Shown here: piece after piece, positions 1-64,000 of the stretch
Numbering within the stretch: the first letter of the stretch is position 1
Layout of the letters: each line of letters begins with the position of its first letter
From: Nanobdellota archaeon
Lineage (GTDB): Archaea; Nanobdellota; Nanobdellia; Pacearchaeales; GW2011-AR1
Length of the DNA stretch: 64,000 nucleotides
Direction: 5' to 3'
Assembly: GCA_038045945.1 (NCBI GenBank)
Contig: JBBSXC010000001.1
Location: forward strand, 52,592 to 116,591
Program-made: the position numbers and the translations under genes
The notes under the pieces: model-generated
Seen by the model: the letters and a program-made list of their open reading frames with translations, nothing else
Databases searched by the model: none
What the model was told of the DNA's origin: nothing

Positions 1-84
1 GCCAGAAGTATCCTAATAAGAATATTATTCCAACACCGAACCATATCAGGTCCGTGGTTAATAACTGTGATATTAGAGCCATCG

Positions 85-648
85 TTACTTTTTGTTTATT
101 CCGTAAAGCATTTTAGTGTATCCAGAATTATCAATTGATCCTAGACCCTCACCAATCATCGATATTACTTCTTTAATCAATTTTTTCGCCCCCATTATTT
201 CTTTTCTGGCGTGGCATAAGTATTCTATTTCCATCCAGTACCCTATATTGCTAACTTTGTTTATTTCTATGTGCAGCTTGTTATTCTTTTTGTAAGTGTA
301 AACTTCGCTTATTTTTTTCTTGTGTATCCATTCTTTGAACCCTAAGTCTTTTTGCAGTTCTAAGAAGAATTTTACGTCGCTTTTATGGTTTAGCACTAGT
401 TCGAATTCTTCTTTTACAACTACTTCCTTATCTGATAGGTTATCAGACTTTTTTTTGAAGTTTACAACATACTGGTTTTTTACTTTTCTTATCCTGAAGG
501 ACTTTTTTGGGTATCCTTTTATGTGTAATGCGAAATAATCATCATTTTTTGTTTGTTTTTCTTTAAATGTCGCTATTTTTGCTACTTCTTTTTTTATTTT
601 TTTGTAGTCTAAAATTTTTATTTTTGATTCTACTTCGTACCATGACAT
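85..648 (-). CDS. CYTH-domain protein (class IV adenylate cyclase / triphosphate tunnel metalloenzyme-like)
   Basis: N-terminal YEVExKxKILD (ExExK-like motif), central FRIRK, C-terminal MEIEYL; size 187 aa fits CyaB/CYTH. Confidence 0.5.
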   Translation of the reverse strand: MSWYEVESKIKILDYKKIKKEVAKIATFKEKQTKNDDYFALHIKGYPKKSFRIRKVKNQYVVNFKKKSDNLSDKEVVVKEEFELVLNHKSDVKFFLELQKDLGFKEWIHKKKISEVYTYKKNNKLHIEINKVSNIGYWMEIEYLCHARKEIMGAKKLIKEVISMIGEGLGSIDNSGYTKMLYGINKK

Positions 649-763
649 TATTTATTCACCATTCTTTTATGATTTATTAATGGTTTTTTAGTTTTATAAA
701 ACTATTCAGTGCAGAGCAATAGAATTTTTAAAGAAAAAGGTTTCTTTTTTGTGATCAACAGAA

Positions 764-1120
764 ATGACTAATACTAAAAAAGAATCTAAAGATAGAAGAT
801 TTTTAAGGCAACCTCGCGAATATGGACCGAATGATTTTTTTGAGGGTGAAAGAGTCGTTATATATTTATTTCCAGAACATGGTCTAGAAGCAGACTTGAT
901 TAGAGGTACTGTGACGTCAACTGATTCTTATAAAAGATGGTATAACCAGACATTCCCTGCGTTAAGGGTGATAATTGAGGGTTCTGCTTTAACATCTAGT
1001 GTAAGAAGTAGAGTGCCAAGAGAGAATTTTTGGTTAAAAACATCTCTACCTTATGAAACACCAATAGCGTATTATAGAATTGCTAGAAAAAATCCTTATG
1101 TTCAAGACCAGGCTAAATAA
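764..1120 (+). CDS. hypothetical protein
   Basis: 118-aa ORF with ordinary composition; no recognisable motif. Confidence 0.35.
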   Translation: MTNTKKESKDRRFLRQPREYGPNDFFEGERVVIYLFPEHGLEADLIRGTVTSTDSYKRWYNQTFPALRVIIEGSALTSSVRSRVPRENFWLKTSLPYETPIAYYRIARKNPYVQDQAK

Positions 1121-1629
1121 ACGTATAATTCTTCAAAGAATAATTTTTGTTTTGCTACTATTTTGAATTTGTATCCTTCTCTTACCAAGATTTTTTCTAC
1201 GTCTGGTGTCATTGAGCTTGACAAAAATAATATTTTTCCATCTTCTACTAAGAAGTTTTTTGCTCCAATGAGAAATCTTTCTATTATTTCGTTGCCTTTT
1301 TCTCCTCCGCTGGTTATTACTGCGCTTTCTTCATCTTCTAATTCTTCTTTTGGTAGGTATGGTGGATTAAATATTATTATGTGGAATTTGTCTGATTCTG
1401 GTACGTTATCGAATAAGTCTGATTGTTTTGTTTTTATTCCTAAATTTTTGCAGAATTTTACTGCTTCCTGGTTTATGTCTACTGCGTATACTTCTGCTCC
1501 GCACTCTTTTGCTTCTAGTGCTAGTATTCCGCTTCCTGTTCCCACGTCTAATACTTTCATTCCTTCTTTTACGTAGTCGCTTATTTCGTACTTTAGTAAA
1601 AACGAGTCTTCTGCTGGTTCGTAAATCAT
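1102..1629 (-). CDS. HemK/Mtq2-family N5-glutamine (release factor) methyltransferase
   Basis: VLDVGTGSGILAL SAM motif I and the diagnostic IIFNPPYLP (NPPY) motif. Confidence 0.8.
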   Translation of the reverse strand: MIYEPAEDSFLLKYEISDYVKEGMKVLDVGTGSGILALEAKECGAEVYAVDINQEAVKFCKNLGIKTKQSDLFDNVPESDKFHIIIFNPPYLPKEELEDEESAVITSGGEKGNEIIERFLIGAKNFLVEDGKILFLSSSMTPDVEKILVREGYKFKIVAKQKLFFEELYVYLAWS

Positions 1630-1952
1630 GAAAATTTCCCTCTTCTAATTTTCAGGATGTCGAAATGTACACATTTCTTAATCATAAATTTATTGTAATA
1701 CTTCCCCATATAAACCTTTTTATGTCAAGAAGATTGTTTTTTTATTATCATAAATTTTTTATGCAGAACTTTAAAAGTTTGTAATCAGAACTTTTATATA
1801 CTAGTTATGCTATAATGTATTATGTTAGTTATAAGACAGCTTACAACAATGAATTCTATTAAGGCTGGCTGTGCTTATGATAATATTAAGTGCTTCTACT
1901 GAAGAGCTCTTAATAAATAACTAAAAATTTCTTAAGAAACATCTTCCAAAAC

Positions 1953-2270
1953 ATGACACTTAAATCTATAACCCCTGAACTTGAACATAAGCTGACAGTT
2001 AGCAACTTAGTCTTTTTAGCTATTAGTAAGCTTAGTATTAGGCAGCTTGAAATATTGAAGAAGGTTCACAAGTATCATAGTGTTAAGTCTTCTTCTCTTA
2101 TTCGTGAGGTTGAGAGAAGGCTTGGTTTTTCTAAGAAGAAGACGATTAGTGAGATTGAGGAATTGGGTGAACTAAAACTTCTTGCTCCTAGGATTATTGA
2201 TAATAGCAGGGAGCTTGAGCTTACTGAGCTTGGTGAACTTATAACTGCTGAAGTTGAAAGAGAAGTATAA
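1953..2270 (+). CDS. hypothetical small protein (possible wHTH)
   Basis: 105-aa ORF, helical heptad-like sequence; weak. Confidence 0.3.
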   Translation: MTLKSITPELEHKLTVSNLVFLAISKLSIRQLEILKKVHKYHSVKSSSLIREVERRLGFSKKKTISEIEELGELKLLAPRIIDNSRELELTELGELITAEVEREV

Positions 2271-2276
2271 AAAATT

Positions 2277-3548
2277 TTAGTCAAGAATAATTGGTTTTGC
2301 TGTATTCAAAATGTTATCAAAGACTTTTTTTACTTTTGTGAAGTTTTTGTTACCTAATGATTTGTGTAGTATCGCTACAGGATGGTAACCCAAGTATTCT
2401 CCAACCATCATTTTGTCATTAACAGAATGCATTAATTCTTCATTGTCCACGATTATCATTGGTGCAGCTATTTTTCCAGGATAAGTGTAAACCGATAAGT
2501 TTTTTGATTTTCCAGAACGAAGATATATGTCTCTTAAATTTGCTACTGTTGCTAACCATTCATGCATCATGCGGCTGTCTTTAACATTTTTAACAAATTT
2601 TTCTTCTGTAAACACTCTTTCTTGAAATTCTTTAGTTGATGAGTCGGCTAATAACACTCTTACTTGCTGGTCTTTTTTTATTAGTTCTATTATTTTTTTA
2701 CGCCCTTCATGAACAGCTGATAGGCATGTTGATCCTAAAATATCTATTGACTTATTTGCTTTTTCGAAAAAGTTGTACAGGTTTATTTCGTGACGTGAAT
2801 CAAAAACCTTTTTGTCGCTTAATGCTATTGCCCATAATTTTTCAAAATAACTTTGAAATGATGCTGCTGCGCTTTGAGAGTGGATAACTACTGATATTAT
2901 TGGTCTTGCATCCCATAAAACCCATGCTACTTTATCTCCATAAACCCATGTGGAGGTTGAGCTTTTGTGAGCGGACTTTAAAAAACGCAGTTCTCCGCTA
3001 ATATTCTTCATAAATGGTAGTGAGTCTGACAAGTCGTTAAGAATAACTCTTGATTTTACACCAAGCCTCTTTTTTTTCATTTGAGCTGATTTGTAGTAGT
3101 CTTCTCCGACGTTACGAACCATTTCGCTACTTCTTCCTATTGCCACGTATTCCTTTTTCGTTTTAGCACACCAGTCTAACATTCCTTCAAAAAATGATTT
3201 GAAACCGTTAAATCCTATTAGTGTATCGATTTTTGATTCTTTTTCGGTTTCTCTTAATGATTTAGAACTATCAATTATTTTTTTTATTTTTGCTAGTTCG
3301 CTCTTTAGGTTATCTTTTGCTTCCTCACCATATCTTTGCAAGGCCATTATGTTAATAGAATAAACTTTTAGCCCGTTTGTTAGGTTGCATAAAACAAGGC
3401 CTTTTTCTTCTAATCTTCTTATAGAGTTGTAAGCTGTTCCTTTGTGAAGTCCTAGATGTTTAATTACGCTACCAAGTGATGTTTCTCCAGCTGTTAAAAC
3501 TTCGTTAAATATTGATTCTTCTACCTTTGTTAGCTTAAATGTCTTCAT
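2277..3548 (-). CDS. TrmB-family transcriptional regulator with long C-terminal domain
   Basis: N-terminal wHTH (LGSVIKHLGLHKGTAYNSIRRLEEKGLV) as in sugar-specific regulator TrmB, followed by ~330-aa C-terminal region. Confidence 0.55.
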   Translation of the reverse strand: MKTFKLTKVEESIFNEVLTAGETSLGSVIKHLGLHKGTAYNSIRRLEEKGLVLCNLTNGLKVYSINIMALQRYGEEAKDNLKSELAKIKKIIDSSKSLRETEKESKIDTLIGFNGFKSFFEGMLDWCAKTKKEYVAIGRSSEMVRNVGEDYYKSAQMKKKRLGVKSRVILNDLSDSLPFMKNISGELRFLKSAHKSSTSTWVYGDKVAWVLWDARPIISVVIHSQSAAASFQSYFEKLWAIALSDKKVFDSRHEINLYNFFEKANKSIDILGSTCLSAVHEGRKKIIELIKKDQQVRVLLADSSTKEFQERVFTEEKFVKNVKDSRMMHEWLATVANLRDIYLRSGKSKNLSVYTYPGKIAAPMIIVDNEELMHSVNDKMMVGEYLGYHPVAILHKSLGNKNFTKVKKVFDNILNTAKPIILD

Positions 3549-3634
3549 AGTAGTCGTATAAGGCGACTAATCTTGTTTAAATATATTGTTATTTTGTTTT
3601 ATTAATGAATGATTGGAGGAATGACTGATTTATC

Positions 3635-4453
3635 ATGGGGATCTATATACCGTATCCCTCTTCAAATCATACTACATCTGTAAGTGACTTTGTTATAACT
3701 ACTTTAACTTCTAAATGGCCTTTAACTGCTAAAAAACTCCATTACCATATTAAGTCTTATCAGAATTGTTCTTATCAGGGCGTTCATAAAGCTCTTAAAC
3801 AACTTTTAGAGTTTCAAGTTGTTGAAAAGGTTGGTAGAGAGTACTTTATCAGTAAGGATTGGTTACGATCCACTGCTAATCATTTGAAGCTTATTGAGCA
3901 GCAGTATAATAAGCCTAATAAAGCGGTTAATAACACTTTTATTTTTAATAGTTTAGAAGAAGCTGAGAGGTTTAAGAACGATCTTCATTGGAATCATCTT
4001 TATCATGGTGGACCTCAGGTCCTTTATGCTCATGTTTATCATTTAAGGTCTCCTATTATTAATACTGAGAGCATTCTTAAAAAGATTGAGAAGGATAGAG
4101 CTTCTAATAATGAGTCTTTTATTATTGTTCATGGCCAGACTAAGCTTGATAAGCATTGTAAGCATTTTTATGAGCAGTCTGGCAAGAATAATGTTGTACT
4201 TGGTAAAATTTTAGAAAATGATTGTGAGTTAAGAGTTATGGGTGATACTATAACTCAGATGTATCTTCCTAAAGAGCTTATTAGTCAACTTGACGAGTTT
4301 TATGATTCTGCTTCTATTAATAATCTCGAATTATACAAATTGTATGGTTTATTCAAAGAACAACACCAGATCAGGATTACTGTAACTATTAATAAGGAAA
4401 TGGCTAACTTGTTAAAAAAGCAGATTCTTCAGTCTTTTATATCTTCAAATTGA
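3635..4453 (+). CDS. hypothetical protein, N-terminal wHTH-like
   Basis: YQGVHKALKQLLEFQVVEKVGREYFISKDWL resembles a winged-helix recognition segment. Confidence 0.35.
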   Translation: MGIYIPYPSSNHTTSVSDFVITTLTSKWPLTAKKLHYHIKSYQNCSYQGVHKALKQLLEFQVVEKVGREYFISKDWLRSTANHLKLIEQQYNKPNKAVNNTFIFNSLEEAERFKNDLHWNHLYHGGPQVLYAHVYHLRSPIINTESILKKIEKDRASNNESFIIVHGQTKLDKHCKHFYEQSGKNNVVLGKILENDCELRVMGDTITQMYLPKELISQLDEFYDSASINNLELYKLYGLFKEQHQIRITVTINKEMANLLKKQILQSFISSN

Positions 4454-5141
4454 ATACTCTGATGGCATTGCCATGTAATATCAGGTTTTTTTCTTCTTGT
4501 GTTAATTCAGATTTTAACACTTTTAGTATTTCTATTTGGTGATCTGAGAATGGTACGTCTGATCCGAACATTATTCTGTCTGCCCCTACTTGTTTTGCTC
4601 TTAGTTTTATTATGAATGGTGATGATACTATTGATGTTTCCACGTACACATTGTCGCATGCTTGCATTCTTGAGAAGAATTCGTCTGAGTCTCCAGCAAA
4701 ATGTCCAAACACGAATGGTATTTTTGGGTAACGTTTAGCTAATGTTAATAATCTTTCTGGATCTGTTGATGATAATCCTTCTTTTCTTGTGTGTATTATT
4801 ATGGGTTTTGATTTTTCTGATAATATTTTGAAGAACCATGATAATTGTTCATCTAAAGGGTCAAAGTCTTCTCCTCTAGGGTGGAGTTTTATTGCTACAA
4901 AATCGTCTAATACTCTAACAAGTATATTACGATCAATCACTTTAGGATTGCATCTTAAGACTGGTAATAAGTCTTGATGTAAATCTCTTAACTCTAAACT
5001 ATGCTCAAAAACATCTCTCTGAGATTTTAGAGGAAAAACAAGTGATTTAGTCACACCATGTTTTTTCATTGATTCTAACAGTTGTAGTGAGTTAAGACCT
5101 GTTTTTCCTTCTCCAACATGTGTATGGACATCAATTATCAT
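4437..5141 (-). CDS. amidohydrolase-2 family metal-dependent hydrolase (TIM barrel)
   Basis: MIIDVHTHVG N-terminal metal-binding motif, HTRKEG, FGSDVPF; overlaps upstream gene end (5138/5141). Confidence 0.7.
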   Translation of the reverse strand: MIIDVHTHVGEGKTGLNSLQLLESMKKHGVTKSLVFPLKSQRDVFEHSLELRDLHQDLLPVLRCNPKVIDRNILVRVLDDFVAIKLHPRGEDFDPLDEQLSWFFKILSEKSKPIIIHTRKEGLSSTDPERLLTLAKRYPKIPFVFGHFAGDSDEFFSRMQACDNVYVETSIVSSPFIIKLRAKQVGADRIMFGSDVPFSDHQIEILKVLKSELTQEEKNLILHGNAIRVFNLKI

Positions 5142-5689
5142 AATAATTCTACTCCTATACCAAATGCGTCTCCTCTTTCATATCTTAATACACTATATGT
5201 TCTATTTAAGTTGTCATCCTTTGATAATGGACGAGTTTTTGTCAGCATTCGTCCATAACATCCCTCGACTATTTTTCTTGTTATTTTATAATCTTTTATT
5301 TTTTCTTCAGATACGCATTCATCTAGTATGTTTCTTAATGAATGTTCAATAATAGGGTTTTGTGTTGTTGTTTTTATATTCCTTAGTTTACGTGATAGTC
5401 CTTCATCAACTCTGCACCTCAAAAGGCTATAATAATGACCATTTTTGTGTTTTTCTTCTCTTACTACTGAGCCTGCTAAGTAAAAACTTCCTTCTGATAG
5501 GCTCATTGATGAAAAGCCTACAGCCTTCCCACGTTCATAAGTAACAAATACTAATTCTGGTTCCTGTATATGCCTCTTTACTTCTTCTGGGCTCATTCCT
5601 GAACCAAAAGTAGCAATTGATAAGTCTACTAGTTCATTCATAACACCTTCTGGTATTGGATTTGTTGATTTTTCGAACTTGTTTATCAT
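5138..5689 (-). CDS. hypothetical protein, possible GNAT-like acyltransferase fold
   Basis: beta-strand/acetyl-CoA-like segment VVREEKHKNGHYYSLL; overlaps both neighbours by 4 nt. Confidence 0.35.
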   Translation of the reverse strand: MINKFEKSTNPIPEGVMNELVDLSIATFGSGMSPEEVKRHIQEPELVFVTYERGKAVGFSSMSLSEGSFYLAGSVVREEKHKNGHYYSLLRCRVDEGLSRKLRNIKTTTQNPIIEHSLRNILDECVSEEKIKDYKITRKIVEGCYGRMLTKTRPLSKDDNLNRTYSVLRYERGDAFGIGVELL

Positions 5690-6279
5690 AATGGTTCTCC
5701 TAAAATTATTCTATTCTCTCTTGATGTTACAGGTAAAAATTTTATTTCGGCTTCGAACCCTTCGCTTTTAACTCTTCTTAATCTTGCTTCATCTATGAAG
5801 TGTCCAACTGATTGATAATTCTGAACGCTTTCACCACGCATTAAGTCAGCATATGCCAGAAGATTTCTTTGTGTATGACAACATGTTTGCACAACAAATG
5901 GACTTTTGTTTTTTACTGCTGCTGATATTAATTTGTCTGTTAATTCTCCACATAAGTGCAAACCTGTTAGGAATGCATCTGTTGGTATATCCGTATAATC
6001 TTCTATTCTGCCTACAAATCTAATAAATGGCTTCTTTATTAGTGCAGAATAATAATCAGCTTTTCTTATTAATGCTGGTTCAACCGTTCTTACTGACTTA
6101 ACACTGTCATGTCTTGATAGCATGTAAGCTAATTGATGATCACCTGAGCCTACATCAACTATTTCATAACCGCCTGATATAGAATCAAAAAATTTTGTTG
6201 CTTCTTTATAAAAAGCGAGAACCTTGTCATCAAGGTTAATCTTTCTCTTAGACATCTCTAGCCACCATTCTACCGACAT
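5686..6279 (-). CDS. SAM-dependent methyltransferase
   Basis: EIVDVGSGDHQLAYML motif I, LHLCGELTD motif; overlaps neighbours. Confidence 0.55.
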   Translation of the reverse strand: MSVEWWLEMSKRKINLDDKVLAFYKEATKFFDSISGGYEIVDVGSGDHQLAYMLSRHDSVKSVRTVEPALIRKADYYSALIKKPFIRFVGRIEDYTDIPTDAFLTGLHLCGELTDKLISAAVKNKSPFVVQTCCHTQRNLLAYADLMRGESVQNYQSVGHFIDEARLRRVKSEGFEAEIKFLPVTSRENRIILGEPL

Positions 6280-7810
6280 GGTACAAGTGTTTAATTAATC
6301 CATTAACTCTTTCATCTGTATGGTGATTCATTATTTGGACGTATAATCCTCCAAATCCTTCCGCTTTTTCGTTTAGCCCTACTTTTCTTTTTGATTCTTT
6401 GTATGCTGCTAAGTCTTCTAGTGTTCTTACTTTCATAGTATCACTGTGGGATATGTAGTATCTTTCTTCGTCTCCTGATTCATTAATCCTGTGATATACT
6501 CGATCATTAGCTTTATGTCCCCCTTCTTTCATCTCAAATGGTATTATTGGGCATGCTGAACCAGTTATTAATTTGAACGGGCTTTCTGGGCTTTCTAGTG
6601 CTTGTGATAATTTTTTTGTTAGTCCTTGCATCCTTTCTGCTTCTTTCCTTAGACCGCTCATTCCTCTGCTTGTTAAATAAGCCCATAGCATTACCGCGTT
6701 ATGGCCTGATCTTGATATGAACATTCCGGGTAATTGTCCCATTTCTTCAACAAATTCATAACCTTGGCTTTTATCACTGTGTAAATATGGTGATTCTAGA
6801 CTTGTCTCGTTCATTAGTTCTGTATCTCTGAACATTACAACTCCTCCCCCGTATACTGCCCCTGGTGTTTTGTGAGGGTCTAAAATTATTGCTTTTACTC
6901 CTTCTATCCCAAAGTCCCATTCTTGATGGATTGATTTTTCTCCAATAACAGATGAGAACAAAAATTGTTGTGCTGCATCCACAATTATTGGTGGAGTATT
7001 TTTTCCTCCGTATTTTTCTTTTAGTATTTCAAACATCTCACTTACTTTGTCAAGTCTTCCCTTACTAACGTCACCTACTGTTGGAATAACTGCTAGTATA
7101 TTATCTCCTTGCTTGTGAATTTCATCAATTCTTTCTCTAAAACTTTTAAGGTCTGTTTGATATTTATTATCTAATCCATAGTGTACGACTGAGTCAATAC
7201 CTAAGCCTAAAACATCTGCTGCTCTCTCAACACATAGATGTGCGTCAACGGGTACAAGAATTTTTGGTTTGTCTCCTAAGAAACTTTGTAAGCCTGAAGC
7301 TCTAATTTTTGGTTTATCATGTTTGTTATTGTTTGCGAATGAAAAACCTTCTTTTTCTCTGAAATATTTGTTTCTAAAGGAATAAAGTGCTTGAGTCATT
7401 GATTCGCTGCCTCCCGAGGTAAACCAGGCGTTGCATCTTCTAATGTTTGGGTGGTGCATTAATTCGCCAAGCATGCTCATTGTTTCCCTTTCTAACTCAA
7501 ACATTCCTACAAACATTGCAGGATCAACCAGGTTAGGGTGTATTCTTCCAACTACACTAGCTGCTAGACTATAAGAGAATTGGTCTGGTAAAGTTCCAGG
7601 TTTAGCGTCCATTATTCCTTTATCATAACGAACGGCGCATCTTTCAACTGCTTTTTCCACTTCTTCGACTAATAATTCTTTATCAATGCCTTTTTCTGGT
7701 ATTTTAAAGCATCTTTTTCTTTGTGGAATTATATCAACTAACTTTTTTTTGTTTTGTTGTTTTTCTGAAGAATGATAGCGCTGTATTGGATCAAAAAAAT
7801 CTGCTGTCAT
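6248..7810 (-). CDS. PLP-dependent group II amino-acid decarboxylase
   Basis: TSGGSESM (S-G-G-S-E-S signature of group II decarboxylases) and PLP-lysine context ILDPHKTPGAVYGGGVV; 520 aa. Confidence 0.8.
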   Translation of the reverse strand: MTADFFDPIQRYHSSEKQQNKKKLVDIIPQRKRCFKIPEKGIDKELLVEEVEKAVERCAVRYDKGIMDAKPGTLPDQFSYSLAASVVGRIHPNLVDPAMFVGMFELERETMSMLGELMHHPNIRRCNAWFTSGGSESMTQALYSFRNKYFREKEGFSFANNNKHDKPKIRASGLQSFLGDKPKILVPVDAHLCVERAADVLGLGIDSVVHYGLDNKYQTDLKSFRERIDEIHKQGDNILAVIPTVGDVSKGRLDKVSEMFEILKEKYGGKNTPPIIVDAAQQFLFSSVIGEKSIHQEWDFGIEGVKAIILDPHKTPGAVYGGGVVMFRDTELMNETSLESPYLHSDKSQGYEFVEEMGQLPGMFISRSGHNAVMLWAYLTSRGMSGLRKEAERMQGLTKKLSQALESPESPFKLITGSACPIIPFEMKEGGHKANDRVYHRINESGDEERYYISHSDTMKVRTLEDLAAYKESKRKVGLNEKAEGFGGLYVQIMNHHTDERVNGLIKHLYHVGRMVARDV

Positions 7811-7812
7811 TT

Positions 7813-8847
7813 CTAATAGTATTTTAGAAGCATTACTTTTCTTACTTCTTCCATAGTTTTGCTTGCTTCCTCCCTTGCTTTTTCTCCTCCTTCTCTTAGT
7901 ACTGTCTCTATTGTTTTGTCTGATATGCTGTCAAACCTGTTTCTGTATTCTTTGTATGTTGTTGACATTAATGGTGGTAGTTTTTGTTTGCATTCTCCAC
8001 ATCCTAGTATTGCTTGCCTACAACCGTAGTATACTTCAGCGAATTTTTCTTGGTTGTATATTCTGTGAAGGTCGTAAACGCTGCATTCGTCTGGGTTTCC
8101 TGCGACTTGCATACTTGTTCTTTTTGGGTCTATTCTCATCTTTGCAACTTTTTCTGATAATGTTTTTCCTGTGTCTTGTGGGCTTATCGTGTTTGCGTAA
8201 CTCTTTGACATTTTTCTTCCGTCTGTTCCTAGTATTCTTGGCGCGTTACTTGTCAGTATTTCTGGTACTGGGAATATTGGTCCGTATGTTGCGTTGAATC
8301 TTTTTGCTAATTCTTGGCATAGTTCTATGTGTGGTTTTTGGTCGTCTCCTACAGGTACATATTTTGCTTTGTGTACTAGTATGTCTGCTGCTTGTAATAA
8401 TGGGTATCCTAAAAACCCGTAACTTACTTGGTCTGCTTCTAATTTTTTTCTGTTATGTCCTTCTTCTTTCATTATTTGTACGTATTCTGTGAATGTTGGC
8501 ATTCTCTGAAGTCTTGCTACTGTGTTTAGCATTGATAACGCTACGTGTAACTCTGCGTGTTGTGGTACGTCTGATTGTACAAATATTGTTGATTTTTTTG
8601 GGTCTATTCCGAAAGCTAACCAGTCACGAACCATGTCATAAGTGTTTTTTCTTATTTCTTTTGATTCTGTGTTTGTTGTTAGTGCGTGCCAGTCTGCTAC
8701 GAAGAATTTGCATGCGTATTCTTCTTGTAATTGTAACCATTTTCTTAATACTCCTTCTATGTGCCCTATGTGTAGTCTTCCTGTTGGTCTCATCCCGGAT
8801 AATACTGTAGGTTTTAATTCATCATTAGTTTTTTCTTCTAAACTCAT
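7813..8847 (-). CDS. trpS: tryptophanyl-tRNA synthetase, bacterial type, with C-terminal Cys cluster
   Basis: LSGMRPTGRLHIGH (HIGH), GIDPKKSTIFVQS (near-identical to E. coli GIDPEKSTIFVQS), KMSKS; C-x20-C-x6-C-x2-C near C-terminus resembles [4Fe-4S] TrpRS motif. Confidence 0.9.
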   Translation of the reverse strand: MSLEEKTNDELKPTVLSGMRPTGRLHIGHIEGVLRKWLQLQEEYACKFFVADWHALTTNTESKEIRKNTYDMVRDWLAFGIDPKKSTIFVQSDVPQHAELHVALSMLNTVARLQRMPTFTEYVQIMKEEGHNRKKLEADQVSYGFLGYPLLQAADILVHKAKYVPVGDDQKPHIELCQELAKRFNATYGPIFPVPEILTSNAPRILGTDGRKMSKSYANTISPQDTGKTLSEKVAKMRIDPKRTSMQVAGNPDECSVYDLHRIYNQEKFAEVYYGCRQAILGCGECKQKLPPLMSTTYKEYRNRFDSISDKTIETVLREGGEKAREEASKTMEEVRKVMLLKYY

Positions 8848-9155
8848 AATTATTCATTATTAAAAAGAAACGAAATAGCTTTGGTTGAAGCTTATTCTTT
8901 TTTTAGTGTTATTATTATAAACTAATAGTTGATTTTTTCCTTTATTACTTTAGTATTATGTAGTTTTTCTTGCACAAAACCTTTTTATAGCTCATTATTC
9001 CTTGTTTATTTAATGGAAAGAAGTTTTGGTTCATTAGTCATGGTTTGTAGTATTATGCCTAGATGGACTTATACACCTTCTTCTCATATTTTTGGTTAAG
9101 AGGCTAATTTTTTAGCACTTCTTAAAAAAATAAACTTTTTTACCTCTAAACCAAA

Positions 9156-9518
9156 ATGACTAATAAAAATAAATCTAATGCTTTTGAATTTGACTTAGTA
9201 CTGTCAAGTGTTTTGTCTTTTGTTAAGTGTAAGATTCCTCAGAAACATATTGATGCTCTTAGAATAATTCATCAGGTTGATAGTGAGCTTAATGCTACTT
9301 CTCTTATTACTCTTATTTCTGGTAGTTTGTACTGTTCTACTTCTACTTCTTGGAACATTTTAAGGTCTCTTAATAAGCACGGATTTATTGTTTGTGGTAC
9401 TAAGGATGATAAGGGTAAACTTGTTCGTCTTACAAATTTCGGTATAGTAGTAATAGGAGGTGTTTTTGATGACAAAAAAGTCTTGTCCAAGAATCATAGA
9501 AGAATATTTGCTTCATGA
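9156..9518 (+). CDS. winged-helix (MarR/PadR-like) transcriptional regulator, putative
   Basis: WNILRSLNKHGFIVCGTKDDKGKLVRLTNFG wing pattern. Confidence 0.4.
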   Translation: MTNKNKSNAFEFDLVLSSVLSFVKCKIPQKHIDALRIIHQVDSELNATSLITLISGSLYCSTSTSWNILRSLNKHGFIVCGTKDDKGKLVRLTNFGIVVIGGVFDDKKVLSKNHRRIFAS

Positions 9519-9681
9519 CCCTTTACTTATTGATGACGGCTTGAAGGGTAGAGAAGTTAGTAAGGGTTTAGATGTTCTCCTTAGTGATGGTATGCAGAAC
9601 TCTAATAATTCTTATGATGATCTTAGGAGTATTATTGTTCCCGGCTATGATGGAGGTAATAGTTATGGTGGTATGATCTAG
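9460..9681 (+). CDS. hypothetical small protein
   Basis: 73-aa ORF overlapping end of previous; weak. Confidence 0.2.
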   Translation: MFLMTKKSCPRIIEEYLLHDPLLIDDGLKGREVSKGLDVLLSDGMQNSNNSYDDLRSIIVPGYDGGNSYGGMI

Positions 9682-9756
9682 TGCTCTTTTAGGATATAAT
9701 TAGAAATAATAGTTTTTAGTATAGATTTACTTAAAAGAGAACAGAAACTCATTAGG

Positions 9757-10827
9757 ATGATGTTAGCTGGTACATTCTCAAATACTGATATAAGAAAAGC
9801 CATAAGTAGCGGGGAGATTATTTCTAGAGCTGAAATAAGTGATGTTCAAGTTCAGCCTTCTTCTCTTGATTTAACTATTGGTAGAAAAATTTGGTGTTTA
9901 CCTTACTCTTCAATACCTCAGGGGAGAATAGAGGATTACTTGGATGGGAAGAAGTCTGATGTTGAAGATAAAGACGAGACTTATTTGCATAAGAGAGTTT
10001 TATACGTTGCTGAAATAAATGAGGAGTTAAGATTACCTGGCGATGTTGAAGGAAAATCTGAGCCTAAGAGTTCAACTGGTAGGATTGATGTTCATGTAAG
10101 GCTTCTTACGCAGGGCGGACAAGCTTATGATCAGGTGAGACCTGGTTATAATGGAAAATTGTTTTTAGAAATTTTTTCTAAAACTTTTGATTTAAAAATA
10201 AAGTCTGGCACTTCTCTTAACCAGTTAAGATTATCTGATAATGGTTGCGAATTTTTGAGTAAGTCTAGGCTTGAGGAGTTATGCACTGATCAGAGAGTTA
10301 TTTTTACCGGCGATGGTAAGGCTATTAGCCCTGATGAATTTTTGGAGGATGATTCTATATCTATGACTCTTGATCTTAGTGGTGATAATCCTGGCTATAT
10401 TGGTAGGGATGATGCTCCCCCTCTTGATCTTTCTCGCTTCGATCATGGTTTACTTAAATATTTTGATGTTCCTAAAGTTTTTGATGAGGGTCTTGTTACT
10501 AGGCCTGGTGCTTTTTATTTGCTTAGGTCTAGGGAGAGGGTTAGGATTCCTCGCAGGTATGGTGGTGAAATGGTTAGTATGGAAACAAATCTTGGTGAGT
10601 TTAGGGCTCATTATGCTGGTTTTTTTGATCCTGGCTTTAATGCTCGTGCGGTTTTAGAGGTTAGGAATATTGGTGGTTCTCCTTTCTTGTTAAGGCATGG
10701 TCAAAGGATTGCTAACCTCAAACTTTTAAGGTTGAAGACTAAGCCTTCAATAATTTATGGTAGGGGCATTGGTAGTAATTATCAGGGTCAGCAATTAAAC
10801 CCCGGTAAATATTTTAAAGCAATTTAG
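9757..10827 (+). CDS. dCTP deaminase family protein, long (two-domain) form
   Basis: N-terminal DIRKAI..VQPSSLDLTIG resembles Dcd (..VDVRLG); 356 aa fits long DCD family. Confidence 0.6.
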   Translation: MMLAGTFSNTDIRKAISSGEIISRAEISDVQVQPSSLDLTIGRKIWCLPYSSIPQGRIEDYLDGKKSDVEDKDETYLHKRVLYVAEINEELRLPGDVEGKSEPKSSTGRIDVHVRLLTQGGQAYDQVRPGYNGKLFLEIFSKTFDLKIKSGTSLNQLRLSDNGCEFLSKSRLEELCTDQRVIFTGDGKAISPDEFLEDDSISMTLDLSGDNPGYIGRDDAPPLDLSRFDHGLLKYFDVPKVFDEGLVTRPGAFYLLRSRERVRIPRRYGGEMVSMETNLGEFRAHYAGFFDPGFNARAVLEVRNIGGSPFLLRHGQRIANLKLLRLKTKPSIIYGRGIGSNYQGQQLNPGKYFKAI

Positions 10828-10872
10828 ATATTTGGAGTGTAGGTTTATTAATTTGTAAATCTCTGTTATAAT

Positions 10873-11142
10873 ATGTCAAAAAAAGAAATCTCTACTGGTG
10901 TAGTTCATGGTGTGCCTGATGATTTGCGTAAGACTCTTGCTTCTTCTTCGCATGCTCTAAAATCTTGGGAGAGTCTTACTCCTCTTGCTCGTAATGAGTG
11001 GATTTGTTGGGTTGAGTCTGTTAAAAAGGTTGAGACTAGGAATGATCATCTTAGAAGGCTTCTTCAGGATCTTATTAATGGTAAGCGTCGTCCTTGTTGT
11101 TGGGCTGGTTGTATTCATCGATTTAAAAATAAGAGAAATTAG
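10873..11142 (+). CDS. YdeI/OmpD-associated family protein
   Basis: LARNEWICWVESVKKVETR motif typical of YdeI-like domain. Confidence 0.5.
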   Translation: MSKKEISTGVVHGVPDDLRKTLASSSHALKSWESLTPLARNEWICWVESVKKVETRNDHLRRLLQDLINGKRRPCCWAGCIHRFKNKRN

Positions 11143-11155
11143 CCATATTTACAAA

Positions 11156-11167
11156 ACGCCCCCACCG
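11156..11167. repeat. 12-13 nt fragment identical to tRNA-Glu 3' end (acgcccccaccg)
   Basis: exact match to reverse complement of the 3' acceptor/T-stem of both tRNA-Glu genes; isolated GC-rich island in AT-rich spacer. Confidence 0.4.
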
Positions 11168-11205
11168 CCGAAGGAGTCATCAATGCATCAAGCAGGGATA
11201 TAAAA

Positions 11206-11424
11206 TTAAGTTTTCTTCTTATCAGAAATTTTTCTTATCCATTGTACATCAATTAATATTATTAAAAATGCTATGCCTATCTTTAACCACCATACTCCCT
11301 TAAAACCTTCCAGTAAATCTTGTATCCCTAGGGCTCCTAAACCGCCAGCAGCCATTATTAAGAACTCATCAAAAAGTGTCTGATCCATTTTACTATAAAC
11401 TACAATCTCTCTCTTTTTTACCAT
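11206..11424 (-). CDS. small membrane protein
   Basis: 72 aa, two hydrophobic segments. Confidence 0.35.
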   Translation of the reverse strand: MVKKREIVVYSKMDQTLFDEFLIMAAGGLGALGIQDLLEGFKGVWWLKIGIAFLIILIDVQWIRKISDKKKT

Positions 11425-11529
11425 ACCTAATGATTAATATCTTAGTTTATAATAATTATCGAGATAGAATATATCAGAGAAAGCTAAATAAACTAATTAA
11501 AACTGATAATCTAATAAAAAGGTGATAAA

Positions 11530-12279
11530 ATGAGTATCCCAAAATTTAAAGATAAACATCTCTACGACTCTATGGTTAATCCCGCTAATGCTATGAGCAT
11601 TATTAACAAAAAATTCAAGAATCTTCCCAAAAAGTATCTCTTTGTTTATGAAAAGTTCGCACTTCGATATTTTTTAAGAAAGTATAAGCCTAAGAAATTG
11701 GTTCTTTCAGGGAGAATGACTATTTATCTGCATAAAGATATCGGTTTTGTTAGAATGGAAGGTATCGGTGCTCCTTACACTGTGGGTTTCATGGAAAACC
11801 TAATTGGTCTTGGAGGGAAGGTCTTCCTCAATATTGGCTTTGCTGGAGGACTTCATAAAGAGGGAATTATCCTTTGTAAAAAATCTTTAAGGGATGAAGG
11901 AACTAGCCATCACTATATCCCTCATGGAGATTATGCTCATCCAGATGAAGAATTAACAAAAAAGCTTGCTAATTTTCTTGATAAGAACAAGGTAGAATAT
12001 TCTGCTGGAGACTCCTGGACTACAGACTCTTACTTTAGAGAAACTAAAGAAGAAGTTGCAAAGTATTCTAAAGAAGGAATAATAGCTGTAGAAATGGAAA
12101 GCTCTGCCTTGTTTACGGTTGGTAAATTCAGAAACGTAAAAGTAGCATCAGCTTTTGTTGTTAGCGATATCTTAAGAGACAAGTGGGAACAAAAAGCTGA
12201 ACACTATAATGTTAAGGGCGGTCTAAAGAAATTAGTTGATCTGGGAATAAAGTTTTTAGGAAATAACGGAGTTAAATGA
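11530..12279 (+). CDS. nucleoside phosphorylase family 1 (PNP/UDP/MTAP-like)
   Basis: GIIAVEMESSALF motif characteristic of PNP_UDP_1 family; 249 aa. Confidence 0.75.
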   Translation: MSIPKFKDKHLYDSMVNPANAMSIINKKFKNLPKKYLFVYEKFALRYFLRKYKPKKLVLSGRMTIYLHKDIGFVRMEGIGAPYTVGFMENLIGLGGKVFLNIGFAGGLHKEGIILCKKSLRDEGTSHHYIPHGDYAHPDEELTKKLANFLDKNKVEYSAGDSWTTDSYFRETKEEVAKYSKEGIIAVEMESSALFTVGKFRNVKVASAFVVSDILRDKWEQKAEHYNVKGGLKKLVDLGIKFLGNNGVK

Positions 12280-12282
12280 ATA

Positions 12283-12540
12283 ATGGCTAGAGACAGAGGA
12301 ATAGAACACGCAGACAGGCAATTTGATCTGATCAAACTGATAAATGATAAGCTCAAACATAAGAGGAAGATAAGAATTCTCGATGCTGGTTGCGGTCATG
12401 GAGTAGCTATGATAGAAATAGCAAAAAAGTTTGGAGATAAAGTTGAGATTCATGGATTTTTAGACAATCCTGCTGTTGGAAATCCAAAAATAATTCGTGA
12501 AGAGTTTCTTCAGTTACTCTGGTTATGTCATCAATTTTGT
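12283..12540 (+). pseudogene. truncated class I SAM methyltransferase (N-terminal fragment only)
   Basis: IRILDAGCGHGVAMIEIAKKFGDKVEIHGFLD motif I/post-I, then frame decays into low-complexity and overlaps an opposite-strand ORF. Confidence 0.45.
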
Positions 12541-12778
12541 AAACTTCTGTTATTTTTCTCATTATCCAAGCAATCCTTGAACGAATATTGTTTAACCTTA
12601 CAAATCCTCTTGGTCCTTTCTGAGAATTCGATGCCACATTAAGACCCATCTCCATATCAGAAACATAACGCAACAATATATCAGAGTTCTGAGTGCTTAA
12701 ACCAGGAATGCCTTCTCTGGTCTTTTTCTTCCAATTCTCATACTGTTCCTTATGTTTGTAGGGGTCTATTTTTACCAT
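12407..12778 (-). CDS. hypothetical protein; possibly N-terminal fragment of a recombinase/integrase-like protein
   Basis: 123 aa; helical N-terminal domain; assignment weak. Confidence 0.25.
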   Translation of the reverse strand: MVKIDPYKHKEQYENWKKKTREGIPGLSTQNSDILLRYVSDMEMGLNVASNSQKGPRGFVRLNNIRSRIAWIMRKITEVYKIDDITRVTEETLHELFLDFQQQDCLKIHESQLYLQTFLLFLS

Positions 12779-12921
12779 TTTTTGTTTTTTATACGCTCCG
12801 CTAAGTTTTAACCTAAAAGAGCGTTGAAGTCACATGGACTATTAAGTTTAAAAGTCTTGTCGCAAAACAATATATCCGTTCAGAAGCATGGAGTCACGCA
12901 AGAATAAAAGTTTAAAGCCCT

Positions 12922-13716
12922 CTACTTTTCTTGGTTTGATGTGAGGACTTTGCCTAAAGATTTCTTAACTATGTAATCTGAACCTAAACTGCCGGCTAAA
13001 AATGCTATTATAGCCCATATCAGATTATCTTTAAACGCCTCTAAAGAAACTTGGTATCGGTCATAAAGAAAGTAAACTAAAGCTCCGCATATAATTATTC
13101 TTAGAATCCATTTCCAGATATTTCTCCAGTTTATATTTGGTAAATGAAATCTTATTGTTATATCCTTTTGTAAAAATGGCTTTAATTTCGGATATTTTTC
13201 TGATAGGCTATCAAAAAACCTATAAAACATCAGAGAAACTATTCTACTAAAGAACGCAATTGATAGCCCTATAAACATAAAAGAAACTAACATCACTATC
13301 AAAGCCCATCCGATATTTCCTTTTTTTATAAGCATTAAAGTTAGGTTAAAAGCTAACAATGAGAATACGCTATAAAAAAATGTATTCTCTATAGTGTAAA
13401 GCCGATAGTTATAAGCGATTTCTATTGGTAAAATCTTTAGAAACTCTTGATAGTCTTTTTCCCTAAGTTTTTTTAATTCTTTGTTAAGGTGTTTTTTACC
13501 TTCTTCGGTTATAAAAAACATTAGACCCCAATCCTCTTGAGATTCAGCTATATACTTGTCTTTTTGTAGTAAATCTTGAATACTTAATGTAACATGTTTA
13601 TTAATCTCTGGATATCTTGTTGTCTTACCCCAAATTTCAGACCAATTTGTTCCGCCTCTCTTAGAATAATAGTTTACTAAAAGAAGTACCAATAGCTTAA
13701 CTTTTTCTTTATCCAT
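12922..13716 (-). CDS. integral membrane protein
   Basis: multiple hydrophobic helices in C-terminal half. Confidence 0.5.
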   Translation of the reverse strand: MDKEKVKLLVLLLVNYYSKRGGTNWSEIWGKTTRYPEINKHVTLSIQDLLQKDKYIAESQEDWGLMFFITEEGKKHLNKELKKLREKDYQEFLKILPIEIAYNYRLYTIENTFFYSVFSLLAFNLTLMLIKKGNIGWALIVMLVSFMFIGLSIAFFSRIVSLMFYRFFDSLSEKYPKLKPFLQKDITIRFHLPNINWRNIWKWILRIIICGALVYFLYDRYQVSLEAFKDNLIWAIIAFLAGSLGSDYIVKKSLGKVLTSNQEK

Positions 13717-13740
13717 GTTCTTTAGTTTTATAAGGAAAAT

Positions 13741-14391
13741 TTATTTTTTCTCTTTTGTTATTGAATCGCTTATTATTTTTATTATTCCTAAAATCGCTGG
13801 TGAGATAAGAGCTACTGCGGTTATATGTGTTTGGAAAAAAATCAATGTTAAGGCGATTATAACAATCCAAACTATACTGCCTATCAAATAGTATCTTGCA
13901 CTACTTGATAACCTGTAGAATAAATCCTTTTTATCTATAGCCAGAGTTATTGCAGTGTTAATTATATTGGATGTGATAAAAATAGCCATAATACTTAGTA
14001 TAAATCCTGCGATAAATATTTGTAGTGGTGTGATTGTTCCTACTAGGAGCTTGGGTAGAATTGCTGGAACTTTATCTAATACTATGAACCATAATATTGT
14101 TATCAAGACGTAAATTACTCCTATTGGACTAGCTTTCCAGTGTTTTATTCTTTCTTTCATAAACTTTTTATGTCTAGAAGGATAATAAATTTCAAAAGAA
14201 ATTTTATCTTCTATTATGTCTTTATCTTCTTTAAGTTCTTCAATTATCTCATCTATTTCTCCTTCAGAATATTTTTTGCTAAAGCTTTCTTTTATCTTTT
14301 TGTCTGTTAAATTTATCAAATCTTTTGATTTTGTTACTTTTTCTATATAGCTAAAAACTTCTTTCTTCTTTTCCTGTTTTATTTTAGTCAT
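13741..14391 (-). CDS. integral membrane protein
   Basis: N-terminal charged region then 4 TM helices. Confidence 0.5.
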   Translation of the reverse strand: MTKIKQEKKKEVFSYIEKVTKSKDLINLTDKKIKESFSKKYSEGEIDEIIEELKEDKDIIEDKISFEIYYPSRHKKFMKERIKHWKASPIGVIYVLITILWFIVLDKVPAILPKLLVGTITPLQIFIAGFILSIMAIFITSNIINTAITLAIDKKDLFYRLSSSARYYLIGSIVWIVIIALTLIFFQTHITAVALISPAILGIIKIISDSITKEKK

Positions 14392-14392
14392 T

Positions 14393-14656
14393 TTAGCTTA
14401 AATCTGAAAGCTGTTTTTTAAAATAATAAACTAGGGCAGCTAATAATCCCCCTGAAAATATAATCCATCTAAAAAGTTCGTTAGCTCCTACAAATTGTGT
14501 AATTATTACTGAAACAACATAAAGCCCTAGTAAAAATAAGACCGGTAAAATTATGAATCTAAAAACTGCATTATTGTATGCATCCTCAATATCGAATCTA
14601 GCCATAAAAACATATAATCCTCTTGATTTTAAACCTTTTTGTATCATCTTATACAC
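14393..14656 (-). CDS. small membrane protein
   Basis: 87 aa, 2 TM helices. Confidence 0.4.
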   Translation of the reverse strand: MYKMIQKGLKSRGLYVFMARFDIEDAYNNAVFRFIILPVLFLLGLYVVSVIITQFVGANELFRWIIFSGGLLAALVYYFKKQLSDLS

Positions 14657-14693
14657 TTAGTTTAAATGAGATAAATAGCTCAAATTAAAATTC

Positions 14694-14735
14694 ATATCCC
14701 TGAAAGATGCACTGATAGATTCACGCCACAACCGG
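14694..14735. repeat. att-like partial copy of tRNA-Glu(CTC) 3' end plus downstream flank (direct repeat, copy A)
   Basis: about 42 nt, 36 identical, versus 16814..16855, which spans the 3' end of the intact tRNA-Glu gene. Confidence 0.6.
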
Positions 14736-14775
14736 CAAGTTGCCTATTTTGTGATTTTAAGGGGCGTACTTTTTA

Positions 14776-15531
14776 TCATTTTTTAGCCAAACCCCATAGT
14801 AGTCTAGCATATGTTTTAAAAGAATCTGCAACATCTTGGTTTTGTATAACTACGGAAAATGACTTCCCCTTATTAATACCGATAGTAATAGTGTCAGCAT
14901 ATATCTCCATCCACGCATGAGTGATTAACTCTTTTGGCATATAACGAACCTCACTTAATGGATAAGAAGCAGATTCTTTACCAAAAGGATACCGAGCATA
15001 ATCATTATACAGATAATAACATTTAATTCCCTTTTTGTATCGGCGTTTGTGATAGTCTGAAAAGTATGGAGTTAGCTTATCATAAGGAGTTCTTGCAATT
15101 CCTATAATCCACATTTCATCACCTTTTTTCATAATATTTAGGGTTCTTTCTCTAGCCGTTTGAATGCCCTTTAGTCCATCATAAACTTGGGCTGTCTCAG
15201 AAGTAAGAGCTGTTTTGTGCTTAGATTCTAACTGAGGAATAATCTCTTGAAGTTCATGTTCTTGTTGTTTAAGTCTGTCTTGCTTTTCTTTATTGTATAC
15301 TAAGAGTCTTTCGGGGTTAGTGGCTTTGAAACGTTTAATATCGTCCTTGATAATATGAGAAACAAGACCTTTCTTAGCTAAACGACTTAAAATTTGGTAC
15401 ACTTTAGAGAGAGAAACTCCAGATTCTTCAACAATCGGTCCAGAGGTGACTTCTCCTAGGCCTATAAGAGCAAGGTAAACTTTTATTTCTCCCGAAGTAA
15501 GACCTAATTCACGTAATGGTTCGATATTCAT
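14776..15531 (-). CDS. TrmB-family wHTH transcriptional regulator
   Basis: N-terminal LTSGEIKVYLALIGLGEVTSGPIVEESGVSLSKVYQILSRLAKKGLV. Confidence 0.55.
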   Translation of the reverse strand: MNIEPLRELGLTSGEIKVYLALIGLGEVTSGPIVEESGVSLSKVYQILSRLAKKGLVSHIIKDDIKRFKATNPERLLVYNKEKQDRLKQQEHELQEIIPQLESKHKTALTSETAQVYDGLKGIQTARERTLNIMKKGDEMWIIGIARTPYDKLTPYFSDYHKRRYKKGIKCYYLYNDYARYPFGKESASYPLSEVRYMPKELITHAWMEIYADTITIGINKGKSFSVVIQNQDVADSFKTYARLLWGLAKK

Positions 15532-15597
15532 TATACCCCACTAAGGGGGAAATAGTATTTATATATTTAGTATCTCCTTATAGTAGTAAATAATAAC

Positions 15598-16800
15598 ATG
15601 AAACAGCAAATCATAAAACTCCTAGACCCAAGGGAAGTGCAAGAGGAGTTCAATTTAAGGGCGAGAAAGAGAAAAGGTATAGCCAAGGTGCTCTCAAATC
15701 GTTTCTCAAATTACATTAATGAAAAGTTTGACAGTGATGTGAAAACTCTCCTCAATAAGCACTTCAAAGAATCCCATTTTAAGAATGTTCTAGAAGTAGG
15801 AGTCGGGATAGGAAGAATAGCCCCATTCTTTATAGAAAGATCAGAAACGTTCTACGGAGTGGATTTTTCTGAAGGTATGCTTAATGAAGCTTCAAAAAAC
15901 CTTTCTCCTCATAAAAATATAGAATTAATCTATGGAGATGCTTCAGAGTTAGAATTCAAAAAGGGATTTTTTGACCTTGGAATACTCAGCCTTATACTTA
16001 AGCATAACAATGATAAGCAGACAAGAAAGATTATCAAAAATATGAAAAAATGGTGTAAAAAAATACTTCTTATAGAACATGTAATCGGAGGGGCTCTTGG
16101 AAGTAAAATAGCAGTTATAAGAACTTTTGATTGGTATAAAAGAGAGTTCTTACCAAAAAGAATAACAATTCATGAATCATTTCACAGAGATAAAGATTGC
16201 ATTGTCTTCTGTTTTTTTGAATCATCTTTACAAACTTTTTTACTTATAAGACACGGAGTTGTAGAAGTCCCTCATGAAAATTTCATTTATGGTCAAAGAC
16301 ATAACCCTCCTCTATCTATGAAAGGCAAAAGAGAAATGAGGGAGTTAGCTAGAAAGAAAAGTCTTTTTTTTAATTCTATAGATCAAGTTTATTCTAGTGC
16401 TCTTCATAGGTCACTTGAGACTGCACATCTACTCTTTAGAAATAAGCCTATTATTCAAGATGAAAGACTTAAAGAAATAGATTTTGGTGCTTATAGTGGC
16501 GTAGATATAAGGGATCATCCTAAAGTCTTTTCTTCTAAGTACAAATCTCTACTAAAACATAATCAACCTTTCACTGATGGAGAGAGTATTCTTAGTGTAA
16601 AAAAGAGATTAAACCTGTTTAATAAAGAGATTCTTAAGAGTGGAAAATCTTCTTTTTGCATTGTTTCTCATCAATGGCTTCTAAACTGCTACATGAAGCT
16701 ACTCTTGCATACTAACGAGGAATTTATCTTTGAACAAGGAAAGATAACACAGATTATCTTAGAAGATGGAGAAGTAATTTCCTATAAACACAATGTCTAA
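15598..16800 (+). CDS. fusion protein: class I SAM methyltransferase + histidine phosphatase (phosphoglycerate mutase family)
   Basis: LEVGVGIGRIAP (motif I), VDFSE, FDLGILSLIL; C-terminal LLIRHGVVEVPHEN...ALHRSLETAHLL (RHG motif of branch-1 histidine phosphatases). Confidence 0.7.
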   Translation: MKQQIIKLLDPREVQEEFNLRARKRKGIAKVLSNRFSNYINEKFDSDVKTLLNKHFKESHFKNVLEVGVGIGRIAPFFIERSETFYGVDFSEGMLNEASKNLSPHKNIELIYGDASELEFKKGFFDLGILSLILKHNNDKQTRKIIKNMKKWCKKILLIEHVIGGALGSKIAVIRTFDWYKREFLPKRITIHESFHRDKDCIVFCFFESSLQTFLLIRHGVVEVPHENFIYGQRHNPPLSMKGKREMRELARKKSLFFNSIDQVYSSALHRSLETAHLLFRNKPIIQDERLKEIDFGAYSGVDIRDHPKVFSSKYKSLLKHNQPFTDGESILSVKKRLNLFNKEILKSGKSSFCIVSHQWLLNCYMKLLLHTNEEFIFEQGKITQIILEDGEVISYKHNV

Positions 16801-16813
16801 TGCAGGATAAAAA

Positions 16814-16855
16814 TATCCCCGAAAGATGCACTGATAGGTTCACGCCCCCACCGGG
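16814..16855. repeat. direct repeat copy B (overlaps the 3' end of tRNA-Glu(CTC) and 29 nt of downstream flank)
   Basis: pairs with 14694..14735. Confidence 0.6.
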
Positions 16856-16915
16856 ATTCGAACCCGGGTTACAAGCTTGAGAAGCTTGTGTCCTTGGCCT
16901 CTAGACGATAAGGGC
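16843..16915 (-). tRNA. tRNA-Glu (anticodon CTC)
   Basis: manual fold: acceptor GCCCTTA/TGGGGGC, D-loop AGAGGCCA, anticodon stem CAAGC/GCTTG with loop TTCTCAA, T-arm CCGGG-TTCGAAT-CCCGG. Confidence 0.85.
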
Positions 16916-16925
16916 GTTACTGTGA

Positions 16926-16953
16926 AAGAAGCTTTTTAAGCATTAAAAAGCTT
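16926..16953. promoter_or_regulatory. palindromic A/T-rich element (aagctttttaa-gca-ttaaaaagctt) between divergent tRNA-Glu and a CDS; candidate bidirectional TATA/BRE region
   Basis: 11-bp perfect inverted arms centred between tRNA 5' end (16915) and CDS start (16959). Confidence 0.4.
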
Positions 16954-16958
16954 ATGGG

Positions 16959-17825
16959 ATGATGACTGATGAGGTAATAATTGTTAATAAGGAAGATTTT
17001 GATAAGAAGGTTTTATCAATGAGTAGGGCCGGCTCTGGTAGTTTGCAGATTATTAGTGATTTTGATAAGACTCTTACTAAGAGTGTTAATATTAAGGGAG
17101 ACAAAGTTCCATCAATTATTTCTTGGCTTCGTAGGGGTAAGTACCTGAATGATAATTATTCTGATAAAGCTGAAGCTTTATTTTCTAAGTATCATCCTTA
17201 TGAGTTATCAACTGATATTTCAGATAAGGAAAAGTCTTCTATGATGCATGAGTGGTGGGAGACTCATTTTAGGCTTTTGGCTGATTGTGGTCTTGACACT
17301 TTTACTATAAGGAAGGCAACTCAGGAGATGGTTGATAAGGGAGAATTACTTTTAAGGGATGGAGCAGAAGAATTTTTTGTTCGTTTATGGAAAGCTAAAG
17401 TTCCTTTAGTTATTATTTCTGCCAGTATTGGTGATATTATTAAGGAATATTTAAAGATTAAAAGTTTTCATTTTGATAATGTTCACATAATTGCTAATAT
17501 GTTAAAGTATGATAATAATGGAAAATTCTTGGGCGTTATTGAGCCTATTATCCATAGTATGAATAAGAAGGAGATTGAGATTAAGAATCATTCAGAATAC
17601 AAAAATTTGTCAGGTAAGAATAATATTATTCTTTTGGGTGATGGTTTAGGTGACTTGGGCATGAGCGAAGGTTTACATTACGACAACATTATTAGGGTTG
17701 CTTTTTATAATGATGGTGAATCTGACTCTTTAGATTTGTACAAGAAGTCTTTTGATGTTATTATTAAGGGTGAAGCAAGTTTAGAATATGTTAATGATTT
17801 GATAGAAAAGATAGAGAATAATTAA
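16959..17825 (+). CDS. HAD-superfamily pyrimidine 5'-nucleotidase (cytosolic 5'-nucleotidase III / UMPH-1 family)
   Basis: LQIISDFDKTLT (DxDxT motif I), VIISASIGDII, NIILLGDGLGDLGM; collinear with eukaryotic NT5C3. Confidence 0.8.
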   Translation: MMTDEVIIVNKEDFDKKVLSMSRAGSGSLQIISDFDKTLTKSVNIKGDKVPSIISWLRRGKYLNDNYSDKAEALFSKYHPYELSTDISDKEKSSMMHEWWETHFRLLADCGLDTFTIRKATQEMVDKGELLLRDGAEEFFVRLWKAKVPLVIISASIGDIIKEYLKIKSFHFDNVHIIANMLKYDNNGKFLGVIEPIIHSMNKKEIEIKNHSEYKNLSGKNNIILLGDGLGDLGMSEGLHYDNIIRVAFYNDGESDSLDLYKKSFDVIIKGEASLEYVNDLIEKIENN

Positions 17826-17898
17826 TAGCCCCACCAGGACTCGAACCTGGATTTGCGGCTCCAGAGGCCACTGTACTTACCAATTATACTATAGGGCT
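17826..17898 (-). tRNA. tRNA-Gln (anticodon CTG)
   Basis: acceptor AGCCCTA/TGGGGCT, D-stem GTAT/GTAC, anticodon stem GTGGC/GCCGC with loop CTCTGGA, T-arm CCAGG-TTCGAGT-CCTGG. Confidence 0.8.
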
Positions 17899-17998
17899 AT
17901 TGAGATATTGATTCTTTTAGCGCTTTTAAAATTATCTGCTAGGAAAATATATTTAAAGTGGTAAATTCATTGTTTTCTTATAAAGAGATGAATAATTA

Positions 17999-18328
17999 AT
18001 GGCTAGTCCTATAATAATAATGATTGGTATCCTTTTAGTGTTGTGGATACTTGTTAAGTTTAAGGAGATGAGGCACAGATTTTTAGGCACTATTCTTCTA
18101 CTGCTTATACTTTCTTTGTTCCTTTCTGCTACTTATGTTATTAATAAGGAAAATATTGATTTGAAGAGTGGTGATGGTCTTAGTAAGTTTACTAAGTATT
18201 ATGTTTTTTGGTTAGGTAACATTTTTTCTAATGCTAAGCAAATAACTGGTAGTGTTATTAATCAGGATTGGGCTTTAAATAATACTAATCTTGAGTTGCC
18301 AAAGATGGGTAATAGTACTGCACAATGA
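17999..18328 (+). CDS. small membrane/secreted protein
   Basis: N-terminal TM helices. Confidence 0.4.
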   Translation: MASPIIIMIGILLVLWILVKFKEMRHRFLGTILLLLILSLFLSATYVINKENIDLKSGDGLSKFTKYYVFWLGNIFSNAKQITGSVINQDWALNNTNLELPKMGNSTAQ

Positions 18329-18582
18329 GGTTTTTTACTATAATCATTGTTTTTTTGCTTGTTGGTGTTTTCTTTATTATTTCTGAGAAGGGCCTTAATG
18401 TTGCTTCTTCTTCTGACTTGAAAATTCTTAAGAGTGATTATTCTTCATGGCTCTTGACTACTGCTAAGAATTCTGCTTTTTTTGTTGGTCAGGCAATAAA
18501 GATGGAATGGTTGCCTGAAACTAATATGTCCGATTCATCATTAGGGATCATTGAGAGTAACGATAGTAATAAGAGTGAATAA
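18325..18582 (+). CDS. small membrane/secreted protein
   Basis: N-terminal hydrophobic segment; start overlaps previous stop. Confidence 0.4.
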   Translation: MRFFTIIIVFLLVGVFFIISEKGLNVASSSDLKILKSDYSSWLLTTAKNSAFFVGQAIKMEWLPETNMSDSSLGIIESNDSNKSE

Positions 18583-18658
18583 TTAGTTTTTTCTCTTAAT
18601 GGAACAAGTTTTTTTTCTTTAGCTTAATTTTATAAACCTCTCTGGACTTGTTTACTTT

Positions 18659-19183
18659 ATGGTTAAAGAAAATGATTCTAATCCTGTTAAGGAGTCTAAA
18701 GAGGGTAAGCTTGATAAGTTTAGAGCTAATTATGAAAAGTTAGCTAAGAAGCATTCTTTACCTTCTTTTGATATGCTTAATAATTATTTTGATATTGAGG
18801 AATTGTCTAGTAAGAGTACTGATAGGGTTTTGAGGATTATTAGAAGAAGAATTACTGAGAAGACTAGTTCATACTTGAGATTCATGGAAGTTTTCCTTAA
18901 TCCTTCACAAGCACCCTTATTTTACATGGTTTTGACTAAGAATATGCCTGATGAGGGTAGGAAGATCATTAATGAGTCTTATTTTGATCTTGGTAGGATT
19001 GAGATTGATCATTTGCGTATGGAACTGCAGGATTATGATGAAAAAGCAGAATCTGAATTAATTAAGGATTTTTGTGCTATTTGGTCAACTGTTAAGAAAC
19101 AAATGAAGGTTTTAGTGGAAATTTTTGATAAGCAGTGGAAGCAGAAAAGGTCTGAGTCGCGAGAGAAAACTTATTTAGGATGA
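18659..19183 (+). CDS. hypothetical protein
   Basis: 174-aa charged helical protein. Confidence 0.4.
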   Translation: MVKENDSNPVKESKEGKLDKFRANYEKLAKKHSLPSFDMLNNYFDIEELSSKSTDRVLRIIRRRITEKTSSYLRFMEVFLNPSQAPLFYMVLTKNMPDEGRKIINESYFDLGRIEIDHLRMELQDYDEKAESELIKDFCAIWSTVKKQMKVLVEIFDKQWKQKRSESREKTYLG

Positions 19184-19227
19184 TAATTTACAACAGATAT
19201 TAATATAAATAGATAAATCTGGTTTTA

Positions 19228-19611
19228 TTGATGGCTGGTAGCGTTGATACACTAGTTGATTCTTACGTTGTTTCTCTTGCTAAACATTTTGTTTGTGAGG
19301 ATGGGGAAAATTTTGATTTTTTGAGAGATGCTTACTTATCAAACTATAATCTTTTAGGAATGATTGCTCACCGAGGTTTGAGAGATGTTAGAGATAGGAA
19401 AAGCTTTTGCGATCTATCTGAGATGACCCTTGGTTTGTATGATCTTATGATAACGATGAATGTCGATTACTCTAGGGACAGTTTTTTGTTTGATGAATTA
19501 GAAGCTACTAAGGCATTAATGGAAACTGAAGAATTCATTAATGAAGCCCCTGATTCTTATTGGAATGATGATAATAATTGGTCTATTGATTCAAGACCAA
19601 TAGTTAGATAG
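19228..19611 (+). CDS. hypothetical acidic protein
   Basis: 127 aa, acidic C-terminus. Confidence 0.4.
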   Translation: MMAGSVDTLVDSYVVSLAKHFVCEDGENFDFLRDAYLSNYNLLGMIAHRGLRDVRDRKSFCDLSEMTLGLYDLMITMNVDYSRDSFLFDELEATKALMETEEFINEAPDSYWNDDNNWSIDSRPIVR

Positions 19612-19642
19612 ATTATTTAAACATTATTCCCTTGCCCTTTTC

Positions 19643-20356
19643 ATGACTGTTGATTTTAATGATTTGATTGATAATTATCTTAAGAAGGAGTCTTATCCTC
19701 GTACTATTGGTAGGTATTGGCCTAGTGAGGCTGGTGGATGCTTGAGGAAGAATTGGTATAGTTTCAGGATTCCTAAACCTGTTGATAAGCCTTTATCTAG
19801 AATATTTGAGGCTGGTAATATGATTCATGAGTTTGTTGCTGATGTAATTCAGTCTGATAAGAATAGTCATGTTGAACTCCTTGATAAGGAGTTGCCAATT
19901 AAGATTCAGAGAGATGGTTATGTTGTTTCTGGTAGGATTGATGACTTAATACTTGTTTTGTTAGAGGGCAGGGAGTACTTGGTTGAGGTTAAGTCTACAA
20001 AGTATTTGCCTGTTCAGCCCCGTGTTGAGCATTTGATGCAGTTGCAATTATATATGAGTTCTTTGGGCGTTCACGATGGTATTATGCTTTATATTAAGAA
20101 GGATGATTTGCAAACTAAGCAGTTTAGTGTTGATTATGATGAATCGCAAGTTTTGGAGGTTTTGGAAAGGTTTGATAAGTTGCATAAACACTTAGTTAGT
20201 GATAAGATCCCAGAGGCTGAGGCTAAAACTGTTTATGACAAAAATTGGATGTGTGCTTTTTGTCCTTATCTTAAGGAGTGTGATGAAGAAGTAATTAGGA
20301 GTAAGGTTGTTCGCGACTTGGAAAATTCTAAGAATCAAGAATTAGTTGGCAGTTGA
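19643..20356 (+). CDS. Cas4-like PD-(D/E)xK nuclease with Cys cluster (stand-alone, no CRISPR)
   Basis: GRIDDL...LVEVKST (D..EVK core), Q-rich motif, N-terminal Cys (GGCLRK) plus C-terminal C-x2-C-x5-C (CAFCPYLKEC). Confidence 0.6.
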   Translation: MTVDFNDLIDNYLKKESYPRTIGRYWPSEAGGCLRKNWYSFRIPKPVDKPLSRIFEAGNMIHEFVADVIQSDKNSHVELLDKELPIKIQRDGYVVSGRIDDLILVLLEGREYLVEVKSTKYLPVQPRVEHLMQLQLYMSSLGVHDGIMLYIKKDDLQTKQFSVDYDESQVLEVLERFDKLHKHLVSDKIPEAEAKTVYDKNWMCAFCPYLKECDEEVIRSKVVRDLENSKNQELVGS

Positions 20357-20737
20357 GTTTTTTGCTAGGTTTGTTGATGATCCTATTGTTAGTAGGAATG
20401 ATTGCACGTTTCTTGATTCCCAATTTTTAGGATAAATAATTTTTGTTTTGTTTCCGAACTTGTTTATTAGCATTATGTTTTGTATTATTCTTGCTAGTGT
20501 TTCTGCTCTCATTTTTCCTTCAGTATTTTTTAGTTCTTCCAAATTTATTATGAATGATACTCCTTTTTGTTTTGCTATTTTGCATAATACTTGGTTTAGT
20601 CCTGAGTCTCTTTCGTATAATGAGTCGCGTTTGTTGTCAGAGTGGTTTAGTACTAAGAATTTTGTTTTTTTGTTTTCTATTATTTGTCTGTTTTGGTCTG
20701 AGTTTCCTCCGTAGAATAATCCTTCTTTTTCTTTCAT
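20342..20737 (-). CDS. RNase P protein component 3 (Rpp30)-like, N-terminally reduced
   Basis: GVSFIINLEEL..KMRAETLARIIQNIMLINKFGNKTKII aligns with C-terminal half of Rpp30 (GLAFELVYSPAI..MRRYTISSALNLMQICKGKNVII); only 131 aa. Confidence 0.45.
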   Translation of the reverse strand: MKEKEGLFYGGNSDQNRQIIENKKTKFLVLNHSDNKRDSLYERDSGLNQVLCKIAKQKGVSFIINLEELKNTEGKMRAETLARIIQNIMLINKFGNKTKIIYPKNWESRNVQSFLLTIGSSTNLAKNSTAN

Positions 20738-20739
20738 GA

Positions 20740-21429
20740 CTATATTGTTATTTCTGTGCCTATAAATTCTTTTCCTTCTATTAGGTTAACAAAGTTTTTC
20801 ACGTCGTTTCCTATGATGAATGTTTTTATTTTTTTGTTCATTACTATTTTTGCTGCTTCTTGGTCTATTACGAAGTGTTGTCCTGGTGTAAACTTCATTT
20901 TGTTTGCCATTTTTTTCATTTCTTTAGCGCTTATTTTGCTTATTAGTTTAGCATCCTTGTTTTTTCTTGGGTCGCTTGTGTATAGTCCGTTAACGTTTGT
21001 TAGATTGATGAATTCTGCGTTTAGGAAGCTTGCTAGTTTGGCTGATGTTGAGTCGCTTGTTTGTTTATCAGCGTATCTTAATGCTCCGCAGAATACTATG
21101 TCGTGTTTGTTCAGTAGTCTGTCTACGTGTTTCATATCGTGGGGTATTCCTTCGTCTGGGTCGTGGTCGAAGAAGTAGCTTACGAATCTTGCGTTTGTTC
21201 TGGTTATTGATATTCCCATCAGGCTTTGTAATCGTTCTGATACTCCTGCTTTTTTTAGTGAGTTTATGTATGTTCTTGCTACGCTTCCTCCTCCGCATAC
21301 TATCACGAACTTGTTTTTTCTTGATAATTTTTTTATTGCTGTTTTTATTTCTGTTAAGAATTCGTTATCAACGCCGCTGCTAGGCACTATTAAGCTGCCG
21401 CCAAGACTTAGCACAAAAACCCTCTTCAT
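20740..21429 (-). CDS. pyrH: uridylate (UMP) kinase, archaeal type
   Basis: VFVLSLGGSLI amino-acid-kinase fold N-terminus, VIVCGGGSVAR, 229 aa. Confidence 0.85.
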   Translation of the reverse strand: MKRVFVLSLGGSLIVPSSGVDNEFLTEIKTAIKKLSRKNKFVIVCGGGSVARTYINSLKKAGVSERLQSLMGISITRTNARFVSYFFDHDPDEGIPHDMKHVDRLLNKHDIVFCGALRYADKQTSDSTSAKLASFLNAEFINLTNVNGLYTSDPRKNKDAKLISKISAKEMKKMANKMKFTPGQHFVIDQEAAKIVMNKKIKTFIIGNDVKNFVNLIEGKEFIGTEITI

Positions 21430-21510
21430 TTAGTCATCCTCTCTTTAGTCTTAATGTGTACTAACTACTATTTAAATGTTTGAGGATTATTTTATAGTAA
21501 CAAAAGATCC

Positions 21511-21798
21511 TTATTTTATTATGAATATTTTGTCGTTGGTTACGTCGAAGAATCCTAGTTTTGATCCTGTGTCTAGCCATCCGTGCGCGTAGTTTAGTGC
21601 CGCAAAACAGTTTACTAAATCTTCCTTTTTTTTGAAGTATTCTGCGTCGCTTATGTATCTTGATGCCATATCTAGTATTGTTTCTGCTTCTTCTTTGTGT
21701 GATTTGTTTATTGCTTCTTTTGCTTCTTTGAATGCGCTTTTTGATATCTCAAAATATTTTTCTATTTTTTCTGGTGTTATTTTGTCTGATTTTTTCAT
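21511..21798 (-). CDS. conserved hypothetical protein
   Basis: 95-aa helical protein downstream of pyrH. Confidence 0.35.
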   Translation of the reverse strand: MKKSDKITPEKIEKYFEISKSAFKEAKEAINKSHKEEAETILDMASRYISDAEYFKKKEDLVNCFAALNYAHGWLDTGSKLGFFDVTNDKIFIIK

Positions 21799-21897
21799 GT
21801 TTATTTGATGTTTTCTCTCCTTATAAATTTAAACCATTTCTTGGCTGATGATACTAAAGTTTATATACGATTTTTGTCCTTTTAGTTATAGCTTAAC

Positions 21898-24135
21898 ATG
21901 AAAGAAATAAGAGGTGGTAAAGTACTTTTGGGTTTTTTGTTAATAATTGTTTTCTTATTTTCCTTATTTCTTTTTGCTAATAATGGTTCTTATTCTGGTT
22001 TAGCTGTTTATAATTTTGGCCCTTTTGATGATAGTAATAGTTTTGGTCTTTGGACTTCTAGTGGTTCTAGTATGGACGGTTCTTACTCTATTGACAATCA
22101 AGTTTTTTCTGGTGGTACTGGTAGTTTGAAGGGTTCTACAGCCGGTCATAATAAGTCTTTTGTTGGCGTTACTCTTAGTCAGAAGCTTTCTCCTAATATG
22201 ACTCAGAATGGTGAATACCTCAATTTTTATTGGCGTAAGTCTTATCAGAATTCTTTATCTGTTACTAATAATATGTCTATTATTCTTTTAAGACCTGATA
22301 ATAGTAAGGTTGTTTTGTGGAATGATTTGTCTAATAATTATGATTCTTGGTCTGGTGAATCTGTTCAGATTAATTCTTTTAATCAACAGGGGGATTATTA
22401 TCTGGTTTTGGGTTGTGATTTGAAAACTGGTGAACTTTCTGATAATTCTTCTTCTACTTCTTGTTATTTTGATGAGGTAGTTATTGATACTCAGGGGAGT
22501 CCTTCTTCGCCCATTAGCCCTTTCTTTTATTCTTATCAGCAAACTCCTTCTAGTGGTGTTTCTTATAATGTTTCTACGGTTTATGATTTTAGGGTTTCTG
22601 TTTCTAATTCTGATGGTAAACCTTGGATTGATTTGGATAGTGCTAATAGGAGTCTTTCTCAAGTTTCTGGTAATACTTATCGTTTATTGGCCAGTAATTT
22701 GAGTGCTGGTACGCATTCTTTTTATTATTGGAGTTGGAATAATGGCGGTATTGCTAGTAGAGCTAGGAATTCTTCTCCTGTTATGACTTATCAGGTAACT
22801 AAAGGTTTTGGGGAGCTTAAGACTATTATTAATGGTTATAGGGGCGATTACACTGTTTCTAACAACACTGTTATTTGTTTTTCTGTTATTGCTCCAGATT
22901 CTGCTGATGGTTTGAGAACTATTTCTGTTAATGGTAAGTTGTTTGGTAAGCACGATAGTAACTTTCAGAATTGTACTTCTTTCTCTACCCCTCAGGTTGT
23001 TAATATTAGTTCTTATTGGGATGGCGGTACTAACTACTTTTCTGATTCTGAGTCATGGCAACTTAGAGTTATTAAGGAGTCTGAAATAGTTAATTATAAT
23101 GAGACTGTGATTAAGGTTCTTTCACCTTTCAATATAGATTATTCTTCTGATACTAAATTTTTAGATTTCTCTCTTGTTTCTAATACTGATCTTCGTGAGT
23201 GTCGTTATTCCTTAAACGGTTTAGAATCAGTACTTATGGATAAGGCTAATGGTACTTCTTTCTCTAAAAACGTTATTACAACTCCTGGCTCTCACCAATT
23301 GTTCTTTATATGTAAGGATAATCTTGGTACTGTTTTTAATGTTCAACCAGTTATTAATTTTAATGTTAAGGATCAGCCTAAAGTTGGTGTTATTAAGTCT
23401 AATTTGAATTTTTCTTCAGTTAATGATTCTTGTACTCCTTCTTGGAAGTGTTCAGAGTGGTCTGATTGTTCTGCTGTTTCTTATGATCCTAGTGAAATAA
23501 TTAGTGGTAAGATTGATGTTAGGGGTGAGCAGAGGAGGATTTGTTATGATACTACTATTTGTAAGAATGCGGTTATTGAGAAGCAGGTTTGTGATGTTAG
23601 GATCCCTGTTAGGGCTGAGGCTAAGTTTTGGTGTGAACAAAACTATATTGAGATTTATGATTTAGTTACTAACCAGTTAGTTAGTAGGATTAAGGAGAGG
23701 GATATTGGCAATACTAAGACTGCTGATATTGGTTTTGTTATGAGTGAATTTGGTGATTATTGTGATTATTGTTATAATGATGCTCGTGATTTTGATGAAG
23801 CTGGTATTGATTGTGGTGGTAAAAATTGTCCTGCTTGTTACAATAAGAGTTCGCAGAAGGCTCTTTCTTCTAATGCTTTAAGGTTTTCTTTAACTATTAT
23901 TGAAGTTTTAGTTTTGGGTAGCATTATTTCTTACTTGTTTTATTGGTTGATTGTTAAAAGGTTGTGGGCTGGTGAAGAGTCTGAAGAGTTGGTTAGTCCT
24001 GCGATGTCGCTTGTTAAGCAGGCTATGAAGAGGGGTTATTCTAAGGACCAAATTTATGAATTGTTCAAGAAGAAGGGTTGGAAGGATAGGGATATTGATC
24101 AGTTAATAAGGGAATCGCAAAAAAAGTTTGATTAA
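21898..24135 (+). CDS. large cell-surface protein (signal/TM anchor, Cys-rich region, C-terminal TM and cytoplasmic tail)
   Basis: N-terminal hydrophobic helix, S/T/N-rich extracellular repeats, Cys-rich segment, TM LTIIEVLVLGSIISYLFYWLIV. Confidence 0.6.
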   Translation: MKEIRGGKVLLGFLLIIVFLFSLFLFANNGSYSGLAVYNFGPFDDSNSFGLWTSSGSSMDGSYSIDNQVFSGGTGSLKGSTAGHNKSFVGVTLSQKLSPNMTQNGEYLNFYWRKSYQNSLSVTNNMSIILLRPDNSKVVLWNDLSNNYDSWSGESVQINSFNQQGDYYLVLGCDLKTGELSDNSSSTSCYFDEVVIDTQGSPSSPISPFFYSYQQTPSSGVSYNVSTVYDFRVSVSNSDGKPWIDLDSANRSLSQVSGNTYRLLASNLSAGTHSFYYWSWNNGGIASRARNSSPVMTYQVTKGFGELKTIINGYRGDYTVSNNTVICFSVIAPDSADGLRTISVNGKLFGKHDSNFQNCTSFSTPQVVNISSYWDGGTNYFSDSESWQLRVIKESEIVNYNETVIKVLSPFNIDYSSDTKFLDFSLVSNTDLRECRYSLNGLESVLMDKANGTSFSKNVITTPGSHQLFFICKDNLGTVFNVQPVINFNVKDQPKVGVIKSNLNFSSVNDSCTPSWKCSEWSDCSAVSYDPSEIISGKIDVRGEQRRICYDTTICKNAVIEKQVCDVRIPVRAEAKFWCEQNYIEIYDLVTNQLVSRIKERDIGNTKTADIGFVMSEFGDYCDYCYNDARDFDEAGIDCGGKNCPACYNKSSQKALSSNALRFSLTIIEVLVLGSIISYLFYWLIVKRLWAGEESEELVSPAMSLVKQAMKRGYSKDQIYELFKKKGWKDRDIDQLIRESQKKFD

Positions 24136-24191
24136 AATCTTTAACCTATTAGTGTTTTTATGCTGAGAAAACTTTTAAGTTTTCGAGGCAA

Positions 24192-24782
24192 TCAAGAAGC
24201 ACTTATAAGCTTCTTTATGTCTAAGTACTTTGTTATTATGAATCTGCTTCCGGCTAGGTCTGATAGTACTGCTGTTATAGAATAATTTTTGTAAGCGGCA
24301 TTGAATACTCCTTCTGTTGGGTATGTTTTTGCTAGGTTTGCGAAGTCTGCTATTACTCTTTTTATTTCATCTTCCGATAATGTTACTGCTGTTGTTTCTT
24401 CTCCACCTGGCTTCTTTATCACTAATGGCTTTTCTGGCCCCTGGCATTCTACTACGTATACGTCTCCTCCTATAACCTCGCTTACTTTTCCTAAATCTAT
24501 TTTTTCTTCTTGATAAAACTTCTTGTTAGTTAAAGGAGTTGTTATTGTTTTGTTTTCTGTTTGTGGTGTTACAGTGGCGAATTTTACTTTTGGTAAGTCT
24601 TGCGGATTAATTCTTTCGTTTATTTCTTTTAGTATGTAATCTTTGTTTTTTATTACTTCTTTTAGTCTTCCTTTTATTTCTCTTCTTATTTCTTCACGGA
24701 ACTTGTTAGAATTAATGTTTACTAGTATTTCTCTTGTGAATTCTCTTAGGAAGAACCATGATTGTTCGTCACTGCTTAGCAT
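24192..24782 (-). CDS. hypothetical protein
   Basis: 196 aa. Confidence 0.4.
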   Translation of the reverse strand: MLSSDEQSWFFLREFTREILVNINSNKFREEIRREIKGRLKEVIKNKDYILKEINERINPQDLPKVKFATVTPQTENKTITTPLTNKKFYQEEKIDLGKVSEVIGGDVYVVECQGPEKPLVIKKPGGEETTAVTLSEDEIKRVIADFANLAKTYPTEGVFNAAYKNYSITAVLSDLAGSRFIITKYLDIKKLISAS

Positions 24783-24784
24783 TA

Positions 24785-25303
24785 TTACACCTTTGGTTCT
24801 TCTTTGACTTGGAATCTTGTTGGTCCTAAATCTATTCTTTCCATTCTTTGTCTAGTTATTTGAGGTATTGTTGGTTGTGGAAATGATCTATTGTTTTGTG
24901 ATCCTGGTGCCGGAGTCTCTCCGTACAATTTTTCTTTTAGGTCGTCTCCTAATAATGATAATCCTTTTGCTATTGTTTTGTTTTGGTCTAGTAGTGTGTT
25001 TAGTTTTCCTAAGAATTCTGCTTCTTTTTGTAAGTCTCCGCTTCCTACTGCTCCGCTAGGCCTAAAGTTTTTTTCTGCGAAGCTTCTTGCTGATACTTCG
25101 AATATTTGCAGTAGTTTGCTTATGTTCATTGTTAATAAGTCCATTTTTTCAGCGTTTGTTACTAGCACTTTTTGCAGCCTTACAAAGTTGTCTATTAGTA
25201 CTTGGTTTAGGTGTTCTGATCCTGATGTAGAAAATCCGCTTCTGTTTGATTCTTTGTGGCCGCTCACCCTTTTCTTAACCATAAAATATTCGAGGTTTAG
25301 CAT
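24785..25303 (-). CDS. hypothetical protein
   Basis: 172 aa. Confidence 0.4.
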   Translation of the reverse strand: MLNLEYFMVKKRVSGHKESNRSGFSTSGSEHLNQVLIDNFVRLQKVLVTNAEKMDLLTMNISKLLQIFEVSARSFAEKNFRPSGAVGSGDLQKEAEFLGKLNTLLDQNKTIAKGLSLLGDDLKEKLYGETPAPGSQNNRSFPQPTIPQITRQRMERIDLGPTRFQVKEEPKV

Positions 25304-25389
25304 ATTTATAAAGGTTATGCAGAGACTATGTGCTTTTGAGGAGATAAATCCTTAAAAGTGTCTTTTACTCTTTTTTTGTCGTGACTTGG

Positions 25390-26817
25390 ATGTTGTTTAA
25401 CTCTTTGCAGTTTTTGGTGTTTTTCTTAGTTGTTGTTTCATTATACTTTATTCTTCCTCATAAGTATCGTTGGTTTTTGTTGCTTGTTTCTAGTTACTAT
25501 TTTTATATGAGTTATCTTCCAGAGTACGTTCTTGTTTTGTTGTTTGCTACAGTCATGGACTATTTTTTGGCTATTAGGATAGCTTCAATTAAGGATTATA
25601 CTAAGAGAAAGTTATTCCTTGTTTTTAGTATTTTTTCTAATCTTGGTTTATTGTTTGTTTTTAAGTACTTTAATTTTTTTGGTGATTCTTTAAGGTCTCT
25701 TCTTAGTTTGGCTTCTTTGGATGTTAGTATTCCTTATAGCTCTTTGATTCTTCCTTTGGGTTTGTCTTTTCATACTTTTCAGAGTTTGGGTTATATGATC
25801 GAGGTTTATAGGGGTGAGATTAAACCTCAGAAGCATTTTGGTATTTTTGCTTTGTATATTGCTTTTTTTCCTCAGCTTGTTGCTGGGCCTATTGAGAGGG
25901 CTAAGAATCTTATTCCTCAGTTTTATGTGAGTCACAAATTTGATTTTTTGAGAATTGTTGGTGGTCTTAAGATTGTTCTTTGGGGTTTTTTCTTAAAGGC
26001 TGTTCTTGCTGACCGTTTGGCTGTTCCTGTTGATTATGCTTTCACTCATCCTTCTTGGCCTGGTGGTATTTCTCTTCTTTTGGCTACAATATTTTTTGCT
26101 TTCCAAATCTATGGCGATTTTGCTGGTTATACTTTCATTGCTATTGGTACTGCTAAAATTATGGGTTTTTCTTTAATGGATAATTTTCGCAGGCCTTACT
26201 TGTCTGGGTCTTTCGTTGATTTTTGGCGTAGGTGGCATATTTCTTTGTCTTCTTGGTTTAGGGATTACTTGTATATTCCTCTAGGTGGTAGTAAGAAGGG
26301 TTTTGTTAGGACTCTTGTTAATTTGTTTATTGTTTTCTTACTTAGTGGTTTGTGGCATGGTGCTGCTTGGACTTTCGTTATTTGGGGTATTATTCACGGA
26401 TTATTAGTAATTGGTAATACTTTAGTTATCAAGCTTAGTGGTAAGAAAAAGAAGGTTAAGCATAATTTTGGTACAGGCATTATTAATTTCTTTAAGTCTG
26501 TCTTTGTTTTCTCTTTTGTTTGTTTTGCTTGGATTTTTTTCCGTGCTAATTCTGTTTCTGATGCTTTAATAATCATTAAAAGGATTTTTTCTTGGACTGC
26601 TCCTAAAATTATTACTTTGAGTTTGACTTCTATTGATTTGTCTATTGCTGTTTTCTTAATTTTGTTTGTTATGATTGTTGATTTCTTTACTGAGAAAAGG
26701 TTTTTTGGCGATAAGACTCCTTGGTGGGCAGAATTATTGTTTTATCTTTTGGTTTTTTGGTTTATTATTATTTTAGGCTCCTTTGGGGGTAGGGAGTTTA
26801 TTTACTTCCAATTTTAG
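25390..26817 (+). CDS. MBOAT-family membrane O-acyltransferase (AlgI/DltB-like)
   Basis: FFPQLVAGPIERA and WRRWHISLSSWFRDYLYIPLGG (catalytic His region); ATG at 25390, ORF track starts at GTG 25381. Confidence 0.85.
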   Translation: MLFNSLQFLVFFLVVVSLYFILPHKYRWFLLLVSSYYFYMSYLPEYVLVLLFATVMDYFLAIRIASIKDYTKRKLFLVFSIFSNLGLLFVFKYFNFFGDSLRSLLSLASLDVSIPYSSLILPLGLSFHTFQSLGYMIEVYRGEIKPQKHFGIFALYIAFFPQLVAGPIERAKNLIPQFYVSHKFDFLRIVGGLKIVLWGFFLKAVLADRLAVPVDYAFTHPSWPGGISLLLATIFFAFQIYGDFAGYTFIAIGTAKIMGFSLMDNFRRPYLSGSFVDFWRRWHISLSSWFRDYLYIPLGGSKKGFVRTLVNLFIVFLLSGLWHGAAWTFVIWGIIHGLLVIGNTLVIKLSGKKKKVKHNFGTGIINFFKSVFVFSFVCFAWIFFRANSVSDALIIIKRIFSWTAPKIITLSLTSIDLSIAVFLILFVMIVDFFTEKRFFGDKTPWWAELLFYLLVFWFIIILGSFGGREFIYFQF

Positions 26818-26818
26818 T

Positions 26819-27979
26819 ATGGACAAAAGAATGTTTTTCTTATCGGTAATTGTTGTTTTGTTATTTTTAATGCCTTTGATTGTTCAGTTACTTTTGCCTT
26901 TTGGTTATGATAGTTTTCGCATTTGGGATTCTGTTTCTAGGGCTTTTATTAATTCTGATAAGCCTTTTTATTCTAATATTAACATTAGTAGGGTCGAGGT
27001 TGGTGATTTGGCTCATGGTACCGAGTTTGAGGTTAATAGGTCTGTTACTTGGTTTACTGATAGTAGAGGTTTTAGGACGCAAGAGTCTATTGATGATTTT
27101 TATGATGTTGTTATTCTTGGTGACTCTACTATTGCTGGTGCTGGTTTGAGTCAGGAGGATATGCTTTATTCTGTTATTAGTAATAAGACTGGTTTGAGGG
27201 TTTATTCTATGGGTCAGGTTGGTATTAATCGTTTTTTGAGTGATTCTCGTTTTGTTCTTAATCCTCCTAAAGTTTTGGTTTTTGGTGTTCTTGAGAGGAA
27301 TATGAATAATATTGATGTGTTGAATAAAAGTGTTATTGTGAGGAGTAAATACTTTTTTCCTATTAAGGAGAGGCTTGTTGATTTGCTTGATCGTTCTTTA
27401 AAACTTAATTTTATTAGAAAGAAGATTTCTCCTTCTATTTCTTCTGATAATTTAGCTGTTAATAATAGTACTAGGATGGTTTTTTATGATGTTTCTCTTA
27501 CTCAACAATTAACTAATTCTTTTGTTGTTACACAGTTGGTTGATGAAATTTCTTCTTATAATGATTTGTTAGCTGATCGTAATATTACTTTGATATTTTT
27601 GCCTGTTCCTAATAAGGAGACTGTTTATTATGATGATTTGCCTCAGAATTTTAAGAATAGGTATTCTAAGTCTAATTTTACTTCTCATATTTCTTTCTTA
27701 ACTAATAATGCTGGTGTTAAAACTGTTGATTTATTACCTATTTATAATAAAGAAAAATCTCAGAGTTTTTTGTATCAGTTGGATGATACTCATTGGAATA
27801 GGGATGGTGTTTTGATTGCTGCTGATGAGGTTATTAAACTGATGAATGTTTCCGACATTAATCACTCTGTTTTTAAGAAGCCTATTGTTAGTGATTTGGT
27901 TTTTGAGTTGTTAGTTTATGAGGCTTTTTTCTTACTTTTCGTTCTTGCTTTTCTTCTTAGAATTTTTGATCGTAAATGA
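26819..27979 (+). CDS. AlgJ/AlgX/DltD-like (DHHW-motif) periplasmic partner of MBOAT
   Basis: N-terminal TM, LDDTHWNRDG (D-x-H-W motif); ATG at 26819 immediately after MBOAT stop. Confidence 0.6.
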   Translation: MDKRMFFLSVIVVLLFLMPLIVQLLLPFGYDSFRIWDSVSRAFINSDKPFYSNINISRVEVGDLAHGTEFEVNRSVTWFTDSRGFRTQESIDDFYDVVILGDSTIAGAGLSQEDMLYSVISNKTGLRVYSMGQVGINRFLSDSRFVLNPPKVLVFGVLERNMNNIDVLNKSVIVRSKYFFPIKERLVDLLDRSLKLNFIRKKISPSISSDNLAVNNSTRMVFYDVSLTQQLTNSFVVTQLVDEISSYNDLLADRNITLIFLPVPNKETVYYDDLPQNFKNRYSKSNFTSHISFLTNNAGVKTVDLLPIYNKEKSQSFLYQLDDTHWNRDGVLIAADEVIKLMNVSDINHSVFKKPIVSDLVFELLVYEAFFLLFVLAFLLRIFDRK

Positions 27980-27982
27980 TTA

Positions 27983-28054
27983 TGGGTCCGGAGAGATTCG
28001 AACTCTCATCCTTCGCTCTGGAGGCGAAGAGACTAACCGTTATCCTACGGGCCC
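27983..28054 (-). tRNA. tRNA-Trp (anticodon CCA)
   Basis: acceptor GGGCCCG/CGGACCC (one C-A mismatch), anticodon stem TTCGC/GCGAA with loop CTCCAGA, T-arm GAGAG-TTCGAAT-CTCTC; no intron. Confidence 0.8.
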
Positions 28055-28111
28055 TTTGCTAGTTATTGTTTGGAATGAAATGCTTAAAAATGTTGCTAAC
28101 TAAGAATTATC

Positions 28112-28510
28112 ATGGTTGAAGTATTACTTGACACTAATTTTTTGATTAGTTGTGTTAAGCAAAAGATTCATTTTGTTGATGCTATTAAGGAGTTATTATC
28201 TGACTCCGAGATAGTTGTGCCTGCGCAGGTTGTTTCTGAGCTCCAGAGGATTTCTACCGATCATGATCGTAAGTATCGTTTGGAGGATCGTGAGCATGCT
28301 AGTCTAGCTCTTCAACTTATTGTTAAGTATCGTGTTATTAAGGGTAAGGGCAAGTATGCTGATAAGGCCATTATTGGTTATGTTCATGAGAAGAATTATC
28401 GTAGTGAGCAAGTTATTGTTGCTACTATTGATTCTGGTCTTGTGTCAAAGGTTAGGAATGTTTCTAGAGTAATTAAGATTAGGGGTCTTAAGCGTTTAGT
28501 TATCGAATAA
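28112..28510 (+). CDS. PIN-domain nuclease, Fcf1/Utp24-like
   Basis: LLDTNFLISCV N-terminus and VATIDSGLVSKVR (Fcf1 VATxDxxLRxRL-like). Confidence 0.6.
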   Translation: MVEVLLDTNFLISCVKQKIHFVDAIKELLSDSEIVVPAQVVSELQRISTDHDRKYRLEDREHASLALQLIVKYRVIKGKGKYADKAIIGYVHEKNYRSEQVIVATIDSGLVSKVRNVSRVIKIRGLKRLVIE

Positions 28511-28572
28511 AAAACCTATTTTTTATTTGTAGTAACCTTTAAAAACATCGAAATTTTCGGAAAAAATTTCGT

Positions 28573-28603
28573 GGCTTAAAAAGCTGCACTCCAAAGCTTT
28601 TTA
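28573..28603. promoter_or_regulatory. inverted A/T-rich element (ttaaaaagc-11nt-gctttttaa) upstream of rpoE' operon
   Basis: same arms as the 16926 palindrome; about 25-50 nt upstream of ATG 28627. Confidence 0.35.
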
Positions 28604-28626
28604 AACTAACTTTTTCTAACATTTTG

Positions 28627-29229
28627 ATGTTCTACTTAGCAGAAGTTGAAGATTATATTAGAGTTGAACCTAAATTATTTGGGCTTGATACTCGCGAGGC
28701 TGTTAAAGAACAACTTAAGACTGCTTATAGCGGTTTTGTTAGTAAGGAATTAGGTTATGTTGTTTCCGTTTTGGATGTTTTGACTGTTCAGGAAGGAGTT
28801 GTTATTCCAGGGGACGGTGCTGTTTATTATAATTCACGATTCAAACTTTTAGTTTGGAAGGCTGAACTTGGAGAGCTTGTTTATTGTATGGTTAAGGAAG
28901 TTGCTAACTTTGGTGCTTTCATGAGTTTGGGTATTACTGATGGTCTTATTCATGTTACTCAGGTTACTGATGATTATGTTAGTTTTTCCAAAACTGGTAC
29001 TTTGGTTTCCAAGTCTGGTAAGAAAAGCCTTAAGAAGGGCGATTTATGTTTAGCTAGAATAGTTGCTGTCTCTTATAAGGCTGGAGAACCTAAGATGAGT
29101 TTAACTATGAGACAGCCAGGTCTTGGTAAGATTGAGTGGATTAAGGATGATAAGAGAAAGTCTAAAGTTAAGGGTAGGGGCGAAAGTGAAGAGAAAGAAT
29201 CTAAACCTAAAAAGTCTAAGAAAGAATAA
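28627..29229 (+). CDS. rpo7: DNA-directed RNA polymerase subunit E' (Rpo7) with S1 domain
   Basis: MFYLAEVEDYIRVEPKLFG N-terminus, S1-like KGDLCLARIVAV; heads archaeal rpoE'-spt4-S24e-S27ae cluster. Confidence 0.8.
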   Translation: MFYLAEVEDYIRVEPKLFGLDTREAVKEQLKTAYSGFVSKELGYVVSVLDVLTVQEGVVIPGDGAVYYNSRFKLLVWKAELGELVYCMVKEVANFGAFMSLGITDGLIHVTQVTDDYVSFSKTGTLVSKSGKKSLKKGDLCLARIVAVSYKAGEPKMSLTMRQPGLGKIEWIKDDKRKSKVKGRGESEEKESKPKKSKKE

Positions 29230-29417
29230 TGGGTAACAAAAAAGCTTGCAAATTATGCAAAAGAATATATGAAGAAGGGAATTGTCCTAGTTGTGGAAGT
29301 AACGAATACGTGAAAGATTACAAGGGAATTCTTGTTGTTTTCGACCCTGTAAATTCTGATATTGCTAAAAGTATGAAAATAAACAATGCTGGAGAATACG
29401 CTGTTAAGGTTAAATAA
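29229..29417 (+). CDS. spt4: transcription elongation factor Spt4 (RpoE'')
   Basis: 62 aa with C-x2-C...C-x2-C zinc ribbon (CKLCKR...CPSCGS). Confidence 0.8.
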   Translation: MGNKKACKLCKRIYEEGNCPSCGSNEYVKDYKGILVVFDPVNSDIAKSMKINNAGEYAVKVK

Positions 29418-29422
29418 TTATC

Positions 29423-29725
29423 ATGGAACATCATAATATACTCAGTGATAAGGATAACAAAACTTTAGGTTTTAGAGAGGTTGAAATATTGATGCCTTTC
29501 TCTAAGACACCAACAACTGTTGAAATAACTAAAATAATTGCTGATAAGTATAAGGCATCTGAGGATTCTTGTTCTATTCAGATGATTAAGGGTAGTTTTG
29601 GTAAAAACCTTTTTTCTATTAAGGCTAGAATTTATGCTAATAAGGAAAATAAGGATAAGATTGAACATAAGAATAAGAAACCTAAAAAGGCTCCTGGAGC
29701 CGCTGTCGGAGGTAAGAAGAAATAA
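29423..29725 (+). CDS. rps24e: 30S ribosomal protein S24e
   Basis: 100 aa, FREVEILMPFSKTPT...IQMIKGSFGK pattern of S24e. Confidence 0.85.
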   Translation: MEHHNILSDKDNKTLGFREVEILMPFSKTPTTVEITKIIADKYKASEDSCSIQMIKGSFGKNLFSIKARIYANKENKDKIEHKNKKPKKAPGAAVGGKKK

Positions 29726-29961
29726 TGGCTGGTGACAAAGGCAGTAAAGGTAAAAGGAAGAGGAAAAAACACCCTTCTTCTAAGAGATACAAAATGTATA
29801 CTGTTAGCGGTGATAAAATTACTTCTAGGAAGAGAATGTGCCCAAGATGCGGCCCTGGAATATTCTTAGCAGTTGCACCTAACAGAGTATTCTGTGGTAA
29901 GTGCGCTTACACAGAATTTGCAGCAAGCACAACATTGAAAGCACAAGAAAAGAAAAAGTAA
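29725..29961 (+). CDS. rps27ae: 30S ribosomal protein S27ae
   Basis: KKHPSSKRYK...CPRCGPGIFLA...FCGKC zinc-ribbon S27a signature. Confidence 0.85.
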   Translation: MAGDKGSKGKRKRKKHPSSKRYKMYTVSGDKITSRKRMCPRCGPGIFLAVAPNRVFCGKCAYTEFAASTTLKAQEKKK

Positions 29962-29976
29962 AAATTTTATAAAAAA

Positions 29977-30969
29977 TTATCTCTTAGTTTCAACACTATC
30001 AAAGAGAGCACTCAAACTATCACCCTTAATTGTTCTGTAAATAGCTTCACCAAATAATGGAATCAGAGATATGGTTTCAAGATTGGGACTTCCACTGTTT
30101 ACTAGGGTATCAGAAACAAATAGTTTGTCTAGTGTAGAAAATCTTTCTAGTCCTGCGCTGAATAGTCCGTGAGTTCCATAAGCATAAACGCTTTTAGCCC
30201 CATTCTCTCTCAAAGATGCTTCAGTCATGGCTATAGTCCCACCAGTATCAATCATGTCATCAACAATTAGACAATTCCTGTCTTTAACATCACCTATTAT
30301 TACAACTTTATCAACAACATTATCTTTAAGTCTAATTTTGTCACCTATAGCAACATTCACTTCTAGACCGCTGGCCCTTAGCCTCTTAGCAAGACTTCTA
30401 ACTCTTTTAGCCCCACCCATGTCCGGTGAAACAACAGCTAAATCCTCAAAAATTAATGGGTGTTTACTTCCCAGATAATCGATTAGTGTTGGAAAAGAAT
30501 AAAGATTATCAAAAGGAATATCAAAAAATCCTTGCATTGCAGGGTTATGAAGATCAACGGTCATTGCTCTGTCAGCATAAGTAGAGATCATCTTAGCAAG
30601 AGCTTTAGCATTAACACTAACCCTACTTTCATCCTTTCTTTCTTGACGAGCGAAACGAGTATAAGGAAGAACAACATTTATTTCTTCAGGCGAAGAGAAC
30701 TTTAGTGCATCAAGGACAAAGTTAAGTTCTGTGTACCAGTCTGATGGGGACTTGTTAGAATCATGAATTAGATAACATTGCCTTCTGCGAACGTTCTTAG
30801 CAATACGAAGTTTGAATTCTCCATCCTTAAAGTCTTCTCTTTTGACAGTGACTAAGTCTACCTCAAAATCTCTTTTTGGCTTATATAGAAGGTGATTATA
30901 AACACCGATAGCAAAATCGTAACCTTTACTGTTAGGATCGGCAATTATTGCAGCATCACCATTTTCCAT
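29977..30969 (-). CDS. prs: ribose-phosphate pyrophosphokinase (PRPP synthetase)
   Basis: N-terminal Prs domain, PRPP-binding loop VIIGDVKDRNCLIVDDMIDTGGTI. Confidence 0.85.
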   Translation of the reverse strand: MENGDAAIIADPNSKGYDFAIGVYNHLLYKPKRDFEVDLVTVKREDFKDGEFKLRIAKNVRRRQCYLIHDSNKSPSDWYTELNFVLDALKFSSPEEINVVLPYTRFARQERKDESRVSVNAKALAKMISTYADRAMTVDLHNPAMQGFFDIPFDNLYSFPTLIDYLGSKHPLIFEDLAVVSPDMGGAKRVRSLAKRLRASGLEVNVAIGDKIRLKDNVVDKVVIIGDVKDRNCLIVDDMIDTGGTIAMTEASLRENGAKSVYAYGTHGLFSAGLERFSTLDKLFVSDTLVNSGSPNLETISLIPLFGEAIYRTIKGDSLSALFDSVETKR

Positions 30970-31140
30970 AAAATCTTTTGCCGTGTTAGCTATTTAAGGA
31001 TTATTGGTATAGAAAAATAAATGTATGATTATGAAAACACGGTGCATCTTATATAAATAACTGCTTTCTTTCTCCGTGAAAAGCGGAATGCTTTTTTTTT
31101 TGTTTGAATATGAAATTCTTTGCTGTAATTAACTTCTAAA

Positions 31141-31266
31141 TCAAGCTTGTACCATATTTTAGAATGGTTTGCTTTCTAGTTAATAATTCTGCAAAGAATC
31201 ATTTTTGCTTTTAGGATAAGCGGCTATATCAAGTTTGTACCCTGTTTTAGAAGGGTTTACTTTCTA
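31141..31266. repeat. two paralogous ~40-nt repeats (31141..31181 and 31220..31266), each containing a 5-bp hairpin with compensatory changes
   Basis: tcaagcttgtaccatattttagaatggtttgctttctag vs tcaagtttgtaccctgttttagaagggtttactttctag; stem accat/atggt becomes accct/agggt. Confidence 0.6.
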
Positions 31267-31802
31267 GCTTATCACTTAAAGCTTCAAGAATGTTAATTCT
31301 TGAGACCCAAAAATCTTATAGATTTTTGAGTTTTTTTTTATCAAGTCGAGTTGATTATTATTTTAAGAATTCTTTATGAGGACTTCTTTGTTAACTTTTA
31401 GATATAGAAAATCTTTCTTATCCTTACTGTATAAATTATTTGTCCTAGAATTCTTGTCTGAAATCTAACTTTTCTTTACTTCTTATCTAAGTACCAGTAG
31501 TACTTAAACTTATCTATTGATCACCCTTTACCATCTTTTTGCCACCCTCAATCCTCTAATTACTCAGATTTGTATTGGTGAAAGTGAAAGGTGATGATCT
31601 TTTGATTATAAAACCCTGGAAGAGGCTTTTATGCACTTAAATTAGGTTGCACTAAGCCTCTTCTGGGTAAAAAGAGGTGATATAATATGTAGGCAAAAGA
31701 CCTATTTAAACCTTTCGATATTGTTATCATTACACAATGACAATATCTGCTCTTTATTTTTGACCCGTGGGTTTATAATATTTGTTTGTTTGTGTTTTAT
31801 TG

Positions 31803-32780
31803 ATGGATGATCAGCCCAAAATTGAGGTGAATAAAGTAGAGGTGAGTAGTACTGTTCTTGATAGTATGAATCAGGACGAGGTTTACGGTCTTCTTCTTGA
31901 TAATGAGGTTGGTTGGCAGGCTATTCTTTATGATTTGATTAATACTGAGCGGCTTGATCCTTGGAATCTTGATCTTGTTGCTCTTACTCAGAAGTATTTG
32001 GAGAAGGTTAGGATTCTTGAGGAGGCTAACTTCTTTATTTCTTCTAATATTATTCTTGCTGCTTCTTTGCTTCTTAGGATTAAGTCTGAGATTCTTCTTG
32101 ACCATTATATTCCTTCTCTTGATGCTATTCTTTATGGTAAGAAGGATGAGGAGAAGAAGTCTTTGGAGAGGATTCATATTGATGAGTCGCAGCTTCCTTT
32201 GATTTATCCTAGGAGTCCTATGCCTAGGAACCGTCAGGTTACTCTTTCTGAGCTTGTTAGTGCTCTTTCTCATGCTATTAAGACTGAGAATAGGCGTATT
32301 CGTAAGGAGCTTATTATTAGGTCTGCTAGGCGTGAAACTGATATTGTTTTTCCTAAGATGAAGATTCGTATTCAGGATCGTATTAGGCAGATTTATGCTA
32401 AGATTCTTTCTAAATTCCAACAAAAGAAGGAGCGTATTCCTTATTCTGATATTGCTTCTGGTCGTGAGGATCGTATTGCTGGTTTTTTGCCTGTTCTTCA
32501 TCTTGATAACCAACAGAAGGTTTTTTTGCAGCAGGAGGCTCATTATGAGGAGATTTATGTTTGGGTTTACAAGCATTATAAGGAATTGAATCCTCATGTT
32601 GTTTCTGCCGAATTAGAAGAGGTTGATTCTTCTGAGATTGCTAATCACGAGCAACTTGAAAATTTTGATGCTCAGGAGCAGGAAATTATTGATGAACTAA
32701 ACAAGTCTAGCAAGCTTTCTGATAAGACTGGTTTTGATAATCCTTTAGGTAATTTGCTTAGTGAATCGGGTGCAGAATAA
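31803..32780 (+). CDS. scpA: segregation and condensation protein A (ScpA, kleisin)
   Basis: ERLDPWNLDLVALTQKYLE N-terminal ScpA motif; ATG at 31803 (ORF track starts at TTG 31782). Confidence 0.75.
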   Translation: MDDQPKIEVNKVEVSSTVLDSMNQDEVYGLLLDNEVGWQAILYDLINTERLDPWNLDLVALTQKYLEKVRILEEANFFISSNIILAASLLLRIKSEILLDHYIPSLDAILYGKKDEEKKSLERIHIDESQLPLIYPRSPMPRNRQVTLSELVSALSHAIKTENRRIRKELIIRSARRETDIVFPKMKIRIQDRIRQIYAKILSKFQQKKERIPYSDIASGREDRIAGFLPVLHLDNQQKVFLQQEAHYEEIYVWVYKHYKELNPHVVSAELEEVDSSEIANHEQLENFDAQEQEIIDELNKSSKLSDKTGFDNPLGNLLSESGAE

Positions 32781-32784
32781 TTTT

Positions 32785-33945
32785 TTATTCTAATAATTCT
32801 TTTTCTCCTACTTTTTCTTCTTTTCCGCTTGTTAGGTCTTTTATTGTGAACTTTTTTTCTTTTATTTCCTTTTCACCTATGAATACTGCTTTGTTTATAC
32901 TGTAGGAATTTGCGTATTCTAGTGCTTTGCTTGGTTTTCCGTAGAATATTACGCATGATTTTCCTTGTGATCTTAATTTTTTTGTTATTTCTATTGTTTT
33001 TTCGTCTTGGTTTAGTGATACTACTAAGTATTGTGTTTTTGGTAATGGGATTTCTGCTAATACGCTTAGTCTTTCTATGCTTGTTCCAAAGCCGATGCCT
33101 TCAATATTGCCTATGATGTATCTTCCGCCGCCTAGTATTGTTTGTTTCATAACTTTAGATTTTATTTCAAAAATTGTTCCTGTGTAATAGCTAAGTCCTC
33201 TGGCTAGTGATGGGAGGAATTGTACTTCGAATCCGAATTGCTTGCAATATTCTTTTACTTCTTTTATTTCAGAGTAGTTTTTGTATTTTTCAAAGTAACT
33301 TTCTGGTTTGCTAAATATTTTTATTAATGATTCAGCACCGAATTTTTTAAGGTTTTTTGTTACTTCTTCGTCTGTTAGTTTGTCTAATTTGTCTATTTCT
33401 CTTATTACTTGTTTTCTGTCTTCTTCTTTTATTCCCTCTCCTGAGAGTATTTCGTCAATTAGTTTTCTATTGTTAAAGTATATGTTTACTTCCCCTAAAT
33501 TAAGTTTTTTTGTTATTTGGTTTGCCACGGATAATATTTCTGCGTCGCTTTTTATGTTAGAGTCTATTATGTCTACTTCGCATGTTGTAAACTGTCTAGT
33601 CCTGTTTTCTGCTACAGGTTCATCTCGGAATACTGGCCCTATTTGGTATCTTCTGTAAGGTAATTTTTTTCCTTGGGCTATTCTTTTAAGTTGGAATGTG
33701 AACTCGTATCTTAATGCTAGTTTTCTTTTCCCTTTGTCTGTAAGTTTGTATGTGTCGCTTACTGCTTCATCCGATGGGTTGTCTCCTCTCACGAATTCTT
33801 CATCCTCAATTATTGGTGTTTCTGCTGGTTCGAATCCGTAACTTCTAAAGATGTCCTCAACGATTCTTTGTGTTTCTTGACGCTTAAGAGCTTCTAGGCC
33901 AGTATAGTCTCTAAATCCTTTAACTGGTTCTTTTATGTTTGTCAT
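32785..33945 (-). CDS. hisS: histidyl-tRNA synthetase
   Basis: class II motifs: FRDYTG (motif 1 region), IGPVFRDEP..R (motif 2), GGGRY, anticodon-binding C-terminal; real start ATG at 33945, the longer ORF runs into the tRNA-His gene. Confidence 0.85.
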   Translation of the reverse strand: MTNIKEPVKGFRDYTGLEALKRQETQRIVEDIFRSYGFEPAETPIIEDEEFVRGDNPSDEAVSDTYKLTDKGKRKLALRYEFTFQLKRIAQGKKLPYRRYQIGPVFRDEPVAENRTRQFTTCEVDIIDSNIKSDAEILSVANQITKKLNLGEVNIYFNNRKLIDEILSGEGIKEEDRKQVIREIDKLDKLTDEEVTKNLKKFGAESLIKIFSKPESYFEKYKNYSEIKEVKEYCKQFGFEVQFLPSLARGLSYYTGTIFEIKSKVMKQTILGGGRYIIGNIEGIGFGTSIERLSVLAEIPLPKTQYLVVSLNQDEKTIEITKKLRSQGKSCVIFYGKPSKALEYANSYSINKAVFIGEKEIKEKKFTIKDLTSGKEEKVGEKELLE

Positions 33946-33970
33946 TTTTTCACCTTTTTTGTGATTTTGA

Positions 33971-34042
33971 AAGCGGAAGGAGGGAGTTGAACCCTCGTCT
34001 CGAGAGCCACAGTCTCGCATACTACCGTTGTACTACAACCGC
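33971..34042 (-). tRNA. tRNA-His (anticodon GTG) with encoded G-1; acceptor stem has two U-U mismatches
   Basis: G(-1)GCGGTTG..D-stem GTAC/GTAT..anticodon stem CGAGA/TCTCG with loop CTGTGGC..T-arm GAGGG-TTCAACT-CCCTC..CTTCCGC-T; sits 25 nt upstream of hisS on same strand. Confidence 0.6.
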
Positions 34043-34225
34043 CATATTTATTACACTTACGAGTAAGTGATTGTGAGGGTATAAAAGAATTGCTATTTGT
34101 TATGAAGTTGAAACTAGGGTTTTCTTTACTGCGAACAATGATTAAACTCCTGTAGTTTTGTGTTCATAGTATTGTTAGTGTTTTATCAGTTTATAAAATT
34201 ATTGTTTGGAAATTCTTGTAGATTT

Positions 34226-34525
34226 TCAAGCCACAAAATTCAAAGAATTTTGATGTTTAGTAATGTTTGTAGTTGTTGTTTCTAATAATAAGAGTTTTTC
34301 ACCTTTGGGCACTTGTTTTATTTTGTATTCTAGTTTTGATGCTTCTGATCTGTTTCCTGCTGTTTTTACCAGTAATAGTTTTCCGTACCCTTTTCTTTTT
34401 ACATATTTGCTTCCGCGTCCGTTTATGTGTGCTTTCATTCTTTTTTCCAGGTTATTTGTTATTCCTGTATAATAAGTCCCATCTAAGCATTCTATTATGT
34501 AAACGCACCAATCTTTTTTTATCAT
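34226..34525 (-). CDS. GIY-YIG nuclease domain protein (UPF0213/YhbQ-like)
   Basis: WCVYIIECLDGTYYTGITNNLEKRMKAH matches GIY...YIG..N..RR...H core. Confidence 0.7.
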   Translation of the reverse strand: MIKKDWCVYIIECLDGTYYTGITNNLEKRMKAHINGRGSKYVKRKGYGKLLLVKTAGNRSEASKLEYKIKQVPKGEKLLLLETTTTNITKHQNSLNFVA

Positions 34526-34639
34526 TTATTTAGTCGATTTTTTTGATGATGCTGCTATTACTCTTTTCTTTGCTTTTTTTACTCCACGCATTCTTCTTGT
34601 CATGGATCTGTGTTTGTGTGCTGCGTATCTTCTTCCCAT
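34526..34639 (-). CDS. 37-aa highly basic small ORF (possible ribosomal-like or nucleic-acid-binding peptide), translationally coupled to GIY-YIG gene
   Basis: MGRRYAAHKHRSMTRRMRGVKKAKKRVIAASSKKSTK; its TAA directly abuts ATG of downstream GIY-YIG gene; not in ORF track (below length cut-off). Confidence 0.3.
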   Translation of the reverse strand: MGRRYAAHKHRSMTRRMRGVKKAKKRVIAASSKKSTK

Positions 34640-34696
34640 GTTTTTTCTTAAGAAATGGTGCCTTATAAAGTTTTAGAAGAGGGATCCAGAGTTTTT

Positions 34697-35545
34697 TTAT
34701 GTTGTTATTATTGTTTGGTTTGCTAGCTTGTTTATTACTGGTACGAAGTATTCTGCTGGTAGTGCGAACCCTATGTTTTCTGCTTCTCCTACTTTGAAGT
34801 TGTTTATTCCTACTACTTTTCCGTCTTGGTCTATTAGCGGTCCTCCCGAGTTTCCCGGGTTTAGTGCTACGTCTGTTTGTATATATCTTGCTGGGCTTGA
34901 GCTTACTTGTCTGTCTAGCGAGCTTATTATTCCTTGTGTTACTGAGAATGATAATCCTAATGGGTTTCCTATTGCTATTACTTTTTCTCCTACTTTTGGT
35001 TCCTTGTTTAGTTCAAGTGGTTCGTAAGTTGTTTGTACTCTTAGTAGTGCTACATCCATTTTTTGGTCGTACCCTACTAGTTCTGCGTATTCTGAGTTTT
35101 TGTTTGAGTCTATTATTTGTGTGTATCTTCCCCCTTCTAGTACGTGCGCGTTTGTTACTATGTAGCTTTCTCCGTTCACCTTAGCTATTACAAATCCTGT
35201 TCCTTGCCCTACGTCTGTTTTTATGCTTAGTACACTCACGATTGATTGTTCTATTACTCCTGAGAAGTCATCTGTTGTGTGTGCTTTTAGTATGTTTATT
35301 TCTGCTTTTATTGTTGATTGTGTTTGTACTAGCGCGTTTGATAAATCGCTTATTTTTGTTTGTGCGTCTAGACTGTTCGTCGCTATTGTTTTCTTTATTT
35401 CGTTTATGCTTTCGTTTAATGCGTTGCTTATTTGTTTGTTGTTTTGGTAGAAGTATGTGAATGTTACTATTTGTGTTATTAGTAGTACACCGATTATTGT
35501 GTATAGTAATATTATGTGTGTGTTTTTATTATAAGCCATAAGCAT
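34697..35545 (-). CDS. membrane-anchored trypsin-like serine protease (S1C/HtrA-type protease domain, no obvious PDZ)
   Basis: catalytic triad contexts TNAHV (His), DVALL (Asp), GNSGGP (Ser); N-terminal TM. Confidence 0.8.
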   Translation of the reverse strand: MLMAYNKNTHIILLYTIIGVLLITQIVTFTYFYQNNKQISNALNESINEIKKTIATNSLDAQTKISDLSNALVQTQSTIKAEINILKAHTTDDFSGVIEQSIVSVLSIKTDVGQGTGFVIAKVNGESYIVTNAHVLEGGRYTQIIDSNKNSEYAELVGYDQKMDVALLRVQTTYEPLELNKEPKVGEKVIAIGNPLGLSFSVTQGIISSLDRQVSSSPARYIQTDVALNPGNSGGPLIDQDGKVVGINNFKVGEAENIGFALPAEYFVPVINKLANQTIITT

Positions 35546-35671
35546 TTTTTGTTGTTTTTGCTTTAAAAGAGTTATGAAGATAGAATACTTTCAAAAAAAT
35601 TCTTTATTTGAACATTTTCTTCAAAGTTTTAGAAATTTTATTATTATAAGACTTGAGCATAATCCTTTTTT

Positions 35672-36412
35672 TTATATTCCTAAATCCTTTGCTATTTTGT
35701 CTGCCGCGATTATTTCCGGTATTGTTACTATTTCTGCTCCCGCTCTTTTTAGTTTTGATACCATCCCCGGACTTTCGCATCTTGAGTGTACTTCTATTTT
35801 TGGGTTTAGTTCTTTTGCTGTTAGCGTTAGTAGTATGTTTGTTTCTGTTTTTGGTAGTGTTAGTATTATTTTTGCTGCTTTTTCTATATTTGCTGCCTTT
35901 AGTGCTTCGTCGTTTTGTGCGTCTCCTTTAACAACCAAGTATTTTTTCTTTCTTAGTTGCGATACCATTTTTTGTTCCGATTCTATGATTAAGAAGTCTC
36001 TATTCTTTGTTTTTAGTACTCTTGCTATTTCTTCTCCCACTCTCCCACCCCCCACTATTATTATGTGGTTTTTCATCTTCATCACTTTTGATATGGATAT
36101 TCTTCTTTTTAAATACTCTCTGACCTTTCCCTCGAGGATTAAGTCTGCTATGCTCCATAATACCCACCACACTAAGAATACTCCTACTATTGCTAGTGTC
36201 ATCTCCATGAATCTTTCTGGTATTGTGCTATCATCATTGAACATGAATGCTAATGTGTGCGTTGTTCTGTATAATGATGCACTTATTGTTTCTTCTGATG
36301 TTACTCTAAAACCTATTGTTCCAAAAACGAATAAGAATAGTATCACCCAAAAAAATATTCTTAATCTTTTTGGTAATTCTTCTATTTCTTTTATTCCTGC
36401 CCCTTTTGACAT
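35672..36412 (-). CDS. two-TM membrane protein with RCK/TrkA-N NAD-binding domain (K+ channel-related; no canonical GYG filter seen)
   Basis: IIIVGGGRVGEEIARVL Rossmann of TrkA-N; N-terminal 2 TM helices. Confidence 0.65.
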   Translation of the reverse strand: MSKGAGIKEIEELPKRLRIFFWVILFLFVFGTIGFRVTSEETISASLYRTTHTLAFMFNDDSTIPERFMEMTLAIVGVFLVWWVLWSIADLILEGKVREYLKRRISISKVMKMKNHIIIVGGGRVGEEIARVLKTKNRDFLIIESEQKMVSQLRKKKYLVVKGDAQNDEALKAANIEKAAKIILTLPKTETNILLTLTAKELNPKIEVHSRCESPGMVSKLKRAGAEIVTIPEIIAADKIAKDLGI

Positions 36413-36506
36413 GTTATTGCTATTTTTTCCCCTCCTTCTAAATTAACTAAAACCTCCATAGTTTAAAAGCCCTTTTATAAAAAATAGAACAAATAAATAA
36501 TATAGA

Positions 36507-36579
36507 ACGCCCCCACCGGGATTCGAACCCGGGTTACCAGCTCGAAAGGCTAGTGTCCTTGGCCTCTAGACGATAAGGG
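36507..36579 (-). tRNA. tRNA-Glu (anticodon TTC)
   Basis: near-identical scaffold to tRNA-Glu(CTC); anticodon stem CTAGC/GCTGG with loop CTTTCGA. Confidence 0.8.
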
Positions 36580-36633
36580 CATTAAAGAGATAATAAGAAA
36601 TACGTTTTTAAAGGTTTGGAGTGATAAATTTTT

Positions 36634-37068
36634 TTATTTTGTTTGAACTTTTTCTGTGTAAGCTACAGATGCTACATTTCCTGATACTACTTTATTAAAT
36701 GTTGATGCAATTAGTTCTAACTCTTCTCTTTGGCCGTTTATTAATGCTAAAGGTGATTTGTTTAGGTATAATAATCCAGAGTATCTTTCTAAGTCTCCTT
36801 CTATTGAGGGATTTAGTGGTAGTTCTGTGTATGATTCTGCTTTTAGTTCTAATGATCTCATTGAGTTTACACCTCTTATTTCTACACTTTCAACCCACGA
36901 GTCTTCTTTTCTATGCTCGCCTTTATAGAATTCTTCTGTTCTTCTTCCAGAAATTCTTACTTCTCTATTATTAACTCTTGCAAGACGACTAAGAGAATCT
37001 GTAAGTTGTCTTCTTGTGATGCCATATGAGAAATTAATCCTTGCTACTACTTCTGATGGATTTTTCAT
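36634..37068 (-). CDS. hypothetical protein
   Basis: 144 aa. Confidence 0.35.
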   Translation of the reverse strand: MKNPSEVVARINFSYGITRRQLTDSLSRLARVNNREVRISGRRTEEFYKGEHRKEDSWVESVEIRGVNSMRSLELKAESYTELPLNPSIEGDLERYSGLLYLNKSPLALINGQREELELIASTFNKVVSGNVASVAYTEKVQTK

Positions 37069-37123
37069 AATGAATAATTATAATAATCCTTTTTTAAGAT
37101 TAGTGGTGACTGTTTTCTACTGT

Positions 37124-37507
37124 TTATAGCTTCATCATTTTTGCGAATTTTCCTACTATTGGTACATTTCTGTATTCGCCTTTTATTGCGTAGAACCAGC
37201 TCAAGACCCACAGTAGTACTGCTATAACGTATACTATTGGTCCGATGATCCATCCGAATCCAGGTATGCTTACAGCTACTGCTGATATTAGGTATACTAT
37301 GAATATCATTAGTGATTGTTTAGCGTAGAACATTACGTAGTGGTCTCTTCTTCTTACTAGTAGTGCTATGAAGAATCCTACTATGCTGAAGAATGTTGCT
37401 ATGAATGCGAATAGTTTGCTGTCATCGTTAAGCACCAGGTTTATTCTTGATTCAATTCCTGCTAAACCTTTTTCTTCCTTCTTTTTTGTGTTTCTTCTTT
37501 TTGCCAT
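37124..37507 (-). CDS. small membrane protein
   Basis: 3 TM helices. Confidence 0.45.
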   Translation of the reverse strand: MAKRRNTKKKEEKGLAGIESRINLVLNDDSKLFAFIATFFSIVGFFIALLVRRRDHYVMFYAKQSLMIFIVYLISAVAVSIPGFGWIIGPIVYVIAVLLWVLSWFYAIKGEYRNVPIVGKFAKMMKL

Positions 37508-37513
37508 TGTTTA

Positions 37514-37828
37514 TTATTTTTTGTGTGTTTCTCTTATTAGTTTAATTCCTGTTACTATTCCCCATATCCATGCTGCTGTTGGTGCTATAATTATTATTGG
37601 CACTCCTAGGGCTATTCCTACTCCGCTGATTATTAGCATTGTTCCTAAAAGTAGTCCTCCGAGGATTATTGCTATTTGCCATACTCCTTCTTTTATTTTT
37701 CCAGCTATTAGGCTTCCTAATCCTGGTAAGATTATTATGTTAAGTATTAGTGCTAGAATTGCTATGCTTTGTTCGTGATTAGCGTTGTTAATAGATTCTT
37801 TACCACCACTCTTTTTCTTTGCAGTCAT
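37514..37828 (-). CDS. small membrane protein
   Basis: Gly-rich TM helices. Confidence 0.45.
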   Translation of the reverse strand: MTAKKKSGGKESINNANHEQSIAILALILNIIILPGLGSLIAGKIKEGVWQIAIILGGLLLGTMLIISGVGIALGVPIIIIAPTAAWIWGIVTGIKLIRETHKK

Positions 37829-37903
37829 GAAAATTGTAAGATTTAGTAGTATTTAAATATTAATACTGAAGAAAAATTGTTATTTTTTTATAAGAAATTA
37901 GAA

Positions 37904-38041
37904 TGAGCCTATGCGGATTTGAACCGCAGACCTCCGGCTTTCTTAGCACGTATATGCCACTAAAGCATTAGTTCGCTCAAGTTGCTTGAGAGAACAACGT
38001 CTTATAAGACCGGCGTTCTAACCGGGCTGAACTATAGGCTC
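37904..38041 (-). tRNA. tRNA-Ile (anticodon TAT = UAU) containing a ~63-nt intron at the canonical 37/38 position
   Basis: acceptor GAGCCTA/TAGGCTC (perfect), D-arm GTTC-AGCCCGGTTA-GAAC, anticodon stem CCGGT...GCCGG with loop CTTATAA interrupted after position 37, T-arm TGCGG-TTCAAAT-CCGCA. Confidence 0.7.
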
Positions 38042-38223
38042 ATTCCCTAAAACCCATATCGCTACTAGCTAAAAAAGTGAAGTAAAAAACTCTATTTAAA
38101 GGTATTGTCCAGGTTCTTCACTTAACCTTTTCCCAATCCTCAATTCTGCCCTTAACAACTGCAAATAAGGTGTTATTTTCAGGTATGAAGAACTTTTTTG
38201 TTATTTTTTCTTTAAGGAAACCT

Positions 38224-38544
38224 TTATTTTTTATCAATAAATTTTGAGAATTCTCTAACTACTTTTCTAAACTTTTTTGTGTGCCCTCTTTTAGAGCCGC
38301 TTATTTGTCTGCTGTAGGCGTGGGCTAATTCATGTATTAATGTATTTATTTGTGATAATAAAGAGTTATTCTCTCCTATTGATATTATCCTTTTTTTTAT
38401 TTTGTAGTATCCCTTAACTTCTCTTTTTTTGTGGAATCCGTCAAAAAGGTTTATTTCTTTTATTACTAGTTTTCCTTTACAAAATTTTTTGTTAATTAGA
38501 AGTGTTATCTTCTTAAAAAGTAAGATTTTTTCTTTATTCTCCAT
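38224..38544 (-). CDS. small HExxH zinc-metallopeptidase-like protein (SprT/WLM-like)
   Basis: LIHELAHAY HExxH motif in 106-aa basic protein. Confidence 0.45.
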   Translation of the reverse strand: MENKEKILLFKKITLLINKKFCKGKLVIKEINLFDGFHKKREVKGYYKIKKRIISIGENNSLLSQINTLIHELAHAYSRQISGSKRGHTKKFRKVVREFSKFIDKK

Positions 38545-38651
38545 TGTTATTGTAATGTTTTTCTCGTATAAAAGGGCTTTTGTTGGACCGTTTTTTTAAT
38601 TGATAATGAGTTATAGGATAGTTTTTAATACTAAGATTAAGAAATAATTTT

Positions 38652-39836
38652 ATGTTAATAGGACTTGTTGGTGCCCCTAATGTTGGTAAAAGTACTTTTT
38701 TTAAGGCTGCTACTTTAGCTGATGTTTTAATAGCTAATTATCCTTTTGCTACTATAAAGCCTAATCATGGAGTAGCTTATGTTCGTATTGATTGTATTGA
38801 TAAAGAATTAGGCGCTAAGTGTAATCCTCGTGAGGGTTATTGTGTTGATGGTCAACGTTTTGTTCCTTGTGAATTAATGGATGTTGCTGGTTTAGTTCCT
38901 GATGCTTCTAAGGGTAAGGGTTTGGGTAATCAGTTTTTAGATGATTTGCGTCAGGCTGATGCTTTTATTCAAATTGTTGATTTGTCTGGTAAGAATAATG
39001 AAGAAGGTAAGGCTGTTGATGATTATTATCCTGGTAACAGTATTGCTTTTTTGGAGAAGGAGTTAGATTTGTGGTATTTGGGAATTCTCAAAAAGGTTTG
39101 GCCTGTTTTTGTTCGTACTGCTGAGATGCAAAAGCAGAATTTTGCTCAGGCTGTAACAAAACAGTTTTCAGGGCTGAAAGTAACTGAGGATGATGTTAAG
39201 AAAGTTTTGTTAAAGACGGGTTTAGACCCCCTTCATCCAACTAAGTGGTCTGATGATGAATTAATGAAGTTTTCAAACATGCTTCGGTCTTTGACTAAGC
39301 CTATGATTATTGTTGGTAACAAGATTGATTCAGCTAAGGGTAAGGAGAATTATGATAAGATTAAGAAGGATTTTTCTTATGAGGTTATTCCAGTATCAGC
39401 TGAGAGTGAATTAGCTTTGCGTGAAGCATCAAAGAATGGAATAATAGATTATGTTCCTGGCGATAAGGACTTTATTATAAAAGATGAGTCTAAACTTACT
39501 GATAAGCAAAGAATGGCTCTAAAGTTTGTTAAAGAAAAAATTCTTGACGTTTATGGCTCGACCGGTGTTCAAAAAGTTCTTAACATGGTAGTTTTTGATT
39601 TGTTAAAGTATATCGCTGTTTTCCCTGCTGGTACAAAAAAGTTAGCTGATAGTAAAGGAAATATTTTACCAGATTGTTATTTGATTCCTTCAGGTAGTAC
39701 TGCTTTAGATTTTGCTTTTAAGCTTCATACTGATTTAGGTAAAAACTTTATTAGAGCAATTGACGTTAGAACTAAACAAACTGTTGGTAAAGATCACAAA
39801 CTTAAAAATCGTGATGGTATTGAGATAGTAACTTAA
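38652..39836 (+). CDS. Obg-family P-loop GTPase/ATPase (YchF/OLA1-like) with C-terminal TGS domain
   Basis: GLVGAPNVGKSTFF (G1), DVAGLV (G3), NKID (G4), C-terminal TGS-like segment. Confidence 0.75.
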   Translation: MLIGLVGAPNVGKSTFFKAATLADVLIANYPFATIKPNHGVAYVRIDCIDKELGAKCNPREGYCVDGQRFVPCELMDVAGLVPDASKGKGLGNQFLDDLRQADAFIQIVDLSGKNNEEGKAVDDYYPGNSIAFLEKELDLWYLGILKKVWPVFVRTAEMQKQNFAQAVTKQFSGLKVTEDDVKKVLLKTGLDPLHPTKWSDDELMKFSNMLRSLTKPMIIVGNKIDSAKGKENYDKIKKDFSYEVIPVSAESELALREASKNGIIDYVPGDKDFIIKDESKLTDKQRMALKFVKEKILDVYGSTGVQKVLNMVVFDLLKYIAVFPAGTKKLADSKGNILPDCYLIPSGSTALDFAFKLHTDLGKNFIRAIDVRTKQTVGKDHKLKNRDGIEIVT

Positions 39837-39899
39837 GAATTCTTCTTTAGTTTCTTTTGCACATAAATCTTTTAATACGTATTAATCATTATCCTAATT

Positions 39900-41273
39900 A
39901 TGAGTTTTGATGAAAAGTTAGATCATTATGTTAATGGTATGGTTGATTCTTATTCTAGTGAGTTGTGTGATTTGGTTAATATTCCAAGCGTATCAAACGA
40001 TCCTACAAAGAAGGATGATTTACAAAGAATTTTGTTAAGAGTTAGTGAAATCGTTCAGCCTATTGGTTTTGTTACCCAAATTGTTCCAACAAAGGGTAAT
40101 CCTGCTATGATAGCAACACTAAAAATTAGTGATGATAAACCCTGGCTTATGATTTATAATCATATGGATGTTCAGCCTGCTAATGAGCCTGAGTGGAAGA
40201 CTCAAGCGTTCACCGCTACTATTACTAACGGTAAAATTATTGGTAGAGGTAGTACTGATGATAAGGGTCCTGCTCTTTCAGTTATTCATGCTATAAAGTT
40301 TTTGAAAGATAATAATCATGATTTGCCTAATATTCAACTGGTTTATGAAACTGAGGAAGAAATTGGTTCTCCCAATTTTGGTTCTTTTATTGAAGAAAAC
40401 CTTAAGATTGGTAAACTCATGATTCCTTCATCAATTCTTGTTTCTGATACTATTTTTGAGGGTGATAGTCCTAGTATTTCTTATAAGCTTAGGGGTGTTG
40501 TTAGGGCTTTTGTTACTCTTCAGACTGCTGATAAGGAAGTTCATTCTGGAATGGCTGGTGGTATTGCTAAGAATCCACTTAAGATTTTGATTAAGGCTCT
40601 TAATTCTTGTTATGAGGAAAATAATATTTTGATTCCTGGTTGGCATGATGGGATAATACCATTAACTGATAAGGAGAAGGAATCAACGAAGAAGGCTTCA
40701 ACATCGCTAATTATTGAGAAGTTTAAGAGTGATTTAGGATTGCTTGAAACTCATACTGATAACTCGCAAGAGGCTATTATGAGGCTTTGGCATCAGCCTA
40801 CTTTTGAGGTTCATGGCTTTGAGGGTGCTCAGCATTTGCCTGGTTCTATTAAGACTGCTATTCCTAAGTCTGTTACTGCTAAACTCACCATGAGGATTGT
40901 TCCAGGTCAAGATGTTGATAACTTGTTATTTCTCTTAGGCGAGCATTTGAGGAATACTCATCCTGGAATAATTGTTAGAGGTGATGGTCTTCCAGCATCA
41001 ATTACTGATATTAATAATCCTTTTGTTAAGAGGGCTGAGCAAGCATGTCTTTACGGTTTTGGTAAGGAGCCTTTGTTTGTTGGTTGTGGTGGCTCTATTG
41101 GTGCTGTTACAGAATTTCAGAGATTACTTGAGGGTGTTCCAGTTGTCTTAATCGCTCAATCTCTTCTTTCTGATGGTTATCATGCTCCTAATGAAGAATT
41201 TCGTTTAACTCAGGCTCAGGCTGGTTGTAAAACAATGGCTAAGTATATTAGTAGTATTGCGTTAATGAGGTAA
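39900..41273 (+). CDS. M20-family metallopeptidase (dipeptidase, CNDP/PepV-like)
   Basis: YNHMDVQPA and GRGSTDDKGP motifs. Confidence 0.8.
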   Translation: MSFDEKLDHYVNGMVDSYSSELCDLVNIPSVSNDPTKKDDLQRILLRVSEIVQPIGFVTQIVPTKGNPAMIATLKISDDKPWLMIYNHMDVQPANEPEWKTQAFTATITNGKIIGRGSTDDKGPALSVIHAIKFLKDNNHDLPNIQLVYETEEEIGSPNFGSFIEENLKIGKLMIPSSILVSDTIFEGDSPSISYKLRGVVRAFVTLQTADKEVHSGMAGGIAKNPLKILIKALNSCYEENNILIPGWHDGIIPLTDKEKESTKKASTSLIIEKFKSDLGLLETHTDNSQEAIMRLWHQPTFEVHGFEGAQHLPGSIKTAIPKSVTAKLTMRIVPGQDVDNLLFLLGEHLRNTHPGIIVRGDGLPASITDINNPFVKRAEQACLYGFGKEPLFVGCGGSIGAVTEFQRLLEGVPVVLIAQSLLSDGYHAPNEEFRLTQAQAGCKTMAKYISSIALMR

Positions 41274-41314
41274 TTACAATAATTTTTATAAAGTGAAACA
41301 ATCATTTTTTTGTT

Positions 41315-41833
41315 ATGGATTCTAAACAAGCTGATTCTTTTTTGGGTTTTACTTATTTAAGTCTTGATGCTTTGCAACAATTCTTAAGTGTTGATATTCC
41401 AAAGGCGAGGGATCCTTCTGTTCGTTTTCCTTCTTTAAGGCTTGATGATATAAGAGTTGTTGGTGTTGGCTCTTCTCATGATGGAACTAAGGCAGTTAGA
41501 GCTACTATTAGGGATTATTTTAGTTCTAGGAACGGAGATGTTTCTGGTAAGATAGTTTATGGCAAGGTTTTAGCTACTATGTCTGATGATCATAAAGGGG
41601 TTGTTGAGGCTGTAAGGTTTAGGCTCGATAGAGAAATACCTTTGATTAATCCTAGAAGTGGTGGTAGGCGTTGTAATTTTGCTCCTGAAACTAGTATTAG
41701 TCCTTGTAATACGAAAGTTTTAGCTCTTCATAATAAGGATAATTTTAGGTTGATGTTTGGTGCTGGTACTCTTAGTTTTTCTCAGGATTATTTTATTTCT
41801 GAGAAAGGTCTTGATCTTATGTATTCTTTCTAA
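41315..41833 (+). CDS. hypothetical protein
   Basis: 172 aa. Confidence 0.4.
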   Translation: MDSKQADSFLGFTYLSLDALQQFLSVDIPKARDPSVRFPSLRLDDIRVVGVGSSHDGTKAVRATIRDYFSSRNGDVSGKIVYGKVLATMSDDHKGVVEAVRFRLDREIPLINPRSGGRRCNFAPETSISPCNTKVLALHNKDNFRLMFGAGTLSFSQDYFISEKGLDLMYSF

Positions 41834-41845
41834 AAAAAAAGTTTT

Positions 41846-43882
41846 TTAGTGGTATTCGTTTCTTGCTTTGAATGAGTCTATGAATTTGCTGTTGTCGTCT
41901 CTGTTTACTACGCTGTTTAGTTCGTATGCTTCTGTGTCTCCTTTAACTATCTTTTTGACTTTTGTTGCTGATGCTACTCTTCTTTGCATTTGTTGTGATA
42001 GTAATACTTCGCTTGTTGCTCCGTCTGCTAATTTTTTTGCTAGGCTTAGTGTTTGTCCTAGGCTTGTGAATTTTAGTTTTTTTGTTTGTTTGTCTATTTC
42101 TACTACTAGGTCTCCGTGGTTTATTCCTATTCCGAATTCTATTTTGTTTGCTGGGTTTGATTTTGAGTTGTGTAGTGTTAGTACGGATTTTATTTCTTGT
42201 GCTATTATTAGGCTTGTGTTTTCTGTTTTGTATGTTTTCGTTGCGCTTGGTGCTAGTATTCCTATGATGAATTCTTCTGCTTGGTATACTGATCCTTTAA
42301 CTTTTGTTATTTGTGCTATTATTGTTTCTAGTGCTGTTTTGTAGTAGTCTTGTTTTTCTATTTTTTGTTTGTTTTTTATTTTTATTGCTATTATTGAGCA
42401 TGGTTCTTTAACTCCCCTTATTACTAGTGAGTGTTCTGCTTCTTTTGGTGTTACTCTTCCTATTGTTACGTCTGAGCTTCTTATTGTGCTTATGTTTGGT
42501 GCTTCGTAGTTTGTGTTTCCGTACTTGTTTCCTTTTACAAGCCTACTTAATGCTGCCAGTGAAGGCATGTAGTGTATGAATTTTTGTTTTCCTAAGCCTT
42601 TTGATACTCCGAATATGAATAGTCCTAATACGCCTAGTATGAATAGCCATACTAGCGAGTATCTTGTTATTATTGATGTGCTGTCTGCTACGTCGATAAG
42701 TCTTACTGCATTACCTGTTAGTGATATTCCTGATGCTGAGAATTTTCCTACCCCATCTGTTGCTGATACGTCGTAACTTCCGTCTGGTGCTTGTAAACTG
42801 TATATTGCGCTTTCACCAACTCCTAATTCTAAGTCTATTATTTCTTTGTTTGGTCCTATTCCTACCTCAACGCTTTTTTTGTATGGTACGTTTCCCGTAT
42901 TTGCTATTTTTAGTGTTGTGTTGACTATTTCGAATGTTACTTTTTCTACTTCTGGTACGTAGAAGAATCGTTTGTTGCTTAGTGATTCTACTTTTACTAC
43001 TATTGTTCTGTATCCTGGTGTTTCGTTTATTGGTAAATCAATCATTATGTCTTCTCCCGAGTTTACTATTTGGTCGTTTATTTTTGTGTCTTCTCCGTTT
43101 AGTAATGAGTATCTTGCTTGTGTTGTTATTTCTTTATCTGTTTGGTCGTATACTAATATTTTGAATTTGTATGGTGTTCCTGGTGTTGCTTCTTGGTTTT
43201 CTATTGATACTTCTATTTTTCTTGCTTCTTGTTTTACGAATATGTTGCTTTCTAGGTTTGCGTCGTTTATTATGTTTCCTTGTTTGTCTTTTTCGTAAAC
43301 TTTTGTTTTTATTGAGTATGTTCCTGATGCCATGTTTTGTGGTAGGCTGAAGTTGTATACTGCTACTCCGTTAATTACTGGTAAGTCTAGTGATATTCCT
43401 GCTTCTGCGAATGTTACTGATGCGAATCCGTTTATTGCTTTTCCGTTTGCTTTTGTTGCGCTTATTCTTATGATTATGCTTTCGCTAGGCCCTACTTCTT
43501 TTTTGTCTATTTCTGCGTATGCGTCGGTGTGGTCGCTTATTGTGAATGTTTGGCTTTGAACTGATGATGTTCCGTATGTTGCTGCTATGAAGCATGATCC
43601 TTTTAGTGGTCCTATGAATGAGTTTGATAAAGTGAATGATTTTCTTACAATTGTTGATGATAATATGTCGTGTGTTATTACTACTTTGTTTTGTTCGCAG
43701 TTAAGACTCATATCGAAGAAGTTGTCTGATAAGCTGTCCACTGTTGCTGCTAGTGTTATTTCGTCGCCTAAGTTGTAAATTGCTGCTGGTTGTTCTAAGA
43801 ATACTTCAGCTCGCACAGCGCTAACTGTTAGTAATAATGTTACTGCTAAAACTATTAATAATACTGTTGATGACTTCACCAT
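41846..43882 (-). CDS. receptor-like surface protein: signal peptide, large extracellular region, single TM, cytoplasmic degenerate class III nucleotidyl-cyclase homology domain
   Basis: N-terminal MVKSSTVLLIVLAVTLLLTVSAVRA; TM LVWLFILGVLGLFIFGV; C-terminal FGIGINHGDLVV...LGQTLSLAKKLADGATSEVLLS matches cyclase (R)IGIHTG..VVG...GDTVNLAARLE..G.ILVS, but metal-binding Asp positions are replaced (IIAIKIKN). Confidence 0.55.
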   Translation of the reverse strand: MVKSSTVLLIVLAVTLLLTVSAVRAEVFLEQPAAIYNLGDEITLAATVDSLSDNFFDMSLNCEQNKVVITHDILSSTIVRKSFTLSNSFIGPLKGSCFIAATYGTSSVQSQTFTISDHTDAYAEIDKKEVGPSESIIIRISATKANGKAINGFASVTFAEAGISLDLPVINGVAVYNFSLPQNMASGTYSIKTKVYEKDKQGNIINDANLESNIFVKQEARKIEVSIENQEATPGTPYKFKILVYDQTDKEITTQARYSLLNGEDTKINDQIVNSGEDIMIDLPINETPGYRTIVVKVESLSNKRFFYVPEVEKVTFEIVNTTLKIANTGNVPYKKSVEVGIGPNKEIIDLELGVGESAIYSLQAPDGSYDVSATDGVGKFSASGISLTGNAVRLIDVADSTSIITRYSLVWLFILGVLGLFIFGVSKGLGKQKFIHYMPSLAALSRLVKGNKYGNTNYEAPNISTIRSSDVTIGRVTPKEAEHSLVIRGVKEPCSIIAIKIKNKQKIEKQDYYKTALETIIAQITKVKGSVYQAEEFIIGILAPSATKTYKTENTSLIIAQEIKSVLTLHNSKSNPANKIEFGIGINHGDLVVEIDKQTKKLKFTSLGQTLSLAKKLADGATSEVLLSQQMQRRVASATKVKKIVKGDTEAYELNSVVNRDDNSKFIDSFKARNEYH

Positions 43883-44002
43883 TTTTCTTCTATAGTGTTA
43901 TCGAGCAAATAATGTATATAAATGTTATGAGGAAGAGAAACATACAATAAAGATAGTTATTTATCAGCAATCTCTGCAGACAAAGTTTATATAATTAGGA
44001 TT

Positions 44003-45145
44003 ATGACTGTTTTTATGGTAAAGGGTGAATCAATGAAGGTTACTCCTTATGAAGCAAAAGGGGAAATAGACTATGATCAATTAGTAAAACAGTTCGGTGT
44101 TGAGAGGATTGATCAAGATTTAATGAAGAGGATAGAAAAGAAGGCAGGTGAGCTACATTTCATGCTTCGCAGAGGAGTCTTTTTTGCGCATAGAGACTTA
44201 AAATTTGTACTTGAAGAGTACGATAAGGGAAACAAGTTTTATCTTTACACTGGGAGAGCTCCAAGTGGACCAATACATTTAGGGCATCTACAACCTTGGA
44301 TTTTTACTAAGTGGTTACAGGATACTTTTGGTGTAGAGTTATGGTTTCAATTCCCTGATGAAGAAAAATTTTTGTTTAAACCAGAGATGAGTTTTGAGGA
44401 TGGACAAAAATATCTTAATGATAATATGTTGGACATTATAGCTTTAGGTTTTGATCCTAAAAAGACTCACTTCTTGATAGATACTAAGCATGCAAATGCT
44501 ATGTACAAAGAAGCATGTAAAGTAGCAAAAAAGATTACTTTTAACATGGTAAGGTCATCATTCGGATTTGATGAAAGTGATAATATAGGATTAATATTTT
44601 ACACTAGTATGCAAGCTGTTCCAGCATTTTTGCCTTCGGTAATCGCAAAAAAGAATATTCCTTGTTTGATTCCTCACGCAGTTGACCAAGACGTCCACTT
44701 TAGGTTAACTAGGGATATTTTGCCAAAACTAGGTTATTATAAACCTGCAAGTATTCAATGCGTATTTTTGCCGCCTTTACAGGGGGTTGCTGGAAAGATG
44801 AGTTCATCACAAAGCAGTGAAGCAATACTAACTACTGATACACCAAAGGAAGTTGAGCGTAAGATTAACAGGTACGCTTTTAGTGGGGGAAGAGATACCA
44901 TTGAGGAGCATCGTAAACTTGGAGGAAATCCTGATGTTGATGTTTCTTACCAATATTTGAGGATGCTATTAGAAGATGATGATAAGAAACTAAAAAAGAT
45001 TCATGATGATTATAAGAGTGGAAAGATGACAACAGGCGAATTAAAGAAATATACTATTGATAAAATTAATTCTTTTTTAGCAGTTCATCAAAAGAAGCGC
45101 GAAGAAGCAAAAAAGGTTGTTGACAAATTTATTTGGAAAGAATGA
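44003..45145 (+). CDS. trpS: tryptophanyl-tRNA synthetase, archaeal/eukaryotic type
   Basis: YLYTGRAPSGPIHLGHLQPWIFTKWLQDTFGVELWFQFPDEEKF and AFSGGRDTIEEHRKLGGNPDVDVSYQYL are near-collinear with human WARS catalytic core; KMSSS. Confidence 0.9.
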   Translation: MTVFMVKGESMKVTPYEAKGEIDYDQLVKQFGVERIDQDLMKRIEKKAGELHFMLRRGVFFAHRDLKFVLEEYDKGNKFYLYTGRAPSGPIHLGHLQPWIFTKWLQDTFGVELWFQFPDEEKFLFKPEMSFEDGQKYLNDNMLDIIALGFDPKKTHFLIDTKHANAMYKEACKVAKKITFNMVRSSFGFDESDNIGLIFYTSMQAVPAFLPSVIAKKNIPCLIPHAVDQDVHFRLTRDILPKLGYYKPASIQCVFLPPLQGVAGKMSSSQSSEAILTTDTPKEVERKINRYAFSGGRDTIEEHRKLGGNPDVDVSYQYLRMLLEDDDKKLKKIHDDYKSGKMTTGELKKYTIDKINSFLAVHQKKREEAKKVVDKFIWKE

Positions 45146-45146
45146 A

Positions 45147-45785
45147 TTATTTTTCTTTATAAAAGACGTGTTTGAATTCTTTAGCATTTTTTATTTCATC
45201 AAAAGTTTTTCTTTCCATTAGTTTTGAGCCAGCCCATTTAGGACTAATAGCTAAAGTGTGATAATGAGTTTGTCCAAGATTATAAGAATTGGAATTTTCT
45301 CCTAAGACAGTATCTGCAGCTGTTAAGCATTCTTCCCATGATTTCGAGTCATATCTTTGTGGGTCCATAAGTTTTTTCTTATTAGGATCATTATCGTTAA
45401 AGCATGAGTATTGCCACTCTTTAAGTATAGAATCCTTTATTGTTTCCCCATTCCACTTTTTCCCATCTTTAGCTCTATTAATTGCCGTGTAAGCAATAAC
45501 CCTTTTTTCTTCTCTAGAACAGTTTCTTGCTTCTCCAAAAAGCATTCTAGCAATTATTACTTTATCACTATCATTTTTAAAATCATTAGTGCTATAATCT
45601 ACTTGTTTGGCTTTTTGTTTATCACTTTTTGGTAAATCAAATAATTCTAAGCGTTCTTCTAGTTGCGAGTTATTTGTTATTCCCTTAGGATTTTCTTCAG
45701 TATAAGTTTGGCTTTTATCAAAATAGTATATAAGCGCACTTAGACCTATTATTCCCCCAGCAACTATTTTTTGTCTAGTGTTCAT
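45147..45785 (-). CDS. SleB/CwlJ-like cell-wall (peptidoglycan) hydrolase domain protein, membrane-anchored
   Basis: N-terminal TM; IIARMLFGEARNCSREEKRVIAYTAINRA resembles Hydrolase_2 (SleB) core. Confidence 0.55.
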   Translation of the reverse strand: MNTRQKIVAGGIIGLSALIYYFDKSQTYTEENPKGITNNSQLEERLELFDLPKSDKQKAKQVDYSTNDFKNDSDKVIIARMLFGEARNCSREEKRVIAYTAINRAKDGKKWNGETIKDSILKEWQYSCFNDNDPNKKKLMDPQRYDSKSWEECLTAADTVLGENSNSYNLGQTHYHTLAISPKWAGSKLMERKTFDEIKNAKEFKHVFYKEK

Positions 45786-45797
45786 TTTTGTCTAAGC

Positions 45798-46046
45798 TTA
45801 TAGATGCGCTGCCTCCATTCTTCTATGCAATTTTTCTTTAGTTAATCCTAAATTTATTGCTTCGTCTAATAATTTTTCGTCAGCTAGGATAATAGCAGCA
45901 GCTAATTCTTTACCCTCAGGAGAATAATTATTACCTGCATTATTAGAGAAGTCTGTTCTTAGTGCTTCAAGGTCTATACTTCTTTGAGCGATTATTAAAG
46001 CGTACTGAGGTTTTTCTTTTAGTTTAGAGAAGTATTCTGGTTCCAT
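45798..46046 (-). CDS. hypothetical protein
   Basis: 82 aa; A-rich codon usage unlike T-rich neighbours. Confidence 0.35.
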   Translation of the reverse strand: MEPEYFSKLKEKPQYALIIAQRSIDLEALRTDFSNNAGNNYSPEGKELAAAIILADEKLLDEAINLGLTKEKLHRRMEAAHL

Positions 46047-46327
46047 TATTGATTGCTCCCTTCATAATTTTCTTCGTTAATTTTTCCAATAGGTTTGCAT
46101 TCGTCAAAAACTATTTCTTCAGCTTCAAGAACGCCTAAATCACTAGCTAAAGCAACAACTCCCCTTTCTCTTCTTTCAAGTTCTCTTGTAAGCATCCTGC
46201 TCTTATGGTGATTCAAAACTCCTGAACGGTAGCGTCCTTCAACTTGGTTATTAGCTACTTCAGCTGCATTGACGACAGGTCTAAATGCAGCAGCAGCATA
46301 CAAGACTTCTTTATAGTCAACTCTCAT
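46046..46327 (-). CDS. hypothetical protein
   Basis: probable start MRVDYKEV at 46327; stop overlaps next start (ATGA). Confidence 0.35.
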   Translation of the reverse strand: MRVDYKEVLYAAAAFRPVVNAAEVANNQVEGRYRSGVLNHHKSRMLTRELERRERGVVALASDLGVLEAEEIVFDECKPIGKINEENYEGSNQ

Positions 46328-46427
46328 AAAAACTACAGGAAAAAGAACTATATAAATCTTACTGATAGTGTATCTTAGTAGTAGTAACAAAAGGAAGATT
46401 TATATAGTATTGATGAATCAATGATTT

Positions 46428-46853
46428 ATGGTTAAAAAAGAAGTTTTTGATTGTGGATGTTACAGAGTATCGGGAAACTTTTATGATGACAATGACGAAA
46501 CTATAGCAACAGCTGTGGCTAGTGCTGCAAGGGAAGCTGAAGTAGCATCAAGAAATGCTAGTCAAAGACCAAAAGATTTGGACTTAATAGCGGGTAGTTT
46601 AGATGTCAGATTCAGAATTAGAGGATTTAGGGGGGAAGGAAGTCCTAGGGAATGGAGAACTGCTCCATTGAGTAATTTATCACATGCAGCCGGTTTTACT
46701 CGTGAGAAAGCAATAAGAGACTTTGGAAGAGCAAACTACCAGTTATTGGAAGATCCATTAATGCCACTACAAGAACACATATATGGGGACGGGATGTACA
46801 GAGCTACTCTAGAAAAAGCGCAATTAGCTGTAAAGTTAGAAGAAATGAGATAA
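46428..46853 (+). CDS. hypothetical protein
   Basis: 141 aa; YRVSG...ETIATAVASAAREAEVAS...DVRFRIRGF (faint dodecin-like pattern, not asserted). Confidence 0.35.
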   Translation: MVKKEVFDCGCYRVSGNFYDDNDETIATAVASAAREAEVASRNASQRPKDLDLIAGSLDVRFRIRGFRGEGSPREWRTAPLSNLSHAAGFTREKAIRDFGRANYQLLEDPLMPLQEHIYGDGMYRATLEKAQLAVKLEEMR

Positions 46854-46917
46854 AAAGTGAGAAAAATTATTATTATCTAATTAAAACTTTTATAAACTCT
46901 TCTTTTGTTGTTATTGT

Positions 46918-48216
46918 ATGGCTGATTTTAAGTTTAATTTTGGTGATTTTGTTAAGATTAAGGATAATAATGAATTTTTAGAGGGCGTTATACTTGAGAG
47001 TCCTGATAGCGAGTTTTATTTGTTGAAGCTTAATAGTGGTTATAATATTGGTGTTAGAAAAGAGAATATTGTTTCAATAGAGGTCGTTAATAGGAGGGTT
47101 GTGGAAAAAGTTGTTGATGTTAAGAAAAGTGTTGATAGTGGTCTTCCTAAAGTTGATATTATTATGACAGGTGGCACTATTAGTAGTCGTCTTGATTATA
47201 GAACTGGTGGTGTTACTAGTCTTACAAGCCCAGAGGACTTTTTTCGTTTTTACCCAGAAATTTTTAAGATTGCGAGCGTTAATAGGGTTGTTGTTCCTTT
47301 CATGAAGTTGTCAGAGAACATGGAGATTAAAGATTGGAAGATTATTGGTGAAGAAGTTGAGAAGAGTATGAATAATCCTGAGGTTGATGGTGTTATTGTT
47401 ACTCATGGTACTGATATTTTACATTATACTTCTTCTGCTTTATCTTTTTTCTTTCCTAAGCCTAATAAGCCTGTAGTTTTGACTTTTAGTCAGAAGAGTA
47501 CTGATAGGGCTTCTTCTGATGCTTCTTTGAATTTGCAGTGTGCTGCTAGACTTGCAGTATCAAATATTGCCGAGGTTGTTATTGTTGGTCATTCTAGTAC
47601 TAATGATGATTTTTGTTATGCTCTTCTGGGAACTAAGGTTAGGAAGATGCATTCTACTTCTAGAGATGCTTTCAAACCTGTGAATATTGATCCTTTAGTT
47701 AAGGTTTATTCTGATAGGATTGAGAAGTTGAATTATTTTAGAGAGAGACCTTCTAAGTCTGATAAGAGTGAAAAATTAAAGGGCGATATATTTATTAGTG
47801 AAAAGGTTGGCCTAATAAAGTTTTATCCTGGTCAAAGTTTTGAGATACTTGATTATTATTCTAAGATTTGTGAAGCTTTAATAATTGAAGGTGTTGGCGT
47901 TGGTAATGTTCCTGTTGAGGGTAATAATTCTTGGATTCCTTCTATTAAGAAGGCTATTAATAATGGTATGATGATTTTTATGACTTCTCAGACTGTTTTT
48001 GGTAGGACAGAGCCTTATGTTTATTCTACGGCTAGAGATTTGCAAAAAGCTGGCGTGATTTTTTTAGAGGATATGTTGAGTGAGGCTGCTTTTGTTAAGC
48101 TTTCTTGGGTTCTTGGTAATAAGAATTGGAATAAGGATAAAGAAACTATTAAGAAGAAGATGCTTGAGAATGTTAGTGGTGAGATTAATAATAGATTGCA
48201 GTTAAGGGGGGATTAG
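46918..48216 (+). CDS. gatD: Glu-tRNA(Gln) amidotransferase subunit D
   Basis: asparaginase-type DIIMTGGTISS motif, VVTHGTDIL, 432 aa with N-terminal extra domain typical of GatD. Confidence 0.85.
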   Translation: MADFKFNFGDFVKIKDNNEFLEGVILESPDSEFYLLKLNSGYNIGVRKENIVSIEVVNRRVVEKVVDVKKSVDSGLPKVDIIMTGGTISSRLDYRTGGVTSLTSPEDFFRFYPEIFKIASVNRVVVPFMKLSENMEIKDWKIIGEEVEKSMNNPEVDGVIVTHGTDILHYTSSALSFFFPKPNKPVVLTFSQKSTDRASSDASLNLQCAARLAVSNIAEVVIVGHSSTNDDFCYALLGTKVRKMHSTSRDAFKPVNIDPLVKVYSDRIEKLNYFRERPSKSDKSEKLKGDIFISEKVGLIKFYPGQSFEILDYYSKICEALIIEGVGVGNVPVEGNNSWIPSIKKAINNGMMIFMTSQTVFGRTEPYVYSTARDLQKAGVIFLEDMLSEAAFVKLSWVLGNKNWNKDKETIKKKMLENVSGEINNRLQLRGD

Positions 48217-48218
48217 TT

Positions 48219-48758
48219 ATGTCTGTTAAGATTACTTATTTTGTTCATGGTACAACCACGGATAATGAGGAGGGGCTTTCTACTGGCCAAAATGATGGAG
48301 AGTTATCTGAACTTGGAGTAAAACAATCAAAGGATTTGCCAGGACAAGTAAAAGATAAGTCTTTTGTTGAAGTATTCTCCTCTGATTTAAGGAGGGCTAT
48401 TGATTCTTCAGAGATTTCTTTTGGTGAGAATCGCCAGATAAGAATTGATGTGAGATTAAGAGAGTGTGATTATGGCAAGCTTAATGGGTCTAAGGAAGAA
48501 AAAGTTGATTATTCAGAACACATTGATAACCCATTTCCTGATGGAGAATGCTTAAAGGATGTTGAGGAAAGAATGAGGAACTTTTTAAAATTCTTGAAAA
48601 GAAATTATTCTGGTAAACATATAGCGATTGTAGCTCATAAGGCACCACAATTAGCTTTGGAAGTTTTAACAAATAATAAGACCTGGAAGGAAGCCATTGA
48701 GCAAGATTGGAGAAAAGTTGGTAAGTGGCAACCAGGATGGATTTATACTGTTAAATAA
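48219..48758 (+). CDS. histidine phosphatase (phosphoglycerate mutase-like) family protein, non-canonical RHG motif
   Basis: ITYFVHGTTTDNE (His retained, Arg replaced by Val), SSDLRRAIDS; C-terminal AHKAP. Confidence 0.6.
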   Translation: MSVKITYFVHGTTTDNEEGLSTGQNDGELSELGVKQSKDLPGQVKDKSFVEVFSSDLRRAIDSSEISFGENRQIRIDVRLRECDYGKLNGSKEEKVDYSEHIDNPFPDGECLKDVEERMRNFLKFLKRNYSGKHIAIVAHKAPQLALEVLTNNKTWKEAIEQDWRKVGKWQPGWIYTVK

Positions 48759-48770
48759 TTTTATTAGATT

Positions 48771-49457
48771 TTAAGCTAAGGGCGTTATTGTTTTTCCAGC
48801 GAACATTACTAAGAATATTACTGCTAATACTAATAATGCTAGCGGTATTATTATTAGTGCTAGGAATGCTTTCATCTTGGTCATTTTTTGGTATTTTGCT
48901 AGTGCTGCTATTTCGAAGTAGAATACGTGTATTATTTGTATTATGAAAACTATCATTAGTCCTATGTATTCTGGACTTGTGTATGCGTCTGTTATTTGGC
49001 TTGACCCTACTCTTAGTATTAGTGCTGCGCTTAGTATTGATGTTATTATTCCATAAGGCATCCCTAAAACCGCTCCGTACGTTGATGGTTTGTATGTGTT
49101 AAAGTATCCTTGTTTTCCTCCAAATATTAGTACCCCTAAGTGTATTATTCCTGCGAATATGAATGGTGTTACAAATGAGAATATTAATCCTGATAATAAA
49201 TTGAGTATCATTCCGCCTGTGCTTGTTGGGTTATTGCTTCTTAGTATCAGTGCTGTTATTATCGTGCTTAGTATTGTTATCCACACGTATGTTTTTACGT
49301 AGAAGAACATTATTCCCTGGTAGTCTTTTTCTTCGTTCATTGATTCAGCGAACTTTTTAGGGTGGAAGAATAATTTTGAGAATTTAGAAAAGTATCCACT
49401 TATGCCTTTAGCACCTTGGACTTTATTGCCTCTTTCTTTAGCCATTAAAAGAGTCAC
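48771..49457 (-). CDS. Yip1-like multi-TM membrane protein
   Basis: 5 TM helices, soluble N-terminus. Confidence 0.45.
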   Translation of the reverse strand: MTLLMAKERGNKVQGAKGISGYFSKFSKLFFHPKKFAESMNEEKDYQGIMFFYVKTYVWITILSTIITALILRSNNPTSTGGMILNLLSGLIFSFVTPFIFAGIIHLGVLIFGGKQGYFNTYKPSTYGAVLGMPYGIITSILSAALILRVGSSQITDAYTSPEYIGLMIVFIIQIIHVFYFEIAALAKYQKMTKMKAFLALIIIPLALLVLAVIFLVMFAGKTITPLA

Positions 49458-49559
49458 ACAAAAAGCATTAATAAAGGTTATCAGAGAAACAATAAGCGTA
49501 GTAACTACTTATTAGTTACAAAAAGAAAGGTTTTTAAAGGAAAATGCCTGTTTATTTTA

Positions 49560-50702
49560 ATGACAGACCTAAATAAAAGCCATAGGATTATGGGCACGAT
49601 TATATATGGACTTGAAAGAGGAGTGGAAGGTAAAGAAGGATTCGAAGCATCTTTATCAAGACTTCATCTAGCCTTACTGAGCGGCCATAAACCCGAGTAT
49701 AGCTCCAAATCAGATTTTGTTAATGGAATTGTTGCTGACATGGAAAAATATTGTGGACTAGTTAAGGCTAGAAGAAATATCGTTGTTGAGGGCTCTAGCA
49801 GAGAGATGGCTACTGAAACTGAAGCACTAGAAAGCTTGAAGTATGCTGTTAAGATCGCTAAAGATTACTTAACGCCTTTTATGAGAAGGAGATTTGATTT
49901 TTCTGATAAGGTTTTTCACGATATCCATGACCTGGGAATAGCCTATGTAAACGCTGTAACTGACAGTGCTTCAGAAGAGTATATTCCTCGTGAAGCAACT
50001 GTTGATGCTAAATTAAGATCAACTAATCTTGCTAAGCAAGCTTCAAGAACGAGGAGAACTTATGCAGCAGACCATGTAAAGAAGGCAGATTTAGAAGACA
50101 CATTGTCAGTTTTGTCTGATTCAGTTTCAAAGAATACCACTGAATCTTATATGAGGCCTTATGAAAATGTTGTTGTTACTCCTAAGAAAGTTTCTAAAAA
50201 AAGAAAGTTTACTGATAGGTTGATTGATGGACTAACTACAAGCTTAGGTACCGCTGAGAAATTAGAGTTTGTTCCAGATGTTATATTCCCTATAGCTACA
50301 GGTGGCGTGGAGTTAGGTATCGATGTCGCCATTGTTTATGAAAATTTTGGTTTTGACCCAATTGTTTATCCTGTAATGTTCTCTATGAAAACTAGAAAGC
50401 ATAGGCACCCTTGGACTGCAAATGATGAAGAATTTTTAAGAACTAGAAATCATGAGGGAGAAAAGTTTTTAATAACTGAAGACTGGGTTACAACTGGTAA
50501 CACTGTTAGAGGAGTAATAAACGAATTAGAATCCAGTTTTCCTAAAGAAATAAGAGTGGCTACAATAAAGAGAGATCCAAAAATATCTAGAATGCCTATA
50601 CTTGATAAATACAGATTCTATGTTGGCCAGTGGATCCCTTATAGAGGAAGCAAAACCGATTCAATAGCGGATCAGGCAGCACCTGAAAGTAAGTCTGAGT
50701 AG
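49560..50702 (+). CDS. two-domain protein with C-terminal type I phosphoribosyltransferase (PRTase) fold
   Basis: KFLITEDWVTTGNTVRGV matches PRPP-binding motif (VLIVDDVLTTGGT); N-terminal ~220 aa unassigned. Confidence 0.5.
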   Translation: MTDLNKSHRIMGTIIYGLERGVEGKEGFEASLSRLHLALLSGHKPEYSSKSDFVNGIVADMEKYCGLVKARRNIVVEGSSREMATETEALESLKYAVKIAKDYLTPFMRRRFDFSDKVFHDIHDLGIAYVNAVTDSASEEYIPREATVDAKLRSTNLAKQASRTRRTYAADHVKKADLEDTLSVLSDSVSKNTTESYMRPYENVVVTPKKVSKKRKFTDRLIDGLTTSLGTAEKLEFVPDVIFPIATGGVELGIDVAIVYENFGFDPIVYPVMFSMKTRKHRHPWTANDEEFLRTRNHEGEKFLITEDWVTTGNTVRGVINELESSFPKEIRVATIKRDPKISRMPILDKYRFYVGQWIPYRGSKTDSIADQAAPESKSE

Positions 50703-50759
50703 ACTTTAGTTTTTCCTCTTTTACTAAACCTTTAATAATCTCTTTGTTTTCTTTTTTTT

Positions 50760-52271
50760 ATGTCTAAAAAAGTTCCGAAGGATAAGAAGGTTTTAGAAGA
50801 AGCTGAGGAGAAAAAAGTTTTTGATAATGATGACTTAGTTCTTGATATGAAGTGTGGTATTGAGATTCATCAGCAGCTTAATACTAATAAATTGTTTTGC
50901 AATTGTCCTTCTGTTCTTCGTGCGGATAATCCTGATTTTAAAGTTATGAGGAAGTTACACTTGGTTGCTGGTGAGGGTGGCGTTGTTGATGCTGCTGCTG
51001 TTCATGAATCCAGTAAAGAAAAAACTTTTTTTTATGAGGGTTATAAGGATAATACTTGTCTTGTTGATTTGGATGAGGAGCCCCCTCATGATATTAATAA
51101 GGATGCTCTTAAGACTGGAGTACAAGTTGCACTCATGCTTAATTGTGAAATTTTACCTTTAACTCAGATTATGCGTAAGACTGTTATTGATGGTAGTAAT
51201 ACTAGCGGTTTTCAAAGGACTGTTCTTATTGCTAGAAATGGTTATGTTCAGACTGATAGCGGCAAGGTTAGGATTGATTCTGTTTGTTTAGAGGAGGATT
51301 CTTCAAGAACTATTAGCGAGGATAAGGGTGTTAAGATTTATCGTCTTGATAGGTTAGGCATTCCGCTTGTTGAGATTGCTACAGCTCCTGATATTAAGTC
51401 TCCAGAACAGGCTAAGGAAGTTGCTTTGTTTATTGGTGATATTTTGCGTTCTTCTAATGTTAAGCGAGGTATCGGTACTATTCGTCAGGATGTTAATGTT
51501 TCTGCTTGTGTTAATGGTTTGTGGGGTAGTCGTGTTGAGATTAAGGGTGTTCAGGATCCTTCACTTATAGAAAAATCTGCGAGTATTGAGGTTGATAGAC
51601 AGAAGACTTTGATTCTTGAGGGAAAATCTGTTGGTGAGGTAAGGAAAGCTAATGAGGATGGTACTAGTGATTTTTTAAGGCCTATGCCAGGTGCTGCTAG
51701 GATGTATCCTGAAACTGATCTTCCTCTTTTAAGGATTACTAGAGAAGAAATTAATGATTCTAAGAAGACTCTTCCTAAGCTTAAGTCTGCTATTAAGGGT
51801 GAACTTAGTAGTGCTGGTCTTAGTGATGAGATGATTAAGCTCGTTCTTGATAATAATAAGATTTCTGATTTGCAAGAATTACTTAAGGTTTATCAGAATC
51901 CTAATCTTATTGCTAAAATGCTTGTTTTGTGGCCTAGTGAAATTAGTAAGAAGACTAACGAAAAGTTAGATTCTTTGGATAAGAAGTTAACTCTTGATGT
52001 TTTAGAAACTGTTCTTTTTGCTATTAATACTAAGAAGCTTGATGAGAGTAACGCTAAAGAAGCCATTAGTAGGATTGTTTCGGGTATTCCTGTTAAGGAT
52101 GCTATAATTTTCCATAAGACTGAGAACTTGGAAGAGTTGATTATGAAAATTGTTAATTCTAAGCCAGGTCTTTCTAAGCAAGGTTATATGGGTTTGGTTA
52201 TGGCTCAGCTTAGGGGTAAGGCTTCTGGTAAAGAAGTTATGGATGTTCTTAACACTTTAATAAAAGATTAA
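50760..52271 (+). CDS. gatE: Glu-tRNA(Gln) amidotransferase subunit E
   Basis: MKCGIEIHQQLNTNKLFCNCPS (GatE-type G-x-EIHQQL...KLFC), AspRS-like insertion, C-terminal GatB/YqeY-like tail. Confidence 0.8.
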   Translation: MSKKVPKDKKVLEEAEEKKVFDNDDLVLDMKCGIEIHQQLNTNKLFCNCPSVLRADNPDFKVMRKLHLVAGEGGVVDAAAVHESSKEKTFFYEGYKDNTCLVDLDEEPPHDINKDALKTGVQVALMLNCEILPLTQIMRKTVIDGSNTSGFQRTVLIARNGYVQTDSGKVRIDSVCLEEDSSRTISEDKGVKIYRLDRLGIPLVEIATAPDIKSPEQAKEVALFIGDILRSSNVKRGIGTIRQDVNVSACVNGLWGSRVEIKGVQDPSLIEKSASIEVDRQKTLILEGKSVGEVRKANEDGTSDFLRPMPGAARMYPETDLPLLRITREEINDSKKTLPKLKSAIKGELSSAGLSDEMIKLVLDNNKISDLQELLKVYQNPNLIAKMLVLWPSEISKKTNEKLDSLDKKLTLDVLETVLFAINTKKLDESNAKEAISRIVSGIPVKDAIIFHKTENLEELIMKIVNSKPGLSKQGYMGLVMAQLRGKASGKEVMDVLNTLIKD

Positions 52272-52307
52272 ACAACACCCAACTATTTTTTTAGTGAAGT
52301 GTTGTTG
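52272..52307 (+). terminator. hairpin (aacaacac-N20-gtgttgtt) immediately after gatE stop
   Basis: 8-bp inverted repeat with T-rich loop starting 1 nt after the TAA. Confidence 0.4.
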
Positions 52308-52534
52308 AAAGAAAATAAGATACTAAGAACACTAACATCCCTAGTATTATAAGTGCTGATGCTATAGTTTTTGCTGTGAAGAAGCGAAATTCTTTTTGAC
52401 TCATAAATTAGTAATGTTTAAACTTCTATAAAAATAGTTGTGGTCTAAAAAAATACAAAAATTGAAACGTAACAAAAATACTTTTTTTTGAGATACAACA
52501 AAGATTAATAAATATGGTTCACTAATATTTTTTT

Positions 52535-52942
52535 ATGCCTAAGCTTAATCGACCTATTCATTTTGAGATTCAGGGTGAGAATCCTGAAAAACTTGCTAAG
52601 TTTTATTCTGATGTTTTTGGTTGGGTTATTAAGAAGTGGGATAGTCCTGATATGGATTATTGGATGATTATGACTGATGATAAGGATAGTAATAATCCTG
52701 GTATTAATGGCGGTCTTCTTAAGAGGCCTTGTCCTGCTCCTGCTTTAGAACAAGGCACTAATGCTTTTACTTGTACTATGAATGTTGAAAGCGTTGATGA
52801 TATGATTAAGAAGGTCGTTAAGCATGGTGGTAAGATTGCTATGCCTAAGTTTGCTATTGCTGATATGGCCTGGCAAGCTTACTGTGTTGATCCGGAGAAT
52901 AATGTTTTTGGTCTTCATGAAGAATTCAAAAAGGTTAAGTGA
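52535..52942 (+). CDS. VOC-family (glyoxalase/bleomycin-resistance) protein
   Basis: IHFEIQGENPEKLAKFYSDVFGW, GINGGLLKR. Confidence 0.7.
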   Translation: MPKLNRPIHFEIQGENPEKLAKFYSDVFGWVIKKWDSPDMDYWMIMTDDKDSNNPGINGGLLKRPCPAPALEQGTNAFTCTMNVESVDDMIKKVVKHGGKIAMPKFAIADMAWQAYCVDPENNVFGLHEEFKKVK

Positions 52943-52987
52943 TTCTGCTACAATAATATTTTTAAGCTAGCTTTGCAGTGATTAATT

Positions 52988-53347
52988 ATGATAGCGCTTT
53001 ATGATCCTTTGAAGAAGGAGTTAGGATTCTATATTGATGAAAAAAGAGAATCTGCCAGGTCATATCTTGAGGGTCCATTAATTGTTAAAGGAATGGAGAA
53101 TGATGGAGTTTTAAGAAGAGCCGCAATAAGTTTTCCTCGTGATGCTATGTATAGCGAATTTCAAACTAATTCAGAATTTTTTTCTGACAAGCCTCGCGAA
53201 CTAACTCAGGTAAGTCTTACATTAACTCCTTGGGCTAGAACAAGACTTGATGAAAAAAAGGCGATTATTCCAGTGAAAAATCCGGGTATAGAGGTGATTG
53301 TTAGTTTAGAGCCTGATATGAGTTTATTATCATCATCTGCCGCTTAA
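52988..53347 (+). CDS. hypothetical protein
   Basis: 119 aa. Confidence 0.35.
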   Translation: MIALYDPLKKELGFYIDEKRESARSYLEGPLIVKGMENDGVLRRAAISFPRDAMYSEFQTNSEFFSDKPRELTQVSLTLTPWARTRLDEKKAIIPVKNPGIEVIVSLEPDMSLLSSSAA

Positions 53348-53412
53348 GGGGCAGGCTAGTAATAATTCTTAAATCATAATCTTAATAAACCCGTTCTTGT
53401 AATATTATAACT

Positions 53413-54687
53413 ATGGAAAGAAAAATGATTAGCGATTTGAAGGAGGGCGAGCATTCTTTGATTAAGGGTTGGGTTCATGAAATTCGTGATTTGTCTAAGA
53501 TGAAGTTTATTCTACTTAGGGATTCTTCGGGTATTGTCCAGTGCATTATTAAGGATGATAAGTTGATGAAGGATTCTTCTAGCATTAGTTTGGAGAGCGT
53601 TATTGAGATTGAAGGAGCGGTGAATAAGGCTTCTGTTAAGGCTGATCTTGCTCGTAAAGATGTTGAACTTCATGCTAAGTCTATTAAGATTCTTAGTTTG
53701 GCTGAAACTTTACCTATTCAAGTTAATGAAAAAACAATAACTACTGAATTACCAACAAGGCTTGATCATCGTTCTTTAGATGTTAGGAAGCCTAAAATTT
53801 CAGCTATTTTTAAGATTCAGAGTGAAATAGCTAATTCTTTCAGAAAGTTTTTTTATAAGAATGGTTTTACTGAGATTCAACCACCTTTTATTATTGGAGC
53901 AGCAAGCGAGGGTGGAAGTGAAGTTTTTGAGGTTAAATATTTTGATAAGAAGGCTTACTTAGCTCAAAGTCCTCAATTGTATAAACAAATGATGGCTTGT
54001 GCTTTTGAGAAAGTTTTTGCTTTAGGCCCTGCTTGGAGAGCAGAGAAGCATAATACTACTAGACACATTAATGAGATAAGGCAAATGGATGTAGAAGTAG
54101 CCTTCACCGACCAAATGCAAATAATGAAGTTGCAAGAGGAGGTTTTACAATTCATAATTCAGAACGTTAAAGAAAGATGTTCAAGAGAACTAGAAATATT
54201 GGGAAGAAGTGATATAAAAGCTCCTAAGGGTGTATACTTACATTATGAGGATGCTATTAAGAAGTCTGGTGGAAAAATTGGTGAGGATTTTACTCCTGAA
54301 CAGGAAAGGAAGCTTTGTGACATGTACCCTGGGGACATAGTGTTTACTCATTCTTGGCCTACAAGCATTAAAGTTTTTTATATAATGCCTAAGGATGGTA
54401 AGAAGAATGCTACTGAAAGTTGTGGTTTTGATTCTTTGTATGGCGGCGTTGAGATTTCTAGTGGTGGTCAACGTATTCACATTCCAGAATTATTAATTGA
54501 TAGGATTAAAGCTAAGGGTTTGAACCCTAAAGATTTTAAAACTTATATTGATAGTTTCCGTTACGGTGCTCCACCTCATAGCGGTTGGGCTTTAGGTCTT
54601 GAAAGACTTACCCAAATGATTTGCGGTCTTGATAATATTAAAGAAGCAACATTATTCCCTAGAGACAGGGATAGGTTGACACCTTAG
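53413..54687 (+). CDS. aspS: aspartyl-tRNA synthetase, archaeal type
   Basis: OB-fold N-terminus, class IIb motifs FRAEKHNTTRHINE, GGVEISSGGQRIH, C-terminal FPRDRDRLTP. Confidence 0.85.
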   Translation: MERKMISDLKEGEHSLIKGWVHEIRDLSKMKFILLRDSSGIVQCIIKDDKLMKDSSSISLESVIEIEGAVNKASVKADLARKDVELHAKSIKILSLAETLPIQVNEKTITTELPTRLDHRSLDVRKPKISAIFKIQSEIANSFRKFFYKNGFTEIQPPFIIGAASEGGSEVFEVKYFDKKAYLAQSPQLYKQMMACAFEKVFALGPAWRAEKHNTTRHINEIRQMDVEVAFTDQMQIMKLQEEVLQFIIQNVKERCSRELEILGRSDIKAPKGVYLHYEDAIKKSGGKIGEDFTPEQERKLCDMYPGDIVFTHSWPTSIKVFYIMPKDGKKNATESCGFDSLYGGVEISSGGQRIHIPELLIDRIKAKGLNPKDFKTYIDSFRYGAPPHSGWALGLERLTQMICGLDNIKEATLFPRDRDRLTP

Positions 54688-54691
54688 AACC

Positions 54692-56026
54692 ATGGTTAAA
54701 AAAGTAGAAAAAGTTTCTGTTGATACTCACAGCGAATCATTCATTAGTATTTCTGATGCTATCAAGCAAGGTTCTGGTCGTGTTTCTATTAGAGGTTGGG
54801 TTTATCGTGAGAGGGATGGAAAAGAATTAAGATTCATAGTCCTAAGAGACTCAAGTAATATAATACAGTGCGTGTTGAAAAAGGAAAAGTTTGAAAAACA
54901 ATGGGGAGAGATAAGTAAAATAGGAATTGAAAGCTCACTAGAAATAGTTGGGGAAATAAAAGCAGACGCTCGAGCACCAACAGGTTACGAAATATCAGCA
55001 GAAAAAATAATAATAGTGCAAATAGCTGAGGATTTCCCCATTAACAAAGATTTGAACGAGGAGTTGCTTGGAGACAGAAGGCATTTGTGGCTTCGTAGTA
55101 GAAAGATGACTTCTATTATGAAGATTAGAAGCAGGTATATACAGGCTAGAGAAGCATTCTTTCATAAAGAGGGATTTTATCGTTTTGATACTCCTATACT
55201 TCAACCAACACAAAGCGAAGGTGGAAGTACAGTTTTTGAAGTAAAATATTATGATAAAAAAACGTTTTTAGCCCAAACATGGCAGTTATACGGCGAATCA
55301 GCAATTTTCGCTCTTGAAAAAGTTTACAATATGGGTCCAACTTTCAGGGCTGAGAAGAGTAATACTTCAAGACATTTATCTGAATTTTGGATGGCAGAAG
55401 TAGAAGTGGCCTGGTGGGGTCTTAAAGAAATATCTGAGTTTGCAAAAAAAGAATTAAAACATTGTATAAGCATAGTGGTAAAAGAATGTGAGGAAGAGTT
55501 TAAGATATTAGGAGTGGATGCAAAAAAATTGTTAGAGATGACAAAGAAAGAGTGGCCTACAATTAAGTATCGTGATGCACTAAAATTAATAAAAGAAAAA
55601 GATGGGATGACAGTACCGTTCGGCAAGGATTTAAGGACAATTGAAGAACAAACAATAATGAAACATTTTGATACTCCTGTTGTTGTTACTCATTATCCTA
55701 AAGAAATAATGGCTTTTTATAAGCCGAGTGACCCAAAAAGTCCTGATGAAGCATTATGCTTTGATATGTTAGCTCCACAGATAGGCATAGAGATAGTTGG
55801 AGGAAGCCAAAGAGACTTGAATGTTGAGGAGATGTCAAAAAAACTAAAAGCTGATGGTGAAGACCCAAAAAATTATCAGTTTTATTTTGATACTAGGAAG
55901 TATGGAAGTGTGCCTCATTCAGGATACGGAGTAGGAATCGAGAGGGTAATACAGTGGATTTGTGGTCTTGAAAGTATTAAGGATGCTATTGCCTTCCCTA
56001 GGACTATGAATAGGACAACTCCTTAA
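54692..56026 (+). CDS. asnS: asparaginyl-tRNA synthetase
   Basis: FRAEKSNTSRHLSEFWMAEVEVAW (AsnRS-specific SNTSRHL.EFWM), C-terminal FPRTMNRTTP. Confidence 0.85.
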   Translation: MVKKVEKVSVDTHSESFISISDAIKQGSGRVSIRGWVYRERDGKELRFIVLRDSSNIIQCVLKKEKFEKQWGEISKIGIESSLEIVGEIKADARAPTGYEISAEKIIIVQIAEDFPINKDLNEELLGDRRHLWLRSRKMTSIMKIRSRYIQAREAFFHKEGFYRFDTPILQPTQSEGGSTVFEVKYYDKKTFLAQTWQLYGESAIFALEKVYNMGPTFRAEKSNTSRHLSEFWMAEVEVAWWGLKEISEFAKKELKHCISIVVKECEEEFKILGVDAKKLLEMTKKEWPTIKYRDALKLIKEKDGMTVPFGKDLRTIEEQTIMKHFDTPVVVTHYPKEIMAFYKPSDPKSPDEALCFDMLAPQIGIEIVGGSQRDLNVEEMSKKLKADGEDPKNYQFYFDTRKYGSVPHSGYGVGIERVIQWICGLESIKDAIAFPRTMNRTTP

Positions 56027-56129
56027 ATAATTGCGATAATTACTAAAAAGATTATGAGTGCGCCTTAATGATTGATCAGTATAGTTTGTTTCAGCAATTC
56101 TTAAATAACGTTCTAACAACTAATTTTTT

Positions 56130-56933
56130 ATGAAGAGACGTTATTTTCCTTTGACTCGTGGTAAAAGGTTGAGGGAAGCAAATTTTGATTCCACTTGGGA
56201 TAGTTATCTTAAAGGTAGAAGCGATTATGATCGTAATGCTTTGGTAGAGCATTATATGCCTTTAGTTGATGATGTTATTAATTCTTTAATTAGGACTTTG
56301 CCCCCTTATATTGATGTTCAAGAGTTGTCAGGTCCTGGGAATATGGGTCTTCTTCAAGCAGTTATTAATTGTGATTCTAAAAAACTAACAGTTTTTGATC
56401 ATTATGCTAGGAAGAGAATAAAGGGTTCTGTTCTTGATCATTTGAGAAGTTTAGACTTTATGCCTAGGACTAGAAGAATATTTTTGAAGAAGTCAAAGAA
56501 GGCTGAGTTAAATCTCAATAATAAGCTTGGTAGAAAATGCACTGATGAGGAATTATGTAAATATATGGGTATGAGTTATGATGATTATTATAAGAAGATG
56601 TCTGAGGCTCGCGAAGTTGAGAGTTTGGAGTATGATGATTTTGGTACAGAAACAGCCTCTAATGATTTGAGAAGAAGGAGACTTTTATTAGAAGATTTAG
56701 ATTTAGATCCTCAAATAGCAACTACTCTAAGAGAAGTTTCTAGTATAGCCAGGGATAATCTTTCTGATGAAGATTATAAGATGCTAACTTTAAGAATGGA
56801 GAATAGAGGTAATGAGGAGATAGGTATAAGTATTCGTGGTTTAGCTCCTTCCACAATTTGTGCTAGATTAAGAAAAGCGGTTTATCCTTGTATTAAGGAG
56901 AAATTGGGTGAAGGTTATGAAGAAGCAGCATAA
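56130..56933 (+). CDS. sigma-70 family RNA polymerase sigma factor, FliA/sigma-28-like (bacterial type)
   Basis: region 2: ALVEHYMPLVDDVINSLIRTLPPYIDVQELSGPGNMGLLQAVINCD...FDHYARKRIKGSVLDHLRSLDFMPRTRR aligns position-by-position with E. coli FliA (YVPLVRHEALRL..LPASVELDDLLQAGGIGLLNAVERYD...[28 protein letters not shown]); region 4 LSDEDYKMLTLRMENRGNEEIGISIRGLAPSTICARLRKAV. Confidence 0.8.
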   Translation: MKRRYFPLTRGKRLREANFDSTWDSYLKGRSDYDRNALVEHYMPLVDDVINSLIRTLPPYIDVQELSGPGNMGLLQAVINCDSKKLTVFDHYARKRIKGSVLDHLRSLDFMPRTRRIFLKKSKKAELNLNNKLGRKCTDEELCKYMGMSYDDYYKKMSEAREVESLEYDDFGTETASNDLRRRRLLLEDLDLDPQIATTLREVSSIARDNLSDEDYKMLTLRMENRGNEEIGISIRGLAPSTICARLRKAVYPCIKEKLGEGYEEAA

Positions 56934-57741
56934 ATTAGGAGTTTTTCTTGAAGGTGGTGGCATTAAGACTTTTTATGGAGGTGGAGTTATTGATCAATTA
57001 AAGGCTTTTGGGATAAAGCCCGATTATTATGCTGGCATAAGTGCTTCTGCTGGTACAATATTTGGTAACATTTTTTCTTGTAGTGAAGAAATAATTGATA
57101 TTTTTGGTAAGAGGTGTGATAATAATAAGAAAAACTTTTATTTCTTTAGAAAGCCTCACTTTCCTCATAACCATATGATGGAGAATTCTCTTATAAAAAT
57201 TTTTGATAAGCACATAAAGAATCCTAATTCTAAATCAGAATTCAAAATTATTGCCGGAATAACGAATAATAACTATTCTTGGGTTAAGACCCATTTGGTT
57301 CTTTATTTGATGATAATGAAAAATCTTCTTCGCATAAACCTCTTTGATTATTTCAGAAAAATGTTTTCTGTTAAAGAATCAAGTATTACCTCTGATGATA
57401 ACTTAGATAAAAAAGTTATTGTTAATTTTATTATGGGTTCTTCAAGCATCTATCCTTTCATCAAACCCCATTATCATGATGGTAAACTCTTGCTCGAGGC
57501 TAATTGTTTAGATCTAGATTACCAGAATTGTCTAAGTAATTGTGATAAAGGTATAATAATTCATAATTCTACTGGTAAAAGTTTTGTTAATGGTAAATTT
57601 TTACATGTTTATTCTTCTACTAGTTTGCCCAGTAACATTTTAGATTATACTAGCAAAGAAAAGCTTGTTAGTTTAAGAAAAGTTGGTATGCTAGAGGTAA
57701 AAAAGCAGAAATTTTTTGTTGAAAAGTTTATTTCTTCTTAA
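56917..57741 (+). CDS. patatin-like phospholipase
   Basis: LEGGGIKTFYGGG (oxyanion G-G-G-x-K motif), GISASAG (nucleophile-Ser region); alternative GTG start 56908; overlaps last 17-26 nt of sigma gene. Confidence 0.7.
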   Translation: MKKQHKLGVFLEGGGIKTFYGGGVIDQLKAFGIKPDYYAGISASAGTIFGNIFSCSEEIIDIFGKRCDNNKKNFYFFRKPHFPHNHMMENSLIKIFDKHIKNPNSKSEFKIIAGITNNNYSWVKTHLVLYLMIMKNLLRINLFDYFRKMFSVKESSITSDDNLDKKVIVNFIMGSSSIYPFIKPHYHDGKLLLEANCLDLDYQNCLSNCDKGIIIHNSTGKSFVNGKFLHVYSSTSLPSNILDYTSKEKLVSLRKVGMLEVKKQKFFVEKFISS

Positions 57742-57809
57742 TTTTCTCTTCGTTCTTGTCAACTTCTTGTATCTTTTAAGTGGTAATGTACAGTTTATTA
57801 AAAAAAGTG

Positions 57810-57827
57810 TCGTCGATTTATCGACGA
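57810..57827. promoter_or_regulatory. perfect palindrome tcgtcgat-tt-atcgacga upstream of ftsZ (candidate operator)
   Basis: 8-bp arms, 2-nt centre, in the 310-nt spacer before ftsZ. Confidence 0.35.
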
Positions 57828-57941
57828 TAAAACAACGTAGCTATAGGGTAAAAATATATAAAGAAGAAGTGCTTCGTGTTTGTATTAATTTGACCCGCCA
57901 AGATTAAATTAATACCGTTCGTTTAATGAAGAGTATTTCTT

Positions 57942-57969
57942 AAGAGTTATTTGTAACTCTTTTTATTAA
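57942..57969 (+). promoter_or_regulatory. hairpin aagagtta-tttg-taactctt followed by tttttatt (terminator/attenuator-like) about 90 nt upstream of ftsZ
   Basis: 8-bp stem, 4-nt loop, T-run. Confidence 0.35.
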
Positions 57970-58052
57970 TAGGATAAAGAACAAACAAGTATTTAAACTT
58001 GCCGTTTTATATTCTATCTAACAACACAAAAAGGAGGATACAAAAAAAGAAA

Positions 58053-59126
58053 ATGTTAAATTTTGCGGAAGAGGCGATTAAGAATTCTGCTGCTTACAGC
58101 ATCAACTTTGATGAACTTAAAGCCGGAAAAGCCAATATCAAGGTTTTCGGTTGTGGTGGAGCTGGTTGTAATATGATTACATGGCTCTTCAATAAGGGTA
58201 TCAATGGTGCTACTGTTTATGGTTTGAACACTGATGCACTTCACCTTAGTATTACTAAGGCTGATGAAAAAATCTTAATAGGTAAGGAACTTACTAGAGG
58301 TCTTGGATGTGGTGGTTTTCCTGCTAAAGGAAGAGAAGCTGCTAAAGAGTCAATCTCTGATATTAAGAAGGGTGTTAGTGGTGCAGACATGGTCTTCGTT
58401 CTTGCTGGTATGGGTGGAGGTACAGGTACTGGTTCAGCACCTGTTGTTGCTCAACTTGCTAAGGAAGCTGGCTCAGTAGTTATTGGTGTTGTCACTATGC
58501 CTTGGGAGATGGAGAAGGCTAGAATTGACAAAGCAGAATTTGGACTTCAGGAGCTTAGAGATGCAACGGACACTACAATTGTCCTTGACAATAACAGGCT
58601 TACTGATATTGCTGGTAATTTGCCTATTGAGCAAGCATTCGCTGTTGCTAATGAACTGGTTAGTACAATGATTAAGGGAATAGTGGAAACTATTACTCTC
58701 CCATCATTAATCAACCTGGACTATGCAGACGTTTCGGCCATCATGAAGGGTGGTGACGTTGCTGTCATTGGTATTGGTGAAAGCGACACTCAGAATAGAG
58801 TAGATGAAGCTGTTCGTCAAGCATTGACTCACCCATTACTGGATGTTGACTATAGGGGCGCTACTGGTGCTCTTGTTCACATTAGTGGTGGTACTGACTT
58901 AAAGCTTGAAGAATTTAGTAATATTGGTATGTTAGTTACTGAAAACCTTTCACCAGATGCTCAAGTGATCATCGGTGCGAGAATCAACAAGGATTTTGCA
59001 GGTAAAGTAAGAGTTATTACCATCATGACTGGTGTTAAGAGCCCTTATGTTCTTGGCAAACAAAGAACTAACTCCTATGAGTCTAGCTCAGAGATGTCAG
59101 AGCTTGGAATAGAGGTTTTAAGATAA
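58053..59126 (+). CDS. ftsZ: cell division GTPase FtsZ
   Basis: [11 protein letters not shown], tubulin signature GGGTGTG, T7 loop; GGAGGA Shine-Dalgarno 14 nt upstream of ATG 58053 (ORF track extends to 57999). Confidence 0.9.
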
Positions 59127-59183
59127 TAGTTTCCAAATTATTATCATACTCCAGTATTCGGCAAGCTCATGATTTGTTTTTTT

Positions 59184-59252
59184 GAGGATCCGCCCATAAG
59201 GGAAGCGTTTCGCGACGCGTCCTAAGGGATTGGGCGGCCTCCATTTTTTTAT
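59184..59252 (+). terminator. GC-rich compound stem-loop followed by T7 run downstream of ftsZ
   Basis: gagg-at-ccgccca ...34 nt... tgggcgg-cctcc then attttttt; ~60% GC against ~30% background. Confidence 0.45.
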
Positions 59253-59301
59253 GTTTTATGGCTGCAAGTATGAAAGGTTTTTTAGGCTACTAGTCTTTTT
59301 T

Positions 59302-59856
59302 TTAGAATATTTTTATTAATGTGTTGCTGAAGTATCCTGTGTTTGAGCAGTGGTATACTTTGTGTGTTACTTGATTTAGATTTCCGTAATAGATTAAGTT
59401 GTTTTTTTCTAATAATTCATCGTTTTCTTTTGCGTATTTTACTTGTGGTGGTTTGAACTTTTCTGGTTTGTAGCCTAAACATTCTTGGAATGCTTTTATT
59501 CCTTCATTCATTTCTTCTTGTGTTCTTTGTGTTTCGAATTCTCTATAAGTATGGCGTATTCCGTGCAGCCCTAATGTTTTATTGAAGCTTTTAATGTAGT
59601 TGCACCATTGTGTGTTATTTGCTATTGACTGGTTTTGGTATAGTGGTATAATCCATAAAACATCGCTTTTTCTTATTAGTTCTTCATCGCATTGTATTAG
59701 TGGGTTTAGATCGTCTAACTCTGCTCGGTTTATTAGTCTGATTGTAAATAATGCTAATATCAGTATTAGTATAGTAGCTGTTGTTATTATCAATCCCTTT
59801 TTTGTTTTGTTCATTAGAAAGAATTTATTGTCTTTTGTTCTTATCCCATTCTTCAA
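59302..59856 (-). CDS. membrane-anchored hypothetical protein
   Basis: N-terminal TM, 184 aa. Confidence 0.4.
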   Translation of the reverse strand: MKNGIRTKDNKFFLMNKTKKGLIITTATILILILALFTIRLINRAELDDLNPLIQCDEELIRKSDVLWIIPLYQNQSIANNTQWCNYIKSFNKTLGLHGIRHTYREFETQRTQEEMNEGIKAFQECLGYKPEKFKPPQVKYAKENDELLEKNNLIYYGNLNQVTHKVYHCSNTGYFSNTLIKIF

Positions 59857-60376
59857 AGTATAGTGTGTCTTCTATTTTTGGTTTCGCTGTCGCTTTTTTT
59901 CTGTCTCCTAACTTTACTGGTGCTTCGTAACCTATTGGTATTATTGCTTCCACTTCTACTTCTTTTGGTATTTTTAGTAATCTTTTTATTATTCTGTCTG
60001 AGAAGTGTCCTATCCAACAACTTGCCATTCCTGCTTCACTTATTGCTAGTAGCATGTTGTTTATTGCTGCTCCTGCTTCTTGGTGTGCGAACATTTCTCC
60101 TTTTTTTTCAAAGTTTCTTAATAGTTGTTCTTTTCGCGAGCATACGACTATTATTGCTGATACATCTGCCAGGAATCCTTGTTGGCATGCGTCTGCTATT
60201 TGCATAATCTTTTTTTGTTCGCTTACTATTATGTAGTTTAGTGTTGGTATGTTTCCTGCTAGTGGTACTTGGTTTGCGTAGTCTATTATTTCTGCTACTT
60301 CTTTCCAACTCACAGTTTTTTCTTTTATGTATGATCTTACTGATTTTCTCTTTTTTAATAAGTCGTAAAAATTCAT
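59825..60376 (-). CDS. nitroreductase-family protein
   Basis: KRKSVRSY (R-x-S-x-R nitroreductase N-motif), probable start MNFYDLL at 60376. Confidence 0.7.
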   Translation of the reverse strand: MNFYDLLKKRKSVRSYIKEKTVSWKEVAEIIDYANQVPLAGNIPTLNYIIVSEQKKIMQIADACQQGFLADVSAIIVVCSRKEQLLRNFEKKGEMFAHQEAGAAINNMLLAISEAGMASCWIGHFSDRIIKRLLKIPKEVEVEAIIPIGYEAPVKLGDRKKATAKPKIEDTLYFEEWDKNKRQ

Positions 60377-60452
60377 ATAATGAGTATGTTTGGCAGGTAT
60401 AAAAACTTTGAGATGCATTTTGTTAAGCACTTCTAAACCTCAAGAACTTTTT

Positions 60453-60824
60453 TTATAATATGTCGGCTCTGTCTATTTGTTCAAGAGTACTTTTAAGTGT
60501 TGCATCCAGGTCTTTTGCGTTAACACGGTTATTTCTAACAATCAACTTTTTTGCTTCTGCAAGGTTTCTTTCTGCTTCTTTCCATAAGCCTTTACTTAGT
60601 GATGCGCCTTCAAATGTTCCTACGTAGAAGTCTCTTCTGAGCCCGCCAGTCATACCCCTTCTTCTTTCTACTTCTGTTACAACAACGTTTGTGTTAGTTC
60701 CCTCATAGTTTGCTATGTAGAAGTTATGGTTTGCGTCATCATCACTTATAGTCATATTCGGTTCTTCACCATTAATTCCTGCTCTTCTCAGCGTTTCTGC
60801 CTTAGCGTATCCTGTTAGTGTCAT
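60453..60824 (-). CDS. hypothetical protein
   Basis: 123 aa. Confidence 0.35.
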   Translation of the reverse strand: MTLTGYAKAETLRRAGINGEEPNMTISDDDANHNFYIANYEGTNTNVVVTEVERRRGMTGGLRRDFYVGTFEGASLSKGLWKEAERNLAEAKKLIVRNNRVNAKDLDATLKSTLEQIDRADIL

Positions 60825-60864
60825 GATTATCTAGGGTTATTTGGTATTAAAAGCATTGTTGTTT

Positions 60865-61986
60865 TTAGGAGGATACTATTCCACCACCTATTACTTCGTA
60901 GCTTTTTGGTTTGTATATTACGCTTGCTTGCCCTTGACTTATTCCTGTTGCTCCTTCTTTTAGTGTTATTGTGAAACTTTTCTTTTTTGTTTCGTATTTC
61001 ATTTTTGCTGGTAATAATTCTCCTACTTTTCTTATTCTAACGTCCACCGTCATTTTTTTCTTTTTTGTTTCCTTAATGTCTTCTGTTATTAGGTGTAAAT
61101 TTTTTATTGTGAAGTATTTTTTCAGTAATATTGGGTGTCCTTTTGGTGCTGCTACTATTATGTTTTTCTTTACGTCTTTTTTTGCTACGTACCACCTTTG
61201 TGAATTAATCCTGTCGCGCACGCCAGGATTAATGTCAATACCAAAACGCGGGCCTATTCTTTGTCCTATTGTGTAGTAGAACACTCCGTCATGTTCTCCT
61301 ATGATTTTTCCTTCTGGCGAGAGTATTTTTCCTTTTTTTTGTTTTATTTTCTTTTTTAAGAATTCTTTCAGATTTACCTTTCCTATGAAGCATATTCCTT
61401 TTGTTGATTCTCTGTCATGGTTTGGTAATTCTAGTTTTTTTGCTATGTTTCTTATTTCTTTTTTTGTGTATTCTCCTATTGGGAATAGTGTGTGGCTTAA
61501 GTCTTCTTGACTTAGTCTGTATAGGAAGTATGATTGATCTTTTAGGTCTTCTTTTCCTCTAAGTAAATAATACTTGTTTTTTTTCTTTTTTATTCTTGCG
61601 TAATGTCCCGTTACTATGTACTGGCACCCTAATTTTTTTGCTGCTTTCCATAATAATGGGAATTTTACTAGTTGGTTGCAGTCTACGTCAGGGTTTGGTG
61701 TTATTCCTTCTTTGTATTGTTTGAACATTTCTTCTACTACACTTTTGCGGTATTCTTTTTCGAAATCTAGGGTTATTAGCGGTAGGTTTAGTTTTGCTGT
61801 TACACGTCTTGCCATTCTTCTGTCTTCGCGCCAGGAGCATTCTCCCATATCGTTTTTTGTGTCACTCCAATTTTTCATGAATGCACAAATAACTTCGTGT
61901 CCTTCTTTATTCATTAAGTATGCTGCAATACTTGAGTCTACTCCACCCGATAACGCTACTAGTACTTTAGTTTTTTTCTTTTCCAT
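60865..61986 (-). CDS. mnmA: tRNA-specific 2-thiouridylase MnmA (bacterial type)
   Basis: KVLVALSGGVDSSIAAYLM PP-loop (SGGxDS), catalytic Cys contexts, 373 aa. Confidence 0.85.
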   Translation of the reverse strand: MEKKKTKVLVALSGGVDSSIAAYLMNKEGHEVICAFMKNWSDTKNDMGECSWREDRRMARRVTAKLNLPLITLDFEKEYRKSVVEEMFKQYKEGITPNPDVDCNQLVKFPLLWKAAKKLGCQYIVTGHYARIKKKKNKYYLLRGKEDLKDQSYFLYRLSQEDLSHTLFPIGEYTKKEIRNIAKKLELPNHDRESTKGICFIGKVNLKEFLKKKIKQKKGKILSPEGKIIGEHDGVFYYTIGQRIGPRFGIDINPGVRDRINSQRWYVAKKDVKKNIIVAAPKGHPILLKKYFTIKNLHLITEDIKETKKKKMTVDVRIRKVGELLPAKMKYETKKKSFTITLKEGATGISQGQASVIYKPKSYEVIGGGIVSS

Positions 61987-62018
61987 GATGTTTTTTAGAA
62001 ATGTTTTGTTAAAAGTTT

Positions 62019-62603
62019 TTATTTGCTCATCTTTTTTAGTAATTCTACCACTATTGGTAATTCTTTTGTGCTGGCTGTTTCTTCGTCAAAGTGTCCCATT
62101 CCGGATAGCATTATTATTTCGCTGTCTAGGTTGCTTTGGTATAGTGTTACGTTGTTCATTGGTACGTATGGGTCGTTGTCCGAGAATATTGCTACAAACT
62201 TCTTTGCTCTAGTTTTTATTTTTTCAAAGTTTGTTTTCATTTCCAGCCATGGTTTAGCTGTTAGCTTCATTTGAGGCTCAGGCGTTGCTTCTTTGCTTAG
62301 TGAGAACCATCCTCCTACGAATATTACTCCTCCGCATACGTCTCCATCTGCTACTTCTCCTTCTAAATATTTCATTACTGCTTTGCATCCTATGCTGTGG
62401 CATATGAAGTATGTTTCTTCGTCTACTTCTCCTACAATTTTTACTAGTTTTTCTACCCATTCCCTAATTACTGGTGAATGTGTGTCTGGCATTTCTGGTA
62501 TTTCTACTTTGAATCCTTCTTTTTCGAGTGTTCTGGCTACACTTTCGTACCAGTTCATTTTTGGGTTAAAATCCCATCCGTGAATAATGAATACTCTCTT
62601 CAT
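62019..62603 (-). CDS. alpha/beta serine hydrolase, RBBP9/YdeN-like
   Basis: MKRVFIIHGW, nucleophile elbow FICHSIGC, 194 aa. Confidence 0.6.
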   Translation of the reverse strand: MKRVFIIHGWDFNPKMNWYESVARTLEKEGFKVEIPEMPDTHSPVIREWVEKLVKIVGEVDEETYFICHSIGCKAVMKYLEGEVADGDVCGGVIFVGGWFSLSKEATPEPQMKLTAKPWLEMKTNFEKIKTRAKKFVAIFSDNDPYVPMNNVTLYQSNLDSEIIMLSGMGHFDEETASTKELPIVVELLKKMSK

Positions 62604-62694
62604 AGCAATAATTTAGGGTTTTTTGTCATATATTAATCTTGCTAATAAGTTTGTTATAGTTAAGCTTATAAATTAGGAAAATTGGTTTTATTTT

Positions 62695-62928
62695 ATGAGT
62701 AGGGCTTTGGAGTTTTTTAGACGAATCGATTTAAAATCATTAGCTAATGCTGCTGGCCAAGTAGTCGTTCCCGGTTATTCCACGGCTCATTATGTTTATT
62801 TTGATAGGTACGCCGCTAACCCTCAAACTGATGGAAAAGTTTATGTTTTTGAGCAGAGAGCTAAAAGGTTTGGTTTAGATCTTGTTAAAGGCTTGGCTTG
62901 GTACGGTCTTTATGAGATTGTTAAATAA
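62695..62928 (+). CDS. hypothetical small protein
   Basis: 77 aa. Confidence 0.3.
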   Translation: MSRALEFFRRIDLKSLANAAGQVVVPGYSTAHYVYFDRYAANPQTDGKVYVFEQRAKRFGLDLVKGLAWYGLYEIVK

Positions 62929-62935
62929 CATTTTT

Positions 62936-63415
62936 TTATTCTATTTTTAGCCCTGGGAATAGTTTTCTTTCTTCTTGTAATTCTGCCTTTCTTTCGCTCA
63001 TTTTCCAGCCTAAGTCTAATAATTGGTCTTTTCCCATTGCTTTTCTTGCTTTTGGGAACATTTCTGATTCTTCTTCATGGGCGTGATGCCCTACTAACTC
63101 TTTTAGTATTTTAGCTTTTGCTGAGAATACGTCTTGGTTTTTTTCTCCTCCCATTTTTGATATTAGGTAGTCTACTAGCTCTTGCTCTTCGTGTGCTTCA
63201 TAGAATAATTCTCTTCCTTCTTGTGTATTAACTGCGTTTTTGAATGCTGGATAAAATATTTCTTCTTCTATTTTAGTGTGTATAGTTAGTTCTTTCTTTA
63301 TTTTTTTAAATAATTCTTCATTAATGATTTTTGATGCTGTTAGTCTTTTTAATAATTCTCTAACTGTTTTATGATCATCTTTCAATAATTTAATTGCGTC
63401 CATTCTCTTAGCCAT
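62936..63415 (-). CDS. hemerythrin-like (HHE cation-binding) domain protein
   Basis: LLKDDHKTVRELL, EEEIFYP, HHAHEEESEMFP His/Glu ligand pattern. Confidence 0.65.
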   Translation of the reverse strand: MAKRMDAIKLLKDDHKTVRELLKRLTASKIINEELFKKIKKELTIHTKIEEEIFYPAFKNAVNTQEGRELFYEAHEEQELVDYLISKMGGEKNQDVFSAKAKILKELVGHHAHEEESEMFPKARKAMGKDQLLDLGWKMSERKAELQEERKLFPGLKIE

Positions 63416-63531
63416 TATACTTAGAGTTCAATGACCCATAAAAAGCCGTGCAGTATGAAAGATAACGACTAAAATATAGAATTCTCCCATCCTTTAATGC
63501 TAGTTTTAGTGTTCTTTATCTAGCGTGTGTA

Positions 63532-63606
63532 CGTCCCGGGGAGGATTTGAACCTCCGACCCCCTGATTAACAGTCAGGTGCTCTAACCGGACTGAGCTAC
63601 CGAGAC
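63532..63606 (-). tRNA. tRNA-Asn (anticodon GTT)
   Basis: acceptor GTCTCGG/CCGGGAC, D-arm GCTC-AGTCCGGTTA-GAGC, anticodon stem CCTGA/TCAGG with loop CTGTTAA, T-arm GGAGG-TTCAAAT-CCTCC. Confidence 0.85.
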
Positions 63607-63702
63607 ACAAAACAAACAAGAAAATACGCGTATTTAAGTTTAATTGTTAATAGGATGAATCCTGCGTTCTAGTATAGAAGTGTTTAAATTGTTCTTAGTC
63701 AT

Positions 63703-64000
63703 GATACACTCCATGGATTCTAGACCTATTCCTGAAAGAATAAGTGAAAGAGTTTATAATGGTAGGAGTTTAGCTGAGATGCTCAATTTTTCTAGGGATT
63801 ATGGTGCTAGTGATATTAAGTTTGTTGTTGGTTTGCCACCTTATTTTAGAAGGGGTGAAGGATTAGTTCATAATCTTGGTGATGGTAAGGGCGCTTTTGA
63901 GCCAGTAAATCTTGAAACTATGAATAAGTTTGTTGATTGTTTAACAACACAAAAGCAGAGGGACAAGTTATTATCTGGAGAGGAGGATTTAGATATGTCA
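63703..64000 (+). CDS. PilT-like type IV pilus retraction ATPase, N-terminal part (truncated by window end)
   Basis: GASDIKFVVGLPPYFRRGEGLVH...EPVNLETMNKFVDCLTTQKQRDKLL parallels PilT N-domain (ASDLHLSAGLPPMIRVDGDVRRI...IMNDKQRKDF). Confidence 0.6.

Follow-up and report, generated by a model that had tools for sequence, protein, structure and literature searches.

A candidate minus-strand small RNA gene, divergent from scpA, in an archaeal intergenic region

The gap between prs and scpA

The divergent genes prs and scpA of the Nanobdellota archaeon considered here, a DPANN archaeon from groundwater, are separated by a gap whose content raises a simple question: does it hold a small structured RNA, a leader of one of its neighbours or a site that acts as DNA? 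According to a crude mapping of open reading frames (ORFs) and tRNA genes, the gap measures 812 nt (30970-31781) and is the longest of the window, that is, of the whole 64,000-nt stretch of DNA that was analysed, as the original prediction had stated; the same mapping gives 323 nt for the runner-up. No ORF of at least 34 aa lies inside 30970-31781. The answer proposed here, drawn from sequence comparison and held with moderate confidence, is a compound regulatory region. At its conserved core would stand an independent small RNA gene of the minus strand, divergent from scpA, with a tail predicted to pair with scpA mRNA.

The left flank of the gap is prs (29977-30969, minus strand). In the sequence, a TATA-like box, TTAAATAG (30990..30997, minus strand), lies 21 nt 5' of the prs ATG (30969), and this spacing suggests a leaderless prs mRNA. 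The TATA-like box and prs are arranged in the same way in the related genome L087. A genome scan with the prs protein returned two Woesearchaeota contigs, neither of them syntenic, and the remaining matches were bacterial, so that prs is judged to be of bacterial type. A terminator scan and the sequence also reveal a terminator-like element (31073..31101, plus strand), made up of a small G+C hairpin with a T10 run behind it, which is not conserved among relatives. The right flank is scpA on the plus strand, whose actual start is the ATG at 31803. Its TATA box, TTTATAAT (31772..31779, plus strand), is located 23 nt 5' of this ATG, which implies that the scpA mRNA is leaderless as well; those related loci whose sequence was read also have a TATA-like box, about 20-25 nt 5' of the scpA start codon.

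Searches of the known RNA families were carried out with Rfam cmscan. At gathering thresholds, the whole window yielded seven tRNAs and nothing else, while 30900-31900 at E<=10 yielded four noise matches (two miRNA families, one snoRNA family and rliG), all far below their gathering scores. SRP RNA and RNase P RNA, which had been named as candidates for the gap, were without a model match even at E<=10, and so were C/D and H/ACA RNAs.

The conserved stem-loop and its strand

A strong 14-bp stem-loop had been noticed in the gap, and its strength is confirmed by folding: 31613-31668 reaches -29.0 kcal/mol on the plus strand (z -5.0 against shuffles) and -25.3 kcal/mol on the minus strand (z -4.7). 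It was compared among 12 related loci whose upstream DNA was long enough and whose ScpA proteins are 48-82% identical. The useful loci came mostly from exact-protein look-ups of ScpA homologues, and a metagenome ScpA scan gave 5 loci; two further ScpA loci were left out because their DNA ended too near scpA. The element is present upstream of scpA in 12/12 loci and always in the same relative, divergent orientation, including 3 loci which played no part in building the profile. It is single-copy. Genuine matches score 70-94 bits, as compared to 19 bits for the best match in 1.0 Mb of unrelated DNA, and scans of viral contigs gave no match. The linkage to scpA is constant, whereas the gene on the opposite side varies freely. 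Indeed, the genes inserted in the slot between S27ae and the element differ from genome to genome, and in distant relatives the gap is reduced to the element and the promoters alone.

We propose that this stem-loop forms the body of a small RNA gene, about 75 nt long and not described before, that is read from the minus strand between about 31681 and about 31605. A BRE/TATA promoter, CGAAAGGTTTAAATAG (31702..31717, minus strand), is near-invariant in the 12 genomes, and its purine-rich BRE side is conserved in the minus orientation only. With its palindromic TATA core (TTTAAA), the promoter may also fire on the plus strand. A spacer of variable sequence, 21-24 nt long, separates the TATA from a 13-nt tail, AUCACCUCUUUUU (31669..31681, minus strand), which is identical in 12/12 genomes and is presumed to be both the seed and the transcript start. 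The tRNA genes of the window begin 24-28 nt past their TATA, and the spacing of the small RNA is counted as matching; at the motif level, therefore, the RNA has a promoter to itself, correctly spaced from its conserved start. The tail is followed by the hairpin body (31613..31668, minus strand), which is supported by covariation and folds in all 12 homologues. Above a 4-bp base and a 1x2 internal loop come a stem of 10 bp, a covarying apical stem of 4-7 bp and a U-rich apical loop of 11-13 nt that bears a second CU/U-rich motif. Directly 3' of the hairpin lies a U-tract, UUUUAUAAU (31604..31612, minus strand), the presumed 3' end or terminator. As in base-pairing sRNAs, a terminal hairpin (-24 to -32 kcal/mol) and a tract of the UUUUAU type occur together in 12/12 homologues; L090, L093 and L091 have a short tract, and in some genomes 2-4 U follow right after the stem. 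The tail is fully unpaired in 9/12 minimum-free-energy folds, and a few of its bases pair with the 3' end of the RNA in those of L097, L099 and L100.

Conservation across the 12 genomes is distributed accordingly. Mean column identity is 0.93 in the BRE/TATA, 0.52 in the following spacer, 0.97 in the tail, 0.82-0.85 in the stem arms, 0.54 in the apical part, 0.80 in the U-tract and 0.47 past it, a profile that fits the order promoter, spacer, RNA, terminator. Transcription directed by the BRE/TATA (31717->31702) would thus start at about 31681 and end in the U-tract GGGUUUUAUAAU at about 31605. The predicted transcript of about 75 nt would consist of the unpaired 5' tail and then the long hairpin 31668->31613; its transcription and exact ends are read from these motifs.

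The strand is indicated by the substitutions in the helix. In the alignment, which was fitted to the model, 88% of the cells are paired and two-sided changes are found in 11/19 pairs. The covariation score is 0.448 as compared to 0.206 in shuffles (0/500 reach 0.448) and at most 0.147 in controls with the helix slid, values which overstate independence because the 12 genomes are mutually related. On the minus strand, the helix contains 15 G-U pairs and 1 A-C, and on the plus strand the reverse. This argues for RNA pairing on the minus strand, and the G-U preference runs counter to the composition of the window, whose plus strand is the one richer in G+T.

The same counts bear on a clearly unlikely reading in which the hairpin and the invariant AAAAAGAGGUGAU form a plus-strand 5' leader of scpA, attenuator- or riboswitch-like, whose 3' arm CCUCUU alternatively sequesters an SD-like GAGG. 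The element indeed keeps one orientation and always lies upstream of scpA, GAGGTGAT resembles a Shine-Dalgarno sequence, CCUCUU is able to pair with AAGAGG and a TATA-like ATTATAAAA occurs 5' of the hairpin. However, a plus-strand helix would have to carry the 15 A-C mismatches with only 1 G-U, both TATA boxes of plus orientation would place the start inside hairpin loops, no conserved start codon or ORF lies past the SD-like motif, scpA owns its TATA about 23 nt 5' of the ATG, and the use of SD sequences is rare in this genome. A plus-strand helix AGAGGU/ACCUUU suggested by RNAalifold was rejected; it is broken in L091 and otherwise invariant, hence without covariation. A type I toxin-antitoxin pair was also rejected, as no conserved ORF lies opposite the RNA, past GAGGTGAT: the window and L087 have an ATG followed by an immediate stop, and a start codon is missing there from the other genomes.

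Strand asymmetry speaks likewise on an element acting as DNA, either an origin with ORB-like inverted repeats or a loading (partition) site for SMC/ScpA, in which the repeats would be protein-binding sites. Such a replication or partition site had been suggested in the original prediction, and the gap invites it, being the longest, AT-rich, adjacent to a chromosome-segregation gene and provided with inverted repeats; moreover, the 17-mer ATTATAAAACCCTGGAA is repeated in two relatives and AAGAGGTGA-like boxes occur three times. It is nonetheless the least probable of the readings considered. The helix substitutions obey RNA pairing on one strand only, the cumulative GC skew has no extremum or turning point at 31 kb, and distant relatives keep nothing but the small RNA and promoters in the gap. 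No Orc1/Cdc6 or AAA/Cdc6_C domain was found by Pfam in 20 ORFs of at least 280 aa (3 of them without any family) and the annotated neighbours. An oriC with ORB elements was set aside for the same kind of reason: where several ORB repeats around an AT-rich unwinding element would be expected, there is one inverted pair only, with RNA-like changes.

The notion of a novel small structured RNA thus survives for the strong stem-loop, which is conserved, covarying, preceded by a promoter-like BRE/TATA and found in 12/12 loci, and fails for the families that had been named. An H/ACA guide sRNA, which was also judged by geometry, would require a pocket in the form of an internal loop with about 5-9 nt per side, together with a K-turn or K-loop and, about 14 nt downstream of the pocket, an ACA box. 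The internal loops of the small RNA measure 1x2 and about 2x4 nt and offer no pseudouridylation pocket; the small hairpins on the prs side have just 4 nt on the 3' side of the loop; in the sequences, GA/AG tandem pairs and a conserved ACA are absent.

Between the two divergent promoters lies a further conserved box, TTTTGTTAY..AATGACAA (31717..31747), which is a palindrome with 11-bp arms in this genome. As a conserved hairpin it was rejected (73% of cells paired and 1 compensatory change in 13 sequences), and a protein site, or else the 5' end of a transcript from the plus strand, is the likelier reading.

The hairpins on the prs side

The original prediction had also described two paralogous repeats. 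They are present at 31136-31184 and 31224-31272, 84% identical over 49 nt, and their stems differ by the paired substitutions that had been described (ACCAT/ATGGT in one, ACCCT/AGGGT in the other). A degenerate 40-mer of the repeat finds these two sites only in the 64 kb, with 0 expected from shuffles. The small hairpins said to follow the repeats are there as well, GCAAA..TTTGC at 31191-31208 and CAAGAAT-GTTA-ATTCTTG at 31286-31303.

Each repeat caps a longer hairpin, according to the folds. The first, H1 (31110..31202), has the outer arms ATGAAATTCTTTGC and GCAAAGAATCAT, identical in the related genome L084, and encloses copy 1 (31131-31186). The second, H2 (31207..31283), has the lower stem GATAAGC/GCTTATC and encloses copy 2 (31219-31274); its orthologous copies in L084 and L087 carry compensatory substitutions in both the stem of 4 bp and that of 5 bp. 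When the two repeats are taken with 3 copies from these two genomes, 97.7% of cells are paired and both sides change in 4/9 pairs. A permissive regular expression written for the small hairpin returned noise, and a covariance model, R2, was used instead. It scores copy 1 at 76.9 bits and copy 2 at 76.2 bits, and it finds 5 copies in three genomes, all in this intergenic slot, with the next best match at <=16 bits. Past H2, two hairpins (31286-31303 and 31305-31331) fold ahead of a T9 run (31331-31339); this stretch (31286..31339, plus strand) resembles the terminator of a transcript from the plus strand and is absent from L084.

The repeats therefore stand as a covarying structure, although the conserved unit of the gap is the strong stem-loop and the repeats occur in the closest relatives only. 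The left module (31110-31339), with its shared covarying cap, is an addition confined to these relatives and is probably RNA. The hairpin pair carries the same UUUUAG loop motif as the small RNA. The small RNA model leaves the left module unaccounted for. Readings of the small hairpin as a BHB, K-turn, C/D or tRNA-arm element were rejected by eye for unsuitable geometry. In the original prediction, the minus strand, the stem-loop as the conserved unit and the tie to scpA had been missed.

It is very unlikely that the two small hairpins are what is left of a mobile element (IS200/IS605 ends, a MITE or REP-like sequences) which arrived with a horizontally acquired prs. Two similar hairpins do lie on one strand about 88 nt apart, in a slot (S27ae to the small RNA) that holds differing inserted genes across genomes, next to a prs of bacterial type. 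Yet no additional copies exist in the 64-kb window or the related loci, none of the first 80 viral contigs listed for the flank pattern of the hairpin exceeds 23 bits (chance matches), L084 has the hairpins and lacks prs, their position is syntenic in three genomes and no transposase is nearby.

An imperfect long inverted repeat had also been described at 31519-31598. The repeat exists, but it is not supported as a structure, as it does no better than shuffles (z -1.7 on the plus and -2.3 on the minus strand). Its inner part alone is shared with L087, where the outer arms are lost, and it is absent elsewhere among the relatives. The idea that it is a paralogue of the small RNA found no support.

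scpA as predicted target and known systems

In 12/12 genomes the scpA mRNA contains, within its first ~45 nt, sequence complementary to the 13-nt tail, from which we infer translational masking of scpA by the small RNA. The best predicted pairing site in the scpA mRNA of the window, UAGAGGUGAG, covers codons 12-15 (31836..31845, plus strand; RNAduplex -12.8 kcal/mol), and repeat comparison points to a second, similar candidate site at 31819-31830 (plus strand). The duplex with scpA ranks 2nd among 74 gene starts of the window. In the 12 genomes, the scpA duplexes range from -9.8 to -12.8 kcal/mol at positions -5 to +34, whereas other gene starts average -7.5 kcal/mol and 16% of them reach -9.8; the difference (Mann-Whitney p about 1e-6) and the presence of a complementary translation start in 12/12 scpA genes are both uncorrected for phylogeny. 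The predicted sites fall in an N-terminal extension of ScpA in which the protein sequence is not conserved. Purine-rich Lys/Glu codons are common near N-termini. Mechanistically, the CU-rich tail would pair with purine-rich AAGAGG(U/G) stretches that the leaderless scpA mRNA carries in its first ~15 codons, and perhaps with a few further mRNAs too, and the pairing would hinder the access of ribosomes or alter the stability of the mRNA, like archaeal sRNAs that mask ribosome-binding sites.

A possible but doubtful alternative is that the small RNA gene is real and scpA is not its target, the two being neighbours only because they share a divergent promoter region. In that case the tail would act on other mRNAs that have SD-like sequences, or the U-rich loop and the tail would bind a protein, for example an Sm-like one. 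A 745-aa ORF of the window scores above scpA (-14.1 kcal/mol) and ftsZ comparably (-12.1 kcal/mol), the threshold attained by every scpA is also attained by 16% of unrelated gene starts, and loop and 3' tail are U-rich. Against this stand the site near the start codon in 12/12 scpA genes despite unrelated N-terminal peptides, and the persistence of the scpA linkage while the other neighbour changes freely.

The 3' end of 16S rRNA, the anti-Shine-Dalgarno (anti-SD) sequence, reads ...GAUCACCUCCU. Over its first 8 nt, AUCACCUC, the tail equals this anti-SD region as given by the general 16S sequence, the rRNA of the organism itself lying outside the window, so the tail would recognize the same purine-rich sequences as the ribosome. 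Unlike the 16S end, which follows helix 45, the tail is the 5' end of a 75-nt RNA and precedes a hairpin, and the small RNA has no similarity to rRNA beyond the tail. An unlikely further reading makes the small RNA an anti-SD mimic that competes with ribosomes for SD-like tracts inside leaderless segregation and division mRNAs. The targets would be scpA and possibly ftsZ, with the tracts just inside their coding regions, and the hairpin pair of the closest relatives would be a sponge or a partner for the same factor. If true, the handling of the chromosome would be coupled to translational capacity in a minimal DPANN cell.

On the conservative reading alone, the gap would add one further archaeal sRNA family. 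In full-text literature searches on DPANN and Woesearchaeota, no description of regulatory or small RNAs was found. The tail remains constant across genomes whose ScpA proteins are about 50% identical, always beside the kleisin gene scpA, and the small RNA offers a testable handle on the post-transcriptional control of chromosome segregation in reduced cells. DPANN archaea are not culturable alone. The covariance model could join the RNA family databases and annotate Woesearchaeales-type genomes.

The RNA family is new, and its kind, a candidate regulatory RNA, is familiar. Bacterial sRNAs of the RsaE/RoxS type have an unpaired C/U-rich seed, a CU-rich loop motif and an intrinsic-terminator hairpin followed by U residues. 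The architecture of the small RNA matches theirs in the CU-rich seed, the CU motif of the loop and the terminal hairpin with U; it differs in the domain of life, the archaeal BRE/TATA, the lack of homology and a seed identical to the 16S 3' end over 8 nt.

Within the archaea, sRNA41 of Methanosarcina mazei is an intergenic sRNA for which masking of ribosome-binding sites has been proposed (PMC5867862), and sRNA162 of the same species targets one cis-encoded and one trans-encoded mRNA (PMC3510493). Like both, the RNA described here is small and intergenic, with its own promoter (here at the level of motifs) and a single-stranded pyrimidine-rich region that complements purine-rich, SD-like translation starts (here predicted); like sRNA162, it has a neighbouring gene as a target (here presumed). 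It shares no sequence or structure similarity with either, its host is a DPANN archaeon and it is known from sequence alone. As the presumed target mRNA is leaderless, pairing would take place within the first codons and not at a ribosome-binding site of a 5'-UTR.

The prs-scpA gap and its gene neighbourhood

The gene prs occupies 29977-30969 on the minus strand, and scpA, on the plus strand, starts with the ATG at 31803 as judged from the called gene and its homologues; the gap between them measures 812 nt and contains no ORF longer than 33 aa. The next longest gap of the window is 323 nt, so that the description of this region as the longest gap, non-coding and about 800 nt long, holds. The window, which lies on a 445-kb contig from Hainich groundwater (ENA ERZ1292629), has a GC content of about 34%. 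Its ScpA protein is listed at NCBI under a Nanoarchaeota archaeon and the nearest genome matches of the prs protein are Candidatus Woesearchaeota MAGs, which indicates a low-GC DPANN archaeon. The prs gene is of bacterial type, with the best genome matches outside Woesearchaeota in Acidobacteriota and Gemmatimonadota at ~38-43% identity. As a synteny probe, its protein yielded only two Woesearchaeota contigs, neither of them syntenic, and the remaining relatives were bacterial.

Related loci were obtained from ScpA homologues (48-82% identity) traced to their own contigs, and a metagenome scan with ScpA added more. A kept cluster of PIN, rpoE', spt4, S24e and S27ae lies to the left of prs, and hisS lies to the right of scpA. 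The order common across relatives is (PIN, rpoE', spt4, S24e,) S27ae, a variable slot, the gap, scpA, (a small gene) and hisS. The slot holds prs in the window and in locus L087, is empty in L084 and carries unrelated genes in L095, L096, L098, L100 and the P0003 contig; this variability suggests a hot spot for insertions between S27ae and the small RNA described below. Every relative has 250-970 nt of non-coding DNA before scpA, and in the more distant ones for which this stretch was read (L096, L097, L093) there is just room for the small RNA and the promoters.

At gathering thresholds, Rfam models matched only seven tRNAs in the whole window. One of these matches (37904-38041) spans 138 nt, and the gene therefore probably contains an intron. 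The window also carries two adjacent paralogues of class II (D/K/N-type) aminoacyl-tRNA synthetases (53413-54687 and 54692-56026) and two class Ib (Trp/Tyr-type) synthetases (7813-8847 and 44003-45145). Within 30900-31900, only noise hits far below threshold were returned at E<=10. SRP RNA and RNase P RNA, which had been suggested as candidates, thus found no match even at this cutoff, nor did C/D or H/ACA RNAs.

A conserved minus-strand element upstream of scpA

A search with 31596-31760 detected the same element of ~150 nt upstream of scpA in every locus with enough upstream DNA. A profile built from nine loci recovered it in L098, L099 and L100, which had been kept out of the building (E 1e-30 to 8e-22), and the resulting set comprises 12 distinct genomes and one truncated contig. 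Read on the minus strand, the 12-sequence alignment consists of five blocks: a BRE/TATA segment, CGAAAGGTTTAAATAG (mean column identity 0.93); a spacer of 21-24 nt (0.52); the tail (U)AUCACCUCUUUUU, with 13 invariant positions (0.97); a hairpin (arms 0.82-0.85, apical part 0.54); and the U-tract, a presumed terminator, UUUUAUAAU (0.80, falling to 0.47 beyond). Blocks in this order would be expected of an archaeal BRE/TATA promoter, an unconserved spacer, a transcript and its terminator, and would correspond to a gene of ~75 nt running from ~31681 to 31605. The purine-rich flank of the TATA core, CGAAAGG, is kept in the minus orientation only, the opposite flank being variable. The tRNA genes of the window have similar TATA boxes 24-28 nt upstream of the mature 5' end, which fits a small RNA that begins with the A of AUCACC (~31681) or slightly upstream of it.

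The stem-loop at 31613-31668, already singled out as strong, folds far below shuffled sequences (-29.0 kcal/mol, z -5.0 on the plus strand; -25.3 kcal/mol, z -4.7 on the minus strand), and RNAalifold predicts the long helix on both strands. In the alignment fitted to R1, the covariance model of the small RNA, 88% of helix cells are paired and 11 of the 19 pairs show two-sided changes (34 cells). Covariation scores 0.448, as against 0.206 +/- 0.026 for shuffles (0/500 reach it) and at most 0.147 for slid partners. The apical stem is replaced wholly between lineages (UGCA/UGCA, GGCA/UGCC, CACAA/UUGUG, UUAGC/GCUAA, UUCAGCA/UGCUGAA, GCC/GGC). The helix columns contain 145 Watson-Crick, 15 G-U and 1 A-C pairs on the minus strand, whereas the plus strand gives 15 A-C and 1 G-U. 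Since the plus strand is G+T-rich and composition would push this count the opposite way, selection has acted on the helix as minus-strand RNA, in line with the direction of the promoter. Three results contradict a plus-strand leader of scpA: the 15 A-C mismatches just given, the absence of any conserved start codon behind the SD-like motif, and the separate TATA that scpA has near its ATG. A replication or partition site, also raised in the original prediction, is likewise contradicted: the covariation is RNA-type and strand-asymmetric, no orc1/cdc6 occurs among the scanned large ORFs, and there is no skew turning point at the gap.

The hairpin forms in the folds of all 12 homologues (-24 to -32 kcal/mol), with a U-rich end behind it. 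In 9/12 folds no base of the 13-nt tail (31669-31681) is paired; in L097, L099 and L100 a few tail bases pair with the 3' end. A CU/U-rich motif occurs a second time in the apical loop, e.g. CCUAAUUUAAG, CUCUUUUAC or CCUCUUUAUUC. The window and each related locus contain one copy of the small RNA; none was found in 1.0 Mb of unrelated DNA (best score 19 bits vs 70-94 for true hits), and the viral contigs scanned gave no match. A type I toxin-antitoxin pair was rejected for want of a conserved ORF, and a mobile-element origin of the small paralogous hairpins treated in the next section for want of dispersed copies in the window and related loci.

The original observation is thus confirmed and its interpretation is partly right: the novel structured RNA it had envisaged corresponds to the stem-loop element, conserved and covarying in 12 genomes, and comparative analysis identifies the latter as a putative new family of conserved minus-strand small RNAs beside scpA in Woesearchaeota-type DPANN archaea.

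Paralogous repeats and other elements of the gap

The two repeats (31136-31184 and 31224-31272) are 84% identical, and their degenerate consensus has no other site in the 64 kb (chance expectation 0). The fold of each has an 8-nt loop on a 5-bp stem, which a small internal loop separates from a 4-bp helix; the 5-bp stems differ on both sides (ACCAU/AUGGU vs ACCCU/AGGGU). The repeats cap two long hairpins, H1 (31110-31202) and H2 (31207-31283), and H2 is followed by a pair of smaller hairpins and then a T9 run. This left stretch of 246 nt folds well below shuffles (z -4.9 plus, -7.2 minus). L084 has two orthologous copies and L087 has one. Among all five, 97.7% of cells are paired and 4/9 pairs change on both sides, which upholds the compensatory stems first noticed in the paired repeats; the flanks AAAUCAAG and CUUUMUAGCU and the loop NUUUUAGA are constant. 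R2, the covariance model of these hairpins, scores the five copies at 66-77 bits. It found nothing beyond them in the window and related loci, and at most 23 bits among the 80 listed viral contigs picked by flank pattern. The repeats therefore represent a genuine structured element, which occurs at this locus alone and in none but the closest relatives, and which is most likely an RNA.

The long inverted repeat reported at 31519-31598 is present; as a structure it fails, being no better than shuffles (z -1.7, -2.3) and having no comparative support among relatives. The plus strand of 31519-31570, past the small RNA 3' end, is CU-rich, as is the same position in L087, L084 and L095, and includes several anti-SD-like motifs (AUCACCCUUU, CCAUCUUUUU, CCACCCUC, CCUCU).

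Directly behind the BRE, between the small-RNA and scpA promoters, lies the box TTTTGTTAY..AATGACAA (31717-31747). It is conserved at homologous positions in 12 loci; it is a palindrome with 11-bp arms in the window and palindromic only among close relatives. In 13 sequences 73% of cells pair, with one compensatory change, and it is read as a conserved sequence box, not a proven hairpin. It is perhaps an operator/transcription-factor site, or else the 5' end of a plus-strand transcript with an alternative start. In L095, a weak second match to the promoter-plus-box part of the profile (1684-1741, minus strand, E 0.0018) sits between S27ae and an inserted 301-aa gene.

The 17-mer ATTATAAAACCCTGGAA, which on the minus strand covers the small RNA 3' arm and U-tract, recurs 60-70 nt past the RNA end in two relatives (L084 ~3743-3759; L095 ~2795-2811) and not in the window. 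This copy could be a backup terminator or a tandem-duplication remnant.

Tail complementarity and proposed function

Over its first 8 nt, AUCACCUC, the tail is identical to the canonical 3' end of 16S rRNA (the organism's own rRNA lies outside the window), and it is therefore expected to recognise SD-like purine tracts. SD use is rare, GGTG occurring upstream of ~5% of crude gene starts in the whole window. A TATA box lies 21-23 nt before the ATG in both prs and scpA, whose mRNAs are thus predicted to be leaderless, and this picture suggests that the mRNAs of the window are mostly so.

A site complementary to the tail occurs within -5 to +34 of scpA in 12/12 genomes (-9.8 to -12.8 kcal/mol). 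Other gene starts of the same loci average -7.5 kcal/mol, and 16% reach -9.8 (Mann-Whitney p ~1e-6, kinship of genomes ignored). Among 74 gene starts of the window, scpA ranks second, behind a 745-aa ORF with no Pfam family (21898-24135; -14.1 kcal/mol at +10); ftsZ (58053-59126; -12.1 kcal/mol at +13) ranks fourth. The N-terminal extension in which the scpA sites fall is conserved neither in peptide sequence nor in length (KVEVS, KKEV, EEEA, KEEGE, PEEV, LKGDE, MEEE...), so that the recurring AAGAGG is not explained by a conserved protein motif, although Lys/Glu-rich N-termini are common.

The small RNA is probably a base-pairing regulator, to judge from these complementarities, and would mask the leaderless scpA mRNA around its start. 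The small RNA always stays linked to scpA in divergent orientation even though its neighbour on the other side changes, which points to this target. Among archaeal small RNAs, sRNA162 of Methanosarcina mazei acts on one cis-encoded and one trans-encoded target (PMC3510493). M. mazei sRNA41 has been proposed to mask ribosome-binding sites (PMC5867862), and the present RNA resembles it in that it is likewise proposed to mask a translation start.

Follow-up and report, generated by a model that had tools for sequence, protein, structure and literature searches.

Is a tRNA-His gene whose acceptor stem carries two U·U mismatches, and whose discriminator base is U, still a working gene? No tRNA has a more unusual acceptor end than tRNA-His: in the canonical prokaryotic form, an encoded G-1 is paired with C73 to give an 8-bp acceptor helix, and G-1 is kept by an unusual RNase P cleavage. 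These rules (G-1, C73 or A73, and a regular 8-bp helix) are regarded as close to universal. The 64,000-nt stretch of archaeal DNA analysed here (the window) holds a tRNA-His gene that departs from them directly upstream of hisS, the gene of its cognate synthetase. We found that the original prediction, made from this sequence, was correct in its observation and partly correct in its interpretation, the suggestion of a pseudogene or of editing being the part that fell. The gene is very probably a genuine, functional tRNA-His of a genome-reduced Pacearchaeota/Woesearchaeota-type DPANN archaeon and the first gene of a conserved tRNA-His/hisS unit, with U·U pairs that are not damage. We found no published description of this mismatched tRNA-His, and our literature search returned nothing relevant on U·U pairs in the tRNA-His acceptor stem, on DPANN tRNA-His or on a tRNA-His/hisS operon.

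The gene runs from G-1 to the discriminator U73 at 33972..34043 on the minus strand, as supported by ARAGORN, the Rfam tRNA model, an alignment with 52 relatives and the independent Logan assembly L082. Read from the sequence, G-1 is at 34043 and G1 at 34042, the anticodon GUG is at 34010..34008, the T-loop is TTCAACT, and the acceptor stem GCGGUUG/CUUCCGC is interrupted by U5·U68 (34038/33977) and U6·U67 (34037/33978), so that it falls short of seven standard pairs. In place of the C73 of prokaryotic tRNA-His there is U73 (33972), which forms a G·U wobble with G-1. ARAGORN called tRNA-His(gtg) at 33971..34043 on the minus strand, and Rfam RF00005 matched 34042..33972 with 60.1 bits (gathering score 29, E = 1.7e-10), its alignment marking exactly two non-standard pairs, 5:68 and 6:67. 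The identity (His, GUG), the encoded G-1, both U·U pairs and U73 are thus as the original prediction had them, and its end coordinate, 34042, was one base short and left out G-1.

Acceptance of the fold by a tRNA model had been set beforehand as a check, and the Rfam covariance model accepts it with a mid-range score, the third highest among the window's seven tRNAs. The gene retains every universal tRNA position. In L082, the tRNA, its leader and the spacer to hisS are identical base for base. Hence, the tRNA-His sequence is not an assembly error. Single-sequence minimum free energy folding gave z = 0.4 and opened the stem at the U·U pairs; since such folding is uninformative for a tRNA, we relied on covariance models and comparative pair counts.

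The downstream gene, hisS (32785..33945, minus strand), encodes a compact class IIa histidyl-tRNA synthetase of 386 aa, with the HisRS catalytic core and an HGTP anticodon-binding domain, as supported by Pfam (PF13393, E = 2e-34; PF03129, E = 2e-7), an NCBI protein and a homologue alignment; the nearest solved structures are HisRS. A longer ORF of 411 aa (32785..34020) begins at an ATG inside the D-arm and crosses the 3' two-thirds of the tRNA gene. As predicted, this read-through ORF is an artefact and the true start is the ATG at 33945, 5 nt after GGTGA: the 386-aa product is identical to the NCBI protein, its N-terminus aligns with those of 27 homologues, and the spurious 25-codon extension (33946..34020, minus strand) is absent from every homologue in the alignment. 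Gene callers thus extend hisS through the tRNA to 411 instead of 386 aa. The public ENA gene call adopts the longer ORF.

The mismatches were compared over 65 tRNA-His genes adjoining hisS in Pacearchaeota/Woesearchaeota-type relatives, a set that includes the closest relative and the genes with introns. ARAGORN missed 11 intron-containing genes when run without intron search and misnamed them Tyr, Leu or Ser with the -i option; they were recovered by a custom covariance model. Hence, tRNA finders that lack intron models overlook or mislabel roughly one in six of the clade's tRNA-His genes. We found that 6:67 is U·U in 49 of the 65 genes and C·U in 2, that 5:68 is U·U in 31, and that a non-standard pair (U·U, or C·U in two) is present at one or both of these positions in 55 genes. 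The remaining 10 stems are fully paired and lie at several scattered places in the tree. Hence, the U·U pairs are not indispensable.

The rest of the molecule is under strong pairing constraint. Among 53 aligned genes (the window and 52 relatives; 52 distinct sequences), double compensatory changes occur at 17 of 22 pairs, and 92.7% of cells are paired versus 77.9% in shuffles. Every acceptor pair other than 5:68 and 6:67 is paired in 100% of the 53 genes; these two are unpaired in 24/52 and 41/52 distinct sequences, respectively. The closest relative (L081, HisRS 75% identical) retains GCGGUUG/CUUCCGC and U73, and its anticodon and D stems are altered in compensatory fashion. Accelerated decay, which had been named as an outcome that would count against a functional gene, was not seen in the orthologous loci, where the state of the stem is conserved. 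On these alignments, the weakened acceptor stem is the consensus state of the clade's tRNA-His, not decay.

The mismatches are also specific. None of 15 non-His tRNAs has a U·U pair (two have C·A mismatches), so relative to these the U·U state is confined to tRNA-His and to two fixed positions. An outgroup set of 11 tRNA-His genes that precede hisS in the same orientation, with HisRS 30-47% identical to that of the window, has fully paired stems in 9 (the second copy of L085, L088, L095-L098, L100, L101 and L107); the exceptions, both with U6·U67, are L089 and the other of the two copies on contig L085. Parsimony on a quick neighbour-joining HisRS tree places the mismatched state at the root for 6:67, with 8 changes versus 23 at 5:68. 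By nearest-neighbour energies, the acceptor helix of the window has -7.2 kcal/mol and its repaired versions about -11.8 to -12.0, with a median of -10.1 kcal/mol for non-His acceptor helices; the two U·U pairs thus have a predicted cost of about 4.6 kcal/mol to an otherwise GC-rich 8-bp helix.

These patterns could in part reflect drift. It is possible, though not likely, that the U·U pairs are functionless. Drift and AT pressure would then have fixed them a single time in a symbiont ancestor with a small population; in a GC-rich 8-bp stem they would be nearly neutral, and they would be undergoing slow repair. Such an accident would account for the scatter of the fully paired stems, for the frequent flips of 5:68 among U·U, A-U and U-A and for the C·A mismatches elsewhere, and it agrees with the complex of Thermus thermophilus HisRS, in which contacts are limited to 70-76 of the 3' strand and to G-1/G1 of the 5' side (PMC4357726) and leave 5:68 and 6:67 untouched. 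However, one U-to-A change would mend either pair, yet U6·U67 is kept in three quarters of the genes and across lineages with HisRS differing by 35-47%, in which the other tRNA-His stems fixed many double substitutions. Moreover, 6:67 has about a third as many changes as 5:68, A·A, the alternative intermediate, never occurs at either position among the relatives' genes, and the mismatches are restricted to one tRNA and two positions. Taking the gene to be functional, we read U6·U67 as the consensus and probably the ancestral and constrained state of the clade's tRNA-His, and U5·U68 as a freely tolerated alternative to A5-U68 and U5-A68.

The tRNA-His gene is also tied to its synthetase. It precedes hisS in the same orientation in 63 of 80 relatives, compared with 29/80 for ScpA and 0/80 for the upstream protein neighbours. 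In the window, the spacer (33946..33971, minus strand) is 26 nt and carries the Shine-Dalgarno-like GGTGA (33954..33950) 18-22 nt past the tRNA 3' end; many relatives have GAGGTGA or GGAGG. Spacers are 7-22 nt at 10 loci, 7-30 nt at 14 (13 relatives and the window) and 7-64 nt at 27 (the window, L081 and 25 relatives), 7 nt being the minimum. Some relatives have a gene for a low-molecular-weight phosphatase (LMWPc) or a GNAT protein between the two, inserted as in an operon and overlapping hisS by 4 nt. The other six tRNAs of the window are followed by unrelated or convergent genes. Hence, tRNA-synthetase pairing is not a general theme of the window. The original idea of co-transcription is strengthened by this linkage and by the short spacers, and the arrangement of the genes indicates that tRNA-His is probably co-transcribed with hisS.

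A weaker case can be made for separate transcription. A weak TATA-like run, CTTTTCAAAA, overlaps the tRNA 3' end about 25 nt from the hisS ATG, and it could be a weak promoter. That hisS is transcribed from it as a leaderless mRNA, the linkage being no more than inherited gene order, is unlikely. The distance from the run to the ATG fits archaeal spacing, and clearer TATA-like boxes lie in the 46-88-nt spacers of L046, L054, L075 and the outgroup L085, placed for an independent, possibly leaderless, hisS mRNA; judged from these boxes, co-transcription is not universal among the relatives. Nevertheless, the good ribosome-binding motif before the ATG, here and in many relatives, would be useless on a leaderless mRNA, the shortest spacers (7-22 nt) are too small for any promoter, and the tRNA-His/hisS linkage outlives that of every protein neighbour. 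Two other elements were considered and rejected: a CTTNAA trailer as the hisS TATA box, which lies too near the ATG in loci with 7-17-nt spacers, and the tRNA 3' strand (CCUCC) as an anti-Shine-Dalgarno sequester of the hisS ribosome-binding site, since the T-stem sequence is not conserved among relatives.

Upstream of the tRNA, the TATA-box-like TTTTATAC (34079..34086, minus strand) lies about 40 nt from G-1. From its position, it is likely the promoter of the tRNA-His(-hisS) transcription unit, with a predicted 5' leader of about 12 nt. L081 has the same motif in the same place, CTTTTTATACC-type motifs precede most related tRNA-His genes, and in some relatives the promoter spacing predicts initiation at or near G-1. 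The two leader bases directly 5' of G-1, A-3 U-2 (34044..34045, minus strand), are invariant in all 53 aligned upstream regions, and G-1 is encoded in 53/53 genes; in non-His tRNAs, the commonest base at -1 is U (9/15). The conservation of A-3 U-2 would fit cleavage, or transcription start, between U-2 and G-1, keeping G-1.

In Escherichia coli HisRS, Gln118 reads C73, and Nanoarchaeum equitans HisRS tolerates changes at N73 (PMC10100707). The motif 2 loop of the window HisRS, FRDEPVAENRTRQF, has Ala at the Gln118 position. In the clade, the residue at this site is S, T, A, K, N, G or R, and just 2 of 63 have Q. N73 in the clade is C in 47, U in 16 and A in 2 of 65 genes, a variety that fits a HisRS without the C73-reading glutamine. 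[quoted passage not shown]

Together, these features suggest how the locus may work. Transcription would start from the TATA-like box, and the short leader would be cut off between the invariant U-2 and G-1, so that G-1 is retained in its wobble with U73. A cut after U73 would free the tRNA and leave the hisS mRNA with a 26-nt leader carrying GGUGA; as the gene encodes no CCA, this would be added later. By analogy with N. equitans and T. thermophilus, the compact HisRS would recognise this tRNA for charging chiefly by G-1 with its 5' phosphate and by the anticodon, and the U·U pairs would remain U·U in the mature molecule. Our preferred guess is that the softened helix adjusts geometry or stability to help define the 5' end at -1 or to aid handling of the acceptor end, rather than being read directly by HisRS.

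A stronger proposal, that U6·U67 (with U5·U68) is a positively selected, clade-specific tRNA-His determinant and that the unit is also autoregulated, seems to us quite improbable as a whole. The determinant might make RNase P, which is eukaryote-like in archaea, cut at -1 rather than +1, or spare a transcript initiated at G-1; otherwise, it might signal identity or geometry indirectly to the compact, Gln-less HisRS. Autoregulation would have HisRS bind the unprocessed tRNA-His only a few nucleotides upstream of the ribosome-binding site of hisS. If true, this would be an archaeal counterpart of T-box/ThrRS-operator control, built on a real tRNA.

The explanations that treat the stem as defective fare worst. 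That the gene is a decaying pseudogene, with the true tRNA-His elsewhere, is close to refuted: two mismatches and a non-canonical U73 speak for it, as do the two copies in outgroup L085 and the limited reach of the search of this genome (about 76 kb on a contig at least 445 kb long), but that search found no second tRNA-His, none lies within 2.5 kb of hisS in 80 relatives, and a mid-range score, strong covariation, shared mismatches and a closest relative with compensatory changes are not those of a decaying gene. Correction of the mismatches after transcription, by base editing or by resynthesis of the 5' strand by a Thg1-like 3'-5' polymerase, is equally hard to credit. To our knowledge, no base conversion by deaminase or aminase editing (C-to-U, A-to-I, U-to-C) yields a standard pair from U·U, the known 5' repair covers tRNA positions 1-3 and not 5-6, a weakened stem is the clade consensus, and a genomic route is open, as many relatives encode A5, or A67/A68. 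Thg1-like proteins are encoded by archaea, but no match to this family, nor to an RNase P subunit, RNase Z or CCA-adding enzyme, was found by Pfam annotation of the genes called across the window. Repair of mismatched mitochondrial acceptor stems by 3'-5' polymerases, the subject of reviews (PMC6471195, PMC4284800), is the precedent for such correction.

The preferred reading, a functional tRNA-His with U·U pairs that are not damage, implies that a large uncultured archaeal radiation retains one or two U·U pairs in mid-helix, with a discriminator that drifts among C, U and A and a HisRS without the C73 reader. It offers a natural system in which to ask how far tRNA-His identity lies in helix geometry rather than in base identity, how an encoded G-1 is preserved under a eukaryote-like RNase P, and why a tRNA and its synthetase gene have stayed physically linked across such great evolutionary distances.

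Compared with canonical prokaryotic tRNA-His, the window gene shares the GUG anticodon, the encoded G-1 with an extra -1:73 pair, a pyrimidine directly 5' of G-1 and ordinary D, anticodon and T arms; it differs in the consecutive, clade-conserved U·U pairs, in U73 (shared by 16/65 clade genes) and in the CCA that is not encoded. tRNA genes are co-transcribed with protein genes in pylT-pylS of Methanosarcina, in the tRNA-tufB operon of E. coli and in mitochondrial tRNA punctuation. As in these, a protein gene follows the tRNA directly on the same strand and excision of the tRNA would set the mRNA 5' end, and as in pylT-pylS, the partner is the cognate synthetase. Unlike them, the unit serves a standard amino acid, is conserved across a very broad archaeal radiation and can have LMWPc or GNAT inserted.

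N. equitans, of the same broad archaeal phylum, is similar in having G-1 and its 5' phosphate as the main identity element and a relaxed N73 (PMC10100707), and part of the relatives resemble it in promoter spacing for initiation at or near G-1. However, N. equitans makes its tRNAs leaderless, with no RNase P, and retains both the motif 2 Gln and C73 (PMC10100707), whereas the window gene has a TATA box that predicts a leader, its HisRS lacks the Gln, N73 varies in its clade, and its stem carries U·U. Alphaproteobacterial tRNA-His, which in work cited in PMC5370408 lacks G-1 and has a co-evolved HisRS, is a like case of a lineage-specific break of the acceptor-end rules with an altered HisRS motif 2; here, G-1 is kept and the departure is at 5:68, 6:67 and N73, not at -1 or 1:72. 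Finally, mitochondrial and endosymbiont tRNAs also combine an AT-rich, reduced genome with U·U in the acceptor stem. Their mismatches occur in many tRNAs at varied positions, and some undergo editing; in contrast, those described here affect one tRNA at two positions and persist while the remaining stems covary.

ARAGORN called a minus-strand tRNA-His(GUG) in this AT-rich window of a DPANN archaeon (G+C ~33-35%), and the Rfam tRNA model matched it at 34042..33972 with 60.1 bits (threshold 29), ranking it third among the window's seven tRNAs and flagging exactly two non-standard pairs. These are U5.U68 and U6.U67 of the acceptor stem GCGGUUG/CUUCCGC; reading the minus-strand sequence further gives G-1 at 34043, discriminator U73 at 33972, an ordinary D-loop, the T-loop UUCAACU and no encoded CCA. 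Its model score, anticodon and G-1 place the gene in the tRNA-His family, from whose usual features it departs in lacking C73 and a fully paired acceptor stem. The region is base-identical in an independent assembly (L082).

A 411-aa minus-strand ORF (32785..34020) begins within the tRNA D-arm, and the true hisS start is the ATG at 33945 (minus strand), with GGTGA 5 nt before it and a 386-aa product. This start, which the original prediction had preferred to 34020, is supported because an NCBI entry matches the 386-aa protein exactly and 27 homologues align with its N-terminus; the other elements described there (the tRNA-His, G-1, the U.U pairs and U73) were likewise confirmed by ARAGORN, Rfam and the sequence. 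Public calls conflict, ENA giving the 411-aa ORF across the tRNA and NCBI the correct 386 aa. Its domains mark the synthetase as a HisRS. Several members of its clade are named 'ATP phosphoribosyltransferase regulatory subunit' (HisZ) by NCBI and other sources, and nevertheless have the anticodon-binding domain.

The window's nearest relatives are Pacearchaeota/Woesearchaeota MAGs. We sampled 80 relatives' loci with HisRS 53-65% identical to the window enzyme. At 52/80 loci hisS is preceded on its own strand by an intron-less tRNA-His, and a covariance model built from the intron-less genes and used to find intron-containing ones added 11 with canonical 37/38 introns of 17-96 nt (11 of the 63 hisS-linked genes: L003, L019, L023, L028, L030, L034, L044, L049, L050, L053 and L064). 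ARAGORN missed these without -i and called them Tyr, Leu or Ser with it. In the 53-sequence alignment, 92.7% of cells were paired vs 77.9% in shuffles, 17 of the 22 stem pairs had changes on both sides and pairing collapsed in register-slid controls. Hence, the cloverleaf is strongly supported across the alignment. Six of the 65 tRNA-His genes (L005, L010, L021, L027, L034 and L050) have the T-loop UCCGAUU or UCCGACU, that is, C55 at the universal U55 (pseudouridine) position.

Every aligned sequence forms pairs 1:72-4:69 and 7:66; 6:67 is unpaired in 41/52 and 5:68 in 24/52 distinct sequences. Counting all 65 genes, U.U occurs at 6:67 in 49 (with C.U in 2 more), at 5:68 in 31 and at both positions in 27, and 55 genes have at least one non-standard pair at these positions. 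The closest relative with DNA (L081; HisRS 75% identical) has the window's acceptor stem and U73, with compensatory changes in the anticodon stem (CGAGA/UCUCG to CAAGG/CCUUG) and the D stem. Among the 15 non-His tRNAs of the comparison set, two have C.A pairs and none has U.U; C.A is occasional in other tRNAs of the clade and U.U is never seen among them. The window's tRNA-Trp (27983-28054, minus strand) has C4.A69 where its L004 counterpart has U4.G69, and a tRNA-Ala in L036 (4276-4348) has C6.A67.

The reach of the trait was checked in more divergent HisRS lineages sampled from metagenomes. U6.U67 is still present at 41-44% HisRS identity (L089 and one of two L085 copies), and the hisS-adjoining tRNA-His genes at 30-37% are all fully paired (L095-L098, L100, L101 and L107). 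Hence, the U.U pairs are a derived feature that marks tRNA-His in this archaeal radiation. On the outgroup contig L085, hisS is preceded by two tRNA-His(GUG) genes (278-350 and 1112-1183), one with U6.U67 and G4.U69 and the other fully paired, and a CTTTTTATACC box separates the second gene from hisS. In the outgroup L101, whose HisRS shares 35% identity with the window enzyme, an intron-containing tRNA-His (1483-1577) seems to have an encoded A-1, paired with U73, in place of G-1.

Parsimony on a quick HisRS neighbour-joining tree gave a mismatched root and 8 changes for 6:67, and 23 changes for 5:68. We read 6:67 as constrained and 5:68 as moving almost neutrally among U.U, A-U and U-A, with U.U the allowed intermediate because A.A never occurs. 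A tolerated frozen accident is a serious, if rather doubtful, alternative: 10 of the 65 genes have fully paired stems, so U.U is not indispensable, but U6.U67 has been kept in lineages where the rest of the tRNA fixed many double substitutions, although a single U-to-A change would repair either pair. Nearest-neighbour energies were -7.2 kcal/mol for the window's 8-bp acceptor helix, -11.8 to -12.0 kcal/mol for repaired versions and a median of -10.1 kcal/mol for the 7-bp stems of other tRNAs; on these energies, the U.U pairs would soften an otherwise very GC-rich, extra-long helix. The suggestion that the weakened stem marks a pseudogene is rejected, since the strongly supported cloverleaf, the clade-wide U.U pairs and the compensatory changes in L081 show a gene that is not decaying. 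Editing is rejected as well.

Direct reading of 5:68 and 6:67 by HisRS seems unlikely, since the T. thermophilus HisRS complex contacts only G-1/G1 and nucleotides 70-76 (PMC4357726). In E. coli HisRS, C73 is read by motif 2 Gln118; eukaryotic enzymes have Ala-Met-Thr in its place, and the N. equitans enzyme is tolerant of changes at N73 (PMC10100707). In the window HisRS, the motif 2 loop (FRDEPVAENRTRQF) has Ala at the Gln118 site and, aligned to human HisRS, is eukaryote-like and two residues shorter; across the clade the site is S, T, A, K, N, G or R, with Gln in 2/63. N73 is C in 47, U in 16 and A in 2 of the 65 genes. A loop without the C73-reading Gln fits this drifting discriminator, and no correlation of the motif 2 residue with N73 was found within the clade.

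G-1 is encoded in all tRNA-His genes, and the preceding A-3 U-2 is invariant (53/53). In other tRNAs, U is the commonest base just 5' of position 1 (9/15), so tRNA-His carries this signal one base further out, a shift that a 5' end set between U-2 and G-1 would predict. Upstream of the tRNA-His genes are TATA-like boxes of the CTTTTTATACC type. In the modal class of 15 loci (e.g. L011, L012, L031, L052 and L058) the box is centred ~26-27 nt before G-1, a spacing that predicts leaderless initiation at or beside G-1, the situation in N. equitans, which has no RNase P. The window and L081 have the box ~12 nt further upstream, and this spacing predicts a short leader needing cleavage.

Linkage of tRNA-His to hisS on the same strand holds in 63/80 relatives (five of the 17 without it have <650 nt of upstream sequence) and also in lineages with HisRS only 30-37% identical. 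The downstream neighbour ScpA is kept in 29/80 and the window's upstream protein neighbours in 0/80, and no cognate synthetase follows any of the window's other six tRNAs. Between N73 and the hisS ATG, 14 loci have a gap of 7-30 nt, the window's being 26 nt, and the gap is <=64 nt at 27. A small gene intervenes at ~18 loci, either an LMW phosphatase-like gene (PF01451, CKYNxFRS motif; e.g. L001 2088-2504) or a GNAT acetyltransferase (L080 2049-2489), starting ~11-25 nt after tRNA-His and overlapping hisS by 4 nt. Since an archaeal promoter does not fit into gaps of 7-22 nt, the simplest reading for the short-gap loci and the window would be co-transcription with tRNA excision. A separate hisS promoter is conceivable in the window, where a weak TATA-like run crosses the tRNA-His end, and some loci with 46-88-nt spacers have their own TATA-like boxes.

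Rfam also detected a tRNA-Ile with anticodon UAU (37904-38041, minus strand; 64-nt intron after position 37) that default ARAGORN missed. Archaea rarely read AUA with a UAU tRNA; N. equitans and Korarchaeum are known cases, and such a tRNA would imply an absent agmatidine pathway. The neighbourhood is rich in translation genes: two adjacent plus-strand class IIb synthetase genes of Asp/Asn type (53413-54687 and 54692-56026) and plus-strand GatD- and GatE-like genes (46918-48216 and 50760-52271) suggest indirect Gln-tRNA formation.

Full-text searches of the open literature and a 2023 identity review yielded neither U.U pairs in a tRNA-His acceptor stem nor a tRNA-His/hisS unit in DPANN archaea. 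The gene departs from the tRNA-His rules in a real, specific and conserved way, and its genomic coupling to hisS is conserved too. Among described systems, the closest are the N. equitans tRNA-His/HisRS pair, with its relaxed N73 and leaderless G-1, the alphaproteobacterial shift in tRNA-His identity, and tRNA-led operons such as pylT-pylS and tRNA-tufB.

Follow-up and report, generated by a model that had tools for sequence, protein, structure and literature searches.

A tRNA-Ile(UAU) gene with an intron at position 37/38 in a probable Woesearchaeota/Pacearchaeota-type DPANN archaeon, and the spread of its orthologues

On the minus strand of the window, i.e. the whole 64-kb stretch of DNA that was analysed, positions 37904-38041 hold a complete intron-containing tRNA-Ile(UAU) gene of 138 nt. 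Judged from its sequence, the gene very probably encodes a functional tRNA-Ile(UAU) (tRNA-Ile3) in a Woesearchaeota/Pacearchaeota-type member of DPANN, a reading to which we give a probability of a little under nine in ten. The gene has the testable features of a tRNA, of a UAU isoleucine tRNA and of a canonical BHB intron, and is a further example of a kind that has already been described. Its orthologues indicate that tRNA-Ile(UAU) carrying an intron at 37/38 is a trait found across DPANN, whose anticodon arm and variable loop form one conserved stretch of 23 nt and which extends beyond Nanoarchaeum, Korarchaeum and ARMAN.

The gene was called with Rfam and with ARAGORN -i (introns allowed). 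The Rfam model RF00005 scored 54.9 bits on 37904-38041(-), where the gathering threshold is 29, at an E-value of 4.4e-9 calculated over all 64 kb, and the match was full-length (model positions 1-71) with a 64-position insertion after the anticodon. ARAGORN -i reported tRNA-Ile(tat), i(41,63), i.e. a 63-nt intron between ...ttata and agccg.... These two results confirm the claim of an earlier note on this DNA that a tRNA-Ile with a genome-encoded UAU anticodon lies here; its further claim of an intron of about 63 nt at the canonical position is borne out by the intron that ARAGORN -i returned and by the BHB model at 37/38 described below. In default mode ARAGORN did not call the tRNA-Ile(UAU) gene, and called the six other tRNAs of the window. 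When the fold of the precursor was compared with those of shuffled sequences its z-score was -4.64, none of the 200 shuffles being equally stable. The metagenome and GTDB scans found orthologues of the gene at about 190 other loci, which excludes a chance match.

The 5' exon (39 nt, 38003-38041(-)), delimited from the sequence and the cmscan alignment, covers tRNA positions 1-37, i.e. the 5' strand of the acceptor stem, the D arm, the 5' strand of the anticodon stem and the residues C32 U33 U34 A35 U36 A37. The anticodon U34 A35 U36 (UAU, which reads AUA) occupies 38004-38006(-) according to the sequence, cmscan and ARAGORN -i. The intron (63 nt, 37940-38002(-)) was placed between A37 and A38 by ARAGORN -i, the BHB model and comparison of the family. 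The 3' exon (36 nt, 37904-37939(-)), again delimited from the sequence and the cmscan alignment, supplies A38, the 3' strand of the anticodon stem (GCCGG), the variable loop AGGUC, the T arm, the 3' strand of the acceptor stem and A73. The splice junction can be shifted by one A with no effect on the mature sequence; since the anticodon is part of the 5' exon, where it follows immediately on CCGGU-CU, an intron at 37/38 leaves it unchanged.

Excision of 37940-38002 gives a mature tRNA of 75 nt that folds as a class I cloverleaf, in which the 7-bp acceptor stem, the 4-bp D stem, the 5-bp anticodon stem and the 5-bp T stem are all present and paired. The acceptor stem GAGCCUA/UAGGCUC consists of seven Watson-Crick pairs, the D stem is GUUC/GAAC, and the anticodon stem CCGGU/GCCGG, which includes one U31-G39 pair, closes the 7-nt loop CUUAUAA with U33 and a purine at position 37. 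The variable loop AGGUC has 5 nt and the T arm reads UGCGG-UUCAAAU-CCGCA. Both A37 (the t6A site in isoleucine tRNAs) and the discriminator A73 are present, and CCA is not genome-encoded. When the mature sequence was compared with the few available DPANN tRNAs it was most similar to a Val-UAC, with 57/75 positions identical, and to an Ile-GAU, with 52/75, the latter being the single distinct Ile-GAU sequence and from another phylum. Overall identity to DPANN tRNAs therefore does not single out isoleucine, and it is from the anticodon, together with the class I shape and A73, that the gene is assigned to Ile.

The earlier note had called for a search for the BHB motif at the exon-intron junctions, and a canonical hBHBh' motif with two 3-nt bulges and a 4-bp central helix can be drawn there. 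We built this model by hand, imposed it as a constraint and evaluated it in ViennaRNA. The outer helix h is the 5-bp anticodon stem. In the central helix the partners of C32 U33 U34 A35 (38005-38008(-)) are the intron bases G A A U at -3 to -6, giving C32-G, U33-A, U34-A and A35-U; the intron strand of this helix, UAAG from -6 to -3, lies at 37942-37945(-) and was located from the BHB model and the family alignment. The 5' bulge in the constrained fold consists of U36, A37 and A+1 (38002-38004(-)) and contains the 5' splice site, while the 3' bulge of the model consists of A-2, A-1 and A38 (37939-37941(-)) and contains the 3' splice site, so that cleavage at 37/38 separates the second nucleotide of each bulge from the third. 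The inner helix h' joins GACG at intron positions +2 to +5 (37998-38001(-)) to CGU(G)C at positions -11 to -7 (37946-37950(-), with one bulged G, from the BHB model and family comparison) through the pairs G+2:C-7, A+3:U-9, C+4:G-10 and G+5:C-11.

With the BHB constraint the precursor folded at -44.5 kcal/mol, compared with -46.4 kcal/mol when only the cloverleaf constraints were imposed, i.e. the BHB costs 1.9 kcal/mol. The BHB was absent from the cloverleaf-constrained minimum-free-energy fold and, like the cloverleaf itself, from the unconstrained one (-52.2 kcal/mol); for pre-tRNAs with long introns an unconstrained fold that lacks the cloverleaf and the BHB is usual. When 144 distinct introns of the family were aligned by their ends, pairing in the central helix (four pairs) was seen in 81% of cells, compared with 23-48% in slid controls in which the 3' partner was moved by one to three columns. 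The inner helix is also visible in the family, with +2:-7 being G-C or G-U in 85% of the introns and +3:-8 covarying (A-U 65, G-C 19, G-U 8, U-A 3). Across phyla the intron ends follow the consensus WGRC at the 5' end and YUARGAA at the 3' end, conservation that is accounted for by the needs of the BHB and the inner helix. There is one subfamily of introns, of the form AGGCC...GGCGTARA and mostly from Aenigmatarchaeota, which the canonical BHB register does not fit.

Outside the mature sequence the gene is flanked by candidate expression signals. The box TTTAAATA (38093-38100(-)) ends 51 nt upstream of the mature 5' end; it is a candidate archaeal TATA box and may, to judge from its letters, serve as a promoter element. 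A TATA-like equivalent, TTTATATA, is found in the same place in L015, the locus of the closest relative. On the 3' side a T-rich trailer, TTCTAATTTCTTAT (37890-37903(-)), for which L015 has a similar sequence, is a candidate region for termination and RNase Z processing. The tRNA gene lies 610 bp upstream of a gene for a YchF-like GTPase and is transcribed divergently from it, and in 39 other loci an orthologue of the tRNA adjoins the same GTPase, always on the 5' side of the latter. At L015 the GTPase is 89% identical to that of the window at the protein level and the tRNA exons are identical at 75/75 positions, while the introns share 45 of the 63 positions aligned between them and indels account for a further 8 nt of difference; this pattern points to selection on the mature tRNA.

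The host is archaeal, as the window encodes GatD and GatE, subunits of the archaeal Glu-tRNA(Gln) amidotransferase, both of which scored above their NCBIfam equivalog cut-offs. Among the GTDB neighbours, those whose GTPase is most similar (55-65% identity) are labelled Woesearchaeota, Pacearchaeota or Nanoarchaeota. By an exact protein match the window belongs to a 445-kb contig of ENA sample ERZ1292629, whose name, Hain_H43_01um, suggests that the DNA came from groundwater, in a 0.1-µm size fraction. The suggestion of a DPANN-like host, made in the earlier note, is thus upheld by the amidotransferase subunits and by the relatives of the GTPase. The G+C content of the window is 32-36% (about 34%), and all six of its other tRNAs are intronless.

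Between the conserved ends of the intron lie two hairpins. Hairpin A (37971-37995(-), from the constrained fold) has an outer stem GUUC/GAAC around an extra helix, CUCAAG-CAA-CUUGAG. In place of A the relatives of the Woesearchaeota/Pacearchaeota type have a hairpin of 6-9 bp with a freely covarying stem and a loop that is often GUUA, i.e. the window gene keeps the GUUC/GAAC stem and has its loop swapped for the extra helix. At L015 the inserted helix is a different one, CCC-GAAA-GGG. Hairpin B (AUGCU-UUAGU-GGCAU, 37954-37968(-)) is variable or absent in relatives, a second small hairpin being present in some of those of the Woesearchaeota/Pacearchaeota type. At 63 nt the intron is one of the longer ones in its family, for which the median lengths were 35 nt (GTDB) and 46 nt (metagenome), both medians being shaped by the ranges of 0-60 nt and 40-70 nt that the respective scans covered; among the metagenome introns 6 of 76 reach 63 nt. 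The surplus length seems to reflect helices that grew in particular lineages and not a payload, and the two-hairpin remainder of the intron most likely serves only to present the BHB, as a structural scaffold.

In 20 genes of the window AUA makes up 299 of 687 isoleucine codons (44%, or 34 per 1000 codons) and is commoner than AUG, so the host needs an AUA decoder. In archaea the usual route to AUA decoding is tRNA-Ile2(CAU), which TiaS modifies with agmatidine. None of the seven tRNAs within the 64-kb window has a CAU anticodon and, of its larger ORFs, none of about 30 matched TiaS in Pfam or NCBIfam, results that have no bearing on the whole genome; by the proposed reading TiaS would be absent from the host. 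The tRNA-Ile(UAU) probably carries 44% of isoleucine decoding in the host genome. Its production would begin with transcription of a precursor, 138 nt or longer and with a short leader. The UAAG at the 3' end of the intron would then pair with C32-A35 to give the helix-bulge-helix-bulge-helix structure, in which the archaeal splicing endonuclease EndA would cut both 3-nt bulges, after A37 and before A38, and an RtcB-type ligase would join the exons. CCA would be added after ligation, IleRS would charge the resulting 75-nt tRNA, and the mature molecule would read AUA in place of the TiaS/agmatidine route through tRNA-Ile2(CAU); some modification, if any, would presumably stop its U34 from reading AUG. 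The steps from transcription through splicing, ligation, CCA addition and charging to the reading of AUA are predicted from archaeal tRNA biology and from the precedent of ARMAN-2 (PMC3239211).

We looked for the same gene elsewhere with two pattern scans. The metagenome scan used the anticodon-arm pattern GCCGGTCTTATA, a gap of 40-70 nt and AGCCGGAGGTC, and returned 91 loci; some 88 of these clearly represent the same tRNA, and their introns measure 40-66 nt. The GTDB scan covered one genome per species, allowed introns of 0-60 nt and had A37 as a spacer letter in the pattern; it returned 112 loci, comprising 108 tRNA-Ile(UAU) genes and four chance matches in unrelated sequence, about the number of chance matches expected. 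A 37/38 intron of 18-58 nt was present in 106 of the 108 species representatives. The two genes without an intron in the anticodon loop belong to the Aenigmarchaeota LH_S4/S6 (L139 and L173), and in these it is the T arm that is interrupted instead. The lineages represented were Woesearchaeota, Pacearchaeota, Nanoarchaeota, Aenigmatarchaeota, Micrarchaeota, Undinarchaeota, Nanohaloarchaea, Altiarchaeota and 'Nanobdellati', together with some placeholder labels. Since the pattern fixes the 23-nt anticodon arm plus variable loop, these are the lineages that share that arm and not all DPANN, and lineages with a different anticodon stem or an intron longer than 60 nt fall outside the GTDB scan.

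Around the shared arm the orthologues vary considerably, with 22 variants of the acceptor stem and 43 of the T arm; A73 was found in all 94 of the orthologues whose halves are contiguous. The loci of these orthologues also encode 116 other distinct tRNAs, and at least 73 of them lack an intron. The earlier note had held that a UAU tRNA-Ile occurs in a few lineages only, a statement that does not survive the report of ARMAN in 2011 (PMC3239211) and the 108 GTDB species representatives. Its proposal that the gene is a phylogenetic marker holds in part: the gene points to DPANN as a whole, but its spread over 108 species means that it does not discriminate within DPANN. In a limited literature search we found no DPANN-wide report of tRNA-Ile(UAU) or of TiaS loss beyond the ARMAN paper, and none of the near-universal retention of a 37/38 intron in DPANN tRNA-Ile(UAU), so that the novelty of both is unproven. 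As a separate observation, a 16-mer exon pattern that was run against viral contigs gave 11 matches, nearly all of them chance ones and one an odd phage tRNA.

A close counterpart of the window gene is known from ARMAN. ARMAN-2, -4 and -5 have a tRNA-Ile(UAU) that was proposed to replace TiaS and tRNA-Ile2(CAU), both TiaS and tRNA-Ile(CAU) being missing from the ARMAN genomes (Fujishima et al. 2011, PMC3239211). The pre-tRNA-Ile(UAU) of ARMAN-2 has a 25-nt intron at 37/38 with a strict hBHBh' motif, and is cleaved by the organism's own EndA in vitro (PMC3239211). ARMAN (Micrarchaeota/Parvarchaeota) and the window gene thus have in common DPANN membership, a genome-encoded UAU anticodon, a 37/38 intron and the hBHBh' motif. 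They differ in the length of the intron (25 nt in ARMAN-2, 63 nt in the window) and in the host, which for the window is of the Woesearchaeota/Pacearchaeota type, and whereas EndA cleavage and the absence of TiaS were demonstrated for ARMAN, for the window gene they are expected by analogy. Nanoarchaeum equitans and Korarchaeum cryptofilum also have a tRNA-Ile3(UAU), which makes tRNA-Ile2(CAU) unnecessary (PMC8450103, PMC6000648, PMC2237900), and the Korarchaeum gene has an intron (PMC6000648). These tRNAs, likened to that of the window by description, are of the same UAU isoleucine type in other lineages.

Two readings would deny the gene its role in AUA decoding. If the splice sites lay at 34/35 the mature anticodon would be UGA and the gene would not be a tRNA-Ile at all. 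Arithmetically such a reading is possible because A and GA residues recur at the junctions, and for L015 and 36 other orthologues ARAGORN -i does return tRNA-Ser(tga), excising ATA...CTAA; for the window gene itself, however, it picks Ile(tat). A serine tRNA requires a long variable arm, and the variable loop here has 5 nt. Furthermore, no BHB can be drawn at 34/35, whereas the canonical one fits 37/38, and the last three bases of the intron vary among the orthologues (GAA, GAG, GCC, GCG, GTT, AAA and others), so that a 34/35 register would produce the anticodons UGA, UGC, UGU or UAA and sometimes a pyrimidine at position 37 within one gene family, while the 37/38 register leaves the loop CUUAUAA invariant across the orthologues. 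On the variable loop, the BHB geometry and the divergent anticodons that it implies for the orthologues, we rejected Ser(UGA) with a 34/35 intron as extremely improbable. A shift of the boundaries that changed the anticodon is what the earlier note had named as fatal to its assignment; with the 34/35 register rejected, UAU stands. It is also very improbable that the gene is a decaying or redundant pseudogene, e.g. a remnant of a mobile element, with AUA being read by a TiaS-modified tRNA-Ile2(CAU) encoded elsewhere. The 64 kb of visible genome does leave room for tiaS and for tRNA-Ile2(CAU) in the rest, but every stem of the tRNA is perfect, the exons are 100% identical to those of the relative at L015, where the protein identity of the adjacent GTPase is only 89%, the promoter-like box is conserved there too, and chromosomal synteny is kept in 39 loci. 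In addition, all of the archaea earlier reported to have tRNA-Ile(UAU) are without TiaS (PMC3239211, PMC8450103).

With the gene read as a functional tRNA-Ile(UAU), two further proposals concern what its intron is for. The earlier note had suggested that the intron could carry a small functional RNA; such an RNA, encoded separately within the 63 nt, might be a box C/D guide or a stable circular RNA with a role of its own. The intron is longer than those of most relatives and contains two well-formed hairpins, and a precedent exists in the pre-tRNA-Trp of Haloferax, whose long 37/38 intron bears C/D boxes and guides 2'-O-methylation. Although both are long archaeal introns at 37/38, that of the window is without C/D boxes: the C box (RUGAUGA), the D box (CUGA) and the ACA motif are all missing from it, a paired C and D box occurs in 0 of 162 related introns, and a search of Rfam with 37800-38150 at E<=1 returned only the tRNA and no snoRNA. 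Outside its BHB ends the intron is poorly conserved even in comparison with L015, and the extra length comes from unlike helix insertions in the two genes. A separate functional RNA from this intron is therefore very improbable, and the suggestion finds no backing in C/D or H/ACA boxes or in an Rfam match. The other proposal is that the intron is kept because accurate decoding of AUA without TiaS mechanistically needs it, either to guide modification of U34 and U36 or to block the default modification of U34. In one version pseudouridines would be made at U34 and U36 on the intron-containing precursor only, by a eukaryote-like enzyme of the Pus1 type; in the other the intron would keep a default wobble modification such as cnm5U, the cause of AUG misreading, away from U34. 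Eukaryotic tRNA-Ile(UAU) has the anticodon ΨAΨ, and both of its pseudouridines (34 and 36) depend on Pus1 and on the intron, which in yeast also prevents ncm5U34 (PMC11408192); introns in Ile-UAU genes are conserved across Metazoa (10.1101/2025.06.17.660180). When a haloarchaeal tRNA-Ile was mutated to UAU it gained cnm5U34 and misread AUG (PMC3895270), which suggests that U34 needs special handling. In the DPANN family the intron pairs with U33, U34 and A35 (the central helix seen in 81% of cells over 144 introns) and is kept by 106 of 108 species representatives, against a background of at least 73 intronless genes among 116 other tRNAs and six of six in the window. However, the BHB demands pairing with the anticodon loop in any case, so the pairing is not specific evidence; two genes (L139 and L173) have no anticodon-loop intron; DPANN tRNAs are intron-rich in general; no candidate enzyme for an intron-dependent modification was identified; and vertical inheritance with no mechanism of intron loss predicts the same pattern. 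We regard a mechanistic need for the intron as unlikely, at about one chance in five. If it were true, the DPANN gene would be an archaeal counterpart, and possibly an ancestor, of the intron requirement of eukaryotic tRNA-Ile(UAU), and the near-obligatory intron offers a testable lead on how an archaeal U34 isoleucine tRNA avoids AUG, a question raised by the haloarchaeal work (PMC3895270).

Beyond the archaea, the nuclear tRNA-Ile(UAU) genes of eukaryotes (yeast and Metazoa) resemble the window gene in the anticodon, the 37/38 position of the intron, the pairing of the intron with the anticodon and its retention across a wide clade. The yeast intron, at about 60 nt, is comparable in length to the 63 nt of the window. 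They differ in how the splice sites are recognised, which in eukaryotes is by a ruler mechanism and in the window gene by the BHB. Mycoplasma mobile provides a bacterial case, in which a tRNA-Ile(UAU) is present and the C34-modifying enzyme is absent (PMC3575796); there U34 is unmodified, and the tRNA and the ribosome are apparently co-adapted (summarised in PMC3895270). Like the window gene, it uses UAU to replace a modified-C strategy in a host with a reduced, AT-rich genome, but it is bacterial, intronless and of independent origin. A practical observation applies to genes of the kind studied here: default bacterial-mode tRNA finders miss the window gene, and ARAGORN calls many of its orthologues Ser(UGA).

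Contiguous 5' and 3' halves were found for only 94 of the 196 tRNA-Ile(UAU) genes, and the loci fetched from the metagenome and GTDB scans (numbered with the prefix L) departed from the contiguous arrangement in two ways. In at least 11 genes the acceptor/D-stem 5' part lay 44–64 nt upstream of the anticodon arm rather than at the usual 26–27 nt (L051, L111, L119, L134, L136, L140, L153, L165, L179, L196 and L206). This spacing implies that these genes carry a putative second intron of ∼20–35 nt in the D loop; the predicted D-loop introns frequently ended in GGCAA, with TTAGAGC following directly. Other tRNA-Ile(UAU) genes diverged immediately 3' of GGTTCAAA (L016, L021, L023, L038, L108, L112, L139, L173 and others), which implies that at these loci either an intron interrupts the T loop or the gene is split.

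The introns themselves were also heterogeneous. One subfamily is defined by an AGGCC start together with a GGCGTARA end, and its members came from Aenigmatarchaeota-titled and unassigned MAGs (L016, L029, L035, L038, L041, L044, L055, L067, L068, L107, L124, L138, L145, L149, L159, L177, L183, L202, L204 and L205). The nucleotide opposite C32 was A, not G, in 22 of the 162 distinct introns compared, i.e. in this subfamily, and its members therefore do not fit the canonical BHB register in which the other introns were aligned. A hairpin with the near-constant core UUC-GUUA-GAA, beneath which the stem covaries freely, recurred among the introns (those of L019, L037, L048, L060, L072, L076, L089, L105, L106, L155, L160, L171, L193, L207 and others); the corresponding pattern T[TC]C[AG]TTAG[AG] matched 20 of the 162 distinct introns. 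The introns of the window and of its closest relative, L015, have an extra helix in place of the loop of this hairpin.

When ARAGORN was run with intron detection, 37 of the orthologous tRNA-Ile(UAU) genes were called as tRNA-Ser(tga), with the intron placed at 34/35 (L015, L017, L024, L028, L031 and 32 others). Such calls represent a systematic risk of mis-annotation in DPANN genomes.

The genomic neighborhood of tRNA-Ile(UAU) recurred across loci. In the window a gene for a YchF-like (YGR210-type) GTPase lies at 38652–39836 (+), and tRNA-Ile(UAU) adjoins such a gene in 39 of the fetched loci (L015, L025, L036, L050, L052, L060, L063, L076, L082, L105, L110, L129, L137, L147 and others). In every linked locus the tRNA is found on the 5' side of the GTPase gene, divergently in 25 cases and co-directionally in 14, and the gap between the two is frequently only 35–170 bp. 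The window also carries tRNA-Glu(UUC) at 36507–36581 (−), 1.3 kb from tRNA-Ile(UAU). Since ARAGORN detected tRNA-Glu(ttc) in the flanks of ∼60 related loci, as 50 distinct sequences, the pairing of these two tRNAs seems to be conserved too.

A 373-aa ORF at 60865–61986 (−) scored 384.7 bits against the NCBIfam equivalog for bacterial-type tRNA 2-thiouridine(34) synthase MnmA, for which the cut-off is 284. As s2U34 in archaea is normally made by NcsA/Ncs6, the DPANN genome seems here to encode a wobble-uridine enzyme of bacterial type. It is unlikely that tRNA-Ile(UAU) would be a substrate of a canonical MnmA, because it has A35.

The window is an unusually translation-dense stretch. Profile scores identified two tryptophanyl-tRNA synthetase genes, at 7813–8847 (−) and 44003–45145 (+), separated by 35 kb; for one the top model was the general/bacterial trpS (TIGR00233, 304 bits) and for the other PRK12285-type models (512 bits), which we take to represent the archaeal type. 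The genes for GatD (46918–48216), GatE (50760–52271), AspRS (53413–54687) and AsnRS (54692–56026), all on the + strand, are grouped inside 9 kb, and this AspRS scored highest on the non-discriminating model. HisRS and seven tRNA genes are also present. In other archaea, tRNA-Trp ranks among the tRNAs that most often carry an intron; here tRNA-Trp(CCA), of 72 nt at 27983–28054 (−), has none, and the same is true of the five tRNAs remaining besides tRNA-Ile(UAU), whose intron is the sole tRNA intron in the 64 kb.

The ORF at 25381–26817 (+) encodes an MBOAT protein that resembles DltB (E=2.4e-44, under the equivalog cut-off), and the ORF that follows and overlaps it, at 26783–27979 (+), has an AlgX-type SGNH domain. 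These two ORFs are a predicted bacterial-style polymer acylation pair on an archaeal contig.
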